Positions 1 through 64,000 of a stretch of DNA of 64,000 nucleotides are shown here, in pieces. Position numbers and translations under genes: made by a program. Under the pieces are notes generated by a model, which did not search any database, was not told the origin of the DNA, and was given only the letters and a program-made list of their open reading frames with translations. Every line of letters begins with the position of its first letter. Positions within the stretch are counted from its first letter, which is position 1. The DNA is from an uncultured Prevotellaceae bacterium (GTDB taxonomy: Bacteria > Bacteroidota > Bacteroidia > Bacteroidales > Bacteroidaceae). The DNA is taken from assembly GCA_900314715.1 (NCBI GenBank), contig OMWI01000007.1, forward strand, positions 43,841-107,840, written 5' to 3'.

Positions 1-522
1 TTTGTAGTAAGCTAATGCTACCAGGAAAAGTGACGCTGCAGCTCCTGCCTTCATACCATTCGTGCCAAATGAAAAAGTGGAAAAGGCCCCTAAATAAACA
101 ACAAAAGCTAAGAGAGAATCTTTTGGAAATAATTTCAAACAAGCACATAACATGAACATGAAATAAATTGTAGACATTAAGAAAAAAAATACGCCACTTT
201 CATATTTTTGTGAACCCATCCATGCAAATAAATTATCGAAAATGAAATTGTCAGCATGCCTGTCAAAGACAAATCTAGCACCGTAATAAGTGAAATAATA
301 TGAATAATCGTACATATTCATGTCTACAAAATATCTCTCATCAACAGGACGTAGACCAATAAATAAAGTAAAAAAAAGTGCTAGCAAAATAGCATAATTT
401 TTTTTAGAAAAATCATGTTTGATGATAAATCTATATTTCCATTTCGCATAATCTTTCATTACACTGAATGTAATTAGTGTAACTAATAAGAGATAAAATG
501 GGTGATATAAGCTAGGATGCAT
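1..522 (-). CDS. Partial polytopic membrane protein (N-terminal ~174 aa, continues off the left edge); EpsG/Wzy-like polysaccharide polymerase candidate
   Basis: Absent from the ORF track because it runs off the window. My own translation from the ATG at 522..520 gives MHPSLYHPFYLLLVTLITF...FTLFIGLRPVDERYFVDM...GAFSTFSFGTNGMKAGAAASLFLVALAYYK. It has several hydrophobic segments and lies at the distal end of a glycosyltransferase/flippase locus. Confidence 0.5.
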   Translation of the reverse strand, partial: MHPSLYHPFYLLLVTLITFSVMKDYAKWKYRFIIKHDFSKKNYAILLALFFTLFIGLRPVDERYFVDMNMYDYSYYFTYYGARFVFDRHADNFIFDNLFAWMGSQKYESGVFFFLMSTIYFMFMLCACLKLFPKDSLLAFVVYLGAFSTFSFGTNGMKAGAAASLFLVALAYYK

Positions 523-528
523 TAAGTT

Positions 529-1263
529 CTATTTCTTTAAATATTCTTTAATGTAATGAAAAGTTAATCCAAATAGCCTATGTGAAAGTCTACTTATCTT
601 TATTCTAAAAATATTCGCGTCACTCCATGTCTTACTATACCAATGAATAGACCGAGTATTATCTGTGATATTTAGTTTTCCCGTGAAATCATCTAATGGA
701 TTAAAATAGTCTTGAGGATATATCCAAATACCTTCTATGTGTTGAATATCATTGCTTGCTTGTAGACCAAGTACTTTTAACAATTCTGTATTGTAATAAA
801 CAATAGTTTTTTGATTGTATGTTCCATCCTGATTGAAAAAATGGAGTTTGGCATAATAATTTAATATTTGTTTGTAAAATGACATGTTCGCCTCTGCACC
901 AAGACACAATCCAGGAGCTACCATCGGAACTTTTCCTTTTCTGCTTGGAATTTCCACTCCCATAAATGGTCCTTTTGTGATGATATCATCCAAAGGTTTT
1001 ATGATTTCAACGTCTGTGTCAAAGTATATTCCTCCGTATTTATATAGAATCCAATAACGTGCATAATCACTAACAAAAGCATATTTTTTTGCTTTATATG
1101 CTTCCTTAGTATATGTAATGCAGTTTACATCAAAATTATCCTCATTCCATTCCTTGATTTCATAATTAGGAAGAAACTTTTTCCATGAAGATATACATTT
1201 CCGAACTTTTTTGGGAAGAGGGTTCTTGCCAAACCAACAATAGTGGATAATATTTGGGATCAT
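529..1263 (-). CDS. Glycosyltransferase with DXD motif (capsule-synthesis / Gly_transf_sug-like)
   Basis: N-terminus IIHYCWFGKNPLPKKV...SW and the motif FDTDVEI are typical of the DXD sugar-binding family. ATGA overlap with the upstream gene. Confidence 0.75.
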   Translation of the reverse strand: MIPNIIHYCWFGKNPLPKKVRKCISSWKKFLPNYEIKEWNEDNFDVNCITYTKEAYKAKKYAFVSDYARYWILYKYGGIYFDTDVEIIKPLDDIITKGPFMGVEIPSRKGKVPMVAPGLCLGAEANMSFYKQILNYYAKLHFFNQDGTYNQKTIVYYNTELLKVLGLQASNDIQHIEGIWIYPQDYFNPLDDFTGKLNITDNTRSIHWYSKTWSDANIFRIKISRLSHRLFGLTFHYIKEYLKK

Positions 1264-2489
1264 ATCAATTGATATAATTTTTCAATTTCCATAACATTTC
1301 CATAGTCATGGATTTGGAGATACTTTTTGATTTTTTCCCGAAGACTTATGTTTGCAATAAATTCTACAATACCACGAGCGCAGCCATCGTTGTCCAATGG
1401 AACAATTAGTCCATCTTTACCATCTTTAATTTGACATTTGGCTGTAGGGTAATCTGTCACCACAACGGGTTTATATAGCATTTGTGCTTCACGCACCGAT
1501 ACAGATTTCCCTTCATAGAGAGAAGGCTGTACATATATGTCGCAGGCATTTATATATGGATATGGGTTCGAACGTTTACCAAGAATGAAAACGTAGTCTT
1601 CCATTTTAGATTCTTGAATTTTTCGGCGAATAAGTTGTTCTTCGCCACCATAACCAATGATAAACCAGCGGACGTTTAACTTTGAATTATGAACTTTGAT
1701 TATTGAGTTTATTCGATGGCAGATGTCGGGGATATTTGAAAAGTTTTTTTGACGAGAAAACCTACCTATACTTAAAAGAACAATAGATTCTTTTTCTTTT
1801 GATGCCAATTCCAAATGAGCATCAAATTCTTCTGCTCGATTGCGTACAAAATCAGGAGATAGAATATTCTCCATTTCTATAATTTTTTTCTTTAAAGTGG
1901 GGAATACATGAAGGAATGACCTTGTAACATCAGGGGATATTGATATGATGTTGTCATATGTGTTCCAAATGGGAAGTTCTTCGTCTACGTTTATGTTAAT
2001 CTTTGAGTAGTCCGTGTGAATCCAACATATTTTTTTCTTTGCCAGAACTTTATCTAAAACAAAATTGTGTGGGGTTAGAAAACTAATAGCCAGATCATAT
2101 TCTCCAAATTGGTATAGTGAAGGTAAATAGGGGGAAACGCATTTAGCAATATACAGTAGTCCTGCAGCACTTTCTTGTTTTTTTGTTTTCTTAAGAAATT
2201 TATGATGTAACCATTTTGCCTTTATACGTCCATACAGTATTCTCCAAAACCCATTAATGAGGGTGCTTTTCATCGGGCATTCTATTTGTGTATATTCCAC
2301 GATTTCCGGTAGTAAATTTACTTCTTTTGGAATATAATTTAATAATTCTCCTCGATGTGAATGAATAAATAAATCTATGTCATAATGGGAGTAGTCTATA
2401 GCCTGCAATAAACCAATCAGACTTATTTCTGCTCCACCGAGTTCCATGTAGTGTATAGAAATGAAAATTTTTTTTTTCTCCATGTTCAT
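1260..2489 (-). CDS. Glycosyltransferase, GT4 (GT-B fold) family
   Basis: 409 aa with N-terminal MELGGAE. The C-terminal part (QPSLYEGKSVSVREAQMLYKPVV) matches the E-x7-E region of group 1 glycosyltransferases. Confidence 0.8.
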   Translation of the reverse strand: MNMEKKKIFISIHYMELGGAEISLIGLLQAIDYSHYDIDLFIHSHRGELLNYIPKEVNLLPEIVEYTQIECPMKSTLINGFWRILYGRIKAKWLHHKFLKKTKKQESAAGLLYIAKCVSPYLPSLYQFGEYDLAISFLTPHNFVLDKVLAKKKICWIHTDYSKININVDEELPIWNTYDNIISISPDVTRSFLHVFPTLKKKIIEMENILSPDFVRNRAEEFDAHLELASKEKESIVLLSIGRFSRQKNFSNIPDICHRINSIIKVHNSKLNVRWFIIGYGGEEQLIRRKIQESKMEDYVFILGKRSNPYPYINACDIYVQPSLYEGKSVSVREAQMLYKPVVVTDYPTAKCQIKDGKDGLIVPLDNDGCARGIVEFIANISLREKIKKYLQIHDYGNVMEIEKLYQLI

Positions 2490-2491
2490 GG

Positions 2492-3400
2492 TTAATGATT
2501 ACTTACTTCGATAGGTAGGGTAATCCATTTTCCAAATATGGTATCCCATTCGCTGGGCTCGAATCTTGTCCATCCACCATGATGAAAGAATGTCATCTCT
2601 CCGAAATAGATATTTCCGTCTACCTCGTAAAAATCAACCCTTACTTGAGGTAATCCTTTAGACAAAATTGCGGCAAGATGTTTCATGTCATTAAAACGTA
2701 GTGGCTTCTCAGGTAGAATACGAGCATTTTCATGTCCTTGTTTGAAAGGTAAATGATTGAAATCCACATCAAAGAAATCAAATTTGACATCCACGCCTTC
2801 TTTTTGCCTTTCTGTTGCAATAAAAAGAGCTTTAACTTCACCATTAAAACAGAAGAACTTGTAGTCACGTAATTCCTTAGTCTTTGTATCCTCCATATAT
2901 TTTTCTGCAATGATTCTTGGCTTGATATCCTTGTAAGGCCATTCAAATCCCATATAATAGAAATTTCTTCTCATGCTTTTTCGAAGGATTTTCTTTGCTT
3001 TTTTGATGTTAAGTTTTGATTTGTCTTTACATATCACCAGTCCTCCACTGTCATGAGTGCATTTTAAGACAAATTGATTAGGAAGACTGTTGAAGTCAAT
3101 GTCTTCAACTTTGTCCCACACCTCTAATGTCGGAATAATATATTGAGAACCTATTTTATTAGCTATATATTTTTTTACTTCATATTTATCAACAAGTTTA
3201 GTATAGAGTGGATTGTGATCATATAGTTTCATCCATTGGAGTTTCTCACTAAATGTTTGGGGATTTTTTAAATTTAATTTGTAGCCAATCCGATTGTAAA
3301 ACATGCGAGGTACGTATTTTTCTGGATTGACAAAATGCCGCTTATAATATTCCTTCCATTCAAGGATGTCTAAAATCTTTTTCTTTAATTTATTATTCAT
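2492..3400 (-). CDS. TupA-like ATP-grasp amidoligase family protein
   Basis: The signature NLKNPQTFSEKLQWMKLYDHNPLYTKLVDKYEVKKYI is characteristic of the TupA-like ATP-grasp family (teichuronopeptide-type). Located in a polysaccharide locus. Confidence 0.75.
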   Translation of the reverse strand: MNNKLKKKILDILEWKEYYKRHFVNPEKYVPRMFYNRIGYKLNLKNPQTFSEKLQWMKLYDHNPLYTKLVDKYEVKKYIANKIGSQYIIPTLEVWDKVEDIDFNSLPNQFVLKCTHDSGGLVICKDKSKLNIKKAKKILRKSMRRNFYYMGFEWPYKDIKPRIIAEKYMEDTKTKELRDYKFFCFNGEVKALFIATERQKEGVDVKFDFFDVDFNHLPFKQGHENARILPEKPLRFNDMKHLAAILSKGLPQVRVDFYEVDGNIYFGEMTFFHHGGWTRFEPSEWDTIFGKWITLPIEVSNH

Positions 3401-4415
3401 TTCCTATTTCTTTCAAAAACCGTTTGTTTTGTGCGATTAATTTTACCTTAATTCTTATCCTCGAAATAATGATTGTGACAAGTTTGGGAAAGTCATTCCA
3501 TCTTATCATTTTCTTGTTTCTCAATTTGAAAAGTAAAAGTCTGATTTCTAAATTATTTCGTAAGTGTTGACTTTCAACGAGATGCTTTTCTTCATTTCCT
3601 TTAAGAATCTTCTTTACCCATGATTCCATCTCCTTGGTTGTAACAGATGTGTCAACACCACATGATAGTAATTTATGGTATCTGTATTCCCTGTCGGTTG
3701 GTATGATCCCCAATCTTGCCAGTCTCCTTTTTCGAATGATATCTGCTGCTTTGTTTTGTTCGTCCCTCTTTTGTGATGTAATTTGAGCTGCATGTACTCT
3801 ATAGTACAACAAAACATCACTCAAAACCGCTAATTTCCCATATATGCTGGCACGTTCCCAAAGATCATAATCTTGTGCTTTTAATACATTCTCATCGTAT
3901 GACAAATTGTTTTTTTCAAGAAAACACTTGCGTATCATTACTGAAGGGTGGCAAAGAGTGCTTGAGAAAAACAACAAACATTTTGCTTCTTGGTCAGATA
4001 ACCCAAAAGCGGGACTCATAAAAATGTGTTCATTACCAAACGACACAACTCCTGTTCCCACAATGGCTATATCTTGATGAATATTTAGAAAATCAACTTG
4101 TTTTTCTAAGCGGTCAGGTGTAGCAATATCATCTGCATCCATTCGGGCAATAAATTCCCCTTTAGCCAATTGAAGTCCAATGTTGAGCGATTTAGTCAAC
4201 CCTTGGTTGATATCATTGTGAACAATTTTAACATTTGGCCTATTATCGCACAGTTCTTTTAAAACCAATTTACAAGATTCATTGGAAGCATCATCAATTA
4301 CTATCAATTCGACATTCTGATAGGATTGTCTAAAAAGACTTTCAAAAGCCGACTTTAGATGTTCCTTTTTTTCGTTGTGAACACCCATTACAACAGAGAC
4401 TAATCCTCTTTCCAT
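3393..4415 (-). CDS. Glycosyltransferase family 2
   Basis: VSVVMGVHNE...DDASN...ARMDADD are GT2 motifs. I prefer Met20 of the track ORF (MERGLVSVV) as the start; the 5' extension to 4472 overlaps the upstream GT2. Confidence 0.85.
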   Translation of the reverse strand: MERGLVSVVMGVHNEKKEHLKSAFESLFRQSYQNVELIVIDDASNESCKLVLKELCDNRPNVKIVHNDINQGLTKSLNIGLQLAKGEFIARMDADDIATPDRLEKQVDFLNIHQDIAIVGTGVVSFGNEHIFMSPAFGLSDQEAKCLLFFSSTLCHPSVMIRKCFLEKNNLSYDENVLKAQDYDLWERASIYGKLAVLSDVLLYYRVHAAQITSQKRDEQNKAADIIRKRRLARLGIIPTDREYRYHKLLSCGVDTSVTTKEMESWVKKILKGNEEKHLVESQHLRNNLEIRLLLFKLRNKKMIRWNDFPKLVTIIISRIRIKVKLIAQNKRFLKEIGNE

Positions 4416-5401
4416 ATAATTCCTTTTGCCTTGTATGTACCAAGTATGCTTTTTTTGTATAGAGAATGGCAATTTGCCATCATAATTCCCATTAATCGCT
4501 TTTTTATAGTAATATACTTATTTCGATACAACATTTTTTTAGAAGAAGCTAAGTTGTCAGAGACTATATTGTACAATTGCTCAGCCTCTTCTGACTTTAT
4601 CTTGCGTAGTGTAAGTAGTGCGCTATTTCCTAAAACAATATTTGAGTATAAGTATTGATATTCTGCTTCCATCTTTAATGACGGGATTTTCGACATTTCT
4701 GATAGAATCAGCCTTGTGTGTTTTATCCAATCCAAAAAACGCAGACCTTTTGGAGAAGATGTATTACTTCCTTCCCGTCGAATATAGTGATAGAATGGTT
4801 GATTGATAAAACTTATCTTTTTTTCTGATTTAAATATCCAGTAATTAAGCATGTAGTCTTCATTGACTTCATTCTCAGGAAAAGAAATTTCTTTAAAGAG
4901 AGATTTCAAATATAAATTGGTACATGCGCTATGCCAGTGACCCAATAAAAAGTGATGCAATAATTCTTCATTATCATAACAACGCGTTTCCAATGAATTG
5001 TCGTTGTAAAGAATGTCTCTTTTATTCTTAAAATAGGTAGCAAGTCCACAAATAGCAATATTCACGTTGTCGTTTTTAATAAGTGAATATAACGTTGTAT
5101 ACATTTTGGAATCTATTGTGTCATCGCTATCAACAAATCCAACATATTTCCCCTTTGCGACTTGAATTCCAAAATTTCTAGCACTTGCCGACCCTCCATT
5201 TTTTTTATGGAACAATGTCACGTGATCGTATCTCTTTGATAATTCATCACATTTTTTAAGAGTGTAATCATCTGTTGATCCGTCATCAATTATGATAATT
5301 TCTATATGCTGATAATCTTGAGCTAAGATACTTTCTATACAATCACTTAAATAAAGACCAGTATTATAAACTGGAACAATTATGGAAATTAACTCATTCA
5401 T
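4400..5401 (-). CDS. Glycosyltransferase family 2
   Basis: ISIIVPVYNTGLYL...IIIDDGSTD...GFVDSDD are canonical GT2 motifs. Confidence 0.85.
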   Translation of the reverse strand: MNELISIIVPVYNTGLYLSDCIESILAQDYQHIEIIIIDDGSTDDYTLKKCDELSKRYDHVTLFHKKNGGSASARNFGIQVAKGKYVGFVDSDDTIDSKMYTTLYSLIKNDNVNIAICGLATYFKNKRDILYNDNSLETRCYDNEELLHHFLLGHWHSACTNLYLKSLFKEISFPENEVNEDYMLNYWIFKSEKKISFINQPFYHYIRREGSNTSSPKGLRFLDWIKHTRLILSEMSKIPSLKMEAEYQYLYSNIVLGNSALLTLRKIKSEEAEQLYNIVSDNLASSKKMLYRNKYITIKKRLMGIMMANCHSLYKKSILGTYKAKGIIWKED

Positions 5402-5413
5402 TTTGTTGTAAAC

Positions 5414-6955
5414 CTAAATATGTGCTGAATATTTCTTAAATTTGTTGAACACCAATTGCTTAACTAATTGTTTATCTTGAGTATTAATACCCAACACGTA
5501 AATCAAAGAAATACAACATAAACAACTACCAATGAAAAATAATACAAAACTAAAAAGAGAGTTTATTTGAATAAAAGGATGTAATAAAAACCATAGTGAA
5601 AGGTAAATTGTAGAAACAAGGACAGACCTATATATAACATCCACCAAATAGTTAAATATTGGAAAACCGATTTGTATTTTAACATGAAATGTCCGTATAA
5701 TAGCTGTAAGAAAGTTAATTAAAACACTAACAATAACAACTGTGTAAGGTGGCATTCCCATCTTTAAACAATAATATGATAAAGGAATATTGAGCATTAA
5801 AAAAAGATTCAACCAAATCTCATAAACCTTGATGTTGCCAGTTGCTGTTATTGCTTTCCACATTGGTGCTTGTAGCGAGTCAATGAGATTATATATGATT
5901 AACCATTGACAGAATAATCCAGCATAAAGTGGAACTTTTTTAAGCCATATTCCTAAAACCAAATCAATATTCAATATAAGGGGCATTGCTAATATAAAAA
6001 GCAAATAATATGAAAGTAAGGCAGAACGATTCATCAATTGAAATAGATCCTCTTTTTTGTCTTGAGAATATAATTTAACTATTTGTGGTGTATAAGCCAT
6101 CTGGAAATTTTCGGCAAATCCGCAGACAGCCCCATTAACTTGCGCTCCAACACCATGTGCTGCATTGGCAATTGTTCCACAAAAGGCGTTTATGATTAAA
6201 TTTCCAATTTGCTTGGTTCCTGTGTTTGCTACACCTCCTACAAAATTCCATCCAAAAAAATTCAGAAGCTTATTAAAATATCCTTTATCAATATACCAAT
6301 AGTAATTACAAGTTTTAAATTTGATTTGACAATATACTTTATATATTAGACTTATTATAATAGTAGTAATAAGAACAAGTAGACCATAAAGAATTAGTTT
6401 GTCAAAGGATCCAACATATAACAAAATGACAACAATCGCAAGTTTTAATAATACCTCCATAATACTAATGGCAGCATAAAAGTCCATTCTCTCATATGCA
6501 ATTATAGACGCAGAATAAGGAATTCTAGCAATATTGAAAATTACAGCTAATAAGGAAAATTGATATATCCATAATGCAGCCGTCATCCTGCCTTCTGGAA
6601 TGTTTAAAAAATGATTAATATAATATAAACCAATTGTCTCGCCAAGAATAAGAACGATGAAACAAATAAATAAGTGGGCTGTCATGCTCATTGAAAATGT
6701 ATCAGAAACTTTCTTGGCATCATGCTTGCCTAATTCATAGGTGATAAATCTTTGAGTAGCTGCTGACATAGAGTTATTTAACATGGAGATTAAAATAACA
6801 ATTCCACCAATTACATTATAAATGCCGAAATCACTAACACCAAGAACATCTAGTATGACTCTGGATGTATATAATGATACGACCATAGTCAAGATCATCC
6901 TAAAGTACAAATAAATCGTATTTTTAAGTATTCTTTTATTGGATGAAGGATTCAT
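5414..6955 (-). CDS. wzx: Wzx-type polysaccharide flippase (MOP/polysaccharide biosynthesis protein family)
   Basis: Highly hydrophobic multi-TM protein of ~513 aa, counted from MNPSSNKRILKNTIYLYFRM. The first 46 codons of the track ORF (to 7093) look like a non-coding read-in. Confidence 0.8.
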   Translation of the reverse strand: MNPSSNKRILKNTIYLYFRMILTMVVSLYTSRVILDVLGVSDFGIYNVIGGIVILISMLNNSMSAATQRFITYELGKHDAKKVSDTFSMSMTAHLFICFIVLILGETIGLYYINHFLNIPEGRMTAALWIYQFSLLAVIFNIARIPYSASIIAYERMDFYAAISIMEVLLKLAIVVILLYVGSFDKLILYGLLVLITTIIISLIYKVYCQIKFKTCNYYWYIDKGYFNKLLNFFGWNFVGGVANTGTKQIGNLIINAFCGTIANAAHGVGAQVNGAVCGFAENFQMAYTPQIVKLYSQDKKEDLFQLMNRSALLSYYLLFILAMPLILNIDLVLGIWLKKVPLYAGLFCQWLIIYNLIDSLQAPMWKAITATGNIKVYEIWLNLFLMLNIPLSYYCLKMGMPPYTVVIVSVLINFLTAIIRTFHVKIQIGFPIFNYLVDVIYRSVLVSTIYLSLWFLLHPFIQINSLFSFVLFFIGSCLCCISLIYVLGINTQDKQLVKQLVFNKFKKYSAHI

Positions 6956-7152
6956 TGCTATGAAAATTAAGGATGTAACGCTTTTCCATCTTTTAATGTT
7001 TTTAAGGTTATATCTTAGCGTAAAGAATAATTGGGAGTGGTATAGATATATGTGGCATTCATATACTTCTTTTCCTCTCCCATGAAAAAACATGGGGTAA
7101 AAGAAATAGTTGTGAACGCCGCTTATGAATGTTTCTCAAGTAATATAACAAC

Positions 7153-7187
7153 AAAAAAACATGTAACGAAACGTTAAATTTCGTTAC
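7153..7187 (-). terminator. Intrinsic-terminator-like hairpin plus U-tract in the leader upstream of wzx
   Basis: Perfect 9-bp stem gtaacgaaa/tttcgttac (7163-7171 / 7179-7187) with a 7-nt loop. On the minus strand it is followed by atg + T7 (7159-7153). Confidence 0.45.
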
Positions 7188-7344
7188 ACTGTTTATTTCT
7201 TGTGGTTTTTGGTGAGTTTTTCTTCATTATTACTAAATTTGTTTTTCTCACTTATATAACCATTTCTTGATGTAACACTCGCAGTATCTTTTGTTTACAC
7301 TCGCATCTCATCAAAAGATTTGAGTGCTTGTATTATTTTGCGTG

Positions 7345-7352
7345 CAAAGGTA
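7345..7352 (-). promoter_or_regulatory. Bacteroidetes -7 promoter box (TAccTTTG) for the wzx/glycosyltransferase block
   Basis: Exact TAnnTTTG on the minus strand, in the ~510-bp gap between the ATP-grasp stop (7465) and the wzx start (6955). Confidence 0.4.
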
Positions 7353-7464
7353 GCTATTTTTTTTTGAATTTTCTTATGAAAAATGAAATAATTTAAACGG
7401 CAAAATAAAAAACGTGTTAAATACTTTAAAAAACAACGATTCTTTAGATTCAAAAAAATAATTC

Positions 7465-8577
7465 TCATAGAAGGAACTTGTGATTACTTTGGTAAATAAA
7501 GTAGCCATTTCGTTGAAAATTGCTTATAGTATCTTCTAAAGGATTATTACCAATATGTTTTTCTATTATTTTGCTTTTGCTTTTGTTGTCTAAAATAAAG
7601 TCTTTTACATTCTTAGTCAACATGCAATAAAAAAATATACCAGCATATTTAGTATATGAAAAATGAGGTGGCTGAAAGTTTCCAAAAGCTAATTCGACAA
7701 CTCCACGTGTAAAATCGTATCCCGTAGAAAGGCGAACTAAATCTGATGTTATCATATCGCCTCCCATGCGAGCTCCAACTTCAATGATGAATAGTTCCCC
7801 CTTTGTGTTGAGCTTAATTTCTGTATGACTCGCTGAATTTTCTATTTTAAGAGCAGTTAAAGCTTTTTCAACCATGCATTTAATTCGCTGGGCATCATAC
7901 AATGAGATGTCTGCTGGTTGGTGGTGTTCTAATTCGACAAAATGAGGTTTGCCCGAAGTAACTTTATCTGTTATTTGAACATTATAATGTATGCCTTGAT
8001 ATGAGATATATTCCACGGAGAATTCTCTGCCGTCAATATATTCTTCAACGATGACTTGTCCAGATTTTGAGTATTGTATGGAGTCATCATATAAACATTC
8101 AAGTTCTTTTAATGAATTAGCGTAATTAATACCACGACTTCCTCCATTATCAATTGGTTTTATGATGACAGGGAATGAAATTTCAATATTTTTTAATTCT
8201 TCTTTTTCTTTTATTAGATAAAAATTTGGAGTGGGAATTCCATTCTCTCTGAAGCAATTACGTTGTGAATACTTTGTTTCAGTTAGTTTTTGACACTCAA
8301 ATGAGTTACTAACTAAGTTCATATTTTGCGCGACATAAATAACTGTAGGAAGGGCTGATTCTAATGAGAAAGAGGTGATGCCGTCAATTTTTTCCTTTTT
8401 GCATACTTCAAGAACTCTTTCTTTTTCTGTAAATGAAATTGGATAAAAAACATCGCAATATTTTTTACATATTGATCCTTCTTCCCATGCAATACCAATG
8501 ATACGATATTTACCATGAATCTGTTGATAGAAAGGTTCCAAAGGCTTGTTAGCCCCAATAACTGCAATAGTTTTCAT
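7465..8577 (-). CDS. ATP-grasp domain protein (carboxylate-amine ligase-like)
   Basis: The start MKTIAVIGANK makes an ATGA overlap with the upstream gene. PVIIKPIDNGGSRGI and FIIEVGARMGGD are ATP-grasp hallmarks. Confidence 0.75.
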   Translation of the reverse strand: MKTIAVIGANKPLEPFYQQIHGKYRIIGIAWEEGSICKKYCDVFYPISFTEKERVLEVCKKEKIDGITSFSLESALPTVIYVAQNMNLVSNSFECQKLTETKYSQRNCFRENGIPTPNFYLIKEKEELKNIEISFPVIIKPIDNGGSRGINYANSLKELECLYDDSIQYSKSGQVIVEEYIDGREFSVEYISYQGIHYNVQITDKVTSGKPHFVELEHHQPADISLYDAQRIKCMVEKALTALKIENSASHTEIKLNTKGELFIIEVGARMGGDMITSDLVRLSTGYDFTRGVVELAFGNFQPPHFSYTKYAGIFFYCMLTKNVKDFILDNKSKSKIIEKHIGNNPLEDTISNFQRNGYFIYQSNHKFLL

Positions 8578-9524
8578 CGATTTATTGTTTTTATAATGAA
8601 ATTCATATCTTCTTCCGAGTATCTTTGATCGATAGGCAATGGTATCATTTTTTCCGCTAATGAATATTCTATGGAATCCGTGTCTGTCCATTCCAAAACA
8701 TTAGGCCAATATTGCGCAACATATATTCTATTCCTAATGAGGTGTTCTCTCAATTTTATGTCTTCAGAATAATAAGGGTAAATTAATGGTGTGGTGCCTT
8801 TTGTAATATTAAAATTTAACAAATTGCTATTACTTAATTGTTTGTGTAAATAAAGAAAATTGTCTTGTCTAATTCTTGCAATTTCTTCATAATCAATCGA
8901 CTGCATGATGCGTTGAGTTGTTTTTGACATCTTTTTTGTATCTTGATTTTTGAGGCTTTCCTCAGATTTGTGGAAAGCGGTAAACGCATACTCTTGTGAA
9001 TAATCAATACTATTAATTAAGTGGTTCATTCGATTATAAGAGAAATCTTGTTCTAATTGTATGTCTACATGCCCATTTGTATATAAATATGCCCCATCTG
9101 GCACACCAAAAAATTTGCGACAAGAATAAAATGTGTCAATACTTGTTATGGGAACTGCAAAAAAGGCTTGGGTGTTATCAATTATAAGTTTTTCTCCATA
9201 ATGCCGTGTGAGAAATTCTACATGTTCTTGTTTTAAACCATAATAATTGGTATAAAGGAGAACTTCATCTTTTCCTAAATCAATGATTTTTTCTAATTCG
9301 AAATTTTTATTGATATGGTAAAACTCATAATCAACACCTAATTTATGAATTGGTTCTAATACAGATTCACAAGTGTAAAATGGAATATATATTTTTTTAC
9401 ATTGACGATAGCGTAATATATACTCTAAACAATTACGACCAGTGTTGAGTTTTATGGCTCTTTTGTGATATTCCTCATGTAAAGGAAGTTCCAAAGAGAA
9501 GTATCCTCCTATTGCTTTGTTCAT
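8574..9524 (-). CDS. DegT/WecE-like (fold-type I PLP enzyme-like) protein; function uncertain
   Basis: N-terminal pattern NTGRNCLEYILR...IYIPFYTCESVLEPI resembles sugar aminotransferases (G-x-x-AL...P-x-T). The PLP lysine was not verified. The start could be 9551. Confidence 0.5.
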   Translation of the reverse strand: MNKAIGGYFSLELPLHEEYHKRAIKLNTGRNCLEYILRYRQCKKIYIPFYTCESVLEPIHKLGVDYEFYHINKNFELEKIIDLGKDEVLLYTNYYGLKQEHVEFLTRHYGEKLIIDNTQAFFAVPITSIDTFYSCRKFFGVPDGAYLYTNGHVDIQLEQDFSYNRMNHLINSIDYSQEYAFTAFHKSEESLKNQDTKKMSKTTQRIMQSIDYEEIARIRQDNFLYLHKQLSNSNLLNFNITKGTTPLIYPYYSEDIKLREHLIRNRIYVAQYWPNVLEWTDTDSIEYSLAEKMIPLPIDQRYSEEDMNFIIKTINR

Positions 9525-9528
9525 ATTA

Positions 9529-10764
9529 TTAATCTCTCCTAAATATATCACGCGTATATACCTTGTCTTTCACATCGTCAAGGCATGAGTCGTAGCGGTT
9601 GGCGATGATGGCATGGCTTTGTTTCTTGAATGTTTCTAAATCATTGACTATACGACTGCCAAAGAATTTGCTGCCATCTTGAAGTGTGGGCTCGTAGATG
9701 ATAACCTCAGCTCCTTTTGCTTTAATGCGTTTCATGATGCCTTGAATAGAGGATTGGCGGAAATTGTCGCTATTTGACTTCATTGTCAAACGGAATACGC
9801 CGATGGTACAGTCCTTTTCGCGGTTTACGTCCCAAGAGCTGTTTGCTTCATAGTATCCAGCCATAGTTAACACGCGGTCGGCGATGAAATCCTTACGGGT
9901 TCGGTTACTCTCAACGATAGCCTCTATCAGATTCTCTGGGACATCGGCATAATTCGCTAACAATTGTTTCGTGTCTTTGGGAAGGCAATATCCACCATAA
10001 CCAAATGATGGGTTGTTGTAGTGAGTTCCGATGCGAGGGTCGAGACATACGCCATTGATAATGGCTTGAGTGTCAAGGCCTTTCATTTCTGCATACGTAT
10101 CGAGTTCGTTGAAATAACTGACACGAAGAGCCAAATAGGTGTTGGCGAAAAGTTTTACTGCTTCTGCTTCTGTTAAACCCATGAAAAGAGTTTCTATGTC
10201 CTGCTTGATGGCACCTTCTTGCAATAAACCTGCAAACGTATGGGCGGCTTCCACTAAACGAGGATCGTTCATATCGGTTCCTACGATGATTCTACTGGGA
10301 TAAAGATTGTCGTAAAGCGCACGACTCTCTCGTAGAAATTCGGGAGAGAAGAGTATGTTTTTAGAACCAGTCTTTTTACGAATACTTTCGGTAAAGCCAA
10401 CGGGAATCGTAGATTTTATCACCATAATGGCATTGGGATTGTATTTCATCACGAGTTGAATGACACTCTCAACTGCCGATGTGTCAAAGAAATTTTTCTT
10501 TGAATCATAATTCGTGGGAGCGGCAATCACCACATAATCAGCATCTGTATATGCTTCTTCTGCATTTAGTGTTGCTCGAAGATTCAATTCCTTTGTTGCG
10601 AGAAACTCCTCAATTTCCTTGTCGATGATGGGAGATTTCCTGTTGTTGATTAAATCTACTTTCTCGGGGATTATGTCAACCGCCGTCACTTGGTGATGTT
10701 GTGACAATAGAGTTGCGATAGACAATCCTACATATCCTGTACCTGCAATGGCTATTTTTTTCAT
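9529..10764 (-). CDS. ugd: UDP-glucose 6-dehydrogenase
   Basis: [15 protein letters not shown] Rossmann start and the catalytic region [10 protein letters not shown]; full-length 411 aa. Confidence 0.9.
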
Positions 10765-10780
10765 GATTATTCTTTTCTTG

Positions 10781-10825
10781 TTAAAGTCTTTAAGGTCCTT
10801 AGGGACTTTAAGGACCTTAAGGATT
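10781..10825. repeat. 9-bp tandem array (ttaaagtct/ttaaggtcc/ttagggact/ttaaggacc/ttaaggatt) with an internal 10-bp inverted repeat
   Basis: Five 9-bp units. aaggtcctta (10792-10801) pairs with taaggacctt (10809-10818). The 16-mer actttaaggaccttaa (10805-10820) recurs at 48512-48527. Confidence 0.85.
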
Positions 10826-10829
10826 TTTA

Positions 10830-11867
10830 CTATAATAATGGGTTCTTGTCACTCTTATACCAAGTCATAAATTCCTTGATTCCATCGTGTAAAGACCAAT
10901 GTGGCTTATAGTCACATTCTTGTTCCAAATGACTCGTGTCAGCATTTGTCTGGTATACATCACCTGGTTGCATGGGCAGGAAAATCTTTTCCGCGGGTTT
11001 CCCGTATGCATTTTCAATCTCTGAAATGAAGTCCATCAATTTCACGGGATTGCTACAACCGATGTTATATACTTTATACGGTACATTGTTGGGACATTCT
11101 TCCGCTTTTGGTTGACGGTCAATAACATGGATAGTTCCTTCTACGATGTCATCAATATAGGTGAAATCGCGAATCATGTCTCCATTGTTGAATACCTTAA
11201 TTGGTTCTCCTCGTTGAATAGCTCCAGCAAATAGCATAGGCGACATGTCTGGTCTTCCCCAAGGACCGTAAACGGTAAAGAATCTCAAACCTGTAGTTGC
11301 GAATCCATACAATTTGCTATAAGCATGAGCCATCAATTCGTTTGATTTCTTGCTGGCAGCATAAAGACTTACGGGATGATCCACCTTGTCGTCTTCACTA
11401 TAAGGAACTTTCGTATTTAATCCATATACTGAACTCGAAGAGGCGTAAATCAAATGCTTCACATGATAGTTCCTACATGCTTCCAAGATATTCAAAAAGC
11501 CAACGATATTGCTTTGCAAATATGAATATGGATTGGTAATTGAATATCTCACGCCAGCTTGAGCAGCCAAATTCATCACCTTATCAAATTGTTCTTTTTC
11601 GAAGAGGGCATCAATGCTGGGTTTATCTTCAAGAGCCATACGGATGAAACGGCAATCGGGTAGGGTAGAGCTAACCACTTCTTTCCCAAAAGTAAATTCA
11701 TCGTTTGGCTGGGTTATTCCGCACTCACGCAATCGCCCATATTTCAAACGTGGGTCGTAATAATCATTGATGTTGTCAATGCCCACTACGATGTCACCGC
11801 GTTTAGCCAACATGAACATGAGTTTAGAACCAATAAAACCAGCCGCGCCAGTAACAAGTATCTTCAT
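10830..11867 (-). CDS. NAD-dependent epimerase, UDP-glucuronate 4-epimerase-like SDR
   Basis: [14 protein letters not shown] and YAASK (Y-x3-K); ~345 aa extended SDR. Its position next to ugd is typical of UDP-GlcA to UDP-GalA epimerases. Confidence 0.75.
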
Positions 11868-11892
11868 ATATAAATAATGTGTAATCTATAGG

Positions 11893-12690
11893 TTATTCTG
11901 AAAAAATATGTTGAGCTTCTTCATAGCTATCCAAAGAACCAATGTCATAACGAGTTCCTGGCATTTGCCAAGCATGGATGGTCGTTACGTCTACCAAATA
12001 GTGAGCTAAATTACCAGGAGCGTCAAAACCACAACCATGATTCATGCAATCACGAATCAAGAGTAGGTCTTCTTTTTTATAAATATAGAAAGGTGGAACA
12101 GCCCAATTAGATACTGGCTTTTCTGGTTTTTCCTGCATTTCCAATACTTTCATGTTCTCGTCTACGGCAATCACACCTGTTCGTTGCAATTTTCTCAATT
12201 CTGGTTCATGATGACACATGATGACAGAAGAGTTCTTTGCTTTAAAGAAGTCAACAAAACCCTGGAATGAGAAATTCAAGATGTTGTCAGCAGCCACAAC
12301 CATGATGTCATCGGGCCATTTGTTATTAACTACTGACCGTTGAGCAATAACCATTGGCTCTTGAGTGTTTTCGATGGTGTTGATGGCGAGTAATAAGTCG
12401 CGTACGGCTCCTAAGCGAGTTTCGTTTGTCGAAGTACCGTCATCTATGATGGTAATCGGTTTCCTATGTTCACCTTCTTCCATCCTTTTCTTTGCCCATT
12501 CTTGAAAGATGGGGGCAAATTTGTGGTTGCTAACAATGATATGTGAATCAATGTCTTGAATATTGTCAAGGTCATCAAGCATCCTATCGAGAATGGTTCG
12601 CTTCCCTATCTTAAGCAATGGCTTGGGAAAATTCTGTGTAAGAGGGTAGAGGCGAGTGGCATACCCTGCTGCAATCACGATATTTTTCAT
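11893..12690 (-). CDS. Sugar-1-phosphate nucleotidyltransferase (NTP_transferase family)
   Basis: The N-terminus IVIAAGYATRLYPLTQNFPKPLLKIG is the G-x-G-T-R-L pyrophosphorylase signature. Confidence 0.75.
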   Translation of the reverse strand: MKNIVIAAGYATRLYPLTQNFPKPLLKIGKRTILDRMLDDLDNIQDIDSHIIVSNHKFAPIFQEWAKKRMEEGEHRKPITIIDDGTSTNETRLGAVRDLLLAINTIENTQEPMVIAQRSVVNNKWPDDIMVVAADNILNFSFQGFVDFFKAKNSSVIMCHHEPELRKLQRTGVIAVDENMKVLEMQEKPEKPVSNWAVPPFYIYKKEDLLLIRDCMNHGCGFDAPGNLAHYLVDVTTIHAWQMPGTRYDIGSLDSYEEAQHIFSE

Positions 12691-12691
12691 G

Positions 12692-13891
12692 TTACAAAAA
12701 TTCTACGCCATTGGCTGGCTTACAGAAAAACATCTCAAAGGTGTCCTTGTATTGTGGGAATTCCTTCAAGTATTCTGCTGTTATATATTCGCGAATACTC
12801 TCTTTTTTCGTAGGATCAACGAGGGCGATACAGGCTCCCTTGAAACCGGCACCACTGAAACGACCTCCATAGATTCCTTCCGTGCGACGCATGATCTTGT
12901 AAAGGGCAATCAATTCGGGCGAACCACATTCGTAATTGTTCATCGAACTTTCACAACTCTCGAAGATTAACTGACCGAAGGCCTTGATGTCACCTTTCTT
13001 CCATGCTTCCACACCAGCTTCCACGCGATCGCACTCCGTATAGAAGTGGCGGGCACGTTTGGCAAAACGTTCGGGCATCTTGTTCTCATACTTCTTGAAA
13101 ATATCCTCATCAACATCACGAAGTCGAGTGGCTTGCAATTCTTTCAGAGGTACGTTTTCATAGGCTTCCATAATCCAAGCTGCCGTTTTGCATTCAGAAA
13201 CACGCAAGTTGTAATCGGTTCCCGTGAGTTTACGGGTTACTCCAGAGAAGAAAATGCCAAGTTCAAACGGTAATTCCTTTTGATTCTCTTCGCCTCCGAA
13301 TGGCAATAAAACATATTCAGATGTGCGTGTGTCCAAATAAAGCAATTTATCTGATTCGCAAAGAACTACACATGCTTGGTCAAGAATACCATTGTTCAAT
13401 CCCACGTATTCACGCTCAGCTCTTGATGCATAGTGAATTACTTGCATTTTGTCAAGATATAGGTTGTTAATCTTTCCTAATGCCATGACAAATCCACAAA
13501 GTAATGCAGCTGATGAAGACAGACCTCCGATAGGCATGGAACCTTTTACGACGCCTCTGATTCCTCTACGCAACTGAAAATCTTGCTGCAATGCCCATAC
13601 GGCACCGCGAAGATAGTCGCCCCAGTTGTTTTGCTTCTCATCTACGGGTCGTTGTACGTTGAATGTCATCAATCCCTCAAAGGAGAGAGAGCACATTTCT
13701 ACTTTTCCTGATTCGGTTTCCGAAAAAAGGAAATCAATACCACTATCAAACGCAAACCCTGAAACCAAACCGTGTTGGTGGTCTACGTGTGCGCCTAAAG
13801 GACAGATACGATAGGGTGAAAACAATTGGTAAAGAGCATCACCTTTACCAAAAAAAGTACGATAAGCTTGAAATAAATCGTTTGAAATCAT
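12692..13891 (-). CDS. GHMP-family sugar-1-kinase, galacturonokinase-like
   Basis: GHMP motifs GGLSSSAAL and RFSGAGFKGACIALVD. SPYRICPLGAHVDHQHG, NGILDQ and DYNLRVSEC resemble my recollection of plant GalAK rather than GalK. Confidence 0.65.
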   Translation of the reverse strand: MISNDLFQAYRTFFGKGDALYQLFSPYRICPLGAHVDHQHGLVSGFAFDSGIDFLFSETESGKVEMCSLSFEGLMTFNVQRPVDEKQNNWGDYLRGAVWALQQDFQLRRGIRGVVKGSMPIGGLSSSAALLCGFVMALGKINNLYLDKMQVIHYASRAEREYVGLNNGILDQACVVLCESDKLLYLDTRTSEYVLLPFGGEENQKELPFELGIFFSGVTRKLTGTDYNLRVSECKTAAWIMEAYENVPLKELQATRLRDVDEDIFKKYENKMPERFAKRARHFYTECDRVEAGVEAWKKGDIKAFGQLIFESCESSMNNYECGSPELIALYKIMRRTEGIYGGRFSGAGFKGACIALVDPTKKESIREYITAEYLKEFPQYKDTFEMFFCKPANGVEFL

Positions 13892-13912
13892 ACGTTTTGT
13901 TCAATTTGGCTG

Positions 13913-13920
13913 CAAAATTA
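13913..13920 (-). promoter_or_regulatory. -7 promoter box (TAatTTTG) for the sugar-nucleotide block
   Basis: Exact TAnnTTTG on the minus strand, ~22 nt upstream of the ATG at 13891. Confidence 0.5.
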
Positions 13921-13963
13921 CTAAATTTTTTTTTCATTAATGTGTTTAAATCGATAAAATGTG

Positions 13964-13971
13964 TATTTTTG
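13964..13971 (+). promoter_or_regulatory. -7 promoter box (TAttTTTG) for the S9 peptidase gene
   Basis: Exact TAnnTTTG. It lies inside the track ORF's 5' extension, which argues for a start at 13992 or 14001. Confidence 0.5.
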
Positions 13972-13991
13972 CAGAAATAATTGATATAGAT

Positions 13992-16466
13992 ATGGAAATC
14001 ATGAAAACTTTTTTGACAAAAACCTTGCTTGTGTGTGTATGTGCCATGTTTACAGTATCGGCTATTTCCGCCAAGGATATTCCAGTGATAAAGTTCCAAT
14101 GTGCAGGTCCTTTTCCCGTGTTTAAACCGCTTGAATTGGATAGTATAAACTTGAATCAGAAATCTTTTACGGATAAGGATTTGTTAGAAACATCCGTTGA
14201 TTTCAATTTAACTGCTCATGGTAAAATACTGGATGATAGCATCGCGCCAGGTATAAATATGGGTTATGCCTTGTATATACTACGTTTCAATGCCCAAAAC
14301 ATATCGTTTGCGAAGGCTAAAGTTAATGTTTCTGGATTAGCTGATTATCAATTGTTTATAGATGGGAAAAAGTCGGACGGAAAAAACGTAGAATTAATTC
14401 CTGGTTCTCATGTTTTCGACATTAAATATTTGTCGAAAGGAGGCAGACAAGAGAAGGTTAAAGTGAATCTATCTGGTGTATCAGAAGAATCAATCTTGTT
14501 GTCTACTGGTACAAAACGTCTTTTTTCCATGAAAGAAGTACTTGAAGGAGAACGATTATCGGGTGTTAGTTTGTCTCACGACGGACGTTTTCTCATCACT
14601 CGATATAGTGAGATTCTACCAGGGGGAACAACATCTTGGAAATACCAATTAACGGAATTGAAGACGGGAAAGATAGTAACGGAATCTTCAACGGCCATTC
14701 GTTGGATGCCTTCTACCAATCGTTATTATTTCATGGAAAAGAGCGAGAAAGGCAGGAGAATAATAGTCGTGAATGCGGAGAATATGCAAAGTCAAGTGCT
14801 TGCTGATGGTTTGCCTGATGAGTCTTTTGCGATTTCTCCGACAGAAGAGTTTCTCATTTTCAATCATCGCAATACAGGACCAAAGAAAGATAGTGAGGTC
14901 TACGAGATTGTGGAACCTGATGATAGACAACCTGGTTGGCGCGACCGTAATAGTTTGGTGAAATATGACATCAAGACTGGTGTCTCTCAACCATTAACGT
15001 TTGGTCATCATTCAGTTTCTTTATTGGATATTTCACATAATGGACGATTTGCTTTACTGATGACAAGCAAGAGACGACTAACGAAACGACCAACAACCCT
15101 TAATACTATTATCCAATTGGATTTACAGACCATGAAAGGCGATTCCATCGTGGTAGATGATGGGTTTGTTGGAGATGCTAAATACTCACCCGATGATAAG
15201 TGTATAGCAGTAGTTGGATCTCCTGAAAGTCTCGATGGAATCGGCAAAAATGTGCCTGAAGGACGAATCCCAAGTGCGTACGATTATCAGTTGTATACGA
15301 TTGATTTGTCAACGAAGAAAGCGAAGGCTTTGACGCGAGATTTCAATCCATCCGTTGGTTCTGTTCAATGGGCAAAATATGATGGAAAGATTTATTTTAC
15401 AGCTGACGACCGTGATTGCATTCATCTGTTTAAGGCAGATCCTGTTTCTGGAAAAATCCAACAATTGCCCATCTCGGAAGATGTGGTCTCTTCTTGTTCG
15501 ATGGCAAAAGATGCACCAGTTTGTGCATGGTCTGGCGAAAGTGCCAGTAATGCTGCTCGTTCATATATCATGAATACCCGTACGGGTAAATCAACATTAT
15601 TGGAGGATTTCAGCGCTAAATTCTTAAAGGATGTGGAGTTGGGAACGTGTGAGGCATGGGATTTTGTCAGTTCAAGAGGCGATACGATTAATGGTCGTTT
15701 TTATTTGCCTCCTCATTTCGATGCTTCCAAGAAATATCCACTCATTGTTTATTATTATGGTGGTTGTACTCCTACGGCTCGTCATTTCGCCACACGTTAT
15801 CCGATGAACGTATATGCGTCGATGGGATATGTTGTTTACGTAATTAATCCAAGCGGTGCTGCGGGATTTGGACAAGAATTCTCTTCGAGACACGTCAATA
15901 CGGCAGGAGAGGGCGTTGCCGAGGATATTATCGAGGGAACAAAACTCTTTGCTAAGCAACATCCTTTCGTAAATGAAAAGAAGATTGGGTGTATCGGAGC
16001 AAGTTATGGTGGTTTTATGACGCAATATTTACAAACGAAAACCGATATCTTTGCCGTTGCTATCTCTCATGCTGGTATTAGTGACCATACTTCTTATTGG
16101 GGTGAAGGATATTGGGGCTATAGTTATAGTGAGGTTTCTATGGCGGATAGTTATCCTTGGTCAGACAAGAAATTGTATGTAGACCAAAGTCCGTTATTTA
16201 ATGCAGATAAGATTCATACGCCGATACTGTTCTTGCATGGAGTGGCTGATACAAACGTACCCGTTGGAGAAAGTATTCAAATGTTTAATGCCTTGAAGTT
16301 GTTGGGGCGTGAAACGGCATTTGTTGCCGTTGAGGGCGAGAACCATTGGATTCAGAATTATAGCAAGCGCATGAAATGGCAAAATACCATCTTTGCATGG
16401 TTTGCGAAATGGTTGAAAGATGAACCGGAATGGTGGCAACACATGTACAAGGAACAATCAATGTGA
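13992..16466 (+). CDS. S9-family serine peptidase (prolyl oligopeptidase/DPP-like) with N-terminal beta-propeller; secreted
   Basis: Signal peptide MKTFLTKTLLVCVCAMFTVSAISA, nucleophile motif GASYGG, and C-terminal LFLHGVADTNVP...GENH. Confidence 0.85.
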   Translation: MEIMKTFLTKTLLVCVCAMFTVSAISAKDIPVIKFQCAGPFPVFKPLELDSINLNQKSFTDKDLLETSVDFNLTAHGKILDDSIAPGINMGYALYILRFNAQNISFAKAKVNVSGLADYQLFIDGKKSDGKNVELIPGSHVFDIKYLSKGGRQEKVKVNLSGVSEESILLSTGTKRLFSMKEVLEGERLSGVSLSHDGRFLITRYSEILPGGTTSWKYQLTELKTGKIVTESSTAIRWMPSTNRYYFMEKSEKGRRIIVVNAENMQSQVLADGLPDESFAISPTEEFLIFNHRNTGPKKDSEVYEIVEPDDRQPGWRDRNSLVKYDIKTGVSQPLTFGHHSVSLLDISHNGRFALLMTSKRRLTKRPTTLNTIIQLDLQTMKGDSIVVDDGFVGDAKYSPDDKCIAVVGSPESLDGIGKNVPEGRIPSAYDYQLYTIDLSTKKAKALTRDFNPSVGSVQWAKYDGKIYFTADDRDCIHLFKADPVSGKIQQLPISEDVVSSCSMAKDAPVCAWSGESASNAARSYIMNTRTGKSTLLEDFSAKFLKDVELGTCEAWDFVSSRGDTINGRFYLPPHFDASKKYPLIVYYYGGCTPTARHFATRYPMNVYASMGYVVYVINPSGAAGFGQEFSSRHVNTAGEGVAEDIIEGTKLFAKQHPFVNEKKIGCIGASYGGFMTQYLQTKTDIFAVAISHAGISDHTSYWGEGYWGYSYSEVSMADSYPWSDKKLYVDQSPLFNADKIHTPILFLHGVADTNVPVGESIQMFNALKLLGRETAFVAVEGENHWIQNYSKRMKWQNTIFAWFAKWLKDEPEWWQHMYKEQSM

Positions 16467-17303
16467 AGTTGCTAACTTCCTTAATTCTTTCAAGGCTTTT
16501 TTCCCAGCTTCCTCACCGATGAGAATCATTTGTCGGATATCATCTCGTGAGAAGCTGGCTGCATCATAGTCCTTTAGATTAGGATTGATGTATATGTCTG
16601 CCATTTGACGATTCTCGTTGTGCTTTTTCCAATCAGGACGAGAGATGAGCCAATCCAATACGCCTCCAATACCATATTCCTCTTTCAAGGAAAAATCGCG
16701 ATTTTCGTGTTTACGTTGCGCAAGGTCGATGGCAATAATGATGTCTGCGCCCATTTTTTTTGCTATGTCAACGGGGAGATTATTCAACATACCTCCGTCA
16801 ACCAATAGTTTTCCTTCCCATTTCACGGGTTTAAAAGCCCCCGGAATACTCATGCTGGCTCGCATGGCTCTTGCCAAATTGCCACGTTGCAATATCACTT
16901 CTTCCGTATTGATGATGTCTGTGGCAACACAACGATATGGGATAGGCAAACTATCGAAATCTACGGAGTCGGGGAGATTCAACAAATCGGAAAATACGTT
17001 GGATATTTGTTGCGTACCAGCGATGGATTCAGAGAAAATGTTTTCCCAATCCGTATTGACGAAGAGAGAGTCGAGTTGTTGTGAACGATAGCCTACTGAA
17101 TAGAGGCCTCCAATAATGGAACCGATACTTGTGCCTACGATATAGTCGATATGTACTCCTGCTTCTTCTATATATTTGAGTACGCCAATCTCTGCTGCTC
17201 CTTTAGCACCACCACCGCCCAAGACTAATCCTACTTTAGGACGGTCTTGGGCGAATGATGTAAGAAATATTGTTAGACAGAATGTTAGCGCAATCTTTCT
17301 CAT
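16458..17303 (-). CDS. Patatin-like phospholipase
   Basis: GLVLGGGGAKGAAEIG oxyanion motif, GTSIGS nucleophile and VDGG; signal peptide present. Confidence 0.85.
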   Translation of the reverse strand: MRKIALTFCLTIFLTSFAQDRPKVGLVLGGGGAKGAAEIGVLKYIEEAGVHIDYIVGTSIGSIIGGLYSVGYRSQQLDSLFVNTDWENIFSESIAGTQQISNVFSDLLNLPDSVDFDSLPIPYRCVATDIINTEEVILQRGNLARAMRASMSIPGAFKPVKWEGKLLVDGGMLNNLPVDIAKKMGADIIIAIDLAQRKHENRDFSLKEEYGIGGVLDWLISRPDWKKHNENRQMADIYINPNLKDYDAASFSRDDIRQMILIGEEAGKKALKELRKLATSH

Positions 17304-17308
17304 AGTGA

Positions 17309-19288
17309 TTAGTCGTGAATAATCAATGCGGATTGTGGGCGTATAATGATTTCGCCTCCAACCATCTCACCTAATCCTCTCTCTTCAATCTTTCCATCTT
17401 GGCAAACAATAGTATATTTGCCATCTGGAATGTTGACTTTTTTCTCTTCACGATTGCCATTGAAAATGACGATAATGTCTTTCCACGTATCACCTCCTGC
17501 ATGATTCTTGAGCATAAAACCAACGAGACAAGGTTCTGAAGGAAGGAATTGCAAGTGCTTGCGGACAAGTTCTGCTTTTCCTAAACGGAATGCGGGATGA
17601 TTCTTTCGCAATTGGATGAGATTCTTGTAATACTGGAAAACATGTGGATAACGATTGAGATTGTTCCAATCGAGGTGATTGACGTCATCGGGAGACTCAA
17701 AGGAATTGTGAACACCCTTCTTGTCGCGCAACATTTCTTCGCCACTTAACATAAATGGAACACCCTGACTGGTAAATACCGCCGTTTGTGCCAATAAGTC
17801 AAGACGAATGAGTTCGTCGGTGGAAATGCCTGGTAACTCCGTCTTTAAGCGGTCAACAAGACACATGTCATCATGACAACTCACATACGATATTTGTTGC
17901 GTTGGCTCGTTTGCCCACGATGCTTTGGAGTAATTAACTTTCTTCATGTCCACTTGAGGATGGTCAATGGCTCCAACAATACCAAATTTCAAACTCTCCT
18001 CTTCACCAGCGATACCTGCAAGAAACGCTCCTTTCGTGTCATCGGAAAATGGTCCTCTTAACGCATCTCTCATGTCATCGCTAAATGCTGCAATGCCATT
18101 GAGTTGTTTGGTGTTGGCTTTTACGGCAAGCTTTTCTTGTGGATAGGCACATTCGCCTGCACTCCAACCTTCTCCATAAATAAATATGGTGGGGTCGATT
18201 TTGTTGACTTCCTCACGAATGATGTTCATTGTCTCAATATCGTGAACGCCCATTAAGTCGAAACGGAAGCCGTCAATATGGTATTCGTTAATCCAGTATT
18301 TCACCGATTCAATCATGAATCGTCGCATCATCGGTTGATTTGATGCAGTTTCATTGCCACATCCAGAACCATTGGAATACTCTCCTTTGTTGGTCTTGCG
18401 ATAGTAATAATCAGGATAAGTCTTTTGGAAATTACTATGTTCAATGTCGTAAGTGTGGTTGTAAACCACGTCAAGAATCACGCCAATGCCAGCATTGTGC
18501 AAGGCTTGCACCATTTGCTTAAACTCCTTGATTCTGCATGTTGGGTCTGAAGGATTTGTTGAGTATGATCCTTCTGGCACATTATAGTTCACGGGATCAT
18601 ATCCCCAATTGTACTTGTTGTCTTGAAGTCTCGTCTCGTCGATGGAACCAAAGTCGTAACTTGGTAAGATATGAATGGCATTTACGCCTAATTCCTTCAG
18701 GTGATTGATGGCTTTCGGTTCCGTTAATGCAAGGAATTTTCCCTTGTTTCGTAAACCAGATGAGGCATCAATGGAAAAGTCACGATGGTGCATTTCGTAT
18801 ATAACGAGATCAGCGGGAGATTTAACGATAGGTCTTTTATCGTTTTCCCATCCCTCGGGATTTGTGTCTTTCAAGTCGATGATAGCACCACGCTTCCCGT
18901 TGATACTAACCGCTTTCGCAAAAACTCCAGGCGTCTCTTCTAAATATTTCTTTCGTAAATTGTTTACCCGAAAAGTATAGAAACAACCTTTCAAGTCGCC
19001 TTTTACGGTTGCCGACCATACTTCGCCCGTTGTATTCTTTGGATAAGGCATCTTGATGGTCTTGTATGGCTTGGGCGAATTAGCATCTTTATAAAGATAT
19101 AATTGCACTTTTGGGAAAGCCGTACCACCGTATGGGGCAAACAATTTAAATGTTGTTTGCTTGGGAGAATATGTTACTTCGTCAAAGTTGAATACTTCGG
19201 TCGAAGGAATTGCCACCTTTGTTTGTGCGAAAGATGTAGAGAGGGCAGTTGCCGCCACGATGGAAAGAGATATTTGTTTGATATTCAT
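17309..19288 (-). CDS. pulA: Type I pullulanase (GH13)
   Basis: [36 protein letters not shown] and YVSCHD are pullulanase/GH13 conserved regions. Start chosen at MNIKQISLS (signal peptide). Confidence 0.9.
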
Positions 19289-19299
19289 ACTGTTAAATC

Positions 19300-20295
19300 T
19301 TATTGTTCCTCGTCCATAGGATAAAGTACACCCCACTTAAAACGCAATTCATCCATCATCTTCATGATGTAGAGTGTTTCTTCCAACGGCATTTGTGGCG
19401 GTTCGATGAGGCCTTCTTCCAATGCTTGCTTACAAGCAATGAACTGATATTCATATCCCGTAATCTGCTTGGGTACGTTGATGTCTTTCACGAACACCCT
19501 ATCTCTCTTGTTGATTCTAATACGTTGTGGGTTGTTGATGTTGTCAATGATAATATTTCCTTCTGTTCCAGCAATTACGCCAATATTGTCTCCTACACAA
19601 CAAGCAGAAGATTGCACGTTGGCAAGCATTCCATTGGCAAACGTAAAGCTAATCGCATTTGTCAAATCCATTCCCGTATCTGACTTCACGCATTGCGATT
19701 CCATCTTCTCGATGGGGGAGTCACAGAACATACGAACAAAATTGATGGCATAAACACCGAGGTCTAACAATGCTCCACCGCAAAGGTCGGGACGCATGAT
19801 ACGAGGTTTATTGCCCATACTATAACCGAGCGTGGCAGTAATTAGACGCGGAGTTCCAATCTGACCATTACTGATAAGTTGTCGAACGATTTGCACGGCT
19901 GGTTGATAGCGCGTCCAAATGGCTTCTGCCAAAAACACTTTCCGTTCTCGTGAAATCCTAACTATATCTGCAGCCTGACGATGATTAGCCATAAATGCCT
20001 TCTCCACCAAACATGGTTTGCCGTTTTCCAAAGCTTCCTTAGTTACGTCATAATGATGGGAATGTGGAGTTGCCACATACACTAAATCAACGTTTTCATC
20101 GGCAATCAGTTCAGAATAAGAGCCATAGGCGCAAGACACTTGCCACTTCTCGGCAAATACTTGTGCCTTTTCCAATGAGCGAGAAGCAATCGCATAACAA
20201 CTCGCGCCTTCCAAATTCTTCAGCGTGATGGCTGCCTTTTCGGCAATCCAACCAGCTCCAATGATTCCTACACGTAAGTTTTCCATGGTTTTCAC
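19300..20295 (-). CDS. Gfo/Idh/MocA-family NAD(P)-dependent oxidoreductase
   Basis: LRVGIIGAGWIA Rossmann start and the CLVEKAF (EKP-like) motif; 331 aa. Confidence 0.85.
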   Translation of the reverse strand: MKTMENLRVGIIGAGWIAEKAAITLKNLEGASCYAIASRSLEKAQVFAEKWQVSCAYGSYSELIADENVDLVYVATPHSHHYDVTKEALENGKPCLVEKAFMANHRQAADIVRISRERKVFLAEAIWTRYQPAVQIVRQLISNGQIGTPRLITATLGYSMGNKPRIMRPDLCGGALLDLGVYAINFVRMFCDSPIEKMESQCVKSDTGMDLTNAISFTFANGMLANVQSSACCVGDNIGVIAGTEGNIIIDNINNPQRIRINKRDRVFVKDINVPKQITGYEYQFIACKQALEEGLIEPPQMPLEETLYIMKMMDELRFKWGVLYPMDEEQ

Positions 20296-20298
20296 TTC

Positions 20299-22548
<2,250 letters not shown>

Positions 22549-22609
22549 TTATTTGTAATGATATGCTTTGCATTTGATAAATATATGGTTTGCAAGGGAT
22601 AAACATAGT

Positions 22610-22665
22610 GTTTACGCATGCTAAATGATATGTTTACGTAGGCTAAATGATATGTTTACGCTTCG
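22610..22665. repeat. 22-bp direct tandem repeat, about 2.5 copies
   Basis: gtttacgcatgctaaatgatat / gtttacgtaggctaaatgatat / gtttacgcttcg. Located between the GH77 stop and the GH97 start. Confidence 0.9.
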
Positions 22666-22670
22666 TATCC

Positions 22671-25361
22671 TTACCTCTCCGTTTGCTCAATGAGGTCTTG
22701 GATGTTCTTCATGAACCCTTCGCATTCCAGTAAGTCCTCGATATTCAGGTGCATACGGTATCTCCAGTAATGCTTAGGATTGGCTGGAATGTTCACGCGT
22801 TCGGCGTTGGCATCTTCCAAACGAAGGTGTTCGTCGATGGCAAGCCAATCTTGAAGGGCGATAACACACACCATGGAAGGACAATCGAGGTGTTCCTTGA
22901 TGATTTCACGTGCCAACCATGCTGGCAGAGGATGAGGAGCATTGCCGCCACGTTGCAACATCATGTTGAAATATACCTGTGTTCTTTCTGGGTTTTCGTC
23001 CCACCACATGCGTAGGGTAGGGGTGTCGTGCGATGAAATGGTGCAGACGGAGCGATAGGGATTGCGCGAGAGATAACCGAATTGCACTTTCGGGTCTTTC
23101 GGCATACTCTGCAATTCGAGAGAAAGAATGCGCAACTCGTTCATTACCCATTGAACGCAATCTGGAACCATTCCCAAGTCTTCCGCACAAACCAACATAC
23201 GGGTTGCCTGAACTAACTTTGGCAATTTCTTCATGGCTTCCCGATACCAGAATTGATTGTTGCGACGATAGTAATAATCGTTGTAAAGCCTGTTGAAAGC
23301 CGACTTGTCTATGTCGTACAATGCCTCGTACATGAAGTCTTTTTGCGCTGAGATGCGTGGGTGGAACTTATTCTTGTCTTCCCTATCACGAACGAAGAGT
23401 ACGTTGCTTACCAATTTATACAACAATTCGCGTAAATCCTTGTCATCAACGGCGTTTTCAATCTTCCTTTGCGTGTCGTATTCGGGCTTCAAATCCCAAA
23501 TATCGTCGTGTGAATGATTGAGGTACTTCTGCTTGATTTCATCGGCACGTTCTCCAAACAGTCTTTCCAAAGTCCAGTTGGCAATGAATGGGCGTGTGAA
23601 TAGCTCTTCTTGGAAGTTCAATCCGTATGCCTCTATCTCTTCGCGAGACAATCCCAATGACGGCGAGAATTGTCCGAGCAAGCCATGAACGCTTTCGATG
23701 GGGATTTCCCAGATGCGGAAGAATCCCAATACATGGTCAATGCGATAAGCATCGAAGAAGTTTGACATGTTTTGGAAGCGACGAACCCACCAGATACAAT
23801 CGTCTTTCAACATCTCATCCCAATTGTATGTGGGGAATCCCCAGTTCTGTCCGTTCTCGGAGAAATCGTCTGGCGGTGCTCCAGCTTGTCCGTTCATGTT
23901 GAAGTAACGCGGTTCTGACCATACGTCACAACCATAACGACTCACGCCAATGGGAATGTCGCCCTTGAGAATCACGCCTTTCGACTTGGCGAAATCGTGT
24001 ACGTCCTTCATCTGGGTGTAGAGGATATATTGCACGAAGTAATAGAAAGCCACTTCCTGATAGGCTTTCGTGCGAACGTTGGTTAACGTCTTGCGGTCGT
24101 CTTCATTCCAAGTGAGATGTCCATTCCATTGCTTGAAGTCAACCGTACCATATTTATCGCGCAGAGAACAATATTGCGCGTATGGAACAAGCCATGATTC
24201 AGACTCCCTGAAGAATGTCTTGAAGTCGCTGGTCTTCAACATCTTGCTACCTTCTTGTTGGTAGATTAACTTCAAGTATTCGTTCTTGGCATTGTTCACC
24301 CGTTCATAGTCAATTTGCGGAAGTGCGTTGAGTTCCTTGCGCAATTCCTCAAACTTCTTCATTTCATTTTCGTCCTCAATGGCAGGCAATCTTCTCAGGT
24401 CTACGTATTGTGGATGTAATGCAAAAATGGAAATACAACTATAGGGATATGAATCTGTCCATGTGTGGGTGGTTGTTGTATCGTTGATAGGAAGCACCTG
24501 CAACAATCGTTGTTTGGTAGATGCTACCCATTCTACCATCTTCTTGAGGTCGCCAAAGTCGCCTACGCCAAAGCTACCCTTCGTTCTCAACGAGAACACG
24601 GGTACCAATGTACCTGCAACTTTCGTGTTGCTAATTTCAAAGAAGGCTTGTTCAAGATGATGAACCGTTACGATAGAACGGATACTATTGATGGAGGGTA
24701 GGGGCATCTTACGGTTTTCTCCCACTTCCCATAACACTTTCTTTCGCTTGCCATTGTCTATCACCACGAACTTGAATTCAGATGCTCCCTTTTTCGGTGC
24801 GAATCGCGTAGCGTCAAGAGTGATAGTCCATTCGTTAAAGCAATGCTCTGTCATGGGAATCGCTCTCGTTGGGTCCCATGCTCCCAAGTATTTGTCTTCT
24901 CCAACAATGGCTAATTGTTGGTTTCTATGCAGTTGTGGCGCACGTACTATCAGTTTCAGGGCGTTTGGCATAGGACGTTGTGCTCCCTTGGATATTCTGA
25001 TGCCCCTGAAATTGATGCAATCGGTAAATGCGGAACTATATAGATATGAGTCTTCTGGAATGTCAATCCACTTGTCGTAAATATCAAAGTCGGTATTTTC
25101 GTTGGCATTGAGTTCCACGAAATGGGCTTCCGTCAGCCATTCGTGACGCTTTTCACGTCCTTCACAATCTACACTATAATAATAATGTATAGAGAGAATG
25201 GTGGAAGAGAGTTTCAATTGACAACTCCATTGCTCTCCATCAAACGTGGACATACGGTATTGTGCAACTTGTTGGTCATTGTTGACATCTGTCGTTACGA
25301 GGTTTAAGACGAGTTCTTCTCCGTAGTTGGTTCTATAATTAATATGAAAATAAATATTCAT
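22671..25361 (-). CDS. malQ: 4-alpha-glucanotransferase (GH77, long Bacteroidetes form with N-terminal starch-binding modules)
   Basis: LQVLPINDTT, YRIDHVLGFFRIWEIP, VCAEDLGMVP and SSHDTPTL are GH77 motifs. Start chosen at MNIYFHINY. Confidence 0.9.
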   Translation of the reverse strand: MNIYFHINYRTNYGEELVLNLVTTDVNNDQQVAQYRMSTFDGEQWSCQLKLSSTILSIHYYYSVDCEGREKRHEWLTEAHFVELNANENTDFDIYDKWIDIPEDSYLYSSAFTDCINFRGIRISKGAQRPMPNALKLIVRAPQLHRNQQLAIVGEDKYLGAWDPTRAIPMTEHCFNEWTITLDATRFAPKKGASEFKFVVIDNGKRKKVLWEVGENRKMPLPSINSIRSIVTVHHLEQAFFEISNTKVAGTLVPVFSLRTKGSFGVGDFGDLKKMVEWVASTKQRLLQVLPINDTTTTHTWTDSYPYSCISIFALHPQYVDLRRLPAIEDENEMKKFEELRKELNALPQIDYERVNNAKNEYLKLIYQQEGSKMLKTSDFKTFFRESESWLVPYAQYCSLRDKYGTVDFKQWNGHLTWNEDDRKTLTNVRTKAYQEVAFYYFVQYILYTQMKDVHDFAKSKGVILKGDIPIGVSRYGCDVWSEPRYFNMNGQAGAPPDDFSENGQNWGFPTYNWDEMLKDDCIWWVRRFQNMSNFFDAYRIDHVLGFFRIWEIPIESVHGLLGQFSPSLGLSREEIEAYGLNFQEELFTRPFIANWTLERLFGERADEIKQKYLNHSHDDIWDLKPEYDTQRKIENAVDDKDLRELLYKLVSNVLFVRDREDKNKFHPRISAQKDFMYEALYDIDKSAFNRLYNDYYYRRNNQFWYREAMKKLPKLVQATRMLVCAEDLGMVPDCVQWVMNELRILSLELQSMPKDPKVQFGYLSRNPYRSVCTISSHDTPTLRMWWDENPERTQVYFNMMLQRGGNAPHPLPAWLAREIIKEHLDCPSMVCVIALQDWLAIDEHLRLEDANAERVNIPANPKHYWRYRMHLNIEDLLECEGFMKNIQDLIEQTER

Positions 25362-25450
25362 AGGCTGTAATAGTTTTAAATTTTGCGTCAAAATTAGCAA
25401 GAAATACTAAACTATGATAGCCTATGAACAATCAAAAGGGCGTTTTAGCT

Positions 25451-25466
25451 ATGCAAACGTTTGCAT
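25451..25466. promoter_or_regulatory. LacI-family operator palindrome ATGCAAACGTTTGCAT
   Basis: Perfect 16-bp palindrome ~90 nt upstream of malQ. The same core occurs at 31597-31612, next to the LacI gene. Confidence 0.7.
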
Positions 25467-25499
25467 TGTTGACTACTTGTTTCCTGTCTTTGAGGTGTT

Positions 25500-26111
25500 T
25501 TATTGTTCTTGTTCATTTGTAAAGTCTTCTCCTACTTGAATGGCACGATTCAAAGAGCGCATTTCACGGAAGTATATGAAAGACATGACACCCATACCTA
25601 TTAATCCACCCATGATGCAACCAATGGCTGGATCGGTGGTAGAATGAAAGGCACTAATGTCGTAAAGAAACAAGATTATCCAGATGATAACTAATGGTGT
25701 CTCAATAATGATTTGCCATTTCTCGCGTTTCTTGTACGCCAAAAGTTTTTGTCTTACGGTAACGATATTTTCTTCCGACATCAATTTGTCGTTGATTGTA
25801 TGGACGTTATAAATGTTGAAAATAATTTCGCCGATGATTAAGAGGGCGATGAAAGCATTGCAAAACCATGATACATGGAGTTTCGAAAAGAAGACAATAA
25901 TGATAGGTAAGATAATACATCCTACTACACTCATCCAATAATTCATGTTCTTAATCCAAGAAACATGTGATTTCATCGCTTGGCGAATCAGTCGTTCGTT
26001 GATGATTTCTTGCTTGTTGAGCCTTCCCTTGAATTCTGCCAGTTGCTCTTTGAGCATTTCCAATTCTGTATTCACTTGATTTGTTTCCATCGTGATAATG
26101 TTTTTATTCAT
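25500..26111 (-). CDS. Membrane protein (coiled-coil N-terminus plus ~4 TM segments); possible anti-sigma partner
   Basis: Overlaps the sigma-factor stop by 8 nt. It has no FecR or zinc-finger anti-sigma motif that I can see; the call rests on position and topology only. Confidence 0.4.
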   Translation of the reverse strand: MNKNIITMETNQVNTELEMLKEQLAEFKGRLNKQEIINERLIRQAMKSHVSWIKNMNYWMSVVGCIILPIIIVFFSKLHVSWFCNAFIALLIIGEIIFNIYNVHTINDKLMSEENIVTVRQKLLAYKKREKWQIIIETPLVIIWIILFLYDISAFHSTTDPAIGCIMGGLIGMGVMSFIYFREMRSLNRAIQVGEDFTNEQEQ

Positions 26112-26589
26112 TAGACATTTGCTTGAGTTGTTCCTTGATACGAAAAAGACGAACAGAAACATTTTTTGCCGAAATGCCGACAATCATTCCGATTTCCTCG
26201 TAACTCATGTTTTCCAACCAGAGTAGGATGATGGCACGGTCGAATTGAGGTAATTTGGCGATGCGCTGACGTAACATATCCATCTGACGGGAATTGTTGT
26301 TGGTTTCCGTTTCCTCAAATGGATTGATGTCCATCGTCAATGGAATGGTTTTGTGGCGTTTTTTCTTACGGTCAATGGAAATGCAGACGTTCAGCGACAC
26401 CCTGTAAATCCATGAACGTACGTCGGCGCGACCTTCATAGGAACTGAAACTTTTCCAAAGGTTAATCAATACCTCTTGAAACAAGTCGGCCACCTCGTCT
26501 TGGTCTTTTGAAAACATATAGCAGACGGTGTAGATGGTGCTGCGATGTTCTCTGACGGTACGTGTAAATTCAGATTCTAATGCGTTCAT
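26104..26589 (-). CDS. ECF-type RNA polymerase sigma-70 family factor
   Basis: Region 2 (DLFQEVLINLWKSF...WIYRVSLNVCI) and region 4 (SYEEIGMIVGISAKNVSVRLFRIKEQL). Confidence 0.85.
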   Translation of the reverse strand: MNALESEFTRTVREHRSTIYTVCYMFSKDQDEVADLFQEVLINLWKSFSSYEGRADVRSWIYRVSLNVCISIDRKKKRHKTIPLTMDINPFEETETNNNSRQMDMLRQRIAKLPQFDRAIILLWLENMSYEEIGMIVGISAKNVSVRLFRIKEQLKQMSNE

Positions 26590-26798
26590 GTTCGTTCTTT
26601 TTCTTCGTTCTTCTATTCATAAGTCGCAACAAGATGATGGAAAACTACAATGAATAATGCTATTTTTTTTGCAAAGTACGTGAAAACACTTGAATTATAC
26701 AAGTCATTTCCCCATTTTTTTGAGTTTTTTCTTTTATGAAAAGACCTCACCATATTTCTGTTAATACTCTTTGTATCAATAAATTGAAAAACGGAACA

Positions 26799-26933
26799 CC
26801 TCCCGTAAGACCTCCCACTCTAAATAATGTTTAGTGTTGAGTGTTTAGTGTTGAGAGATTACCTTCAATTTTCTCAATTGTGAATTGATATTTGTGAATT
26901 GTGAATTAAAAATTCATGAGGTCTTATGGGAGG
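26799..26933. repeat. Inverted-repeat-bounded element enclosing two 7-bp tandem arrays
   Basis: cctcccgtaagacctc (26799-26814) versus gaggtcttatgggagg (26918-26933), 15/16 complementary. Inside are tttagtg/ttgagtg units (26829-26856) and gtgaatt units (26879-26907). Further AGACCTCC-like copies lie at ~26750 and 26992-27002. Confidence 0.8.
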
Positions 26934-27112
26934 TCTTTCAAGCTTATTGAATTCACAACGCCTTAATAATTAGTCGTTTAGGAAAAACGACGGGAGGTCT
27001 TGATGAAAAATAGAAAAATGCTCATTTTCTGAAATTTCATATAAGAAAGAGTAAAGCCTTGTACTGTTCATTCGCTTTGTAATTGAAGATGCGGTATTGG
27101 TTCCTCAGACCG

Positions 27113-28459
27113 TTAGTGCGATGCTTGGCTAAGGATGTCTCTCAGGAGCGCATTGAAGTCAATCACGTTGTCTGGCTTTGGAGAGAAACCCAAGACAACC
27201 ACTACCAGTTGGTGGGAAGGGAAGATAAATATGTCTTGCCCGTCGTGGCCGTCGCAATAGTACATGTCCTTCGGCACGTCGGGAAACTTGCCGCACTGGT
27301 TCAACCAAAAGAAGGCGCCATAGCGCCCGTCACTGGCGGCAGCTGGCTTGCGTGTATAGTCAACCCATCCTTCGGGCAGGATTCGCTCGTTACCAACACA
27401 GCCGTCGTCGAGGTACATTTGTCCGAAGCGTGCGAAATCCCTTGCCGTGGCGTAAAGATACGATGAGCCTACAGGCGTACCGCTCATGTCCTGCTCGAAG
27501 ACGGGATTGACAATGTCGAGCGGAGCAAAGAGCCGCGAGTGCATATAGCGAAGGAATGCCTCGTCAGTAGGGAAGCGGCTGCGCAGATAACGCATCACAA
27601 TGTTTGTAGTGCCGCTGGAGTATTGCCAGTGTGTGCCAGGTTCGTATTCGAGTGGTTTCATGAGGGCATAGAGACCCATGTCGCTTTCGCAATGGAGCAT
27701 GATGTTGACATCGGAACGAGCGCCGTAATCCTCGTTCCATTCCAGTCCGCTTTGCATCTGCATCAGGTCATGGAGGGTGATGGCTTTGCGTCCGTCGTCC
27801 TGCCACTCAGGGATGTTCATCGGCGCATAAATGTCAAGCAGACTGTCTTTCACCATGATGCCGATGAGCGCATTGGCAAAACTCTTCGCCATACTCCAAC
27901 TTAGGAGTTTTGTGTCGGGTTTGATGCCCTTGTCATAGCATTCCGCCACCACGCCCCCTTTGTGTACTACCACGAAAGCAAAGGGATGGCCCTTATAGGC
28001 ACGCTCGTTGACGAAAGCCTTCGCGATAGGAGCAAGGCGTTCTGCGACGATGGAGTCGCCCACCTGCAGTTGAGCCTTGACGATTGAATCCTGTTCCGAC
28101 TGCACTTCTGAAAGTACACCCATCGGGAAGCGCTGCCCTCTCAACTCATCGGCAGAGGTTCCGCACAGTAATGTCACGCCGCATCCCTCACGATAGATAG
28201 CTGTGGATTTACCCCAGAGGAGGCGGCTGGTTACCGTCTTGTTCTCATAGTCCACGGTGTTACTTGTGTAGCGGATGAGCGAAAAGTTCAGGTCAATCGC
28301 TTCTACATCCTTCGCCTCACGGCCCGATACGAAAACCGCCGAAGCCAGATTCTTTGCAGCATAGCCAGTAATGATAGGTAGTAGAGTGTTCAGGTAAACA
28401 CATCCCCCCAGAAAGGCAAGGACCACCACAATGGCCATATAGCGTAAGAGCTTTTTCAT
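27113..28459 (-). CDS. Serine hydrolase, beta-lactamase/transpeptidase-like family
   Basis: S-x-x-K motif (SMAK), 448 aa, N-terminal membrane anchor or signal sequence. Confidence 0.75.
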   Translation of the reverse strand: MKKLLRYMAIVVVLAFLGGCVYLNTLLPIITGYAAKNLASAVFVSGREAKDVEAIDLNFSLIRYTSNTVDYENKTVTSRLLWGKSTAIYREGCGVTLLCGTSADELRGQRFPMGVLSEVQSEQDSIVKAQLQVGDSIVAERLAPIAKAFVNERAYKGHPFAFVVVHKGGVVAECYDKGIKPDTKLLSWSMAKSFANALIGIMVKDSLLDIYAPMNIPEWQDDGRKAITLHDLMQMQSGLEWNEDYGARSDVNIMLHCESDMGLYALMKPLEYEPGTHWQYSSGTTNIVMRYLRSRFPTDEAFLRYMHSRLFAPLDIVNPVFEQDMSGTPVGSSYLYATARDFARFGQMYLDDGCVGNERILPEGWVDYTRKPAAASDGRYGAFFWLNQCGKFPDVPKDMYYCDGHDGQDIFIFPSHQLVVVVLGFSPKPDNVIDFNALLRDILSQASH

Positions 28460-28535
28460 AAATATTGAATATGTTTATGTTCTTTAGATTCCGAAAACTA
28501 TTGTCCTTTAACTTCTAAAACTTTCGGGACATGAA

Positions 28536-29096
28536 TTAAAGATTATAGCAGAGGTAAATCTGGTTGAAAGAAATGCTTGCATGAAGATTGTTCTTTCGCA
28601 TCAATAGATGTGCGAGATAATAGGAAAGTTCTGTTCCTAATGTACCGATGGCCGCACCTGCTGCCACATCATACCAGTGATGACGGTCTTTGGCAATGCG
28701 GTCAATAGCGACAAAAGTGGCGAGAGTGTATCCGCCAACGCTAATCCATAAGCTATGCTTACCATATTCCTTGTGTAAGGAAGTAGCACCAGCAAACACG
28801 ACGGCAGTATGGCCAGAAGGAAACGATCGACGGTCGCTATGGTCTGGTCTCCATTCTTTGACGGTGTGTTTCAAGATATAAGCCGTTCCTCCCACGGTAG
28901 CTGCCGTGAAGCACTTGCCAATCAACGCCTCTTTAAAAGGAATATTGCTTTGCATGCCCGTTGCTCGCAAAGTAAATGATGTCGCCGTAGGAACATATTG
29001 AAGAATATCGTCCAAAACGTCGCTATGTCTTTGTTGCGCCGTAATCGTGACGCAACAAAGACATAGCCACATGCAAATATGAAGTCTAATGTTCAT
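28536..29096 (-). CDS. PAP2-family phosphatase
   Basis: The K-x6-RP (KEWRPDH), PSGH and DR-x3-HWYDV motifs are all present. Start chosen at MNIRLHICMW. Confidence 0.8.
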   Translation of the reverse strand: MNIRLHICMWLCLCCVTITAQQRHSDVLDDILQYVPTATSFTLRATGMQSNIPFKEALIGKCFTAATVGGTAYILKHTVKEWRPDHSDRRSFPSGHTAVVFAGATSLHKEYGKHSLWISVGGYTLATFVAIDRIAKDRHHWYDVAAGAAIGTLGTELSYYLAHLLMRKNNLHASISFNQIYLCYNL

Positions 29097-29097
29097 T

Positions 29098-30393
29098 TCA
29101 TTTCTTAATGAGCGAAACGCAACATGAACCGATGACGAGCAATACACCCGACACAATCATCATCGTGGATGAATGACCGCCAACGATATGCAGAATGCTT
29201 CCGCCACAGATGGCTGCAATGATTTGGGGCAAGCAGATGGTACCATTGAACAATCCCAAATATGCTCCCATGTGTCCATAACCTTGCAAGGCATTCGTTA
29301 CGAAGGTGAAAGGCATAGCCAACATGGCTGCCCATGCACATCCTATAAGCAAGAACGGAACGATTTGCGCATATTGGTTGGGAACGAAAGGTATCAACGC
29401 AAAGCCCAAACCACCAAGGAAAAGACTGCAAGCGTAAGCCATTTTGGTGTTTTTGAATCGTGGGAGGATGGTTGCCCATACTACGCTTCCCATGGCTTGA
29501 ATAGCATAGAGAACACCTGTCCAGTTTCCTGCCACCTGATATTCCTCTGATGTGGAATCCGTTGTGTTCCAAACTGTTTCGGCAACGGCATCAACCACGT
29601 AAGTCCACATATATAGAAGGGCTGCCCAACAGAAGAATTGTACCAATCCCACCTTCCAGAAAGTGGATGGAGCGTTCTTCAATAGTGAAATCCAATCGGC
29701 TTTATCCTGCTTGTCTTCACCAGCACCATTGTATTCCTCATACTCTTGCGGATCCCATTCCTTTACTTTCGATGTCGTATAAATGACGCAAAGGATAAGA
29801 ATGGCAGCTCCGATGTAGAACGACCAAATGACTGAATCAGGAACAACGCCTTCTGGGGCTACGTTCTTGATACCTATCCAAGTAAGGATAAACGGGAACA
29901 AGAATCCCACGACACTACCCGCATTGCAAAGGAAAGATTGGATGGAATATGCCTTTGCCTTTTGTTCTTCGTTCACCATATCTCCAACAAGCATCTTAAA
30001 TGGTTGCATCGCCATATTGATACTGGTGTCAAGAAGCATGAGCATGAGCAAACCGAATATCATGACGGCAGAGATGCCCAATCCTAAAGAACCAGCGTTT
30101 GGTAAAAGGCACATCACGGCTACGGCCACGGTGGCTCCAATAAATAAATAAGGTATACGTCTACCGAATCGGCACCATGTCTTATCTGAAAGAGTGCCGA
30201 TAATTGGTTGTACGAGAATGCCCATCAACGGAGGCAGTATCCAGAAAAAACTCAATGAATGGGGATCTGCACCCAATGTGCGGAAGATACGAGATATGTT
30301 TCCGCTTTGCAAGGCGTATGCGATTTGAACGCCGAAAAATCCAAAGCTCAAATTCCAGAGCTTCCAGAAGGATAGGTTTGGTTTATGTTTCAT
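29098..30393 (-). CDS. MFS/GPH-like sugar transporter (SLC45-like; likely maltose/maltodextrin importer)
   Basis: 12-TM-like hydrophobic profile, 431 aa. Lies downstream of LacI and beside the starch PUL. The substrate is inferred from context. Confidence 0.75.
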   Translation of the reverse strand: MKHKPNLSFWKLWNLSFGFFGVQIAYALQSGNISRIFRTLGADPHSLSFFWILPPLMGILVQPIIGTLSDKTWCRFGRRIPYLFIGATVAVAVMCLLPNAGSLGLGISAVMIFGLLMLMLLDTSINMAMQPFKMLVGDMVNEEQKAKAYSIQSFLCNAGSVVGFLFPFILTWIGIKNVAPEGVVPDSVIWSFYIGAAILILCVIYTTSKVKEWDPQEYEEYNGAGEDKQDKADWISLLKNAPSTFWKVGLVQFFCWAALLYMWTYVVDAVAETVWNTTDSTSEEYQVAGNWTGVLYAIQAMGSVVWATILPRFKNTKMAYACSLFLGGLGFALIPFVPNQYAQIVPFLLIGCAWAAMLAMPFTFVTNALQGYGHMGAYLGLFNGTICLPQIIAAICGGSILHIVGGHSSTMMIVSGVLLVIGSCCVSLIKK

Positions 30394-30424
30394 GATTCTA
30401 TTGTTATTGTTGATAATTCTTTTT

Positions 30425-30505
30425 TTCTAGGATTTCTAGAATTTCTAGATTTTCTAGTATATCTAGTATGTCTAGATTATCTAGATTTTCTAGATTATCT
30501 AGTAG
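30425..30505. repeat. Nine tandem 9-bp units, each with a CTAG core (ttctagatt-like)
   Basis: CTAG starts at 30427, 30436, ... 30499, spaced exactly 9 nt apart. The array fills the LacI-MFS gap and overlaps the last codons and stop codon of the LacI gene. Confidence 0.9.
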
Positions 30506-31520
30506 TCCCTCTTACGATAAGGCGGGTCCTTACAATTCTTTTTTCTACTTTATCTAACGGGATGATGCCTTCCACATGGCCGATGAGAATATTAGCAGCC
30601 TCTTCGCCAACAGCAACGCCGCGTTGCTCTACCGTAGTCAGCATCGGGTCGCATGAAATGGCGCGTTGACCATTGGTAAAACCGCAAATGCTGATGTCTT
30701 CGGGCACTCGATAACCCATTCGTTTTACGGTGTAGAGAATACCGATGGCGGTGTCGTCGTTGACGGCGAAGAATGCATCGGGAATCTCTTCCTGACTCAT
30801 GATTTGCGGAGTGATAGCCTCTGCGTCTGCCCTGTTGTCGCAAACACGCACAAATCGCTCGTCGGGTTTCAATTTGTTTTTCAACAAAGCATCGCAATAA
30901 CCATTATAACGATTCTTCGAAATTTCCAACGACATGGGAGAACCATAAAATGCTATTCGCCTACATCCTGTTTCAATGAGATGAGTGACAGCATTGTATG
31001 CGCCCGTGTAATCGTCAACCACCACACGACTGGCATTTACTCCCGTACAAATACGGTCGTAGAACACCAAGGGAACTCCATAATCTTGCAACCATTTGAA
31101 ATGGTCGTATTTGTGTGTGTCCTTTGCTTGCGAGACGATAATGCCACATACCTTGTTTTCATAGAATGACCTGCAGATGCGAACCTCACGGTCGTATCGC
31201 TCGCCGCTTTGCGACACCAAGATGTTGTATCCCCGAGAAGAAGCCTCTTGTTCTATACCACTGAGAATAGACGAAAAGTAGAAATGAGCGAATTGCGGAA
31301 TGATAACACCAATAATCTTTTGAGGTTTCGTTCTGCTGTTTCGCAAACTTTCCGCAATGATATTAGGCACGAAATCATGCTCACGAGCGAACTTGTTGAT
31401 TCTCTCTCGTTGCTCAGCACTGATGCGAGGACTGTTTTTCAATGCACGCGAAACCGTAGCTACAGATACTCCTAATTCCCGTGCAATATCTTTCATGGTC
31501 ATGGACATGGCTTCAGGCAT
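30495..31520 (-). CDS. LacI-family transcriptional regulator
   Basis: HTH MKDIARELGVSVATVSRALKN plus a periplasmic-binding-protein-like sugar domain. The start may be 31502 (MTMKDIA). Confidence 0.9.
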   Translation of the reverse strand: MPEAMSMTMKDIARELGVSVATVSRALKNSPRISAEQRERINKFAREHDFVPNIIAESLRNSRTKPQKIIGVIIPQFAHFYFSSILSGIEQEASSRGYNILVSQSGERYDREVRICRSFYENKVCGIIVSQAKDTHKYDHFKWLQDYGVPLVFYDRICTGVNASRVVVDDYTGAYNAVTHLIETGCRRIAFYGSPMSLEISKNRYNGYCDALLKNKLKPDERFVRVCDNRADAEAITPQIMSQEEIPDAFFAVNDDTAIGILYTVKRMGYRVPEDISICGFTNGQRAISCDPMLTTVEQRGVAVGEEAANILIGHVEGIIPLDKVEKRIVRTRLIVRGTTR

Positions 31521-31595
31521 TTTCTATACATTTGCAAAAATATAAATTATTGTCAAATGTTGTTATCATTCATTGATTGATTATTGTTATTTCGC

Positions 31596-31613
31596 TATGC
31601 AAACGTTTGCATA
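31596..31613. promoter_or_regulatory. LacI-family operator, perfect 18-bp palindrome TATGCAAACGTTTGCATA
   Basis: Lies in the divergent LacI/susC intergenic region. The core is identical to 25451-25466. Confidence 0.75.
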
Positions 31614-31665
31614 TATAAATGAACGATTTTAACAACCAAAAATTACATTTTTATTATAATAAACT

Positions 31666-31673
31666 TACTTTTG
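31666..31673 (+). promoter_or_regulatory. -7 promoter box (TActTTTG) for the susC-like operon
   Basis: Exact TAnnTTTG, ~120 nt upstream of susC and ~50 nt downstream of the operator. Confidence 0.5.
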
Positions 31674-31791
31674 CAACGTGAAAATAGTCTCCAGCGCTTT
31701 GCAAACAAGCAATAAGTGCTAAATAGGCTGTTTGCGTCAACCTAATAATGACATTCAATAAACAAATATATTTAACTTAAAAAATGTAGTA

Positions 31792-34700
31792 ATGATGAAG
31801 CAGGTAAAGTTTACAATGCCTCTAAGGATGCTCGCTTTAATATGTGGGCTATTCCTAACGGTTAGTGCCTTTGCACAGCAGATTACTGTGAAAGGCCATG
31901 TGAAGGATGCTACTGGCGAACCCATCATCGGTGCTACTATCCGCGTGGTAGGCGTGGAAGGTGGAACGGTGAGCGATATCGACGGTAACTTCACTTTGAA
32001 TGCCAATCCTGGCGCTACGCTTTCAGTGTCATACATTGGTTATGCGACACAGGAGGTTTCCACAGCGTCTGATGTCGTTATCACTCTTGAGGATGATGTG
32101 GCCAATTCACTTAACGAAGTGGTAGTTATTGGTTATGGTGTTGCCAAGAAGAGTGACTTGACTGGTTCTGTGGCAGCCTTGAAGCCTGATGCTAAGAACA
32201 AAGGTGTCGTAGTGAATCCACAAGACATGCTCGCTGGTAAAGTAGCTGGTGTGAACATCACAAGTAATGACGGTGCTCCTGGTACTGGCGCACAAATCCG
32301 TATTCGTGGTGGATCTTCGTTAAATGCGTCAAACGACCCATTGATCGTGATTGACGGTTTGGCTATGGATAATGAGGGTGTGAAAGGTTTGTCAAACCCA
32401 CTCTCAATGATTAATCCACAAGACATTGAGTCGTTCAACGTATTGAAAGACGCTTCTGCCACAGCTATCTACGGTAGCCGTGGTTCAAACGGTGTGATTA
32501 TCATCACCACCAAGAAAGGTCGTCAAGGTATGAAACCCTCTATTTCTTATTCGGGTAGTGCAACTGTAAGTATGCGTCAGAAATCGCTTAAGGTGATGAA
32601 TGGTGATGAGTATCGCAGCTTTATTAACAAAATGTACGATGCAAACAGTATCCCAGTTCAAGCATTGGGTACAGCCAACACCGATTGGCAAAAGGAGATT
32701 TATCGCACGGCTATCAGTCATGACCACAACGTGACTCTCTCTGGAGCAGTAAAGAGCTTGCCTTATCGTTTGTCAGTAGGTTATACCGACCAACAGGGTA
32801 TCTTGAAAACTTCTGACTTCAAGCGTGTTACCGCAGCCATCAACTTGAATCCGTCTTTCTTTGACAATCACTTAACCTTGAATCTCAATGGAAAGGGTAT
32901 GTATGCCAAGACAAAGTATGCAGACACGCAAGCCGTGAGTGCCGCCGTGTATATGGATCCAACGCAAGATCCTTACAGCTATACCTCTGCATATCATAAG
33001 AGTTTGTTAGGCGGTAGCCTTGAGCAGACATTGAAGAACTTCGGGGGTTATTTCCAATGGCCAGTTGACGCTGATTGGGATGGTGACCCGACATGGCCGT
33101 ATACATATAGAAGCGTTTCCAATATGCCTAATCCTCTTTCTGTGCTCTATGGACGTGATGAATATGCCAAGAGCCGTGCATTTGTCGGAAGTGCCGACGT
33201 TGACTATAAGGTTCATGGTTTCGAAGACTTGCGTCTTCACTTGACTTTAGGTGCTGATATTTCTGAAGGTAAGCAATATACTAACAACCAACCTTGGTAC
33301 ACAGGTTCTATGTATTATGGTAGTTGGGGAAACGAGAAAATCTTGAAACGTAATCTCCAGCTTTCTGCTTACGGTCAGTATTACCATGATTTCAACGATG
33401 CTGCCAAGAATCACTTTGATATCATGGCTGGTTATGAATGGCAACACTTCTGGCGTGACCAAAAGAATGACTATATTGGATATTATCCTTCAACAAGTCC
33501 TAAGTATGTGGCTAATCCCGCAGACCCAACCGTCAATGAGCGTCCACACACTCCATATCATTTCCGTACAGATAGCTACTTGATTTCATTCTTCGGTCGT
33601 GCAAACTGGTCGTTGATGGATCGTTATTATGTAACAGCTACCGTGCGTGATGATGGTTCTTCTCGTTTCAAGAAGCACTGGGCATGGTTCCCCTCATTTG
33701 CGTTTGCATGGAAAGTAAAGGATGAAAACAAGTTCCGTGATATCAACTGGCTCTCCGACTTGAAGCTCCGTTTAGGTTGGGGTATGACTGGTCAGCAGGC
33801 AGGTGCTGTTCCTGATTATGGATGGATTGCTACCTATTCACGCAATACCGGTACCAATGGTTACTATCCACTTGTCGGTGATGGTTCACTATATCGTCCA
33901 GACAACTATACGCCAAATTTGAAGTGGGAAACTACTACTACATATAATATAGGTATAGACTGGGGTATCTTTGACCAACGACTCACGGGTACAGTTGACT
34001 GGTATTATCGTAAGACCACCGACCTTTTGAACTATGCTCCTTCATTGCCATTGTCTGCATATCGTAACCAAAGCTGGCAGAACATCGGTTCTTTGGTAAA
34101 TACGGGTGTCGAGGCAACCTTGAGTTGGAAAGTTATTCGTGCTAAAGATTGGTATTGGACTCTTGACTATAACTTCACTTACAACAAGAATGAGATTACT
34201 GACTTGAATGGTGTTTCTTCCGACGGTTCTCCTGTACCCAATACTGGTATTAAGATTGGTACGGACCGCTATTTGCAATACCAACAAGTTGGACATCCTA
34301 TCAATTCGTTCTTGGTATTCCAGCAGGCATACGACAAGAATGGCAAGCCAGTTGAGAATGCTGTGGTTGATCGCAATGGCGATGGACAAATCACTCAAGC
34401 AGACAAGTATTTCTATAAGAGTCCTTCCGCTCCCATTACCATGGGATTGGCATCTCGTTTGGAATACAAGAATTGGGACTTCGGTTTCTCACTCCGCGCA
34501 AGCATAGGCAACTATGTATATAATAATAATGAGCAAGGTATGGCTAATGTCAATCCAACCGAGGTTTGGAAGAGTTCACTCCTCTACATGAACAACTATA
34601 CGTATGAGGCAATTGAGCGCAACTGGCAGACCTATCAGATTACCTCTCAACTCTCTGACTTCTATGTTCATAATGCTTCGTTCTTGAAGTGTGACAACAT

Positions 34701-34884
34701 CACGTTGGGTTATAGCTTCTCTAATCTCTTCAACAAACTTGGCGGACGTGTTTATGCTACGGCATCAAACGTGTTTACCATTACCAAGTATGATGGATTG
34801 GATCCCGAGGTTGGCAGTGGATTTGACAGTAACATGTACCCACGTCCATTCTCTGTGATTGTTGGTTTGAACCTGAATTTCTAA
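31792..34884 (+). CDS. susC: SusC-like TonB-dependent outer-membrane transporter
   Basis: Signal peptide, carboxypeptidase-regulatory-like N-domain (ITVKGHVKDATGEPIIGATI), a VVIGYG TonB-box region, and a C-terminal aromatic residue (LNLNF). Confidence 0.92.
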   Translation: MMKQVKFTMPLRMLALICGLFLTVSAFAQQITVKGHVKDATGEPIIGATIRVVGVEGGTVSDIDGNFTLNANPGATLSVSYIGYATQEVSTASDVVITLEDDVANSLNEVVVIGYGVAKKSDLTGSVAALKPDAKNKGVVVNPQDMLAGKVAGVNITSNDGAPGTGAQIRIRGGSSLNASNDPLIVIDGLAMDNEGVKGLSNPLSMINPQDIESFNVLKDASATAIYGSRGSNGVIIITTKKGRQGMKPSISYSGSATVSMRQKSLKVMNGDEYRSFINKMYDANSIPVQALGTANTDWQKEIYRTAISHDHNVTLSGAVKSLPYRLSVGYTDQQGILKTSDFKRVTAAINLNPSFFDNHLTLNLNGKGMYAKTKYADTQAVSAAVYMDPTQDPYSYTSAYHKSLLGGSLEQTLKNFGGYFQWPVDADWDGDPTWPYTYRSVSNMPNPLSVLYGRDEYAKSRAFVGSADVDYKVHGFEDLRLHLTLGADISEGKQYTNNQPWYTGSMYYGSWGNEKILKRNLQLSAYGQYYHDFNDAAKNHFDIMAGYEWQHFWRDQKNDYIGYYPSTSPKYVANPADPTVNERPHTPYHFRTDSYLISFFGRANWSLMDRYYVTATVRDDGSSRFKKHWAWFPSFAFAWKVKDENKFRDINWLSDLKLRLGWGMTGQQAGAVPDYGWIATYSRNTGTNGYYPLVGDGSLYRPDNYTPNLKWETTTTYNIGIDWGIFDQRLTGTVDWYYRKTTDLLNYAPSLPLSAYRNQSWQNIGSLVNTGVEATLSWKVIRAKDWYWTLDYNFTYNKNEITDLNGVSSDGSPVPNTGIKIGTDRYLQYQQVGHPINSFLVFQQAYDKNGKPVENAVVDRNGDGQITQADKYFYKSPSAPITMGLASRLEYKNWDFGFSLRASIGNYVYNNNEQGMANVNPTEVWKSSLLYMNNYTYEAIERNWQTYQITSQLSDFYVHNASFLKCDNITLGYSFSNLFNKLGGRVYATASNVFTITKYDGLDPEVGSGFDSNMYPRPFSVIVGLNLNF

Positions 34885-34919
34885 TTCATCATGTATAACT
34901 TTAAAATGCAATATAAGTC

Positions 34920-36527
34920 ATGAAACAAATATTTAAAAATCTGATTCCTGTCGCATCGCTTGCATTTGCTTTTAGCATGACCTCATGTGTCAAAGACTTG
35001 GATGTAGATCCACTGGATCCCAATATGTCCACTGAAGTTAGTGCGGAAGGCTTATTCAACAAGTGTTATGCCAACATTGCCATGGCTGGTAATGGTGGTG
35101 CTAATGGCGATTGTGACATCGACGGTATTGACGGTGGTACGTCAGGATATGTGCGCCAGATGTGGAATGCCAATGAGTTGCCTACCGATGAGGCTATCTG
35201 TGGATGGGGTGACGACGGTATTGAGCAGTCTTGCTTTAATACATACGATGAATCACATCCAATGCTTAATGGCTATTTCGCTCGTTTGACAACGGGTATT
35301 ACCTATTGCAATGAGTATCTGGCAGTTGCTGGTGGTAATGATGCAACGATGACAGCTGAAATCCGTTTCATCCGTGCCTTGAACTATTATCTGTTAATGG
35401 ATGCTTTTGGAAGAGTGCCTTTCGCAGAGTCTCTTGGCAATCCTGCTATCTATACTCGTCAACAAATGTATGAGTGGTTGGAAAAGGAATTGGTGGAAAA
35501 TGTAGAACCCAATCTTTCCAATGCCAAAGCTAAAAAGTCTTCTGACGCTGGCTATGGTCGTGTTGACAAGGCTGCTGCTTGGATGTTGCTTGCTCGCCTC
35601 TATTTGAATGCTGAGGTTTATGTTGGTACTCCACAATGGGCAAAAGCTGCTGAATATGCTAAGAAAATCATGGATTCAGACTATCGTTTGAATACTCAGG
35701 GCGTGAATGGATGGAGTGCTTATCAGATGTTGTTCATGGGAGACAATGGTGAGACAAATGCCGCTTATGAGGCTATCTTCCCCATCCTGCAAGATGGTCT
35801 GACCACAACATCTTGGGGAACCTCATTGTTCTTGACAGCTGCTTGCTTCGATAGTGACATGCATGCTAATCCCAATGACTTGAATGCTACTAATGGTACT
35901 TCTGGTCAGGTGTGGGGTGGTAATCGTGCCCGTCCAAGCTTAATCCAGAAATTCTTCCCCAATTTGGATGCTCCACAAGTTGCATGTTACGAAATGACTG
36001 CTGTTGCCGGGGATGACCGTGCTCTCTTTGACGGTATTGGGCGTGAAATCAATAACCTCACCCGTTCAGACTTCAAGCATGGCTATGGAGTGGCTAAGTT
36101 TACAAACTTCAAGACTGATGGTTCTGGTGGTCACGATGCAACGTTCGTAGATGGAGATTACTTCTTCTTCCGTGTAGCAGAGGCTTACTTGACATACGCA
36201 GAGGCTGTTGCTCGTCAGAATGGCGGAACACTTACACCAGATGGTGTTGCAGCTATCAATGCCCTTCGTGCTCGTGCTCATGCATCTCAAAAGTCAGGTT
36301 ATTCTCTTAATGAGATTCTTGATGAGTGGAGCCGTGAGTTCTACTTTGAAGGTCGTCGTCGTGTTGACCTGATTCGTTTTGGTAAGTTTGGTGGTGACAC
36401 CGATTATATTTGGCAATGGAAAGGCGGAACCTATGCTGGTCGTAACTTTGACAAGAATCGCAATATCTATGCTATTCCTGCAGCACAATTGCCCGCTTAT
36501 GACAGTGTTCAAAATCCTGGTTATTAA
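34920..36527 (+). CDS. susD: SusD/RagB-family lipoprotein
   Basis: Lipobox SMTSC. The motifs EIRFIRALNYYLLMDAFG and AEAYLTYAEA are typical of SusD. It immediately follows susC. Confidence 0.9.
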   Translation: MKQIFKNLIPVASLAFAFSMTSCVKDLDVDPLDPNMSTEVSAEGLFNKCYANIAMAGNGGANGDCDIDGIDGGTSGYVRQMWNANELPTDEAICGWGDDGIEQSCFNTYDESHPMLNGYFARLTTGITYCNEYLAVAGGNDATMTAEIRFIRALNYYLLMDAFGRVPFAESLGNPAIYTRQQMYEWLEKELVENVEPNLSNAKAKKSSDAGYGRVDKAAAWMLLARLYLNAEVYVGTPQWAKAAEYAKKIMDSDYRLNTQGVNGWSAYQMLFMGDNGETNAAYEAIFPILQDGLTTTSWGTSLFLTAACFDSDMHANPNDLNATNGTSGQVWGGNRARPSLIQKFFPNLDAPQVACYEMTAVAGDDRALFDGIGREINNLTRSDFKHGYGVAKFTNFKTDGSGGHDATFVDGDYFFFRVAEAYLTYAEAVARQNGGTLTPDGVAAINALRARAHASQKSGYSLNEILDEWSREFYFEGRRRVDLIRFGKFGGDTDYIWQWKGGTYAGRNFDKNRNIYAIPAAQLPAYDSVQNPGY

Positions 36528-36550
36528 TTAATAAGAGAAAGGACAATTAT

Positions 36551-37735
36551 ATGAAAAAGATACTTAAGTCAACATTGCTGCTCCTGTGCAGCGTGTGCCT
36601 CTTCACGGCTTGTGAAGATGACAATGACTCCAATCCTACGCTGGTTATCCCGACGACATTCCACCTGAATACACCAGCTTATGCACAGGCAAATACTGAT
36701 CTGGCTTCTTCTACCGAACTGCCCTTTACTTGGTCACAACCAAATTATGGTGGTTTCCCCGTAGCAGCACAATACCAAATGCAGTTCTCGCTCAAAAACA
36801 GCTTTACTACCTCTGTGGCACAAGCTGAGGCTGACGAGAGTGGCAAGACGATTGCTGATTATGTGATGCTTGACCAGATATATAATAGTTGTCAGGGTAC
36901 GGTAAATGCTTCTTCATTGGCAAAAGGACTTGAACAATTGGCTGGTTGGGATGAGGATAACGTTCCTGAAACCGTTACCGTTTATGCTCGTTTGACTTCT
37001 GACTTTGCCAATGATACAATCTACTCCAACGTGGTATCATTCTTGGTATCTCCTTACTATGTAGAACTGAAAGATGCACCTGTAGAAATCTGGTATCTCG
37101 TAGGTGGATGTATCGCTGATGGTAAGTGGAGCAACAATGCTGATGCTATCGGAACCAGTTTGATGCCTATGAACATCATTCAAGGCGTAGAATACGACAA
37201 GAAGACGGGTACTGGCGAAATCCAATACATCGGTTACTTCCCCGACAATGCTGAGTTCAAGATTGTGAAGACTCCAGGTGATTGGGATCACTATGTATTC
37301 TGCGGTAATGGTGAAGATATGGGTACTTCTCTCCGCAATGGCGGTGATGATACAGGTAACATCAAGATTGCTGAGGGTGGATACTATATGATTACTATCA
37401 ATACGAAAGACGTTACTTGCAGCATTGAGAAGTATGAAGAGGCTGTGAAGGTTTATCCTAAACTCTGTATTGCAGGTAGCTTCAATGATTGGAGCGATAG
37501 CGACTTGACTCCTGTATTCAGCTTCGAAGGTGCCGAAAACCACATTTGGTCTTATGAAGTGGAAGGTGGCTGGAAGTTGAAAGTGAAATTACCAGATGAT
37601 TGGGGCACCAACTGGGGCTACAAGGATGGCTATGCTGGAGAGAGAGATGGAGATGGAAACCTCGTTGTTCCTGAAGGCAAGTGGTTGTTTATCTTCAATG
37701 ATATTGACGGATCTTACTCCCTTATTGCCAAATAA
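36551..37735 (+). CDS. susE: SusE-like outer-membrane lipoprotein
   Basis: Lipobox FTAC; position after susD; C-terminal starch-binding-like beta modules. Family assignment rests on context and composition. Confidence 0.65.
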   Translation: MKKILKSTLLLLCSVCLFTACEDDNDSNPTLVIPTTFHLNTPAYAQANTDLASSTELPFTWSQPNYGGFPVAAQYQMQFSLKNSFTTSVAQAEADESGKTIADYVMLDQIYNSCQGTVNASSLAKGLEQLAGWDEDNVPETVTVYARLTSDFANDTIYSNVVSFLVSPYYVELKDAPVEIWYLVGGCIADGKWSNNADAIGTSLMPMNIIQGVEYDKKTGTGEIQYIGYFPDNAEFKIVKTPGDWDHYVFCGNGEDMGTSLRNGGDDTGNIKIAEGGYYMITINTKDVTCSIEKYEEAVKVYPKLCIAGSFNDWSDSDLTPVFSFEGAENHIWSYEVEGGWKLKVKLPDDWGTNWGYKDGYAGERDGDGNLVVPEGKWLFIFNDIDGSYSLIAK

Positions 37736-37772
37736 GTAAATGGGTTTCATTCACATTAAAACAGAAACGATT

Positions 37773-39170
37773 ATGTTAAAGAAGTTTTTATATGGACTGA
37801 CATTGATTGCCGTTATGGCATCATGTTCAGATGATTATACAGATTGGGCATCTCCTCAGACTAATCCTGAGGAGAAAGCCAAGACTGTGGAGATGAGTGT
37901 TGGCGCAGTACCCGACATTGACCTCGGTGAGATTGTTGCCGACTCTGTTCAGCTTTTTGTTCCTACGGTAGTAGCGAGTGATGAGGCTGTCAGCAGTTTT
38001 ACCGTTGAACTCTTCCAACCTCCTTATGTGCAAGGACAGAGCAAGAGTGTTGTTCTAACAACTGACGCTCAAGGTTATGTTTCGGTTGAAGATTTGCAGG
38101 CTGCGGTTGTTGAACTCTTTGGCGCACGTCCCGAAAAACGCCAAGTTGGTATGGTTGTGACTTGTCTGACATCAGTGGGTGGACAAAGTATTAAGAATGT
38201 GGCAAGTGGCGCAGGGGTAAATGTTATGCCTGCAGCACCTCTGATAGAGACTGCTTACTACTTGACAGGTAGTATCAATGGTTGGAATAACAATGACAAT
38301 ACCTACAAACTTACAAACGATGGTTCTGACCCATACACTAATCCTACATTCACATTGCGTATTCCTGCTCCAGAGGATGGCTCTAATGTTGAGTTCAAGA
38401 TGACTCCAGAGTCAGGTCTTGACGGTGATTGGTCTGGTTGTTTGGCAGGTGGAGAGGAACAAGGTACTTTCGTATACAATAATGCTGGTGGTAACCTCGT
38501 TATTGAGGCCATTCCTGGTGCTAAGTATTATGATTTGACCTTCAATATGTTAGATCTCACTTGGTCGTATACCGCCATCTCATTTGAGCCATTCGTTTAC
38601 TTCATTGGTGCTACCGACGGATGGGCAAATGCAGAGCAGAAACTTGCTCTCGTGAACGATGAAGGTTTATATACGGGTTATATCTATTGTGCTGATCCCA
38701 ATGGTTGGGGTAATGAATTCAAGTTCCAACGTGTAGCTGGTTCTTGGGATAATGAGATCAACTATAATACCTTTACAAGTGTTACTGGCTTTGAGAAAGG
38801 TGACGGTAGCAATATCAAGGCAGCTGCTGGAGAAGGAGTTTACTATGTAACACTCGACTTGAGCAACAATATCTTGAACGGTATTAAGGTTAACAACATG
38901 AACCTTGTAGGTGACTTCAATGGTTGGAATCCTGGTGACGATGCTCAGCAAATGACATGGGATGCAGCTAACTACTGCTACGTGATTACCAATGCTGGCG
39001 TTACGAGCAATGGATGGAAGTTTACTATCAACAACGCATGGGATATCAACCTGGGTGGCGACATCAATAATCTTGTTGCCAATGGTGATAATATCTCCGT
39101 TACAGGTAAGACTATCAAACTCTATCCAACTCGCAAGACATCTGAAAAGATTTATTGCACGATTGAGTAA
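37773..39170 (+). CDS. susF: SusF-like outer-membrane lipoprotein with repeated starch-binding-like modules
   Basis: The start MLKKFLYGLTLIAVMASC carries a lipobox. Repeated GWN..D/W-rich modules (GSINGWNNND, GDFNGWNPGDD). Confidence 0.65.
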   Translation: MLKKFLYGLTLIAVMASCSDDYTDWASPQTNPEEKAKTVEMSVGAVPDIDLGEIVADSVQLFVPTVVASDEAVSSFTVELFQPPYVQGQSKSVVLTTDAQGYVSVEDLQAAVVELFGARPEKRQVGMVVTCLTSVGGQSIKNVASGAGVNVMPAAPLIETAYYLTGSINGWNNNDNTYKLTNDGSDPYTNPTFTLRIPAPEDGSNVEFKMTPESGLDGDWSGCLAGGEEQGTFVYNNAGGNLVIEAIPGAKYYDLTFNMLDLTWSYTAISFEPFVYFIGATDGWANAEQKLALVNDEGLYTGYIYCADPNGWGNEFKFQRVAGSWDNEINYNTFTSVTGFEKGDGSNIKAAAGEGVYYVTLDLSNNILNGIKVNNMNLVGDFNGWNPGDDAQQMTWDAANYCYVITNAGVTSNGWKFTINNAWDINLGGDINNLVANGDNISVTGKTIKLYPTRKTSEKIYCTIE

Positions 39171-39194
39171 GTCAATCAAGTAATAGTTTCATTC

Positions 39195-39228
39195 ATAGAA
39201 GGGTGCACCAAAAAGTGCATCCTTCTAT
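39195..39228 (+). terminator. Stem-loop after the susF-like gene (weak U-tract)
   Basis: atagaagggtgcac / gtgcatccttctat form a 14-bp stem (one G-U pair) with a 6-nt loop, followed by tttgtt. Confidence 0.55.
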
Positions 39229-39372
39229 TTGTTAATAACGAAAAGCAATGCGTGTGCAACCGATTGCGCACACATTCATATATTATTATAAGGTGTTTGA
39301 TTGGTATTTGTTGTTTTTTTCATAATTTCGCCGATGAAAACAAAGTCTATGAACTATCAACGAAATCATATA

Positions 39373-41400
39373 ATGAAGATGAAACAAATTTACACATTTC
39401 TATTGGCATTCTCGTTTGTTCCATTTACGGCATGTGCCAATGACGGATGGCCATCACAATATGGCGGAGTAATGTTGCAAGGTTTTTACTGGGATTCCTT
39501 CGATGCTACCAAATGGACGAATCTCCAGAAACAAGCACCTGAATTGGGACAATTCTTCGATCTCGTTTGGTTGCCACAAAGTGCTAATTGTGGTGGTACT
39601 TCCATGGGATATGATGATTTGTATTGGTTTTCCAATTACAACAGTTCTTTCGGAACAGAGGCAGAATTGCGTTCATTAATCCAAGCATTCAAGGCTAATG
39701 GTATCGGAACGATTGCCGATGTAGTCATCAATCACCGTAAGAACGTTTCCAATTGGGTGGATTTCCCTCGTGAAACCTATAAGGGCGTTACTTACGAGTT
39801 GAAATCTACTGATATTTGTTCTGATGATGATGGTGGTGCTACGCTGAATTGGGCAAGGCAAAACGGTTATTCTCTTTCATCCAATAAAGACACAGGAGAA
39901 GGATGGAGCGGAATGCGCGACCTTGATCATACAAGTGCCAATGTGCAAACTAACGTCAAGGCATACTTGGATATGTTGCTCAATGATTTAGGATACGTTG
40001 GCTTCCGCTATGATATGGTGAAGGGATATAGTGGTTCATATACGAAGATGTATAATGAATCATCAAAACCGACATATTCAGTAGGTGAGTGTTGGGATGG
40101 AACGAACACTATCAAGAATTGGATTGATGCTACGAGCAAGACATCTGCTGCTTTCGACTTCCAATTCCGTTACACCGTGCGCAACGCTATTAACAGGAAC
40201 GACTGGAGTTATTTAGGAAAGCAGAATGATGGCAACTGGCCATTGATTAGTACAAGTGTTGCAAATGGTAGTTATCGTCAATATGCGGTGACTTTCGTTG
40301 AGAATCACGATACTGAAAAGCGTAGTAATGCAGATCAAGACCCTATCCGCAAAGATACTTTGGCGGCTAATGCTTATCTTTTGGCAATGCCAGGAACTCC
40401 CTGTGTTTTCTTGACGCATTGGCAAGCCTATAAGCAAGCTATTAAATCCATGATAGAAGTTCGTAAGTTGGCTGGCATTCACAATGAAAGTGCAACACTC
40501 AACTTTGCCAGTACCTCTACTTACTATGCCGTTCGTACGTCGGGAACCAAAGGACAGTTGCTTTGCGTGGTTGGTCCTGGCGCACAAAGTTATGTTCCTA
40601 ATGGCCAATGGGTTCAGGTGCTCAGTGGTTACAAGTATGCATATTATCTTTCCCCATCTATGGAAACGGCTTGGGTGGATTTAAGTTCTGGCAATTATGA
40701 AGGTGAACAAACCGCAAGATTGTCGGCTATCAGCGAGTCAGCTAATGCACAATTGGTTTATACACTTGACGGAACCAATCCTACAGCCAATAGTGCAAAG
40801 GTTTCCTCTGGGTCAACCATCACGATTCCTATCGGAACCACTACATTGAAAGTGGGATTGTTGATTGGTGGCGTGGTTAGTGGAATTGTTTCTCGTCAAT
40901 ACGAAGTAACAGAGGAGATTCCTTTCAATCCCTATACCATTAATGTGTATGTAAATACCGATAAGGTGGGATGGAATCGAGTGAACTTCTGGACATGGGG
41001 TGGAGATGGTAGTCATGCTCCCAAAAATGGCAATTGGCCTGGAGATGCCGTGACAACGACTGTGTCGATTGGCGGAAAGAATTGGTATCGTTCATCATAT
41101 ACTATCAATAGCTTGGATGATTGCGTGAATTTCGTTTTCAGTACAAACTCTGGAAGTCCGCAAACCATAGATATTAACGACGTAAAGCAAGATGCTTATT
41201 TCGAAATATCTAACGAAACAGATGGTGGAAAGAACAAAGTGAATGATTTGACCAACCAGTTAACATCTGTGAATCGTGTGTTGAATGATGCTCAACAGAA
41301 GAGTCAGATGTATAATATACAAGGTATGAAGGTGAAAAACAATGTTTCTTTGCCTCATGGAATTTACATTCAAAACGGCAAGAAAGTGGTTGTAAAATAA
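39373..41400 (+). CDS. GH13 alpha-amylase with C-terminal carbohydrate-binding module and a T9SS-type C-terminal sorting tail
   Basis: GH13 regions DVVINHR, GFRYDMVKG, ECWD and FVENHD. The C-terminus ...MYNIQGMKVKNNVSLPHGIYIQNGKKVVVK resembles Por-secretion tails. Start chosen at MKMKQIYTF. Confidence 0.88.
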   Translation: MKMKQIYTFLLAFSFVPFTACANDGWPSQYGGVMLQGFYWDSFDATKWTNLQKQAPELGQFFDLVWLPQSANCGGTSMGYDDLYWFSNYNSSFGTEAELRSLIQAFKANGIGTIADVVINHRKNVSNWVDFPRETYKGVTYELKSTDICSDDDGGATLNWARQNGYSLSSNKDTGEGWSGMRDLDHTSANVQTNVKAYLDMLLNDLGYVGFRYDMVKGYSGSYTKMYNESSKPTYSVGECWDGTNTIKNWIDATSKTSAAFDFQFRYTVRNAINRNDWSYLGKQNDGNWPLISTSVANGSYRQYAVTFVENHDTEKRSNADQDPIRKDTLAANAYLLAMPGTPCVFLTHWQAYKQAIKSMIEVRKLAGIHNESATLNFASTSTYYAVRTSGTKGQLLCVVGPGAQSYVPNGQWVQVLSGYKYAYYLSPSMETAWVDLSSGNYEGEQTARLSAISESANAQLVYTLDGTNPTANSAKVSSGSTITIPIGTTTLKVGLLIGGVVSGIVSRQYEVTEEIPFNPYTINVYVNTDKVGWNRVNFWTWGGDGSHAPKNGNWPGDAVTTTVSIGGKNWYRSSYTINSLDDCVNFVFSTNSGSPQTIDINDVKQDAYFEISNETDGGKNKVNDLTNQLTSVNRVLNDAQQKSQMYNIQGMKVKNNVSLPHGIYIQNGKKVVVK

Positions 41401-41421
41401 CAAACACCTGCTTTGTAAACA

Positions 41422-43020
41422 TCAAAATGGAACTTTAGCTTCGAAATATACCATTTCGTTTGTTGAAGGGTGAATGAATTGAATGCTCTCTGCGTGAAGA
41501 AAAAGACGCTCGTCTTTCATTCCGTAGAGAGCATCTCCTTTGATGGGGTTGTTCAAACCTAATTGATGGGCGCAATGAACACGCAATTGGTGAGTACGAC
41601 CGGTATGCGGAAAAAGCCAAATCCTATATTCATCCATCATCTTGTATTCCGTAATTGCCGTTTTCCCATGTTTTTCGTCGATGATTTGATAAGGTCTGTT
41701 GAGTGGGTCAGGTCGCATGGGCAGGGTAATTGTACCTTCTCGTTGCGTTGAAGTCATGGGATGCGAAAGTAAAGCCACGTATTTCTTTTGGATAAGATGG
41801 TTGGCAAATTGCGATTGCAAATGTTTGTGTGTCTTCTTGTTTTTCGCAATTACGAGCAAACCACTCGTTGCTTGGTCTAAACGATGCACCATTTGAAGAC
41901 ATTCGGCATCTTGACAACGTTCGTGCATAATGTCGTAAACCGAAATCTCATTTGTTTTCCCTGGTACACTCAACATTCCCGCTGGTTTATCTACCACAAT
42001 CAAGTCGTCATCTTCATAGATAATACGGTCGTTTAGCATGTTTCCGTCTTTGTCATTTACTTGTGAGGGTAGGGAAGCGGTATTTCCTAAATCCAACATC
42101 CATGTTAGAATAGGCAAACATTTCCCCCTACATGCAGGATAATAATGCAAATGATGTCGTATCTCTTGTTTTGGAGAAGGACCAAACCAAAACATCGCCA
42201 TACTAATGGGTTTCAAATGATGGAGGAAAGCATATTGTAATAGTTTGGGTTCACAACATTCGCCTGCCCCAGAAGGTGGGATTTTCTGAACCGTATCGGC
42301 AAAAATCTCCAAAAGATTCTTGCTTTCACCATGTAGGTTGAGAATGTTGAATTGCGAGAAAAGCCAACTTTGCAAAGCATCGGATAATTGCTTGCGCAAA
42401 TGCTTCAATTCCTCTACCTCTTGTAAATATAGTGTATAGTGACCGTAAAGAGTATCTATAGGTTGGCTAAACATACTCTTTATGCGCCTTAACTCTGCCT
42501 TTTGGAATTGGCTTTCCTTAATCATGGCTTCGTCTTCCTCCTTCGACACGTTTCCTTTCTTACGTCTCTCATCGCGTAGAGCCTTGCTTTTCTGCATCAA
42601 AAGTTTGTATTCGTCAACCGTTTTTTCACGCTTTTCCTTGAGTTCGTTCAGTTTTTTCTCCGCATTCAAGAACCGTTCGTCGTTTTCCAACGCATGAATG
42701 GAATGGTTGATATTCGTGATTTCCGCCTCATGAGTCTTGAAATAACCATCGGGTTGCAAGTAGTCGAAGATGGCAGGCACGAAAATCTCGTCATCATCCA
42801 TTCCATTTATCTGCCCTGAATAAGCCGCTAAATACCCCAATTCCCCTTCTTGGTTCTCCACTACTAACACCCCAAACATCTTGCCCTCATCGTTTTGAGG
42901 GATGAGAGGCAAGAGTTTTTCCACCGCCAACATACAAAGAGGATGTGGCTCATAATCAAATGGATTGTTCATCTCATTCGGTTTCTCTATGTTGGTGTGA
43001 AGGGGGTGAAATAGTTTCAT
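41422..43020 (-). CDS. RluA-family pseudouridine synthase with a ~300-aa N-terminal extension
   Basis: The C-terminal half has HRLDQATSGLLVIAK (catalytic Asp motif) and GRTHQLRVH. The N-terminal half is coiled-coil and Cys-rich. ATGA overlap with the upstream TBDR gene. Confidence 0.8.
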   Translation of the reverse strand: MKLFHPLHTNIEKPNEMNNPFDYEPHPLCMLAVEKLLPLIPQNDEGKMFGVLVVENQEGELGYLAAYSGQINGMDDDEIFVPAIFDYLQPDGYFKTHEAEITNINHSIHALENDERFLNAEKKLNELKEKREKTVDEYKLLMQKSKALRDERRKKGNVSKEEDEAMIKESQFQKAELRRIKSMFSQPIDTLYGHYTLYLQEVEELKHLRKQLSDALQSWLFSQFNILNLHGESKNLLEIFADTVQKIPPSGAGECCEPKLLQYAFLHHLKPISMAMFWFGPSPKQEIRHHLHYYPACRGKCLPILTWMLDLGNTASLPSQVNDKDGNMLNDRIIYEDDDLIVVDKPAGMLSVPGKTNEISVYDIMHERCQDAECLQMVHRLDQATSGLLVIAKNKKTHKHLQSQFANHLIQKKYVALLSHPMTSTQREGTITLPMRPDPLNRPYQIIDEKHGKTAITEYKMMDEYRIWLFPHTGRTHQLRVHCAHQLGLNNPIKGDALYGMKDERLFLHAESIQFIHPSTNEMVYFEAKVPF

Positions 43021-45125
43021 AATGCTATGGGAATTAAAAGCTTCATACAAATGTTCCTACCCATGTCGAATACGCCTTGTCTTCCTGTAATGGGATTCAC
43101 GTCAGCATATTTCAGTCGGCTGAGATGATTCTGATAAGCACGATCAAAGATATTGTTAGCGATGATGTGAAGGGTGGCTATCTTTTTCTTATGATATGAG
43201 ATGTCTGTTCCCAACGATAGGTTTACCAAGGAGTAAGATGGCGTTTCCGTCTCGGTATCATCGTGTTTATAATAATGGCTTTGTTTCAAATAACATTCCA
43301 ACCCTATAGATGCGTAAGCGTTATTGAATGGTAAGTTTGCGGTTGGGATATCAAACTTCAAGCCAGATGTCCATCTTGGTGCGGGAATAAATGGCAAATA
43401 CCTGCTTTCTTCTGGTTGATGTAATTGTCGGGAGTCAACGTAGGAGAACGTATTAAGGAAATGCAACCTTTCTATAGGATGGATTTCTATGCTTACTTCA
43501 CCTCCCCACAACCGAGCATTGCCAGAAGTATATTGATAAGTGTTTCGTCCATCGGTTATGATACCAGGCAAACGTTGCGTGAAAATATAGTTTTCAATGT
43601 GGTTGGCAAAGAGAGAAAGAGAGGCTGAAACCATCTTCGAAGTGAAATCAAGTCCTGCATCTGCTTGCCAACTATATTCCGGAGAAAGGTTTGTGTTGCC
43701 CAATTCATATCTGATACTTCCTTCATGAACACCGTTGGAAGCCAATTCGCTTATGTTAGGTCCTCTGAATCCTCGCGATATATTCATGCGTAAATGCAAT
43801 TTATCGGAAACACAATATGTGGTTCCCACGCTTCCCGTCACTCCTTGGAAATTCTTGGTGAAGTCGATAAACCGCTCTTCCAATGCCTTACCATGCAAGT
43901 TTCGTATATCAAAACGAACACCACCACTCACCGTCCATCTGTTATACGACCAACTTGCGGTAGAAAACACGCCCCAATCAAAGAGGTTATAGTCGGGAAT
44001 CAGAAACTCTTCGCCTGCGTTTACGGATTTCTGATACATTCCATTCATTCCCACGGCAAACTTCAAATGATTCTTTTCAGGAGAAGTATAGCGCAAATCA
44101 TAGTTGATGGTGTGAAGTTTGAGATCAAGATCGGCTTCATCCACACTCTCTTCATGTTCTTGACGATGATTTTGTTGATAACCCACAATTAATTTCATGT
44201 TACCTTCACCCATATATAACGTATTTTCAGATACGGCTTTGTAATGGTAGATTTGTTGAAAAGGCAATGCTTTACTATAGGTTTTCACGTTATAACCCTC
44301 ATAGGGAAGTGCCAATTCACCATTTGCTTCCCTCTCTCCTTCGATGATTCCAGGTGTGAGATGGTAATAGCTAAAGATGAATTGCGACTTTCCCCAATTG
44401 CGGTATGTTCCCAGTAAACCAGACAATGCTCGTTCGTGGAATTGCGAATTGACGACATATCCGTCATATTTGTTTTTATAAGCATGAGCCATTCGTTTAG
44501 AATAACGCAAGTTCCACATTATAGATTGTTTGTTTCCCGCAAAATTTAATGAACAGTCTATCTGTCCATTGTTGGTTTGATAACCTGTGGAAACATTTGC
44601 CTCCATCTTTCCTTGTGGTAAAGTGGGGTCGTTATGGAAGATGATGACACCAGCCATTGCGTCAGAACCATACATCAAACTGGCAGGTCCTTTCAGAATT
44701 TCCACCGAACTTACACCTTGTCCGTCTATCTCTATGCCATGCTCATCTCCCCATTGTTGACCTTCTTGTCGAATGCCGTCGTTCACTACAGTTACTCGAT
44801 TGAAACCCAAACCACGAATAACGGGCTTGGAAATGCCGCTTCCCGTCGTGATTTGTGCCAATCCTGGTTGGTGAGCAATGGCATCAATGATGTTGGTAGA
44901 TGATGTTGATTGTATTTCGCCCTTTGATATATATGTAAAAGGAAGGGGCGTTTCCTTGATGAGCGAGAGACCTGTCACCCCAGTAACAACCACCTCGCTA
45001 ATGGTTTTTGTTCGCCAAATATCCACGGGAAGAGTGTCTTTTTCTTCAGTTGTTCCCATGAATGACTTAGCTATTCCTGATATTGGAATCCAAATCAAGA
45101 ATAAAATTATTGATAAGTATTTCAT
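43017..45125 (-). CDS. TonB-dependent receptor (non-SusC, siderophore/metal-type)
   Basis: Plug motifs (VVVTG..., IEILKGPASLMYGSDAMAGVI) and a 22-strand-size barrel; 702 aa. Confidence 0.88.
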   Translation of the reverse strand: MKYLSIILFLIWIPISGIAKSFMGTTEEKDTLPVDIWRTKTISEVVVTGVTGLSLIKETPLPFTYISKGEIQSTSSTNIIDAIAHQPGLAQITTGSGISKPVIRGLGFNRVTVVNDGIRQEGQQWGDEHGIEIDGQGVSSVEILKGPASLMYGSDAMAGVIIFHNDPTLPQGKMEANVSTGYQTNNGQIDCSLNFAGNKQSIMWNLRYSKRMAHAYKNKYDGYVVNSQFHERALSGLLGTYRNWGKSQFIFSYYHLTPGIIEGEREANGELALPYEGYNVKTYSKALPFQQIYHYKAVSENTLYMGEGNMKLIVGYQQNHRQEHEESVDEADLDLKLHTINYDLRYTSPEKNHLKFAVGMNGMYQKSVNAGEEFLIPDYNLFDWGVFSTASWSYNRWTVSGGVRFDIRNLHGKALEERFIDFTKNFQGVTGSVGTTYCVSDKLHLRMNISRGFRGPNISELASNGVHEGSIRYELGNTNLSPEYSWQADAGLDFTSKMVSASLSLFANHIENYIFTQRLPGIITDGRNTYQYTSGNARLWGGEVSIEIHPIERLHFLNTFSYVDSRQLHQPEESRYLPFIPAPRWTSGLKFDIPTANLPFNNAYASIGLECYLKQSHYYKHDDTETETPSYSLVNLSLGTDISYHKKKIATLHIIANNIFDRAYQNHLSRLKYADVNPITGRQGVFDMGRNICMKLLIPIAL

Positions 45126-45169
45126 GTTATTCCTTATTTAATGATAGTAATATAATATGTATGCTATAA

Positions 45170-45517
45170 TTAAATAAGGTAAGGAGGTGCTCGAAGAAGA
45201 TGACATGAAATGGTTGCCAAAGGAATATCCAATTGGCATACTGGAACGAAATAATGTATTGGCGTTATGAAACACGACAACGTTTCTGCTTGGGAATAAT
45301 CGTATGGCACATGGTTGAATTGACAAAGCACACAATTATCCAATGAAACCGAATGCCAAGAGATGTGACCGCTATGAGGTAGATGATGGGCGCATTGAAC
45401 ACATTCCACATCATCATTCACCACCTCATGGTGATGATGAAGAATGGAAAGTGCCATCATCGGTATGAAAACCGAAAGCAACAACCATGCAACAAACCTT
45501 CTGTGTCGTATTCTCAT
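45170..45517 (-). CDS. Small Cys/His-rich membrane-anchored protein of unknown function
   Basis: 115 aa: N-terminal TM, an HHHH run, and two CxxC motifs (CVQCAHH, CVLCQF). Co-directional and immediately upstream of the TBDR. Confidence 0.55.
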   Translation of the reverse strand: MRIRHRRFVAWLLLSVFIPMMALSILHHHHEVVNDDVECVQCAHHLPHSGHISWHSVSLDNCVLCQFNHVPYDYSQAETLSCFITPIHYFVPVCQLDIPLATISCHLLRAPPYLI

Positions 45518-45525
45518 AACTTGTG

Positions 45526-45533
45526 CAAAGGTA
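45526..45533 (-). promoter_or_regulatory. -7 promoter box (TAccTTTG) for the small-protein/TBDR/RluA unit
   Basis: Exact TAnnTTTG only 8 nt upstream of the ATG at 45517. This implies a near-leaderless mRNA or a later start codon. Confidence 0.45.
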
Positions 45534-45551
45534 ATTCAAAGAGTTGAAACT

Positions 45552-45564
45552 CACAAATTTTGTG
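45552..45564. promoter_or_regulatory. 13-bp palindrome CACAAAtTTTGTG overlapping the -33 region of the TBDR promoter
   Basis: Perfect 6+1+6 palindrome; candidate repressor site. The binding factor is unknown. Confidence 0.3.
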
Positions 45565-45686
45565 TTGATATTTGCTATTTTTATGAAATCGGATAAGTTG
45601 TTGGAAATATATAGATGAAAAACGTACATAAAAAATGAAAATTTATAGATTTTCGTCAAAATGTTTTTTTATTGGAATAGATTTAC

Positions 45687-45694
45687 TATCTTTG
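45687..45694 (+). promoter_or_regulatory. -7 promoter box (TAtcTTTG) for the citrate lyase operon
   Basis: Exact TAnnTTTG, ~50 nt upstream of citD. Confidence 0.5.
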
Positions 45695-45742
45695 CACTAT
45701 AATATATATGTTTAACGAAATTTACCATAAAAACACATTAAC

Positions 45743-46054
45743 ATGGAAATGAAAACAGGTGATTCAAAAGAGAAGAACCAAATGACAAAAGCATCCGCAG
45801 GTACTCTGGAATCTGGGGATATTTTTATTCAGATTGCTCCTTCCGAGGAAGATGGACTGCAAATAGCCTTGGATAGTACGGTGGCTTACCAGTTTGGTGA
45901 GCAAATCAAGACGGTTATTGCCGAAACCTTGCATGGCTTGGGCATTGATAAGGCTGAGGTGAAAGCTACAGACAAAGGTGCGCTCGATTGCACCATACGT
46001 GCGAGAGTGACGGCTGCTGCCGTTAGGGCAACTGGAAAAGACGTTTGGAAGTAA
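45743..46054 (+). CDS. citD: Citrate lyase acyl carrier protein (gamma subunit)
   Basis: AGTLESGDIFIQI contains the prosthetic-group serine context (LESGD), and DKGALDCTIRARV is conserved. The start could be 45782 (MTKASAG). Confidence 0.9.
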   Translation: MEMKTGDSKEKNQMTKASAGTLESGDIFIQIAPSEEDGLQIALDSTVAYQFGEQIKTVIAETLHGLGIDKAEVKATDKGALDCTIRARVTAAAVRATGKDVWK

Positions 46055-46075
46055 TTTTGTTTAAAAGTAAAAATT

Positions 46076-46966
46076 ATGCAAAGACTAAGAAGAACCATGA
46101 TGTTCGTTCCGGGAAATAACCCGGCAATGATGCAAGACGCATTCATATATGGTCCCGATTCCATCATGCTTGATTTGGAAGACTCGGTGACGATGGCAGA
46201 GAAAGATGCAGCTCGTTTGTTGGTTTACAATGCCTTGAAAACCATCGATTACGGAGATACCGAGATGGTTGTTCGTATCAATCCTTTGAATACACCATAC
46301 GGAAAGAAAGACATTGAAGCCGTTGTGAAAGCAGGTGTTGACGTGATTCGTATGCCTAAGACCGAAACGGCTGATGAAGTTCGTGAGGTTGAACGTGAGA
46401 TTGAGAACGTTGAGAAAGAGATAGGTTGTCTCGGACGTACCAAGATTATGGCAGCCATCGAGAGTGCTTTGGGTATCGTGAATGCCTACGATATTGCCAT
46501 TGCTTCGAAGAGAATGATGGGAATTGCATTGGGTGCTGAAGATTATTGCGCCAATTTGAAGACGCAACGTACACCTGGTGGAGCAGAGTTGTTGCTGGCT
46601 CGTCAGACGATTGTTGTTGCTGCTCGTGCCGCAGGTATAGATGCCCTTGATACGGTTTATTCAAACCTGAACGATATGGAAACGTTCCGCAAGGAAGTGG
46701 AACTCATCAAGACACTTGGTTTTGATGGTAAGTCAATCATTAATCCTCGTCAGATTGAGGTGGTCAATGAAGTGTTTGCGCCAAAAGAGAAAGACATCAT
46801 GAAAGCACAGACCATTCTCGCTGCCATCAAGGAAGCCGAGAAGCGTGGTAGTGGTGTTATTTCCGTCAATGGCAAGATGGTTGACCGCCCCGTGGTATTG
46901 CGCGCTCAGCGTACCATCGACTTGGCGATTGCATCAGGAATATTAAAAGAGGAGGATTTACTATGA
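46076..46966 (+). CDS. citE: Citrate lyase beta subunit (citryl-ACP lyase)
   Basis: HpcH/CitE family: MFVPGNNPAMM, MLDLEDSV, GFDGKSIINPRQI. Confidence 0.9.
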   Translation: MQRLRRTMMFVPGNNPAMMQDAFIYGPDSIMLDLEDSVTMAEKDAARLLVYNALKTIDYGDTEMVVRINPLNTPYGKKDIEAVVKAGVDVIRMPKTETADEVREVEREIENVEKEIGCLGRTKIMAAIESALGIVNAYDIAIASKRMMGIALGAEDYCANLKTQRTPGGAELLLARQTIVVAARAAGIDALDTVYSNLNDMETFRKEVELIKTLGFDGKSIINPRQIEVVNEVFAPKEKDIMKAQTILAAIKEAEKRGSGVISVNGKMVDRPVVLRAQRTIDLAIASGILKEEDLL

Positions 46967-48501
46967 ACAGCATCAAAGAACGTGCAGCATTGATTCAGGA
47001 GGCTGCCAAGAAACTCAATAAAGAGATTTACCAAGATAGTGGACAGAGCAAGAACGTTGCTCCTCGCACCAATGGACTGACCAATTCACACAAGGTAGTG
47101 AGCTTGGAGGAGGCCATTCGTAGAAGTGGTTTGCAAAACGGGATGACTATCTCATTCCATCATCACTTCCGTGCAGGTGATAAGGTGATTAATATGGTGG
47201 TAGATAAGTTGGCTGAGATGGGTTATAAGGACTTGCATCTCGCTTCATCGAGCCTCATTGATGTTCATGAACCATTGATTGAGCACATCCGCAATGGTGT
47301 GATTACGCGTATTTCCACATCGGGATTGCGTGGTAAGTTGGCTCAGGAAATCAGTCATGGATTGATGAAAGAACCAGTTATCTTCCGTTCTCATGGTTCT
47401 CGTGGTAGTGCGATTGCGAGTGGCGACTTGCATATAGATGTTGCATTCCTCGGAACATCATCGAGCGACCCGATGGGAAATGCTTGTGGTTACTCGCGTT
47501 CACCCAATGCCAAGAGTATATGCGGTAGTATCGGTTATGCGTTGCCCGATGCGCAATATGCGGATAAAGTAGTGATTCTCACGGATGACCTTGTGCCATA
47601 TCCTAACCGTCCGTCAGGTATCTCTGAGTTGGATGTGGATTATGTGGTAGTTGTAGATAGCGTGGGCGATTCATCGAAGATTTCTTCTGGAGCCATTCGC
47701 GACACCAAGAATCCACGCGATATCTTGTTGGCGCAACAAGCTGCTAAGGTGATTATCAATAGTGGATATTTCAAGGAAGGATTTTCCATACAGACGGGTT
47801 CTGGTGGAGCGTCGTTAGCAGCCGTGAAATTTATCCGCCAGAGTATGCTCGACCAAGGCATCAAGGCAAGTTTTGCTTTGGGTGGAATCACCGCGCACAT
47901 GGTGAAGATGCACGAAGAAGGATTGATAGAACGCTTGATGGATGTGCAATCATTTGATAAGGTGGCTGCAGAGTCATTGAAGAGCGACCGTATGCACAAG
48001 GAAATTTCAAGTATCGAATATGCCAGTGCCGATGAACCAGGTTCTGCAACTCACTTCTTGGATATCGTTATCTTGTCGGCATTAGAAGTTGATGTCAACT
48101 TCAATGTGAATGTATTGGTAGGAAGCGACGGTATTATTCGCGGAGCTATTGGTGGACACCCAGATACGGCTGCAGATTCAGCCTTGTCAATCATTGTTTG
48201 TCCATTGTTGCGCGGTAGAATTCCTTGTGTGGTAGATGAGGTTACCACGCTTATCACTCCTGGTTCTACGGTAGATGTGGTTGTTACGGAATACGGTATT
48301 GCCGTGAATCCGCGTCGTCCAGAGATTGCCGAAAGATTATCCAAGGCAGGCTTGAAGGTAGTAGATATCAACGACCTCAAGGCTCGTGCTGAGAAGATAA
48401 TCGGTAAACCAGCACCCTTACCATTCGGTGATAAGGTTGTGGGAATCGTACTGAACCGTGAAGGCTCAGTACAGGATGTGATTAAGAATATTGTTGATTA
48501 A
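46963..48501 (+). CDS. citF: Citrate lyase alpha subunit (citrate CoA-transferase)
   Basis: 512 aa; ATGA overlap with citE. Motifs SFHHHFR, GSGGASLA and VVTEYGIAVNP are typical of CitF. Confidence 0.9.
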   Translation: MNSIKERAALIQEAAKKLNKEIYQDSGQSKNVAPRTNGLTNSHKVVSLEEAIRRSGLQNGMTISFHHHFRAGDKVINMVVDKLAEMGYKDLHLASSSLIDVHEPLIEHIRNGVITRISTSGLRGKLAQEISHGLMKEPVIFRSHGSRGSAIASGDLHIDVAFLGTSSSDPMGNACGYSRSPNAKSICGSIGYALPDAQYADKVVILTDDLVPYPNRPSGISELDVDYVVVVDSVGDSSKISSGAIRDTKNPRDILLAQQAAKVIINSGYFKEGFSIQTGSGGASLAAVKFIRQSMLDQGIKASFALGGITAHMVKMHEEGLIERLMDVQSFDKVAAESLKSDRMHKEISSIEYASADEPGSATHFLDIVILSALEVDVNFNVNVLVGSDGIIRGAIGGHPDTAADSALSIIVCPLLRGRIPCVVDEVTTLITPGSTVDVVVTEYGIAVNPRRPEIAERLSKAGLKVVDINDLKARAEKIIGKPAPLPFGDKVVGIVLNREGSVQDVIKNIVD

Positions 48502-48502
48502 A

Positions 48503-48556
48503 ACTTTAAGGACTTTAAGGACCTTAAAGACTCTAAGGTCCTTAAAGTCTTTAGTA
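48503..48556. repeat. Six tandem 9-bp units (actttaagg-like) forming a long hairpin directly after the citF stop
   Basis: ctttaaggacc (48513-48523) pairs perfectly with ggtccttaaag (48537-48547). The stem extends to ~18 bp with G-U pairs. No U-tract follows. Confidence 0.85.
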
Positions 48557-48563
48557 GAAGAAT

Positions 48564-49067
48564 ATGGAGATTACGCTTGACATGCTATTGGAAAGTCGCG
48601 AGAAACGCTGGAACTTTCAACGTCAGTTGATTCAGGAACATCCTGAGTTGACGTTGGTGTGCGTTACCGTGATTATGCCAGGTAATGTCAAGCGTAATGC
48701 TCAATCTCTCGTTGTGGCTCATGCTGCTGTTCAATCGGTGCAAGATGCATTCGATAAAAACATTCGTTGGCAACAGGAGAAGGATTTGGTAACGGGATAT
48801 GAAGCGTATTTTCTCATTCAAAGACCCATGCTTGATTGTAAGCGCGTCGCTTGTGAAATAGAAGATGCTCATCCACTTGGTAGACTCTTTGACATTGATG
48901 TTATTGACTCCAATGTGGAACCCGTTTCGCGTTCCGTAATCGGTAAGGAAGGGCGCAAGTGCCTTCTTTGCGAACATGAAGCCCGCTATTGCATGAGAAA
49001 TCACACCCATTCGCGAGAGGAGTTGCAACAGAGAATACAACAAATGATTGATGCCTATGCACAATGA
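48564..49067 (+). CDS. citX: Holo-citrate lyase synthase (apo-ACP 2'-(5''-phosphoribosyl)-3'-dephospho-CoA transferase)
   Basis: Size (167 aa), the N-terminal LLESREKRWNFQRQL pattern, and operon position. Confidence 0.75.
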   Translation: MEITLDMLLESREKRWNFQRQLIQEHPELTLVCVTVIMPGNVKRNAQSLVVAHAAVQSVQDAFDKNIRWQQEKDLVTGYEAYFLIQRPMLDCKRVACEIEDAHPLGRLFDIDVIDSNVEPVSRSVIGKEGRKCLLCEHEARYCMRNHTHSREELQQRIQQMIDAYAQ

Positions 49068-50901
49068 CGAGTACGAGATTCGCCAAATGCCATTGTCGGT
49101 TAAGTTCGTAAGACAACAGGTGGAGGCTTTTCTGCAAAGAAATGGTCTGCGTTTGGAGTCTATGGATTACTATGCTGCCGTGTTTGCACATGGTGGTGAA
49201 GAGATGTTGGCTGGAGGTGGACTCAATGGAAATGTCATCAAGTGTATTGCCGTGAAACAAGGATTGCGTGATGCGAAGTTAAGCTTAACTATCATCTCTC
49301 ATCTCATCAGTACGGCTGCTTCATACGGTATTCATCATTTGAAGATTTTTACCAAACCCGAAAACCAAAAGATGTTTGAGAGTTTGGGATTCCAGACGAT
49401 AGCGAAGTCAGAACATGCTATCTTGCAGGAAAATGATAATTCGCTTGCATCGTATAAACGTCAATTGGCTTCGTTGAAAAAGAATGTTCCTACGGGAATC
49501 ATCATCATGAATGCCAATCCCTTTACCAAAGGGCATCGTTATCTCATTGAACAAGCCGCCCAACAAGTAGAACATCTCATTGTGATGGTGGTAGAGGAAG
49601 ATGTTTCTCGTTTCTCCTACGCGGAGCGAAAAGCGATGGTAGAAATGGGATGTCATGATTTGTCGAACGTAACGGTGTGCTCTACGGGTAGTTATGCGGT
49701 ATCTTCCGCAACGTTTCCCACTTATTTCCTGAAGGAAATCAGCATGGCTACGGATACGCAAATTATGCTCGACCTTCATTTATTCGCTACTCATATCGCC
49801 CCAACGTTGAATGTTCAAGTTCGTTTCGTTGGTAGTGAACCAACTGATGCGCTCACTCAGCGATATAATGAGTTGATGAAAGAATACCTACCCACGCAAG
49901 GGATTGAGGTTAAGGAAGTTTCTCGATTGCATCAAGACAATGTTCATGTGAGTGCATCTGCACTTCGTGAGTGTTTGAAAGCACATTCCTTGCAAAAGGC
50001 TTCTGCTTTAGCTTATCCCACAAGCATTCCGTATTTGATAGCCGACCTTGCTTGTCAATCGCTTCAAAAAGAACTTGACTTGACTCCGAAACCAGGTTTG
50101 GTTGACCAACATGATAATGGTGCGCATACGGATATGGATTATGAATTGATGAAAAAGAGCATTCACGCTCTTCGTCCATATTTCGATGAATTGGCATTGT
50201 TAGGATGGAATGTTGATAAACCATACGTTTACGATGTCCAAACGATAGGTTTACGAGCCCTAAACGATATGTTTGCAACCACTAAAGGTGTGAATACTCA
50301 TAAGGGGGCTTTGTTCTCGTTGGGATTGGCGGTAGTTGGCGGTGCTTATCTGATGCATCGGAAGGGAAAAGTTGAGGCTCATGAGTTGCAACAATTCATG
50401 ATGGAGATGGCTCGTCAATTCCCAGATTCAAAGGGAACTCATGGTAGTGAAGTGACTGAGAAATATCATATTGACGGAGTGCTTGCCATTGCTCGTAAAG
50501 GTTATCCTGATTTGTTCGACAAATGGTTGCCCTTCCTTAAAAATGAAGAACTAAGAATGAAGAATGAAGAATTGGCTAACTCAGTCGGTTCTCTGTCAAA
50601 TGATTCTCCATCTTTCGTTCTTCATACCACATTATTATATATAATGTCTATGCTCGATGACACCAACGTGTATTATCGAAGAGGAGAAGAAGGGGCAAGG
50701 ATGGTGAAAGAGGAAGCAGGGAGATTGTTAAATCAAGCATGTGGAATGATGAATGATGAATCATTTTCAGCAAATTCTTCTCAACAAACCAATTCTTCAT
50801 TAGAGAAAATGAACAAGAGATTCATTGCGGAAAACATTTCACCTGGAGGTAGTGCGGATATGCTTGCGCTCACTCTCTTGGTGAATTCATTAGTAGAATA
50901 A
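49048..50901 (+). CDS. Fusion protein: [citrate (pro-3S)-lyase] ligase (CitC) N-terminal half plus triphosphoribosyl-dephospho-CoA synthase (CitG) C-terminal half
   Basis: CitC motif MNANPFTKGHRYLIEQAA, and CitG motifs LDLTPKPGLVDQHDNGAHTDMDY and ISPGGSADMLAL, all in one uninterrupted 617-aa frame. Confidence 0.85.
   Translation: MMPMHNDEYEIRQMPLSVKFVRQQVEAFLQRNGLRLESMDYYAAVFAHGGEEMLAGGGLNGNVIKCIAVKQGLRDAKLSLTIISHLISTAASYGIHHLKIFTKPENQKMFESLGFQTIAKSEHAILQENDNSLASYKRQLASLKKNVPTGIIIMNANPFTKGHRYLIEQAAQQVEHLIVMVVEEDVSRFSYAERKAMVEMGCHDLSNVTVCSTGSYAVSSATFPTYFLKEISMATDTQIMLDLHLFATHIAPTLNVQVRFVGSEPTDALTQRYNELMKEYLPTQGIEVKEVSRLHQDNVHVSASALRECLKAHSLQKASALAYPTSIPYLIADLACQSLQKELDLTPKPGLVDQHDNGAHTDMDYELMKKSIHALRPYFDELALLGWNVDKPYVYDVQTIGLRALNDMFATTKGVNTHKGALFSLGLAVVGGAYLMHRKGKVEAHELQQFMMEMARQFPDSKGTHGSEVTEKYHIDGVLAIARKGYPDLFDKWLPFLKNEELRMKNEELANSVGSLSNDSPSFVLHTTLLYIMSMLDDTNVYYRRGEEGARMVKEEAGRLLNQACGMMNDESFSANSSQQTNSSLEKMNKRFIAENISPGGSADMLALTLLVNSLVE
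50541..50575. repeat. Intragenic 7-nt periodic array (aatgaag/aactaag/aatgaag/aatgaag/aattgg) inside the CitG half
   Basis: Encodes KNEELRMKNEEL. The 13-mer aatgaagaattgg (50563-50575) is the exact reverse complement of ccaattcttcatt (50789-50801). Confidence 0.85.
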
Positions 50902-50929
50902 TTATTAATTAATATTTAAAAATAACATT

Positions 50930-53170
50930 ATGGTTGAATTAATCCAACAAGGAGTCTATCTTCTCAACGGTAAAGAAATCGTGAAAGATGCGGCTAATAT
51001 GCCTGCTCCTGAAGTTGCTCGTGAGAACACGATTACTTACAACATCCTACGTGCACATGATGTGGATGGTAGTAAGGGTAAGAAAATGCGCATTCGCTTT
51101 GATGCGATGATGTCGCACGACATTACTTATGTGGGAATCATCCAAACGGCACGTGCCAGTGGATTGGAAAAGTTCCCTCTTCCTTACGCTATGACTAACT
51201 GTCACAACTCTTTGTGTGCGGTAGGTGGTACTATCAATGAAGACGACCATGTATTTGGCTTGTCTGCTGCCAAGAAATATGGTGGTATCTATGTTCCTGC
51301 TAATCAAGCCGTGATTCACCAATATGCACGTGAGGCAATGGTGAAATGCGGAAACATGATTCTTGGTTCTGATTCTCACACACGTTATGGTTCGCTCGGA
51401 AACATGGGTGTTGGTGAAGGTGGAGGCGAATTGGTAAAACAATTGCTTCGCAATACTTGGGACATCAATGCGCCAGAGGTAGTGCTTGTTTGGTTGGAAG
51501 GCAAACCACGTCGTGGCGTTGGTCCTCACGATGTTGCTATCTCTATGGTAAAGGCTGTCTTCGATAATGGCTTTGTGAAAAACAAAGTATTGGAGTTTGC
51601 TGGTCCTGGTGTGAAAGAGTTGCCTATCGACTTCCGTAACGGTATTGATATCATGACTACTGAGACTACTTGCTTGAGTAGTATTTGGATTACTGATGAT
51701 GAGGTGAAACACCATTATGAGATTCATAATCGCCCAGAGGATTATAAGGAATTGCAACCTGGTGATGTGGCTTATTATGATGGAATGATTCGTATCGACC
51801 TCAGTACGCAAGAGAGTATGATTGCCTTGCCATTCCACCCATCTAATGCTTACACCATTCATGAATTGCAAGAGAATCCCGCAGAAATCTTGCGTAAGGT
51901 GGAGGAAGATGCCAAGAAACGTTTTGGCGATAAAGTAAATGTAAGTCTTATTGATAAGATTGTGAATGGTAAGGTGGTATCCGACCAAGGTATCATTGCA
52001 GGATGTTCGGGTGGTACATACGACAATCTTAGTGCTGCTGCTACGATATTGAAAGGTCAGAATGTAGGTAATGATTATTTCACCATTTCTGCTTATCCAC
52101 AATCAACTCCAGTTTACATGGCAGCTACTCGCAATGGTATTGCTGAGGAATTGCTGGAAGCTGGCGTAGTGATTAAGCCTGCTTTCTGTGGTCCATGTTT
52201 CGGTGCTGGTGATGTTCCTTCCAATAATGGTTTGTCTATCCGCCACACTACTCGCAACTTCCCCAACCGTGAAGGTTCTAAACCAGGTCAAGGACAGATT
52301 TCGTTAGTGGCTTTGATGGATGCTCGTTCTATTGCAGCAACGGCTGCTAATGGTGGTGTGATTACCGCTGCTACGGATATCGAATTCGAAGATACGCACA
52401 AGCCATATACTTTCGATGCTAAGATTTACGAGCATCGTGTATTCAATGGCTATGGTAAGGAGAATACCGACCAACCTTTGCGTTATGGTCCTAATATCAA
52501 GGACTGGCCAACCATGTATCCTATGCAAGAGAATATGTTGTTGGAGTTAGCAGCAGTTATCCATGATCCAGTAACTACGACGGATGAGTTGATTCCATCA
52601 GGCGAAACTTCCAGTTATCGTTCCAATCCGTTGAAACTATCTGAATTCGCCCTTTCTCGTCGCGTTCCTGAGTATGTTGGCATTAGCAAACGCATACAAG
52701 CACAAGACTTGGAACGTCGTGCAGGTAATGTGCCTGAACATGTAGCAAAGGCCCTTGCTCAAGTTGGTGCAAAAGCAGAAGATACTTCATTTGGTTCATG
52801 TGTGTTTGCCAATCGTCCTGGTGACGGTTCTGCTCGTGAACAAGCTGCATCTTGTCAGAAGGTATTGGGTGGTGATGCAAACATCTGCTATGAGTATGCT
52901 ACCAAGCGTTATCGTTCTAATTGTATCAACTGGGGAATTGTTCCGTTTACCATTGCCAAGGAAACACCATTCGATTATGAAGCTGGTGATTTCGTGTATG
53001 TTCCTGGTATTCGCGAGGCAATCATCTCTGGTAAAGAGGAAATTGATGCTCAAGTGATTACGAAGGATGGTGTGAAACCAATCCACCTCTTCTTCCAGAA
53101 TCTCACAAACGATGAACGTACTATCCTTGAAAAGGGCTGCTTAATGAATTATTATAAGAGTAAGAAATAG
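50930..53170 (+). CDS. acn: Aconitate hydratase (~750-aa mitochondrial-like type)
   Basis: GSDSHT, the Fe-S ligand region FCGPCFGAG, and RHTTRNFPNREG. Confidence 0.92.
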   Translation: MVELIQQGVYLLNGKEIVKDAANMPAPEVARENTITYNILRAHDVDGSKGKKMRIRFDAMMSHDITYVGIIQTARASGLEKFPLPYAMTNCHNSLCAVGGTINEDDHVFGLSAAKKYGGIYVPANQAVIHQYAREAMVKCGNMILGSDSHTRYGSLGNMGVGEGGGELVKQLLRNTWDINAPEVVLVWLEGKPRRGVGPHDVAISMVKAVFDNGFVKNKVLEFAGPGVKELPIDFRNGIDIMTTETTCLSSIWITDDEVKHHYEIHNRPEDYKELQPGDVAYYDGMIRIDLSTQESMIALPFHPSNAYTIHELQENPAEILRKVEEDAKKRFGDKVNVSLIDKIVNGKVVSDQGIIAGCSGGTYDNLSAAATILKGQNVGNDYFTISAYPQSTPVYMAATRNGIAEELLEAGVVIKPAFCGPCFGAGDVPSNNGLSIRHTTRNFPNREGSKPGQGQISLVALMDARSIAATAANGGVITAATDIEFEDTHKPYTFDAKIYEHRVFNGYGKENTDQPLRYGPNIKDWPTMYPMQENMLLELAAVIHDPVTTTDELIPSGETSSYRSNPLKLSEFALSRRVPEYVGISKRIQAQDLERRAGNVPEHVAKALAQVGAKAEDTSFGSCVFANRPGDGSAREQAASCQKVLGGDANICYEYATKRYRSNCINWGIVPFTIAKETPFDYEAGDFVYVPGIREAIISGKEEIDAQVITKDGVKPIHLFFQNLTNDERTILEKGCLMNYYKSKK

Positions 53171-53175
53171 TAATA

Positions 53176-53239
53176 GTTGAGTGTTTAGTGTTCTATATGA
53201 ATCGCTAAACACTAAACACTAAACACTCAACACTAAACA
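53176..53239 (+). repeat. 7-bp repeat arrays forming a perfect 17-bp stem-loop between the aconitase and icd genes
   Basis: gttgagtgtttagtgtt (53176-53192) pairs with aacactaaacactcaac (53215-53231). The right arm is a ctaaaca x5 array. The left-arm 17-mer is identical to 26836-26852. Confidence 0.85.
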
Positions 53240-53247
53240 AAAAAACA

Positions 53248-54459
53248 ATGAGAAATAAAATCCAAATGACCACTCCGCTCGTGGAGATGGATGGCGACGA
53301 GATGACTCGCATCTTGTGGCAAATGATAAAAGATGAATTAATCCTTCCTTTCGTTGACCTCAAAACGGAGTATTACGACCTTGGTTTGGTGAAACGTGAT
53401 GAGACAAATGACCAAATTACCATTGACTCTGCCGAAGCTACGAAGAAATATGGTGTGGCTGTGAAATGTGCTACCATTACGCCTAATGCTCAACGTATGA
53501 CGGAATACAACCTGCATGAAATGTGGAAGAGTCCTAATGGAACCATTCGTTCTATCCTCGATGGTACCGTGTTCCGTACACCTATCACTATTCCAAGCAT
53601 TCACCCTGCCGTGAAGAATTGGGAGAAGCCAATCACGATTGCTCGTCATGCTTACGGTGATGTGTATAAGAGCGTGGAACTCCGTGTGAATGAACCTGGT
53701 GTTGCTAAGTTGGTATTCGATGGCGAAAGTGGTGAACATCAGGAAGTGGTGATTCACAATTTCAAGGGCGAAGGAGTATTGCAAGGAATGCACAATGTGG
53801 ATAAGAGCATCCGTTCTTTCGCACATAGTTGTTTCAAGTTTGCGCTCGACGTTAACGAAAGCGTTTGGTTCTCTACTAAGGATACTATCTCCAAGAAGTA
53901 TGACGCACAATTCCGTGTCATTTTCGACGAGGTATTCCAAGAGTATAAGGATGAGTTCGAAAAACGTGGATTGGAGTATTTCTATACACTTATCGATGAT
54001 GCCGTTGCACGTGTTATCCGTTCGAAAGGTGGATTCATCTGGGCTTGCAAGAACTACGATGGCGACGTGATGAGCGACATGGTCAGCACGGCATTCGGTT
54101 CGCTTGCCATGATGACTTCCGTACTTGTTTCTCCTGATGGCAATTATGAGTATGAGGCTGCCCACGGTACCGTTACTCGCCACTATTACAAGTATCTACA
54201 AGGTGAGGAAACCAGTACCAACCCAATGGCAACTATCTTCGCATGGAGTGGGGCACTCCGCAAGCGTGGAGAGAAAGATGGTATCAAGGAACTCATGAAC
54301 TTTGGCGACCAACTCGAAGCTGCATGTTTCGATACACTCAATGAGGGCATTTGTACCAAAGACCTCGTAAACCTCATGGAAGGCATTGAACCAAAGGCTG
54401 TCAACTCCGCAGGTTTCATCGCAGCTATCCGCGAGCGTTTGGAGAAAAGATTGGCATAA
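53248..54459 (+). CDS. icd: NADP-dependent isocitrate dehydrogenase (eukaryote-like homodimeric type)
   Basis: VEMDGDEMTRILW, KCATITPN and NYDGDVMSD; 403 aa. Confidence 0.92.
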   Translation: MRNKIQMTTPLVEMDGDEMTRILWQMIKDELILPFVDLKTEYYDLGLVKRDETNDQITIDSAEATKKYGVAVKCATITPNAQRMTEYNLHEMWKSPNGTIRSILDGTVFRTPITIPSIHPAVKNWEKPITIARHAYGDVYKSVELRVNEPGVAKLVFDGESGEHQEVVIHNFKGEGVLQGMHNVDKSIRSFAHSCFKFALDVNESVWFSTKDTISKKYDAQFRVIFDEVFQEYKDEFEKRGLEYFYTLIDDAVARVIRSKGGFIWACKNYDGDVMSDMVSTAFGSLAMMTSVLVSPDGNYEYEAAHGTVTRHYYKYLQGEETSTNPMATIFAWSGALRKRGEKDGIKELMNFGDQLEAACFDTLNEGICTKDLVNLMEGIEPKAVNSAGFIAAIRERLEKRLA

Positions 54460-54490
54460 AACAATTACCTTTTACACATACACATAAAGA

Positions 54491-54527
54491 AAATCCGCTG
54501 AGTCTTTCATGATTCAGCGGATTTTTT
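54491..54527 (+). terminator. Rho-independent terminator of the cit-acn-icd unit
   Basis: aaatccgctga / tcagcggattt form a perfect 11-bp stem with a 12-nt loop, followed by a T-run. Confidence 0.85.
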
Positions 54528-54682
54528 AGCACACAAAACGTACTGTGCAATGATACGTCATATATACTTACGCTCCTAACGATGCATTGTAGCGTAATCC
54601 TTTTTAATTGATTGTTGTCCGCTAAAACTATTCAAAATCGTCCGAAAAGCCTTTGTCTGCATACAATCCAATGATGTTCTAT

Positions 54683-54850
54683 CGGCTCAGTCGATATTTA
54701 GTAGGGGAATTAAGATTGAATCTTATTCTTTGCCGTAGTTTCATATCATTGAATTGGCTATCTATTTGAGAAAGGAGAAATGCCTACGGCATCTTCCATG
54801 CATGCTTTGATTATCTAACTATTTTCCCCTACGAAAAAACGACTGAGCCG
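54683..54850. repeat. 168-bp element bounded by 27-bp imperfect inverted repeats, with nested hairpins
   Basis: cggctcagtcgatatttagtaggggaa (54683-54709) versus ttcccctacgaaaaaacgactgagccg (54824-54850). Inner pairs are gccgtag/ctacggc and aagatt/aatctt. It abuts the mgtC stop codon. Confidence 0.8.
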
Positions 54851-55522
54851 TTAATTCTCTATATTCTCAATACTTACGCCATCGAATTGGTCCATGAGGT
54901 CAATGATGCGCATTTCGTATTTGTCGCGCTTAATTTTGATGTCCATGTTCACGCGATAGACTACGCCAGAAGCAATGTGCGTCTCCTTCATGCTATATGA
55001 ATCGAGTTCCATTCCGTCATTGCGTAGGTTATCAAGTATCTTACGAATGTCTTCTTGTGTGGGAGAAGTAAAGACCACGTTGATGATGCGCTTGCCAAAT
55101 CGGTGCAATATCCAGTTGAATGCCTCAAGACTTATCAGTACCAATACGGTAGACGAAATGGCAAGTAAATACATCCCACCTCCACACGTTAAACCGATGG
55201 CTGCCGTTACCCATAGGCCTGCTGCTGTGGTAAGTCCCTTCACCACATGCTTTTGGAAGATAATCGTACCAGCGCCGATGAATCCGATACCCGTTACCAC
55301 TTGTGCCGCGATACGCGATACGTCCAAACGATGTTCGGTAGAGATAAGTGCCCCTTCGAAACCGTATGCGGAGATAACCATGAAAAGGGCCGAACCTAAG
55401 GCTACGAGGAAGTGGGTGCGGAATCCTGCTTCCTTTGAACGATATTCACGTTCCAATCCAATAATACCGCCTAATACGGCTGCTATGGTAATTCTTAAAA
55501 TGAAATCTGTTGTCATTGACAT
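54851..55522 (-). CDS. mgtC: MgtC/SapB-family membrane protein
   Basis: ILRITIAAVLGGIIGLEREYRSKEAGFRTH is the MgtC signature; 223 aa. Confidence 0.88.
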   Translation of the reverse strand: MSMTTDFILRITIAAVLGGIIGLEREYRSKEAGFRTHFLVALGSALFMVISAYGFEGALISTEHRLDVSRIAAQVVTGIGFIGAGTIIFQKHVVKGLTTAAGLWVTAAIGLTCGGGMYLLAISSTVLVLISLEAFNWILHRFGKRIINVVFTSPTQEDIRKILDNLRNDGMELDSYSMKETHIASGVVYRVNMDIKIKRDKYEMRIIDLMDQFDGVSIENIEN

Positions 55523-55534
55523 AGGAGTTGATTT

Positions 55535-56617
55535 TTATGAGTTTTGTTTTTTAGGAATGAATAACGAAAGAAGAATGCTGACGGTCAATACGGAGACAAT
55601 GACCAACAGCGACCATATTGCATCGATTTCCACGTAATCGTGGAGTAGGAGTTTGACACCAATGAAAAGCAGCAATATGCAGATGCCTGGTTTGAGAAAG
55701 CGAAACTTGTCTGCTATTCCTGCCAACAGGAAGAACATGGCACGCAATCCAACGATGGCCAGAATGTTGGAGAAGAACACCACGTAAGGGTCGAGCGATA
55801 CGGAGAAGGCAGCAGGTATGCTATCGAATGCAAAGACGATGTCTGCTAATTCGATGAAGATAACCGTTACCAACAAGGGCGTGATACACCATTTTCCCCC
55901 TTTGCTCTTTGTTGCCACTTCCATTTCACCATGAGTCTTCTTGGCTCGAACGAAGAAAGCATCACCATGAAAATGCGGATAGATGCGGAAGAACTTGGAT
56001 AGGAGTCTAACGGCAAAATGATTTTGCACGTCAATGGCCTCTTCTTGTTCTTTTTCAAAGAGAATCTTGATGCCATTGTATATGAGCAAGAGTCCGAACA
56101 CCAATAATATCCAGTCGAATCTCGCAATGAGTGAAGTTCCTACGAAGATGAAGATGAAACGCAATACGATAGCTCCAAAGATACCCCAATTGAGAACGTG
56201 CTGATATTCCACTTTGCTCACACCGAACGAGGTAAATATGAGGAGCATCACGAAAAGATTGTCTACCGACAATGTCTTTTCCAAGAGATAAGCGGAAAGA
56301 TATGCGATAGACATATTGTGACGATACAATGATACACCGCCTTCAAAGTCGTTGGTATCAATATGGAGGTGAGAGGCATATCGTTGAGTCACGTCTTGCA
56401 AGTCGCCCATGTTCTCTATGCCATGTACCATATCACCGTGAAACCACAGGAAACCAGCGAAGCAGAATGCAAGGGCAACCCATACGGCCGTCCACAATCC
56501 CGCTTCCTTCATGGACACCTCGTGGGCTTTGCGGTCGATGACCAACATGTCGATGAGCAAGATACCCACGATGAAGGCAATGAATAGGACAAAGAATATC
56601 GTTTCTGTTGAAAACAT
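55535..56617 (-). CDS. terC: TerC/Alx-family integral membrane protein
   Basis: Multi-TM with the LSVDNLFVMLLIF and ELADIVFAFDSIPA duplicated TerC motifs. Confidence 0.85.
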   Translation of the reverse strand: MFSTETIFFVLFIAFIVGILLIDMLVIDRKAHEVSMKEAGLWTAVWVALAFCFAGFLWFHGDMVHGIENMGDLQDVTQRYASHLHIDTNDFEGGVSLYRHNMSIAYLSAYLLEKTLSVDNLFVMLLIFTSFGVSKVEYQHVLNWGIFGAIVLRFIFIFVGTSLIARFDWILLVFGLLLIYNGIKILFEKEQEEAIDVQNHFAVRLLSKFFRIYPHFHGDAFFVRAKKTHGEMEVATKSKGGKWCITPLLVTVIFIELADIVFAFDSIPAAFSVSLDPYVVFFSNILAIVGLRAMFFLLAGIADKFRFLKPGICILLLFIGVKLLLHDYVEIDAIWSLLVIVSVLTVSILLSLFIPKKQNS

Positions 56618-56669
56618 ATTATTATCAATGTGTAAAACAAAGTGAAGTCATAAATAACATTTCATGATG

Positions 56670-56677
56670 CAAAAATA
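56670..56677 (-). promoter_or_regulatory. -7 promoter box (TAttTTTG) for terC-mgtC
   Basis: Exact TAnnTTTG, ~53 nt upstream of the terC ATG. Confidence 0.5.
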
Positions 56678-56867
56678 CAAAATAAAAGTGAATTGGTTTA
56701 TTAGAATAAACACTTTTTTGTGGATTGTCAAGTTTAACATAGATAATTTACATGCAGTGACATGATTTTATTGCTGATTGTTCGTTATATACAAGTTATC
56801 TATAAGACATCTACAAAAATTTTTATAATTTTTCTCCATAATAGAATTATAAATGTAATTTTTTGTT

Positions 56868-56875
56868 TATCTTTG
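56868..56875 (+). promoter_or_regulatory. -7 promoter box (TAtcTTTG) preceding the candidate structured RNA
   Basis: Exact TAnnTTTG with a T-rich upstream region. It is the only exact box I find on the plus strand between 56618 and 57434. Confidence 0.5.
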
Positions 56876-56879
56876 CAAC

Positions 56880-57307
56880 AGACTCTCAATTTCTTTTAGA
56901 CTAGGTGCATCATAAGACTTGCATTAAATCACTAAGAGAAGATATTCCACGCCGAGCCAAGTGAGGCGAAAACTGCTATAACAAGGTGGGTATTGGGTGG
57001 GAGAGAGTCGTTAAATATATAGTAAAAAGGCGTTTACTTAGACGCTCATCTCTACGTTCCAAACTTCGAACATCTGGAAACCCTGTAGTTGATGACGCAA
57101 CAGTAGATGTCCTCGGGATGTGTATATACATGTTCCCTTGTTTGCAAATTGGGTATTTGATTTAGATATGCCTAATATGTTGTTTTGCAAGGGTGTATTA
57201 TATTCATATCGGCGTGGGCTTCGGAGTTGCTTATCTTTACAGGGTGGCAAGTTCGAAGGCCAGGAACGTGAGATAAGTGACAGGCACGAATCTCACGCTT
57301 CTTTTTT
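56880..57307 (+). ncRNA. Candidate ~430-nt structured RNA of unrecognised class (stand-alone RNA or long attenuating leader of the downstream operon)
   Basis: Bounded by a -7 box and an intrinsic terminator. Local G+C is ~50% (hand count) against ~25% in the flanks. Several long-range complementarities: 56881-87/57003-09, 56947-53/57211-17, 57081-87/57238-44, 57135-40/57188-93. No convincing ORF. Confidence 0.5.
57267..57307 (+). terminator. Rho-independent terminator at the 3' end of the candidate RNA
   Basis: cgtgagat / atctcacg form an 8-bp stem (plus an inner gtg/cac), followed by cttctttttt. Confidence 0.75.
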
Positions 57308-57434
57308 ATAATAAAGTTAGTGTGATTTTTGAGTTTTGTGAGAATCATTACTAATTCTTATAATAATTATGGTAAAAGTTTTTAGTTTTTTCTTTAATCG
57401 AAGTAACTTGTTCTTGTATCACAAAGTTGCAGGT

Positions 57435-58223
57435 ATGAGGCGATATGCTGTCGCAACAGCTATTCTATTAGTGACTTTTAGCTCTTCAGTTTCTGCTCAA
57501 GAAAATCCATGGATATTTGGATTGTATACACATGGATACCATTTTATCACAGGTAACATCCTGTCTCTTGCTAGGCAAATTGTGAATATTCCAATAGCTA
57601 AGGCAACAAATGGAGCAGCTTCTTTTGATCTAATTCCATTTAATCTTCATTACATGAGTTTCAAAGATAATGGTGAAAATGTGGATTATAAAATGGGAAA
57701 TCCGTATGGTTTTACAGCGTATGATTTGTTTAATGATTTGGAAGTAGGTGTTAAATTTGGGTGGCAAGGAGCCCAGTCTCCAATAGGTGCTTATGTGTAT
57801 GGTGCATATAGTATTAATCAACACAAAATGCGTTTCTTGGGTGAGCAAGAATATAGCAAGCATAAAATCCAAAGTTTCAAAGCTGGCATAGGTGTAAGAA
57901 TTTCTCCTTTAAGGTATTTGATGGATGATTATGATTGGTGTCCAATTATAGAATTGGGAACAATCTATGTACATAATTTTATGTATAAAGGTCCTAATGG
58001 AAGTGACATTGATCAGTTAAATAATGGTATGCGCACCTCATATGCCATTGGAGTTCAATTTGACGAAGGAGAACAGACTGTATTGGCATGTATGGATATT
58101 GCACACTACAACCTATTTAATAAAAACTATACACCCGATGATGGGTTCTGGTTTCCATACGCTAACTTCAAAAATCGTGATTTTTACTTTAGTATACGAT
58201 ATAGTAAAACTTTAGATTTTTAA
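57435..58223 (+). CDS. Secreted outer-membrane beta-barrel-like protein, paralog A
   Basis: Signal peptide MRRYAVATAILLVTFSSSVSAQ, alternating amphipathic strands, C-terminal Phe. Paralogous to 61920..62690. The track start at 57369 is less likely. Confidence 0.6.
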   Translation: MRRYAVATAILLVTFSSSVSAQENPWIFGLYTHGYHFITGNILSLARQIVNIPIAKATNGAASFDLIPFNLHYMSFKDNGENVDYKMGNPYGFTAYDLFNDLEVGVKFGWQGAQSPIGAYVYGAYSINQHKMRFLGEQEYSKHKIQSFKAGIGVRISPLRYLMDDYDWCPIIELGTIYVHNFMYKGPNGSDIDQLNNGMRTSYAIGVQFDEGEQTVLACMDIAHYNLFNKNYTPDDGFWFPYANFKNRDFYFSIRYSKTLDF

Positions 58224-58228
58224 TTAAT

Positions 58229-58636
58229 ATGAATATGAAAGTGATGAAGTGTTTATTTAATTTTTTATTATCATTGATAATATGCAATATCTTATGCTTG
58301 AGTTGCAAAAAAGATGATTTTAATCCAAGTCCGTCAGTACCATTTAATATAGTATGTAATGATTCGATACTTCATAATGGTGACTCTTTGTATGGACGTG
58401 TTGTTGTCAATAAGAATAAGATGATAAATGGTACAGTAATTAAGAAGATTGATTGCAGATTAGGAAATATTGTTATTGGTACTTCAGAGGATAAGTTTGA
58501 GTGCCCATTTGGGGTTCGATTGAAAGATAAGCCTATTGGAAAGCATACTTTCTCAGTTATTATCAAATGTGAAGTTCCTAATTATGACGAGACTTTTTGG
58601 AGACATGATTATAAAATGATTACTATAAAACAATAG
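58229..58636 (+). CDS. Small lipoprotein, unknown function
   Basis: Lipobox ...ILCLSC-KKDD; 135 aa; beta-rich composition. Confidence 0.6.
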   Translation: MNMKVMKCLFNFLLSLIICNILCLSCKKDDFNPSPSVPFNIVCNDSILHNGDSLYGRVVVNKNKMINGTVIKKIDCRLGNIVIGTSEDKFECPFGVRLKDKPIGKHTFSVIIKCEVPNYDETFWRHDYKMITIKQ

Positions 58637-58640
58637 AATT

Positions 58641-59186
58641 ATGAGAATGAGTCTTTTATTATTGTGGAGCATGTTATGCTCAGTTACTTCATTTGCGTCT
58701 TGCAATGGAGCAAAGGAAAAAGGTGGAAAGTATGAGGTGCGACCAGATTCAGGGGTGTACTACATGCTTGGGAAAACTATGTCGGACATAATGTTTAGTC
58801 CTACTAAGGTGACTTGTTACACCATTCTAGGAAAATCAAAAGTTTCTAAAGAAGATTATGAGTTGGAGCCACATTATGTTAGAGATTCTTTGATAGCAAA
58901 ATTGACTTCAAATCAAATAACACTATTGCAGTTTAACCTTCTCTCTGATGAGGAAAATTATAAGGAAGATTCCATCAAAGTAAAGAGTCCTTATGTTCCC
59001 TGTATAGAGATCTGTTTTGAAAAGAAAAAACAACAGCCTGTTCATGTGATTATTTCTTTCTCTGATTATAGTTGGACTGTTGTTTATGATGACAAACGCC
59101 AATTTAATTGGAACTATGCAGATAAAAGGCAGATAGAACGTTTGTGTAAAATGATTATGGGTGACGTGTTTAATAAAAATAAATAA
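58641..59186 (+). CDS. Lipoprotein, unknown function
   Basis: Lipobox ...VTSFASC-NGAKE; 181 aa. Confidence 0.6.
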   Translation: MRMSLLLLWSMLCSVTSFASCNGAKEKGGKYEVRPDSGVYYMLGKTMSDIMFSPTKVTCYTILGKSKVSKEDYELEPHYVRDSLIAKLTSNQITLLQFNLLSDEENYKEDSIKVKSPYVPCIEICFEKKKQQPVHVIISFSDYSWTVVYDDKRQFNWNYADKRQIERLCKMIMGDVFNKNK

Positions 59187-59201
59187 GGTAATTAAAATCA
59201 A

Positions 59202-60353
59202 ATGTTTATGAAGCGATTATTATATTTATTAGCCATTATGGCATTAAGTAACTTTTATGATGTGAAGGCAGAGAATGTAAAGGTACATGCTATAGTGTTT
59301 TGTAACACCAACGATCAAAAAATTGGTGAAAGCTGTAAAAATGATCAAATTCGATTTATTGAACAGATGGGAATCATAGAGACGGCCCTTGGCTGCGATG
59401 TTGATTGGATGAACATTTATACAGGCAAAGAATGCAACAAGCCAAATTTGGAAAGTGCAATGTCAAATTTAAAGTGTAATTCTAATGATGTCGTATTCTT
59501 CTATTATTCAGGTCATGGAGTTCATGCAAAAGCCGACCCTGCTGATGGTTGGCTTCCTCAAATGTGTTTAAATTACGAATCATATGATCAAGATAAATTT
59601 GTGCCTGTAACATATGTAAGGGATAAACTTGCATTAATGAATGCAAGGCTGAAAATTATCATTACTGATTGTTGTAATAATGAGGCATCTTGGGTTACGG
59701 TAAAAGGATTGATAGCTTCTGATGAAAGTACACCAAATGTTGATGACATAGATGTTGGGAAATTGAAGAAGCTATTCATTGATAGTCGTGGTACAGTGAT
59801 TGCCACAAGTAGTAAACGAGGTCAGATGTCTTTAGGTCCTAAAGAGGGAGGGTGCTTTTCAATGGCATTTTGGGATGAAATATATCAAATAGAGCATGGT
59901 AAAGGGTCTCCAAACTGGAAATCTGTTATGGAAGAAACAAGAAAAAGGACGTTATCATATACAAATAACAAACAAGAACCAGAATTTAAGGCTGATGTTA
60001 ATATTGATGGCTATAATTCTTCACTCCCCCCCCAAACAACTCCAAATCCTGTCATTATTGCTGTAGGTGAAAATGAACTTGGTGAGGCTTTTAAGCAAAT
60101 AGTTAATCCATCATATAGTAGGATGGAACGTAAAAATATGGTAGGAGGCATTGTACAAAGATTGTTTGATCCTAAAGCCCAGGTAATTATGGTAGGGAGA
60201 AATCTTACATCTAAAGTTGGTGAGCCCCAAAATATATCAGATTATCTCAATGAATTGGCACTGAGTAAGACTGTAAGAGGAATTAATATTATAAGAGCGA
60301 ATAAAAGCAATTCAGGGAAATATGATTACATTATTGTTAGTGAAATAAGATAA
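59202..60353 (+). CDS. Secreted caspase-like cysteine protease (clan CD, peptidase C14-like) with an extra ~100-aa C-terminal domain
   Basis: Signal peptide MFMKRLLYLLAIMALSNFYDVKA. A hydrophobic strand plus SGHG (VVFFYYSGHG, His105 at 59514-59516). A hydrophobic strand plus DCC (KIIITDCCNN, Cys157 at 59670-59672). The spacing is caspase-like. Confidence 0.7.
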   Translation: MFMKRLLYLLAIMALSNFYDVKAENVKVHAIVFCNTNDQKIGESCKNDQIRFIEQMGIIETALGCDVDWMNIYTGKECNKPNLESAMSNLKCNSNDVVFFYYSGHGVHAKADPADGWLPQMCLNYESYDQDKFVPVTYVRDKLALMNARLKIIITDCCNNEASWVTVKGLIASDESTPNVDDIDVGKLKKLFIDSRGTVIATSSKRGQMSLGPKEGGCFSMAFWDEIYQIEHGKGSPNWKSVMEETRKRTLSYTNNKQEPEFKADVNIDGYNSSLPPQTTPNPVIIAVGENELGEAFKQIVNPSYSRMERKNMVGGIVQRLFDPKAQVIMVGRNLTSKVGEPQNISDYLNELALSKTVRGINIIRANKSNSGKYDYIIVSEIR

Positions 60354-60368
60354 TACATATTAATTGTT

Positions 60369-61025
60369 ATGAAAACAAAAGTTTTATTAATTTTGATGGT
60401 TTTTTGTGCATTTGTAATTAATGCTTATGCACAGAGTGGGTATGAACTTTCACAAGAAGAGAGGGAAACAATCGAACAACGTGTCATTGAAAAGATTAAT
60501 GACTTCCTTTCTTATCTCCCTGAAATAGCGGCAAAAAGCGACAAGTCAAAAGAAGAAAAGGAACTCGCATTAAATTATATTGATTTGGCCTTGAAACTTT
60601 TCATAGGAGAAGGAAAAGATTATCAATATAGAGATCAAGCTGGGGTCTGGCGTTGGCATGAAGCAGTTAAGATGCAAACTACTTCAAGGGGAAGGGCGAA
60701 TAGACCACAGCCTATGGTAAGGTATTTAAATAAGTTAATGGCTTTGCCATACCAAACAGTGGAAGTTGACACTTGCTCTGCAGTAAGGATAAATAAAAAA
60801 CTTCATCCTACTGGTGATGGTCGATATACCGGAAGTGCTGTGTTTATTCAAGCTTTTCGTGCAACTCGTGATGGACGGCTCGTCGTTAATGACAAGGATG
60901 CCAAGCAAGTTACAATTTATGTTGAACGTAAAGATATAGATTTGGGACCTATTGGTGGAATAGAGACTGTTTGGATTATAAAGCTTGGCGATATTAGGAT
61001 TACTACTAGCTGGAGCAGTATGTAA
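60369..61025 (+). CDS. Secreted protein, unknown function
   Basis: Signal peptide MKTKVLLILMVFCAFVINAYAQ; 218 aa. Confidence 0.6.
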   Translation: MKTKVLLILMVFCAFVINAYAQSGYELSQEERETIEQRVIEKINDFLSYLPEIAAKSDKSKEEKELALNYIDLALKLFIGEGKDYQYRDQAGVWRWHEAVKMQTTSRGRANRPQPMVRYLNKLMALPYQTVEVDTCSAVRINKKLHPTGDGRYTGSAVFIQAFRATRDGRLVVNDKDAKQVTIYVERKDIDLGPIGGIETVWIIKLGDIRITTSWSSM

Positions 61026-61104
61026 ATTAATTATTTAATACTGAAAGCCTTGGGTTATATAAATGTAATCCCAAGTGCTGTAGTGAAAGAGACAAGGTTG
61101 TATT

Positions 61105-61923
61105 ATGAGAGAAATTTTGATAATTATCTTAATCGTATCATTAGCAATGGATAGTAAAGGACAGTCGGTGTCAATGTTTGGCACGGAAGATTATTATGAT
61201 ACAATATTCCGTCAAAGTGTTAAGTCTTGTGATGAATTTATGTGTAGATTCAATGAAGAAGAGTTTTTTCCTGATTTAGAGAAGAATGATCCTCAGTTAG
61301 GACAAAAAAACTTCTTGATGCTATTTGACTATGAAATGGCAAAAGATAAAAATAAAGACGATTTTTTGAAACAAGTTTTTTTATTTTATGATGCAGTTAA
61401 AACAAATGGGACAAAACTGAAATATGAAAGTAAAAATTGGTATGCAGAACAGCGTATCATGTTCTTCTTTAATAAAAAACCAATCGAATTATGTTTAATC
61501 TTACAACCAGATAAAACGCCCAAAAAACTTTCATGTTGGACAGTTGTTGGTGTTAATGGATTAGAGAAAGTTGGATATAAGGATGCTGTTGATAGAATGG
61601 CTATTAGCCCAGAACAGCATGAAGCGGAATTCATTGAGTTAGAAAGTGTTTTTAAGTTTAACTCAAAAAACTTTTCTCAATTTAGAAGTTACAATTGTCA
61701 TCTTGATGCATTAAGTTATTTCTTTGCGCTTGTGGAAAAGGGAATGTTAGTATTTGACAAACGTATATCCACTACTTTTCATTTCTTTGATGTGCCCTCA
61801 TATGTGTTTAGTGTAAATTATTTTAATAGAAAAAAATCAAATACAGGATGGTTAATCTCTGAATATAAAAAAGTCAGTTATGACGAAAAAGAGTCAATCT
61901 TAAATAAATTATTAAGCAAATGA
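61105..61923 (+). CDS. Secreted protein, unknown function
   Basis: Hydrophobic N-terminus MREILIIILIVSLAMDSKGQ; 272 aa; ATGA overlap with the next gene. Confidence 0.55.
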   Translation: MREILIIILIVSLAMDSKGQSVSMFGTEDYYDTIFRQSVKSCDEFMCRFNEEEFFPDLEKNDPQLGQKNFLMLFDYEMAKDKNKDDFLKQVFLFYDAVKTNGTKLKYESKNWYAEQRIMFFFNKKPIELCLILQPDKTPKKLSCWTVVGVNGLEKVGYKDAVDRMAISPEQHEAEFIELESVFKFNSKNFSQFRSYNCHLDALSYFFALVEKGMLVFDKRISTTFHFFDVPSYVFSVNYFNRKKSNTGWLISEYKKVSYDEKESILNKLLSK

Positions 61924-62690
61924 AAAAAATAATACCAATACTTATTTGTTTCTTGTGTGTACATTCCAACATAATGGCACAATCAGAAATAAAGTTTAAG
62001 AATCATCATCTGATTTTTAATTGTGATATCGCATCAGGTAATCCATATATCCTTGCAGCATCAAGTGTTAGTACAGGATTAATAAACTATTATTTGTTAA
62101 ATGATGCTTTTTTTGAAAACTCTTTTGCATATAACTTATATTCAACAAATGTGGATGGTTTAAAAGCTAAGACCATGAACCCTATGGGATTGACAGCAAG
62201 TGAACTATTTAATAATTTTCAAGTAGGTTTAAAACTTGGTTATCAGACTTATAGTCCAGAATTCATAAATGTTGGTCTTTATGTGTCTGCACATTATAAA
62301 ATAGATCAATTCAAGATAGGGACAAATGATGATAATATGGCAAAGCATCGAGCACAAAGAGCAATATTTGGAACAACTGCTTTGTTGTCTTTGGGAAGTA
62401 TGGGACAACCATCGCGTATAATAATTGAGGCAGGATGTCGTTATAGCTTTGGTCTTGCTTACAAGTCACCATTAGGAAACGATAAAGATCAACTAAATGA
62501 TGGATTTGTTAGTCATTTTGGAATCAAGATAGCAAGTAGAGGAATGTTACAAAATATTGGTATTTATGCGGATATCAATCATTTCAATTTGTGGAAAGAA
62601 TATCGTACGAATCAAAAATTAAATAATTGGACTGTGGGTGTAACATGGACAATTACTCCTCAACAAGCTGATAACAGAAAAAAAATGTAG
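61920..62690 (+). CDS. Secreted outer-membrane beta-barrel-like protein, paralog B
   Basis: Signal peptide MKKIIPILICFLCVHSNIMAQ. Blocks shared with 57435..58223: NPMGLTASELFNNFQVGLKLGYQ vs NPYGFTAYDLFNDLEVGVKFGWQ; DKDQLNDG vs DIDQLNNG; DINHFNLW vs DIAHYNLF. Confidence 0.6.
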   Translation: MKKIIPILICFLCVHSNIMAQSEIKFKNHHLIFNCDIASGNPYILAASSVSTGLINYYLLNDAFFENSFAYNLYSTNVDGLKAKTMNPMGLTASELFNNFQVGLKLGYQTYSPEFINVGLYVSAHYKIDQFKIGTNDDNMAKHRAQRAIFGTTALLSLGSMGQPSRIIIEAGCRYSFGLAYKSPLGNDKDQLNDGFVSHFGIKIASRGMLQNIGIYADINHFNLWKEYRTNQKLNNWTVGVTWTITPQQADNRKKM

Positions 62691-62693
62691 ATT

Positions 62694-63545
62694 ATGAAAA
62701 TAATTATATCTTTTGTTTTTTTGTTGATTCCATCTTTTGCATTTTCTTCGGCCATAGATAATCAATTTCTTTCAAAAGCTGAAAGGAAGGTGGAAACTAT
62801 GTATCAAGATTTGAAGATACTTTCTGATAAGAACTCTTCAAAAGCACGTGAGATTAGAAGAACTTTTGTGGACAAGTATTTTAAGGAATCTGATCAGAAT
62901 TCTCCTAATGAATTTAAGTATCTTGGATATAATAACCCAGATGTTCAAGCTTTTAAAACAGACATTGCAGCTCGTGGATATGTTAACTATTTCTATGATA
63001 TGTTTCGAAACCAAAAATATGCAAACTGTTCTTTTAGCTTTCAGAGGAGATATAGCAACATTATACATGGACCAGAATTTAAAAAGAATGAAGCTCCCCC
63101 CAAATTGGCTCAAGTTATTGTAAGAAAAGTTTATTCTCGAAATGGAAAACCATTTCAAGTATTTGAAGATACATTAATCGTGGGATTGGAGCAAATGAAA
63201 GTACATAAGTGGGCCAATAAGATAAGTCGGCACCACATTGGCGATTTCGAAAGTAATCAAATATTGGATGTTGAGCAGATGAAAGATAATGCTGATTTAG
63301 CGTATGATAAAAAGAACTATCATAAAGCATATCAAATTTATCAGTCAATAGTTAACAAATATCCAAATGAGGGAGATCCGTATTATCGGATGGCAATTAT
63401 GCTCTATAAAAAGAACTATGGGGAATATTTAAATAAAAAAGAAAGGCAAAAACTTATCCTTGATTATTTGGATAAGGCAATAAATCTTGGCACTTCTACA
63501 ACCAAAGCATGTGCTGACAATATGAAATATTGGATTACATGTTAA
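62694..63545 (+). CDS. Secreted protein with a C-terminal TPR-like helical segment, unknown function
   Basis: Signal peptide MKIIISFVFLLIPSFAFSSA. The C-terminal AYDKKNYHKAYQIYQSIVNKYPNEGDPYYRMAIMLY looks TPR-like. Confidence 0.55.
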   Translation: MKIIISFVFLLIPSFAFSSAIDNQFLSKAERKVETMYQDLKILSDKNSSKAREIRRTFVDKYFKESDQNSPNEFKYLGYNNPDVQAFKTDIAARGYVNYFYDMFRNQKYANCSFSFQRRYSNIIHGPEFKKNEAPPKLAQVIVRKVYSRNGKPFQVFEDTLIVGLEQMKVHKWANKISRHHIGDFESNQILDVEQMKDNADLAYDKKNYHKAYQIYQSIVNKYPNEGDPYYRMAIMLYKKNYGEYLNKKERQKLILDYLDKAINLGTSTTKACADNMKYWITC

Positions 63546-63714
63546 TTGTTTAAGTTATGCGTAGCAAATTTGTTATAAATGACAGCCTATGTCAAGTAGG
63601 AAGATATCTCGATTTTTATTTGCTTCAAAGCTAATAAGATTTGCTTTTTTCTGTCCATATAGTATTTGCCGTGAAAAACCTCACAAACTATTTTTCTATT
63701 CATTGAAAAAAGAG

Positions 63715-63722
63715 TATCTTTG
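63715..63722 (+). promoter_or_regulatory. -7 promoter box (TAtcTTTG) for the helicase gene
   Basis: Exact TAnnTTTG, ~22 nt upstream of the candidate GTG start. Confidence 0.45.
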
Positions 63723-63743
63723 TGCCCAATACTGGATAAAACG

Positions 63744-64000
63744 GTGACAATAGAAGACCTTTGCGGACATATTCGCCATCATTTCGGTTTCGTACCAACC
63801 ACGGAACAAGAGAATGCGCTACAGACGTTTTCCCGTTTTATGTTTGATCGTGAGAAACATACTCTCATGATTCTGCGCGGTTGTGCAGGCACGGGAAAAA
63901 CTTCCTTGGCTGGTGCTTTCGTGCGTACGATGATGAAGTTGGGACAAAAAGTGGTGTTGATGGCACCAACGGGAAGGGCTGCAAAGGTGTTTTCGCTCAA
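63744..64000 (+). CDS. Partial RecD/Dda-like (AAA_30) ATP-dependent DNA helicase, N-terminus only
   Basis: My own translation: VTIEDLCGHIRHHFGFVPTTEQENALQTFSRFMFDREKHTLMILRGCAGTGKTSLAGAFVRTMMKLGQKVVLMAPTGRAAKVFSL. It has Walker A (GCAGTGKTS) and APTGRAAK. The frame opens at 63675 with no in-frame ATG, so a GTG or TTG start is assumed. The track's minus-strand ORF 63779..64000 is antisense noise. Confidence 0.7.
   Translation, partial: MTIEDLCGHIRHHFGFVPTTEQENALQTFSRFMFDREKHTLMILRGCAGTGKTSLAGAFVRTMMKLGQKVVLMAPTGRAAKVFSL

Follow-up and report, generated by a model that had tools for sequence, protein, structure and literature searches.

What is encoded between positions 56868 and 57307 of the window, the whole 64,000-nt stretch of Prevotellaceae DNA that was analysed? 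A sequence-only reading had proposed a structured RNA that it could match to no known family, which would be either a long attenuating leader of the downstream genes or an independent non-coding RNA. This proposal is supported by a negative comparison with Rfam, by the existence of homologues and by covariation. Positions 56878-57307 of the + strand are a real, intricately folded RNA that is one copy of a large family, and comparison of its sequences suggests that the family most likely acts as an on/off transcription gate before many different genes. The RNA and its surroundings contain the following elements.

56868..56875, + strand: TATCTTTG, -7 promoter box of the Bacteroidetes TAnnTTTG type (motif match; a box lies at the matching distance in homologues)
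56878..57307, + strand: the whole RNA, from just past the promoter box to the end of the U-tract (from fold z-score and nhmmer, with a putative start site)
56881..57009, + strand: 5′ extension, GACUCUC (56881-87) pairing with GAGAGUC (57003-09); also in L013 and L015, absent from shorter members
56947..56955, + strand: P1 5′ strand CCACGCCGA, pairing with UCGGCGUGG (57209-57217)
57029..57037, + strand: P2 5′ strand GGCGUUUAC, pairing with 57103-57111
57047..57096, + strand: X arm, with P3 (57047-55 with 57085-94) and P3b (57057-61 with 57075-79)
57054-60, 57064-71 and 57081-87, + strand: X-arm blocks that pair with the Y arm, namely x1 ACGUUCC, the x2 loop CUUCGAAC and x3 CCCUGUA
57097-57101 and 57103-57111, + strand: GCAAC junction and P2 3′ strand GUAGAUGUC, nearly invariant alignment columns
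57115..57193, + strand: variable region, with the P4 hairpin (57115-57136) and an insert hairpin closed by cccttg (57135-40) and caaggg (57188-93)
57209-17, + strand: P1 3′ strand UCGGCGUGG, overlapping the 5′ strand of the outer terminator stem, GGCGUGGG (57211-18)
57226..57281, + strand: Y arm, the core of the 3′ hairpin, with mid stem GUUGCUUAUCU (57226-36) and AGAUAAGUGAC (57271-81) and inner stem 57246-48 with 57259-61
57238-44, 57251-58 and 57263-69, + strand: Y-arm blocks that pair with the X arm, namely y3 UACAGGG, the y2 loop GUUCGAAG and y1 GGAACGU
57267..57307, + strand: terminator end, with the local hairpin CGUGAGAU (57267-74) and AUCUCACG (57290-97) and the U-tract (57299-57307)
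57313..57322, + strand: AAAGTTAGTG box in the gap after the terminator, common to leaders of the caspase-like operon (the window and L015)
57435..63545, + strand: co-oriented operon of about eight genes; the first protein has 262 aa and a signal-peptide-like N-terminus
Within that operon, + strand: small lipoprotein-like proteins, a Peptidase_C14 caspase-like protein (59202-60353) and further ORFs

The exact box TATCTTTG is present at 56868-56875 on the + strand, and it is the sole + strand TAnnTTTG from 56176 to 57752, a range that takes in the whole gap from the RNA to the ORF start at 57435; the claim that no further -7 box occurs up to that point is therefore correct (no TAnnTTTG in 56876-57435). 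Over the whole window 66 matches to TAnnTTTG are found where 65 are expected, and a lone match is thus not above chance. The weight of TATCTTTG comes instead from the position of the box being kept in 104 of 120 homologous loci, among the matches listed; the U-tract follows the stem in 117 of the same 120. At the 3′ end the terminator seen by the sequence-only reading at 57267-57307 is real as a motif, the G+C-rich stem CGUGAGAU : AUCUCACG being followed immediately by the U-tract. A simple terminator scan allowing loops of 3-8 nt did not list this stem, whose loop, at about 15 nt, was probably too long for it. The local hairpin is an alternative to a long-range outer stem, the 3′ strand of which is CUCACGCU (57292-99).

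The interval folds on the + strand with a free energy of -144.4 kcal/mol (z = -5.71; none of 100 shuffled sequences is as good), compared with z = -3.45 for the - strand. Its G+C content had been put at about 50%, which is too high: it is 41% over 56878-57307 and 43.5% over 56940-57300, similar to the window mean of 40% and exceeding only that of the flanks (22-25%). Lack of a credible ORF was confirmed, since the mechanical ORFs in the interval are of 51-70 aa and none of the five has a Pfam match at E≤1. All four long-range complementarities noted previously are present, and two of them are family-wide helices: ccacgcc/ggcgtgg belongs to P1, and ccctgta/tacaggg forms block 3 where the X and Y arms pair. 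A pairing related to gactctc/gagagtc occurs in the relatives L013 and L015 and is read as specific to this clade, and cccttg/caaggg closes the variable insert. The suggested C(UUCG)G tetraloop at 57219-24 does not survive; the family alignment places it within a variable stretch past GGCGUGGG that forms pairs with the RNA's 5′ strand, not in a tetraloop hairpin.

The RNA could not be assigned to any known family, as had been claimed. Scanned against Rfam 15, neither the window nor 18 homologous loci gave a match at the gathering score, and looser thresholds brought nothing relevant either for the window (E≤10) or for six further loci (E≤1). The models that were not matched include RNase P, tmRNA, 6S, SRP, T-box, cobalamin and other riboswitches, and likewise ROOL, GOLLD, OLE, raiA and Bacteroidales-1. 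ARAGORN found no tRNA or tmRNA in the window. No description of the family was found in Rfam 15 or in the literature searched, including a text search with its motifs.

Homologues were sought, as the sequence-only reading had advised, and are abundant. Membership was judged by nhmmer and by two pattern-selected sets, one from genomes (set 1) and one from metagenomes (set 2). A pattern for the 3′ domain finds at least 120 genome loci in GTDB genomes; those listed are almost all from Bacteroidales (Prevotella, Bacteroides, Phocaeicola, Parabacteroides, Muribaculaceae and others). An independent pattern for the middle domain finds at least 120 metagenome loci. Of these, 113 extend far enough to show the 3′ domain, and 109 have it; an exact GGCGTGGGCT occurs in about 80% of this independently selected set. 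When the 3′ domain was modelled from other members, leaving the window sequence out, nhmmer detected 57201-57304 with E = 1.6e-17, as the only copy in the window. The window RNA has the 3′ domain of the family, GGCGUGGGCU...GUUGCUYRUY...GGCAA-loop-GCC...GRAYRRGY...CCCACGY, and its middle domain, in which P2 (GRCGUU...RYGUC) surrounds a hairpin and is followed by GCAAC; the pattern used for the metagenomes matches the window as well. It also shares the box, the U-tract, the loop and arm complementarity of X and Y, P1 and the co-oriented ORF. The variable region differs among homologues in both length and sequence. Typical members are about 300-330 nt long and have no 5′ extension; the window copy reaches 430 nt because of this extension, within which lie the P1 5′ strand and the G-rich stretch GGGUGGG (56995-57001), and because of its long variable hairpin. 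An association with phage was considered and rejected, there being one match in 2.9 million viral contigs and one unannotated 4-kb record in a phage collection.

Covariation, the third check that had been suggested, is strong, and the fold contains the conserved helix P2 and the hairpins of the X and Y arms. RNAalifold applied to full-length MAFFT or hmmalign alignments recovered only the 3′ hairpin, to which one run added part of P2. Such alignments misplace the variable segments, so pairing was tested by anchored duplexes within each sequence with non-cognate controls, and pairs were counted only in well-aligned columns. In the conserved helices 97.0% of cells are paired, against 91.3% in shuffles (none of 500 reaches the observed value), and sliding the pairing partners lowers the paired cells to 40-55%. 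P2 is paired in 93% of cells and six of its nine pairs change on both sides; the mid stem of the Y arm is 96% paired, and three of its pairs change on both sides. For the outer stem the figure is 99%, although its apparent conservation in set 1 is partly a matter of ascertainment because the first search pattern dictated its 5′ strand; set 2 bears out the sequence of this strand.

The X and Y hairpins are cross-complementary in their loops, internal loops and stems. The loop-loop helix x2:y2 comprises 7 bp, with 100% of cells paired, six of the seven pairs changed on both sides, and Watson-Crick pairs only. Duplexes between X5′ and Y3′ stand at -18.1 kcal/mol in the family for cognate strands against -10.1 kcal/mol for non-cognate ones, and those between X3′ and Y5′ -20.1 against -12.3 kcal/mol. 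Controls using arms of the same side show no cognate effect, and the arm complementarity was found again in the independent set. The corresponding duplexes in the window have energies of -22.3 (X5′:Y3′) and -21.6 kcal/mol (X3′:Y5′). Among the X:Y pairs 10-16% are G.U, mostly with U in X and G in Y. In a transcript of the opposite strand, or between repeats acting as DNA, these would be mismatched, which supports an RNA made from the + strand.

The 5′ strand of the RNA is complementary to GGCGUGGG, the 5′ strand of the outer terminator stem, and to the next ~10 nt. Comparing cognate with non-cognate P1 duplexes, none of 2000 permutations is as good, and in the independent set the longest contiguous P1 helix is 10.5 nt compared with 7.9 nt for shuffles. 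The pairing covers bases overlapping GGCGUGGG in most members. In the subtype of the window the cognate test is uninformative (-23.7 against -21.8 kcal/mol) because the target GGCGUGGGCU hardly varies, and it was replaced by the shuffle control. The P1 3′ strand overlaps the terminator 5′ strand, as it would in a switch platform, but the 3′ strand of the terminator has further possible partners. Against a switch, CCCACGY can also pair with GGCGU of P2 in the minimum-energy fold, so the stem next to the U-tract may have more than one state, and termination could be constitutive.

We infer from these mutually exclusive pairings that the element is a conditional intrinsic terminator. On balance the RNA is probably a cis-acting, multi-state leader of this kind, belonging to a family of ornate leader RNAs of Bacteroidales. 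Transcription would start at the TAnnTTTG promoter and run into the long 3′ hairpin and U-tract. When GGCGUGGG is paired with the 3′ CCCACGY, the long hairpin and U-tract would stop RNA polymerase, and an RNA of ~300-430 nt would be released. If instead the P1 5′ strand captures GGCGUGGG, the terminator could not close and the downstream operon would be transcribed; in the window this would be the exported caspase-like operon. The X-Y interaction possibly helps or opposes the capture by P1, and a small ligand, a protein or some physical or kinetic cue might serve as the trigger.

The position of the RNA relative to genes points the same way. A same-strand ORF begins a median of 70 nt past the U-tract in 92 of 110 informative loci (84%), without a promoter box of its own: TAnnTTTG occurs in two of the 92 gaps, which is at or below a rough chance estimate of ~5%. 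In the window the ORF downstream of the U-tract starts at 57369 or 57435, with no box between. The same operon has the same RNA upstream in L013, L015 and L022, in differing genomic contexts, and the RNA thus moves together with the caspase-like operon, both being absent from relatives that share the divergent TerC gene. Against a leader, in 18 of the 110 informative loci the gene that follows the U-tract is not a co-oriented ORF of 70 aa or more, and the mixed functions of the downstream genes are atypical of a metabolite riboswitch. The regulated genes of a riboswitch would be expected to share a pathway; here the first downstream ORFs (n = 100) fall into 60 different Pfam families, of which the commonest, LRR_5, accounts for only seven. 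They are often exported, and include LRR_5, Big_2, LytTR, NusG-like, HTH and MACPF proteins and Cys-rich peptides. In about ten loci the RNA is followed by a gene for a Cys-rich peptide and then by ORFs resembling radical SAM/SPASM enzymes. The tie to the caspase-like operon is not specific, since none of the 120 genome loci listed carries it.

We considered whether the RNA belongs with the divergent TerC gene. The yybP-ykoY riboswitch often precedes genes of the TerC family, and the Rfam scan found no copy of it before the TerC gene of the window. Relatives whose TerC is 66-86% identical have neither the RNA nor the operon, and carry a PIF1 helicase or Zip transporter gene beside TerC, so the RNA is not tied to it.

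A more specific proposal, which we put forward tentatively and at somewhat under even odds, is that the family is an undescribed class of multi-pseudoknotted riboregulator. An intramolecular extended kissing complex like that of CopA and CopT, coupled to the terminator, would gate accessory loci in answer to a global signal or factor. Many of these loci are for surface or secreted proteins, capsule, toxins and peptides, and there are hundreds of copies in gut and rumen Bacteroidales. The antisense pairs CopA-CopT and RNAI-RNAII, in which kissing progresses to an extended kissing complex or four-way junction, likewise involve complementary loops, internal loops and upper stems of two hairpins. 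There the partners are two transcripts from opposite strands, whereas here both arms lie on the same strand of one transcript, ~150 nt apart within the same box-to-terminator interval, one of them is part of the terminator, and there is no context of plasmid replication. The likeness is thus confined to mechanism.

Other known systems share single aspects of the arrangement. T-box and cobalamin leaders are also promoter-proximal and several hundred nucleotides long, and the 5′ strand of their terminator has an alternative upstream partner; moreover the kissing loop of the cobalamin riboswitch connects the aptamer to an expression-platform hairpin, much as an upstream domain of the window RNA would contact the apical loop of the regulatory hairpin. 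The window RNA differs in having no Rfam match, no common pathway among its genes, and a complementarity that reaches into both arms. The four-segment attenuators of trp and his operons have overlapping alternative helices. In the present RNA, likewise, a G-rich segment nearby may compete with GGCGUGGG for the 5′ strand, and the 3′ CCCACGY may compete with the 5′ strand for GGCGUGGG. No space for a leader peptide was seen in the short 5′ regions of typical members, and biosynthesis is not what the genes serve, so the choice would not be made by a translating ribosome.

The main competing explanation, which we regard as possible but doubtful, is a stable stand-alone RNA that acts in trans or within a ribonucleoprotein or multimer, the terminator simply making its 3′ end and the downstream genes running on leak or on unrecognised promoters. 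In that case loop-loop and arm-arm pairing might take place between molecules, assembling copies of the RNA, and covariation does not separate intermolecular from intramolecular pairs. Such a role would suit a terminator hairpin that is built into the fold, strongly conserved and covarying, and clamped to the 5′ domain by two long-range contacts as in compact ornate RNAs; the lack of a common function among the downstream genes would suit it too. ROOL, GOLLD, OLE and raiA are similar in being several hundred nucleotides long, with many helices and long-range contacts of pseudoknot type, and in having been discovered by comparative genomics. They differ in that the present family has no Rfam match, lies ~70 nt before a co-oriented ORF, and is essentially confined to Bacteroidales in the genome scan (at least 120 loci). 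That tight spacing in 84% of informative loci, with boxes in the gap no commoner than the rough chance estimate, speaks against a stand-alone RNA, as does the overlap of P1 with the terminator stem. A weaker argument comes from a gap hairpin in about one-third of members, which would exist only in read-through transcripts. Complementarity links its loop to the terminator's 3′ side; for the YGGGGAGU hairpin this is only weakly cognate-specific (6.5 compared with 5.65 nt), and we do not count it as core evidence.

It is improbable that the RNA mediates processive antitermination of the put or EAR type, in which a leader modifies the polymerase so that it reads through its own and later terminators in long operons, here for surface proteins or polysaccharide. 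The structure is large and conserved and it heads operons, some of them long (about eight genes in the window), with two loci starting with a NusG/UpxY-like gene. Yet the first ORF of many units is short (≤100 aa in 23 of 100), there is no Rfam similarity to put or EAR, and the alternative pairings around the terminator better fit a local switch.

An element acting as DNA, either inverted repeats for an invertase or recombinase in phase variation or the end of a mobile element, is very improbable. Invertible promoters in Bacteroidales control surface, capsule and toxin-like gene classes, which the genes found here resemble, and the X and Y arms are indeed long inverted repeats. However, G.U accounts for 10-16% of their pairs and is strongly biased by strand, the sequence of the repeats drifts freely, with compensatory changes, and keeps nothing constant that a recombinase could recognise, and the promoter lies outside them. 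The element has the same orientation to the gene in 92 of 110 loci. Finally, a non-functional spacer or decayed gene remnant, to which the mechanical ORFs of 51-70 aa might point, can in practice be dismissed given the covariation, the negative Pfam result at E≤1, and hundreds of homologues with helix-preserving substitutions and variable segments of greatly differing length.

One published candidate invites comparison with the conditional leader that we favour. HMP2_1881 is described as a 108-bp candidate structured RNA from human microbiomes, mostly in Bacteroidetes and near radical SAM genes, and as expressed in 13 of 13 occurrences (Fremin & Bhatt 2021, PMC8040213). Compared by description only, it resembles the roughly ten family loci that precede Cys-rich peptide and radical SAM/SPASM-like ORFs. 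Motif strings of the family were not found in the 200 supplementary files searched. HMP2_1881 would cover at most one domain of the family and comes without a described architecture or function.

Bacteroidales dominate the human gut and rumen. To our knowledge few RNA-based controls are known in these bacteria, which are reported to lack Hfq and ProQ. A leader before hundreds of unrelated accessory genes would amount to a shared regulatory handle on change in the cell surface and secretome, taking in BspA-type LRR, MACPF, Cys-rich peptide with radical SAM-like and capsule-type NusG genes as well as the exported caspase-like operon. For structural studies of RNA the interest lies in the cross-complementary hairpins, the loop-loop helix made only of Watson-Crick pairs, and the pairing of 5′ and 3′ regions that overlaps the terminator. 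Because the family has cultured carriers (Segatella copri N016-9, Phocaeicola sartorii DSM 21941, Paraprevotella clara YIT 11840 and Hallella spp.), it is directly testable. Copies are also found on plasmids of Phocaeicola and Bacteroides, and the box that follows the terminator in the window, AAAGTTAGTG, takes the variant form AAAGGTTAGTG in L018.

The RNA (56878-57307, plus strand) is bounded by a promoter box and by a stem followed by a U-tract. These ends had been proposed by the sequence-only reading, along with four long-range complementarities, and each is found in the sequence. The principal features are as follows.

Features at and around the RNA
55535-56617, minus strand: TerC gene, upstream of the RNA and divergent
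56868-75, plus strand: promoter box TATCTTTG, by sequence reading
56947-55 with 57209-17, plus strand: P1 pairing of the 5′ strand, CCACGCCGA:UCGGCGUGG
57267-74 with 57290-97, plus strand: terminator stem CGUGAGAU:AUCUCACG, by sequence reading
57299-57307, plus strand: U-tract directly following the terminator stem
57435-63545, plus strand: co-oriented operon of about eight genes, downstream of the RNA

Apart from its own box there is no further TAnnTTTG on the plus strand between 56176 and 57752, in agreement with the earlier view that no other box precedes the operon. The window contains 66 such matches where 65 are expected, so that a lone match is not above chance. The G+C content of 56878-57307, previously put at about 50%, is 41% when measured; this is close to the window mean of 40%, and the contrast is only with flanks of 22-25%. 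The plus strand folds with an energy of -144.4 kcal/mol (z = -5.71), equalled by none of 100 shuffles, while the minus strand gives z = -3.45. Five ORFs of 51-70 aa tested inside the interval had no Pfam match at E≤1. Rfam 15 was empty at the gathering score over the whole window and returned nothing relevant for 56600-57500 at E≤10, and ARAGORN found neither tRNA nor tmRNA. The original impression that the RNA fits no known family thus stands.

Homologues in Bacteroidales, and covariation among them, had been suggested as checks on the RNA, and both were found. Pattern 1, GGCGTGGGCTN{3,8}GTTGCTYRTN{8,14}GGCAA, was derived from the 3′ part common to four operon-linked copies and gave at least 120 matches in GTDB contigs (one genome per species). 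Those listed are nearly all in Bacteroidales (Prevotella, Segatella copri, Hallella, Xylanibacter, Paraprevotella, Alloprevotella, Bacteroides, Phocaeicola, Mediterranea, Parabacteroides, Muribaculaceae and Paludibacteraceae), some genomes being listed twice. The caspase-like operon is absent from all 120 genome loci listed, and no Rfam family matches the RNA in the homologous loci checked. A TAnnTTTG box is present in 104 of the 120, mostly 190-300 nt upstream of GGCGTGGGCT, and the typical length is therefore about 300-330 nt (median 320). Pattern 2, taken independently from the 5′/middle domain and run on metagenome contigs, found at least 120 loci. The 3′ domain is present in 109 of the 113 having enough sequence, with GGCGTGGGCT exact in about 80% of the pattern-2 loci; the two halves therefore belong to a single unit, and ascertainment alone does not account for the conserved sequence. 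Unannotated copies occur on plasmids of Phocaeicola dorei, P. vulgatus and Bacteroides finegoldii, and only one viral contig in 2.9 million carries the pattern. Six members lie on MAG contigs labelled Oribacterium, Clostridia or Lachnospiraceae (L042, L044, L075, L087, L108 and L122), which we read as mis-binned Bacteroidales contigs and not as genuine presence in Firmicutes. Rfam also reports a TPP riboswitch near the member in Paraprevotella clara (L028:1546-1638) and two tRNA genes near that in Phocaeicola oris (L038:265-435); we regard these as unrelated to the RNA.

Covariation was assessed in alignment A3 (97 full-length members), counting 37 proposed pairs. Paired cells amount to 97.0%, compared with 91.3% in shuffles (0/500 reach it), and sliding the partners lowers the figure to 40-55%; for the covariation score the values are 0.363 vs 0.253.

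Helices of the RNA in alignment A3, with window coordinates
57029-37 with 57103-11: P2; 93% of cells paired, 6/9 pairs changed on both sides
57064-71 with 57251-58: loop-loop helix; 100% paired, 6/7 changed on both sides
57226-36 with 57271-81: mid stem of the 3′ hairpin; 96% paired, 3/10 changed on both sides
57211-18 with 57292-99: outer stem GGCGUGGG:CCCACGY; 99% paired, no two-sided changes, wobble only

The comparisons show an RNA that is conserved, covarying and strand-specific and that carries a promoter box as well as a stem plus U-tract.

Two long-range interactions linking the 5′ half to the 3′ hairpin are evident from the comparative analysis. In the loop-loop helix, the loop of the X arm (the upstream hairpin) pairs with the apical loop of the Y arm (the 3′ hairpin). 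This helix occurs in more than ten Watson-Crick variants (e.g. CUUCGCA:UGCGAAG, UCUCGCA:UGCGAGA, UCUGGUA:UACCAGA, UCUAGCA:UGCUAGA and CCUGAGA:UCUCAGG), with zero one-sided changes and zero G.U pairs. The complementarity extends past the loops into the flanks. In the window the 5′ flank of the X loop (ACGUUCC, 57054-60) matches the 3′ flank of the Y loop (GGAACGU, 57263-69), and the X 3′ flank (CCCUGUA, 57081-87) matches the Y 5′ flank (UACAGGG, 57238-44); the latter block is one of the complementarities noticed at the outset. Cognate duplexes are more stable than non-cognate for X5′:Y3′ (-18.1 vs -10.1 kcal/mol) and X3′:Y5′ (-20.1 vs -12.3 kcal/mol), as are the local hairpins of the X arm (-13.6 vs -9.1 kcal/mol) and the Y arm (-18.1 vs -15.5 kcal/mol). 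The cognate effect is absent from the same-side controls X5′:Y5′ and X3′:Y3′, and the cross-pairing is reproduced in the metagenome set. G.U pairs make up 10 to 16% of the cross-pairs, mostly with U in X and G in Y, which places the constraint on the RNA of this strand and not on DNA repeats. The internal-loop segments of the two-hairpin state are cross-complementary between X and Y, so the arms would at some stage have to form an extended kissing complex (a four-way junction, as known from CopA-CopT) or a long X:Y duplex. The long duplex appears in the minimum-energy fold of the window RNA.

The 5′ strand pairs (P1) with GGCGUGGG plus about ten variable bases after it; examples in the family are GACUCAGCCAGCC:GGCUGGCUGAGUU, CAGUUAGCCCAC:GUGGGCUAACUG and GCAGAAGUCCGC:GUGGGCUUCUGC. 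Cognate pairs beat permuted pairs in 2000/2000 permutations, and the mean length of the longest contiguous helix in the independent set is 10.5 nt, compared with 7.9 nt for shuffled 5′ regions. P1 spans most of GGCGUGGG in most members, so it should compete with the outer terminator stem; at the terminator, alternative pairings overlap. The partners of GGCGUGGG vary but GGCGUGGG itself stays nearly invariant, which fits a segment that needs to serve two partners. The 5′ strand has a second, local G-rich partner, GGGYGGG, and GGCGU of P2 could pair with nearby ACGCU, the P2 3′ strand or the 3′ CCCACGY strand.

Among the loci listed, the ORF that follows (70 aa or longer) is on the same strand in 92 of 110 informative ones, starting a median of 70 nt past the U-tract. 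Only 2 of these 92 gaps contain a TAnnTTTG box, at or below a rough chance estimate of about 5%; a predicted co-oriented ORF lacking a promoter box thus lies close behind the RNA. The first ORFs are heterogeneous: LRR_5/BspA type (7/100), Big_2, LytTR, NusG/UpxY-like, Cro/C1 HTH, DUF5683, DUF3575, OMP beta-barrels, MACPF and UDP-galactopyranose mutase. By a crude hydrophobicity test 53/100 have a signal-peptide-like N-terminus, compared with 34% of background ORFs. At about ten loci a Cys-rich peptide with a TAT-signal-like N-terminus appears to be followed by radical SAM/SPASM-like ORFs, these names coming from sequence reading and not from a Pfam scan. In L056, L065, L070, L075, L107, L127, L134 and L139 the peptide is of ~90-135 aa with SRREFFK, and two such ORFs come after it; the cassette resembles a RiPP-like locus headed by the leader. 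A small hairpin with the loop YGGGGAGU lies in about a third of the gaps (36/117 within 80 nt of the U-tract, 39 within 110 nt; carriers include L027, L056, L067, L077, L093, L102, L110 and L115), a median of 34 nt past the U-tract and just ahead of the start codon. Its stems appear to covary, and the loop is complementary to the terminator 3′ side (ACUCCC), with a weak cognate-specific signal.

We infer that the RNA is a conditional intrinsic terminator. The main rival explanation is a stable stand-alone ncRNA for which the terminator is merely the 3′ end, and pairing between RNA copies would be equally compatible with the covariation. As a conditional terminator, the RNA would in the off state shut the outer stem over the Y hairpin beside the U-tract, releasing an RNA of ~300-430 nt. 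With GGCGUGGG captured by the 5′ strand, in the on state, the 3′ strand would remain unpaired and polymerase would read through to the operon genes. Which state forms may be steered by the X-Y contact while the Y arm leaves the polymerase. Because the downstream genes are so diverse, a pathway metabolite is a poor candidate for the trigger; a protein factor, a global signal or some physical or kinetic cue fits better.

The RNA would resemble T-box leaders as a terminator/antiterminator leader, cobalamin riboswitches also in having a kissing loop, and locally CopA-CopT in its extended kissing, but it matches none of their models. No description of the family was found in the literature searched. 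HMP2_1881, a 108 bp expressed catalogue entry from Bacteroidetes near radical SAM genes (PMC8040213), may be a fragment of it. The family would count as a new class of cis-regulatory leader RNA, of high interest for its unusual architecture and its abundance in bacteria that dominate the gut and rumen.

The operon encodes a first product of 262 aa with a signal-peptide-like N-terminus, small lipoprotein-like proteins of 135 and 181 aa, a Peptidase_C14 caspase-like protein and four proteins without Pfam domains. MgtC lies with TerC on the divergent side. The organism is Prevotella-like, homologues of TerC and of the first operon gene carrying the name Prevotella. The TerC-MgtC pair (54851-56617, minus strand) is kept in most related loci among L003-L012. 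Relatives with 66-86% identical TerC have neither RNA nor operon. There the neighbour of TerC is a Zip transporter or a PIF1-family helicase, just 54 nt away in the tightest case; the window has on that side an AT-rich spacer of 250 nt followed by the RNA and the operon of 6 kb, so that RNA and operon together look like an inserted or variable island. In three more lineages (L013/14, L015-17 and L022-25) BLASTN detects parts of the RNA ahead of the operon, so the RNA travels with the operon and not with TerC.

The operon is found in several distinct genomic contexts on apparently Prevotella contigs (L013-L025), and in L022-25 two additional ORFs (79 and 146 aa) separate it from the RNA. In one operon lineage, L018-21, the leader differs and is shorter, ~190 nt (L018:3513-3720), with its own TAATTTTG box, a segment ACCTCGCAAAAC similar to the X-arm loop, a long-range pairing CGUCUUCC:GGAAGACG and a GCGCTTTCTCTTTG end. 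The family 3′ domain is undetectable in this leader, which may be a degenerate or alternative form of the RNA. Just past the terminator is a box AAAGTTAGTG (57313-57322; about 3946-3955 in L015), with the variant AAAGGTTAGTG at about 3720-3730 in L018; it is kept in three operon lineages, including that of L018 without the RNA 3′ domain. No riboswitch was detected before TerC. A TATTTTTG box (56670-56677, minus strand), lying 53 nt ahead of the TerC start codon, probably serves as the promoter of TerC; it diverges from the RNA promoter, and the region between the two has 22% G+C.

Follow-up and report, generated by a model that had tools for sequence, protein, structure and literature searches.

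Several described bacterial systems each resemble some part of the locus analysed here. NlpI-Prc of E. coli and LbcA-CtpA of Pseudomonas pair a TPR adaptor with a periplasmic protease, in both cases a housekeeping S41 serine peptidase. The potempin/KLIKK proteases of Tannerella, and Bfi with the C10 protease Bfp in B. fragilis, combine an exported protease with an adjacent lipoprotein inhibitor. The T9SS attachment complex brings together the clan-CD sortase PorU, the barrels PorV and PorQ, and PorZ; Slam and the exopolysaccharide porins BcsC, PgaA and PelB are outer-membrane proteins in which TPR repeats accompany a β-barrel (DUF560 or a 16-18-strand porin barrel). To our knowledge, the characterised bacterial caspase-like proteases (gasdermin activators, Craspase/CHAT and EACC1-linked forms) are cytoplasmic. 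The original prediction had said as much, and this stands insofar as no exported caspase homolog has been characterised, but such homologs had been noticed before: a 2012 survey, without a functional study, recorded probable signal peptides on many prokaryotic ones (PMC3501461). No system such as the following was described in the literature reached by full-text searches for caspase homologs that are exported, periplasmic or associated with Bacteroides.

The window (the whole stretch of DNA that was analysed, 64,000 nucleotides) contains eight co-directional, closely packed and AT-rich ORFs behind a structured RNA:

56851-57312, + strand: structured leader RNA of ~450 nt (nhmmer profile and covariation)
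56868-56875: -7 box TATCTTTG of the Bacteroides-type leader promoter, marking the leader start
57267-57274 and 57290-57297: arms of an intrinsic terminator at the leader end, T-run at 57302-57307
57435-63545, + strand: the eight-ORF block, each ORF with an N-terminal signal peptide or lipobox
57435-58223, + strand: g1, exported putative small outer-membrane β-barrel, paralog of g7; signal peptide ends VSA/QE
58229-58636, + strand: g2, small lipoprotein; lipobox Cys26, then KKDD
58641-59186, + strand: g3, lipoprotein partner of the caspase, predicted α/β fold (FASC lipobox, synteny)
59202-60353, + strand: g4, Sec-exported C14 (caspase/orthocaspase) protease with a C-terminal g5-like domain (PF00656)
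60369-61025, + strand: g5, exported, unannotated family, stand-alone copy of the caspase accessory domain
61105-61923, + strand: g6, exported two-domain α/β protein (AF2 model, conserved motifs)
61920-62690, + strand: g7, exported putative outer-membrane β-barrel, paralog of g1; start overlaps the g6 end by 4 nt
62694-63545, + strand: g8, exported, family-specific N-domain and TPR/Sel1 tail (PDB profile search)
~175 nt 3' of g8, where the operon ends: AAA_30/UvrD_C helicase gene

The coordinates, strand and single-operon spacing originally read from this block were confirmed (gaps of 5, 4, 15, 15, 79, -4 and 3 nt), and neighbouring genes often overlap or lie very close together. The ORF list holds an additional upstream ATG for g1 at 57369; since homologs start at the signal peptide, the 57435 start is supported. 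The AT-richness is also real, with a G+C of 0.28-0.40 against 0.42-0.48 in the upstream genes. By a heuristic check, all eight products have a K/R-bearing N-terminus and then a hydrophobic segment from residue 3-13, with lipoboxes CLSC in g2 and FASC in g3, and these features are retained in 92-100% of homologs, in agreement with the claim that every product is exported. Profile searches of Pfam, NCBIfam and PADLOC detected no ATPase, nuclease or toxin family among the eight, as had been asserted, and gave no significant match for the seven partners of the caspase. No partner has a recognisable function, which counts against a protease complex.

Like the bacterial orthocaspases and metacaspases (MEROPS C14, clan CD), g4 has a Peptidase_C14 domain (PF00656; 48.7 bits, cut-off 21.4), an SGHG His motif and a conserved nucleophile Cys, and its family profile matches metacaspase crystal structures. 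The proposed clan CD dyad, His105/Cys157, is sound: H105, C157 and C158 are unchanged across 37 homologs with identities down to 32%, and C157 aligns with the only Cys retained in distant fusion proteins. As judged from sequence alone, g4 is a catalytically intact C14 cysteine protease. It differs from orthocaspases and metacaspases in its Sec export, its Cys motif (TDCCNN), its private C-terminal domain and its all-exported operon. That extra domain, suspected from the outset, comprises residues 285-383 and aligns to the g5 family (hhalign probability 84%, E 7e-6). Among 1.84 billion proteins, 317 representatives of that family were found at E<=1e-3. Of 28 loci that could be evaluated, 27 have g5 3' of the caspase gene, and in two proteins (P0402 and P0427) the g5 domain is fused C-terminal to the Peptidase_C14 domain. 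The next gene, g6, is present in 24/26 evaluable loci, with invariant residues K40, E44-F45 and R48-F49-N50 and others (P169, H172, N246, G248-I251) kept in >=90%; its AF2 model (pLDDT 81, pTM 0.76) has no Foldseek match at E<=0.001 in PDB or BFVD.

Homologs of the operon occur in gut and rumen Bacteroidales. The predicted conservation of the neighbourhood holds in 31 Bacteroidales loci, but fewer than eight genes make up the conserved unit, namely g3, g4, g5 and g6, usually followed by the TPR/Sel1 protein g8 (14 of 23 loci) and an outer-membrane barrel (15 of 25), while no more than about a third of loci have the upstream barrel and g2. The lipoprotein g2 is present in 9 of the 31, and g1 is limited to full-length operon variants. 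The order g3-g4-g5-g6 is retained in about 30 loci, from 72% to about 25% caspase identity, amid unrelated flanks. Unrelated flanking genes from one genome to the next, together with the AT-richness of the block, lead us to regard the operon as a mobile cassette that has spread horizontally. None of the findings that would have refuted the original prediction (no caspase family, a dyad that is not conserved, no conserved neighbourhood, or identity with a known system) was obtained; for the last, Pfam, NCBIfam, PADLOC, PDB sequence profiles and Foldseek (two models) returned no match to a described system.

The g3 gene lies directly 5' of the caspase gene in 28 of the 31 loci. In Cytophagales, Thiomargarita/Beggiatoa (giant sulfur bacteria), SAR324 and Dokdonia, too, a g3 homolog stands next to a caspase gene, a recurrence across phyla from which we infer that the pairing is old. 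The residues after its lipid Cys are basic or neutral and a surface-export signal is absent; g3 thus probably faces the periplasm. In g2 homologs, positions +2 to +5 past the lipid Cys are acidic in 8 of 9, and the g2 sequence fits the K-(D/E)2 lipoprotein surface-export signal (PMC5080379), so g2 is probably surface-exposed. The protease g4 could itself be released or surface-exposed instead of periplasmic, which would speak against the complex proposed below. By analogy alone, g3 may be a cognate tether and/or inhibitor of g4. As in the potempin/KLIKK and Bfi/Bfp pairs, a small lipoprotein gene precedes that of an exported protease, the two are closely coupled, and self-protection during transit is plausible. 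There is, however, no homology to these pairs, and the g3 AF2 model (pLDDT 84, pTM 0.76) has no fold neighbour in PDB by Foldseek (best E 0.38, TM <=0.26); it is therefore unlike any inhibitor solved so far.

The two proteins originally described as paralogous barrels are indeed paralogs (26% identical, one profile recovering both), but their barrel fold is only plausible. It rests on 8-10 amphipathic β segments, a C-terminal Phe in g1 (...LDF) and the PF13568 domain at the equivalent position in fused relatives. Neither has a Pfam match or detectable homology to that fused domain; g1 has no PDB match, and g7 matches the NCBIfam TDE1717 outer-membrane barrel weakly (E 0.002, below cut-off). 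The TPR-like tail attributed to g8 was recovered by a PDB profile search, TPR and Sel1 structures matching at profile positions ~190-250 (alignment A5). In short-form operons (n=8) a single protein joins the N-domain of g8 (hhalign 96%) to Sel1/TPR repeats and to an outer-membrane barrel that PF13568 matches above its cut-off; a TPR region N-terminal to an outer-membrane barrel suggests a scaffold placed in the periplasm. This architecture recalls Slam, BcsC, PgaA and PelB, but the PF13568-type barrel has only about 180-230 residues, TPR_Slam matches far below threshold (E 0.064, Pfam), and the operon has no glycosyltransferase or surface-lipoprotein cargo family. With NlpI-Prc and LbcA-CtpA the operon shares a TPR-type outer-membrane-associated scaffold, a periplasmic protease and selective envelope proteolysis, if our reading is right, but no sequence relationship; its protease is C14, its scaffold is tied to a barrel and not to a lipid anchor, and the whole is a mobile accessory cassette. 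As in the T9SS attachment complex of Bacteroidota, a clan CD peptidase accompanies a pair of outer-membrane barrels and further exported proteins with accessory roles, but PorU/V/Q/Z family matches are lacking, the barrels are far smaller and g4 has no T9SS C-terminal domain.

The unusual RNA that had been noted ahead of the block is genuine, conserved and structured. In 12 loci an nhmmer profile detects it ahead of the homologous operon, in the same orientation and for the most part 42-83 nt 5' of the first gene; 15 pairs have both sides changed, a covariation reached in 0/500 shuffles and collapsing in slid controls. It has no Rfam family. A leader private to the caspase operon is ruled out: this is a widespread Bacteroidales leader, found 5' of unrelated operons in at least 120 metagenome loci, among them capsule (NusG-paralog and flippase) and BspA-LRR surface-protein operons. 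Being common to so many, it carries little information on what triggers the caspase operon. Transcription of the operon would have to get past the leader's terminator.

Taken together, these observations describe a conserved gut and rumen Bacteroidales system without a described counterpart, which appears to export a caspase-type protease and its partners to the outer-membrane region. Our preferred reading, to which we give a probability of about 0.45, is that this self-contained, horizontally spread operon builds an outer-membrane-anchored, periplasm-facing regulated protease complex. Here g4 would be the enzyme, held at the outer membrane on its periplasmic side; g3, as cognate tether and/or inhibitor, would be co-made with it, as would g6 and g5, which supplies the protease's accessory domain as a separate protein. 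The TPR/Sel1 protein g8 and a small barrel (g7, and g1 in the variant found here) would provide membrane anchor and scaffold, with g2 an optional lipoprotein on the surface. Cleavage by g4 would be limited and regulated, acting on co-encoded or envelope-resident exported proteins and not in bulk digestion. The conserved gene set, the protease family with its dyad, the export signals, the domain fusions and the RNA structure are established by the sequence analysis; localisation, physical complex, the role of g3, substrates and biological purpose are all inferred, without experimental data. In several lineages proteolysis is apparently linked with signalling through transmembrane Ser/Thr kinases, PP2C, FHA or CHASE2 cyclases: Bacteroides gallinaceum-type loci have genes for FHA, PP2C and a pair of kinases immediately upstream, one locus (L013) has FHA, kinase and PP2C downstream of g3-g4, another (L056) has PP2C upstream, and in SAR324 a CHASE2 cyclase lies 3' of g3-caspase. 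Such neighbours occur in a minority of loci, and none is in the window.

It is this repeated association with kinase, PP2C, FHA and cyclase genes that leads us to prefer regulated proteolysis or signalling in the envelope to the simple assembly of a surface structure, though no role has been demonstrated. In the latter, g4 would trim secreted g5, g6 or g8, subunits that would then assemble, on the barrels or through them, as a fibre, coat or adhesin, much as gingipains process type V pilins or FapD and FapF serve functional amyloid. Universal export, two barrels, the surface-export signal of g2, a patchy AT-rich block resembling variable surface loci and a leader common to capsule and BspA-LRR operons would all suit it. 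We nevertheless consider it unlikely: no pilin, curli or Fap family is matched in Pfam or NCBIfam, the g3 and g6 models are compact and globular, unlike pilin or amyloid, barrels of about 240 residues are improbable translocons, a barrel fused after a TPR/Sel1 scaffold better fits anchoring than secretion, and many loci have the g3-g6 core without the g1/g7 barrel family.

Envelope defence is likewise doubtful. A caspase held inactive by g3 would be freed when phage entry or a periplasm-delivered competitor toxin disturbs the envelope, and would destroy the invader's proteins or, in abortive infection, the cell's own envelope proteins. FHA/PP2C/kinase modules, which adjoin some loci, control other envelope-triggered responses; toxin-antitoxin-like or AAA_14/DUF4143 genes lie beside some loci, the cassette is mobile, patchy and AT-rich, and a candidate inhibitor is closely linked. 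Caspase-family proteases are recurrent effectors in bacterial conflict systems (PMC7159879, PMC8195603). On the other hand, PADLOC yields only a weak caspase-domain match and none for the partners, the flanks show no defence-gene enrichment (<=3/135 neighbours share a family), the operon has no sensor NTPase, and viral contigs hold no close relatives hinting at an arms race.

Less probable still is a degradative protease, secreted or carried by vesicles, that serves nutrition or host interaction, with g3 a self-protection inhibitor during periplasmic transit. The lipoprotein gene upstream of an exported cysteine protease and the gut and rumen distribution are compatible with this, as is a second exported protease (Peptidase_C1 and DUF4384) in the Bacteroides gallinaceum-type operon. 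However, C14 enzymes typically perform specific, limited proteolysis, g4 has neither a T9SS C-terminal domain nor another export signal, the g3 model is without a PDB match, and a TPR-barrel scaffold with signalling neighbours is unexpected for a digestive enzyme. Finally, a chance run of unrelated exported genes beside a caspase homolog, which the 7/8 unannotated products might suggest, can scarcely be sustained, being already contradicted by the retained g3-g4-g5-g6 order and by the two independent domain fusions that tie the components together.

The eight genes of the operon lie on the + strand with the coordinates and gaps that the original prediction had given, and are listed here with the structured RNA that precedes them.

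Features of the operon and its leader (window positions)
56851-57312, + strand: leader RNA, with a Bacteroides-type -7 box (TATCTTTG) at its start and a hairpin and T-run at its end
57435-58223, + strand: g1, putative barrel protein, paralog of g7
58229-58636, + strand: g2, lipoprotein with a lipobox
58641-59186, + strand: g3, lipoprotein with a lipobox
59202-60353, + strand: g4, caspase-like protease (Peptidase_C14)
60369-61025, + strand: g5, unannotated exported protein
61105-61923, + strand: g6, unannotated exported protein
61920-62690, + strand: g7, putative barrel protein, paralog of g1
62694-63545, + strand: g8, TPR/Sel1 protein, last gene of the operon

Successive genes are separated by 5, 4, 15, 15, 79, -4 and 3 nt. 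An in-frame ATG upstream of g1 (57369-57434) would add 22 residues to its product; since the homologs begin at the signal peptide, 57435 is the likelier start. After a gap of ~175 nt 3' of g8 comes an AAA_30/UvrD_C helicase gene (~63720-64000, + strand) that runs past the end of the window, and the operon in this genome stops at g8. Longer contigs of this genome show, beyond the helicase gene, a BspA-type LRR_5 gene in convergent orientation. The AT-richness remarked on earlier holds for the block, with a G+C of 0.28-0.40 against 0.42-0.48 in the upstream isocitrate dehydrogenase, MgtC and TerC genes. So does the claim that every product carries a signal peptide or lipobox: by a heuristic check, all eight N-termini open with a short segment containing K/R and then run into a hydrophobic stretch, and this feature, like the lipoboxes of g2 and g3, is retained in 92-100% of the collected homologs.

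The enzyme around which the operon is built, g4, belongs to the Peptidase C14 family (caspase, metacaspase and orthocaspase) by both its family profile and its His/Cys motifs. Residues 61-264 match PF00656 (Peptidase_C14) with 48.7 bits against a gathering cut-off of 21.4, which by profile search bears out the caspase fold that had been proposed for 59202-60353. A search of 5.8 billion proteins yielded 150 relatives; among the best 120 of these, PF00656 is present in all except two partial-length proteins (P0065 and P0069), and the only name given to them by any source is "caspase family protein" (in Bacteroidaceae and Bacteroidales MAGs). Both residues of the predicted dyad, H105 (in YYSGHG) and C157 (in TDCCN), are invariant in 37 sequences with identities down to 32%, as is C158. 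In distant fusions of a caspase with a g5 domain the cysteine motif is GMCDN or GMCCN, so that C157 is the universally retained cysteine and, judged from such alignments, likely the nucleophile of g4; that g4 is an active peptidase is an inference. The g4 family profile also gave a weak match to metacaspase crystal structures near the His motif.

For 85 loci encoding g4 relatives the ORFs were translated, and iterative profiles were built from the eight window proteins. The full order g1-g2-g3-g4-g5-g6-g7-g8 recurs in L001/L002, L006, L007 and L009 (loci from other genomes or metagenomes), with caspase identities of 46-65%, and the neighbourhood is thus conserved across Bacteroidales genomes. 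Among 31 distinct Bacteroidales loci (Prevotella, Bacteroides ilei, Palleniella muris, Tannerella, Parabacteroides and many rumen, rabbit, chicken and human MAGs), g3 lies upstream of the caspase in 28 and g2 is found in nine; at the evaluable loci g5 is present in 27/28, g6 in 24/26, g8 in 14/23 and a g1/g7-family barrel in 15/25. From these counts the core is g3-g4-g5-g6, often extended by g8 and a barrel. The flanks are heterogeneous between genomes: we found no conserved defence island, capsule locus or integrase, any Pfam family occurring in at most 3 of 135 neighbours, and a fixed flanking context was rejected. A phage or mobile-virus origin was rejected as well, no close relative being present on viral contigs in IMG/VR. 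The unrelated flanks, the lack of close viral relatives and the low G+C together point to a self-contained, horizontally spread cassette. At L016 (13888-15215) a second caspase-like gene is followed by a g2-like gene, and at L024 (11498-14077) an 859-residue TPR/Sel1 protein is also matched by the caspase profile; these two arrangements imply modular reshuffling of the cassette.

The lipoprotein g3 adjoins caspase-domain genes far beyond the Bacteroidales, with profile scores of 50-130 bits and with its lipobox cysteine retained in many of the non-Bacteroidales lineages. It lies 3' of the caspase in ten Cytophagales loci and 5' of it in Thiomargarita/Beggiatoa, SAR324 and Dokdonia (non-Bacteroidales g3-caspase loci: L051, L053, L055, L057, L058, L062, L064-L067, L069-L072, L074, L079 and L081-L084). 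Since g3 pairs with caspases so far outside the order, the g3-caspase pair is the oldest part of the system. The g3-linked caspases of Cytophagales and Chitinophagaceae carry an unannotated N-terminal extension of ~210 residues, and a DUF4384 domain is found on the SAR324 caspase and on one scanned Thiomargarita caspase.

The g5 family comprises 317 representatives at E<=1e-3 in a search of 1.84 billion proteins. In two of the homologous proteins, P0402 and P0427, an exported caspase domain carries a g5 domain at its C-terminus. When deep alignments are used, the C-terminal domain of g4 itself (residues 285-383) can be aligned with the core of g5 (hhalign 84%, E 7e-6); g5 is thus a stand-alone version of an accessory domain of caspases. 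When the mature proteins were compared all against all with hhalign, the only paralogies were this one, seen with the deeper alignments, and that of g1 with g7. The two lipoproteins differ in the residues that follow the lipidated cysteine, which are acidic in 8/9 g2 homologs (KKDD, KEDE, SDDEE and similar), whereas the same positions in g3 homologs are basic or neutral. K-(D/E)2 is the surface-export signal of Bacteroidota lipoproteins (PMC5080379), and these residues suggest that g2 is surface-exposed while g3 faces the periplasm.

Three of the partner proteins (g5, g6 and g8) had been described as unplaceable, and none of the seven partners gave a significant match in Pfam, NCBIfam or PADLOC; when all eight proteins and their family members were scanned, the only significant matches were to C14 and TPR/Sel1. 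Where the sources name the partners at all (e.g. in Bacteroides gallinaceum), it is as "hypothetical protein". Profile searches of the PDB with g3, g5, g6 and the barrel family returned nothing. Structure prediction, carried out for g3 and g6 only, gave confident AF2 models (pLDDT 84 and 81, respectively, and pTM 0.76 for both), for which Foldseek found no neighbour in the PDB at E<=0.001 (TM <=0.26), nor, for g6, in BFVD at the same threshold.

The TPR-like tail ascribed to g8 was recovered as TPR/Sel1 by PDB profile search. In eight short-form operons g6 is followed by a single protein of 456-799 residues. Homology to the g8 N-domain covers the first ~220 residues of this protein (hhalign 96%, E 1e-9), Sel1/TPR repeats make up its middle, and its C-terminus is a PF13568 outer-membrane barrel in 4/5 scanned (36-41 bits against a threshold of 27). 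Fusions therefore link g8, TPR and barrel just as they link caspase and g5, and the former connect the scaffold of g8 with the outer membrane. Because the barrel follows a g8-like scaffold in the short form, g1/g7 are, by analogy of position, likely the barrel partner of g8 in the long form. The g1/g7 family has an amphipathic beta pattern and a terminal Phe, and occupies the same position as the PF13568 domains; the barrel fold is putative, with no Pfam match in 25 members and one member matching NCBIfam TDE1717 below its cut-off. Homology between g1/g7 and the fused PF13568 barrel was not detectable.

Some of the cassettes stand beside signalling genes. At L092-L094, contigs with a Bacteroides gallinaceum-type g3, the genes g1-g8 are preceded by an FHA gene, a PP2C gene, a Ser/Thr kinase gene with FHA and a gene for a 1267-residue kinase, and g8 is followed by a Sel1 protein, a Peptidase_C1 + DUF4384 protease and IS66; the Sel1 and C1 genes are found at L009 too. 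By eye, the sequence of the 1267-residue kinase reads as a single transmembrane helix with an extended outer portion resembling YD repeats. At L013 g3-g4 are directly followed by FHA, kinase and PP2C genes, at L056 a PP2C gene is immediately upstream, and in SAR324 g3 is followed by the caspase with DUF4384 and then by a CHASE2 adenylate/guanylate cyclase. Such linkage recurs, though only at a minority of the loci; none of these genes lies in the window.

To date, the bacterial relatives of caspases have been understood to act in immunity from within the cytoplasm, as executioners or activators. The systems that activate gasdermins consist of an adjacent gasdermin and a cytoplasmic protease, whereas here there is no significant Pfam family but C14 and every product has an export signal. 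Type III-E Craspase (TPR-CHAT Csx29) sets a CHAT protease beside Cas7-11; in the present operon the protease and the TPR belong to different exported proteins, and Pfam and NCBIfam gave no CHAT or Cas match. The EACC1-associated caspase model NF047832 scored 34.6 bits against a cut-off of 140, with no EACC1 partner match in NCBIfam, and PADLOC-DB v2 produced only a 26-bit caspase-domain match and a 13-bit KwaA match, the other six proteins giving nothing; a role in envelope-level defence remains open. So does the maturation of a surface structure. With respect to the known assembly systems, Pfam and NCBIfam gave no match at E<=1 to PorU/V/Q/Z, C25, FimA/Mfa or the T9SS C-terminal domain (T9SS attachment and type V pili) and none to CsgG/E/F/A or FapF/FapD; the operon also differs from the curli and Fap amyloid systems in that the g3 and g6 models are globular. 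Slam proteins combine an N-terminal TPR with a DUF560 14-strand barrel, whereas the fused barrels of the short-form operons are PF13568, and TPR_Slam reached only E 0.064 (14 bits against a cut-off of 35). The operon resembles TPR-adaptor/protease pairs (NlpI-Prc, LbcA-CtpA) and the Bacteroidota protease/lipoprotein-inhibitor pairs in its logic, without being a member of either. Exported prokaryotic caspase homologs had been noticed in a 2012 survey (PMC3501461), and our full-text search of the literature turned up no bacterial caspase system, whether periplasmic or exported, that has been characterised.

What we observe is a cassette, conserved and exported, that centres on an intact C14 protease and has an ancient lipoprotein partner. 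Its novelty is that a module around a caspase-family protease occurs in a new compartment and that its partners are wholly unannotated; it is real, conserved and experimentally tractable, its function unknown. Inferring further, the operon proteins would form an outer-membrane-anchored complex facing the periplasm, in which g3 would tether and/or restrain g4. The protease would make limited cuts in exported proteins, catalysis being itself an inference, and in some lineages this cleavage may be coupled to transmembrane phospho- or cyclic-nucleotide signalling. That g4 is a degradative secreted protease also remains open. The boldest reading, a tentative one to which we give perhaps one chance in four, is that this is the first extracytoplasmic bacterial caspase pathway: an outer-membrane-anchored periplasmic caspase, restrained by a cognate lipoprotein of unseen fold, that fires on an envelope signal (phage entry, a competitor toxin or envelope damage), cuts envelope proteins and, in some lineages, relays across the inner membrane via FHA/PP2C/Ser-Thr-kinase or CHASE2-cyclase partners. 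If true, this would be an envelope-compartment counterpart to cytoplasmic caspase-based immunity. A mobile conserved module that brings an intact caspase-type enzyme to the envelope would give this protease family another compartment and probably another logic. Along with the enzyme would come a lipoprotein of its own, a TPR scaffold anchored in the membrane and four or five unannotated families, two of them without a known fold neighbour. The hosts are gut and rumen Bacteroidales, and since at least three of the species have named isolate records (Bacteroides gallinaceum, Bacteroides ilei and Palleniella muris), these hypotheses are directly testable.

The unusual RNA candidate reported upstream of the block turned out to be a recurrent element: a profile search located the leader RNA in 12 homologous loci, on the same strand and mostly 42-83 nt 5' of the first gene, which is g1 or g3. 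Its structure is supported by covariation in four helices, with 15 pairs having changes on both sides; 0/500 shuffles reach the observed value, and slid controls collapse. One helix is a pseudoknot, in which CTTCGAAC/GTTCGAAG is replaced by TCTCGCA/TGCGAGA, TCTAGCA/TGCTAGA or CTTCGCA/TGCGAAG. The many G-U pairs argue for an RNA rather than DNA repeats, and Rfam offers no credible match (E<=10 on 56800-57400, E<=1 on 54000-64000). Since the leader ends in a terminator, we infer that downstream expression needs read-through.

A NusG paralog between leader and operon is the typical arrangement of capsule operons. At L003 such a gene (5509-6192; UpxY-like, PF02357) stands between the leader RNA and g1, and as this was the only case the NusG paralog was rejected as a regular predecessor of the operon. 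The published UpxY/ops capsule leaders are short pause elements (PMC11685472), for which reason they were rejected as the identity of this RNA. A pattern scan of metagenomes found the full-length leader at 120 or more loci (L096-L215; at least 120, 143-255 bits). Among the 120 loci listed, it precedes BspA-type LRR proteins in 35 and a NusG paralog in 13; in several of the latter a polysaccharide flippase comes next, so that these operons are of capsule type. Other genes behind it, among the matches listed, include a LytTR-FHA-caspase cluster (5-8 loci) and a sulfatase-family enzyme. A leader dedicated to g1-g8 was accordingly rejected, and its presence before so many operon types indicates a general leader of surface- or envelope-related accessory operons. 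The family consists of 270-450-nt structured RNAs of gut Bacteroidales, absent from Rfam and each with its own promoter and terminator; standing before capsule, BspA-LRR, caspase and other operons, this widespread leader of ~350-450 nt may be a general control point of surface-related operons in these bacteria. The caspase cluster among these encodes a second, different exported caspase of gut metagenomes, with a signal peptide and FFSGHG/ADACFAG motifs. Its conserved genes are LytTR, FHA-TM-zinc-ribbon, caspase, zinc-ribbon-FHA and PP2C-TM, and it lies ~0.1-4.5 kb downstream of the same leader RNA (L096, L102, L117, L153 and L187).
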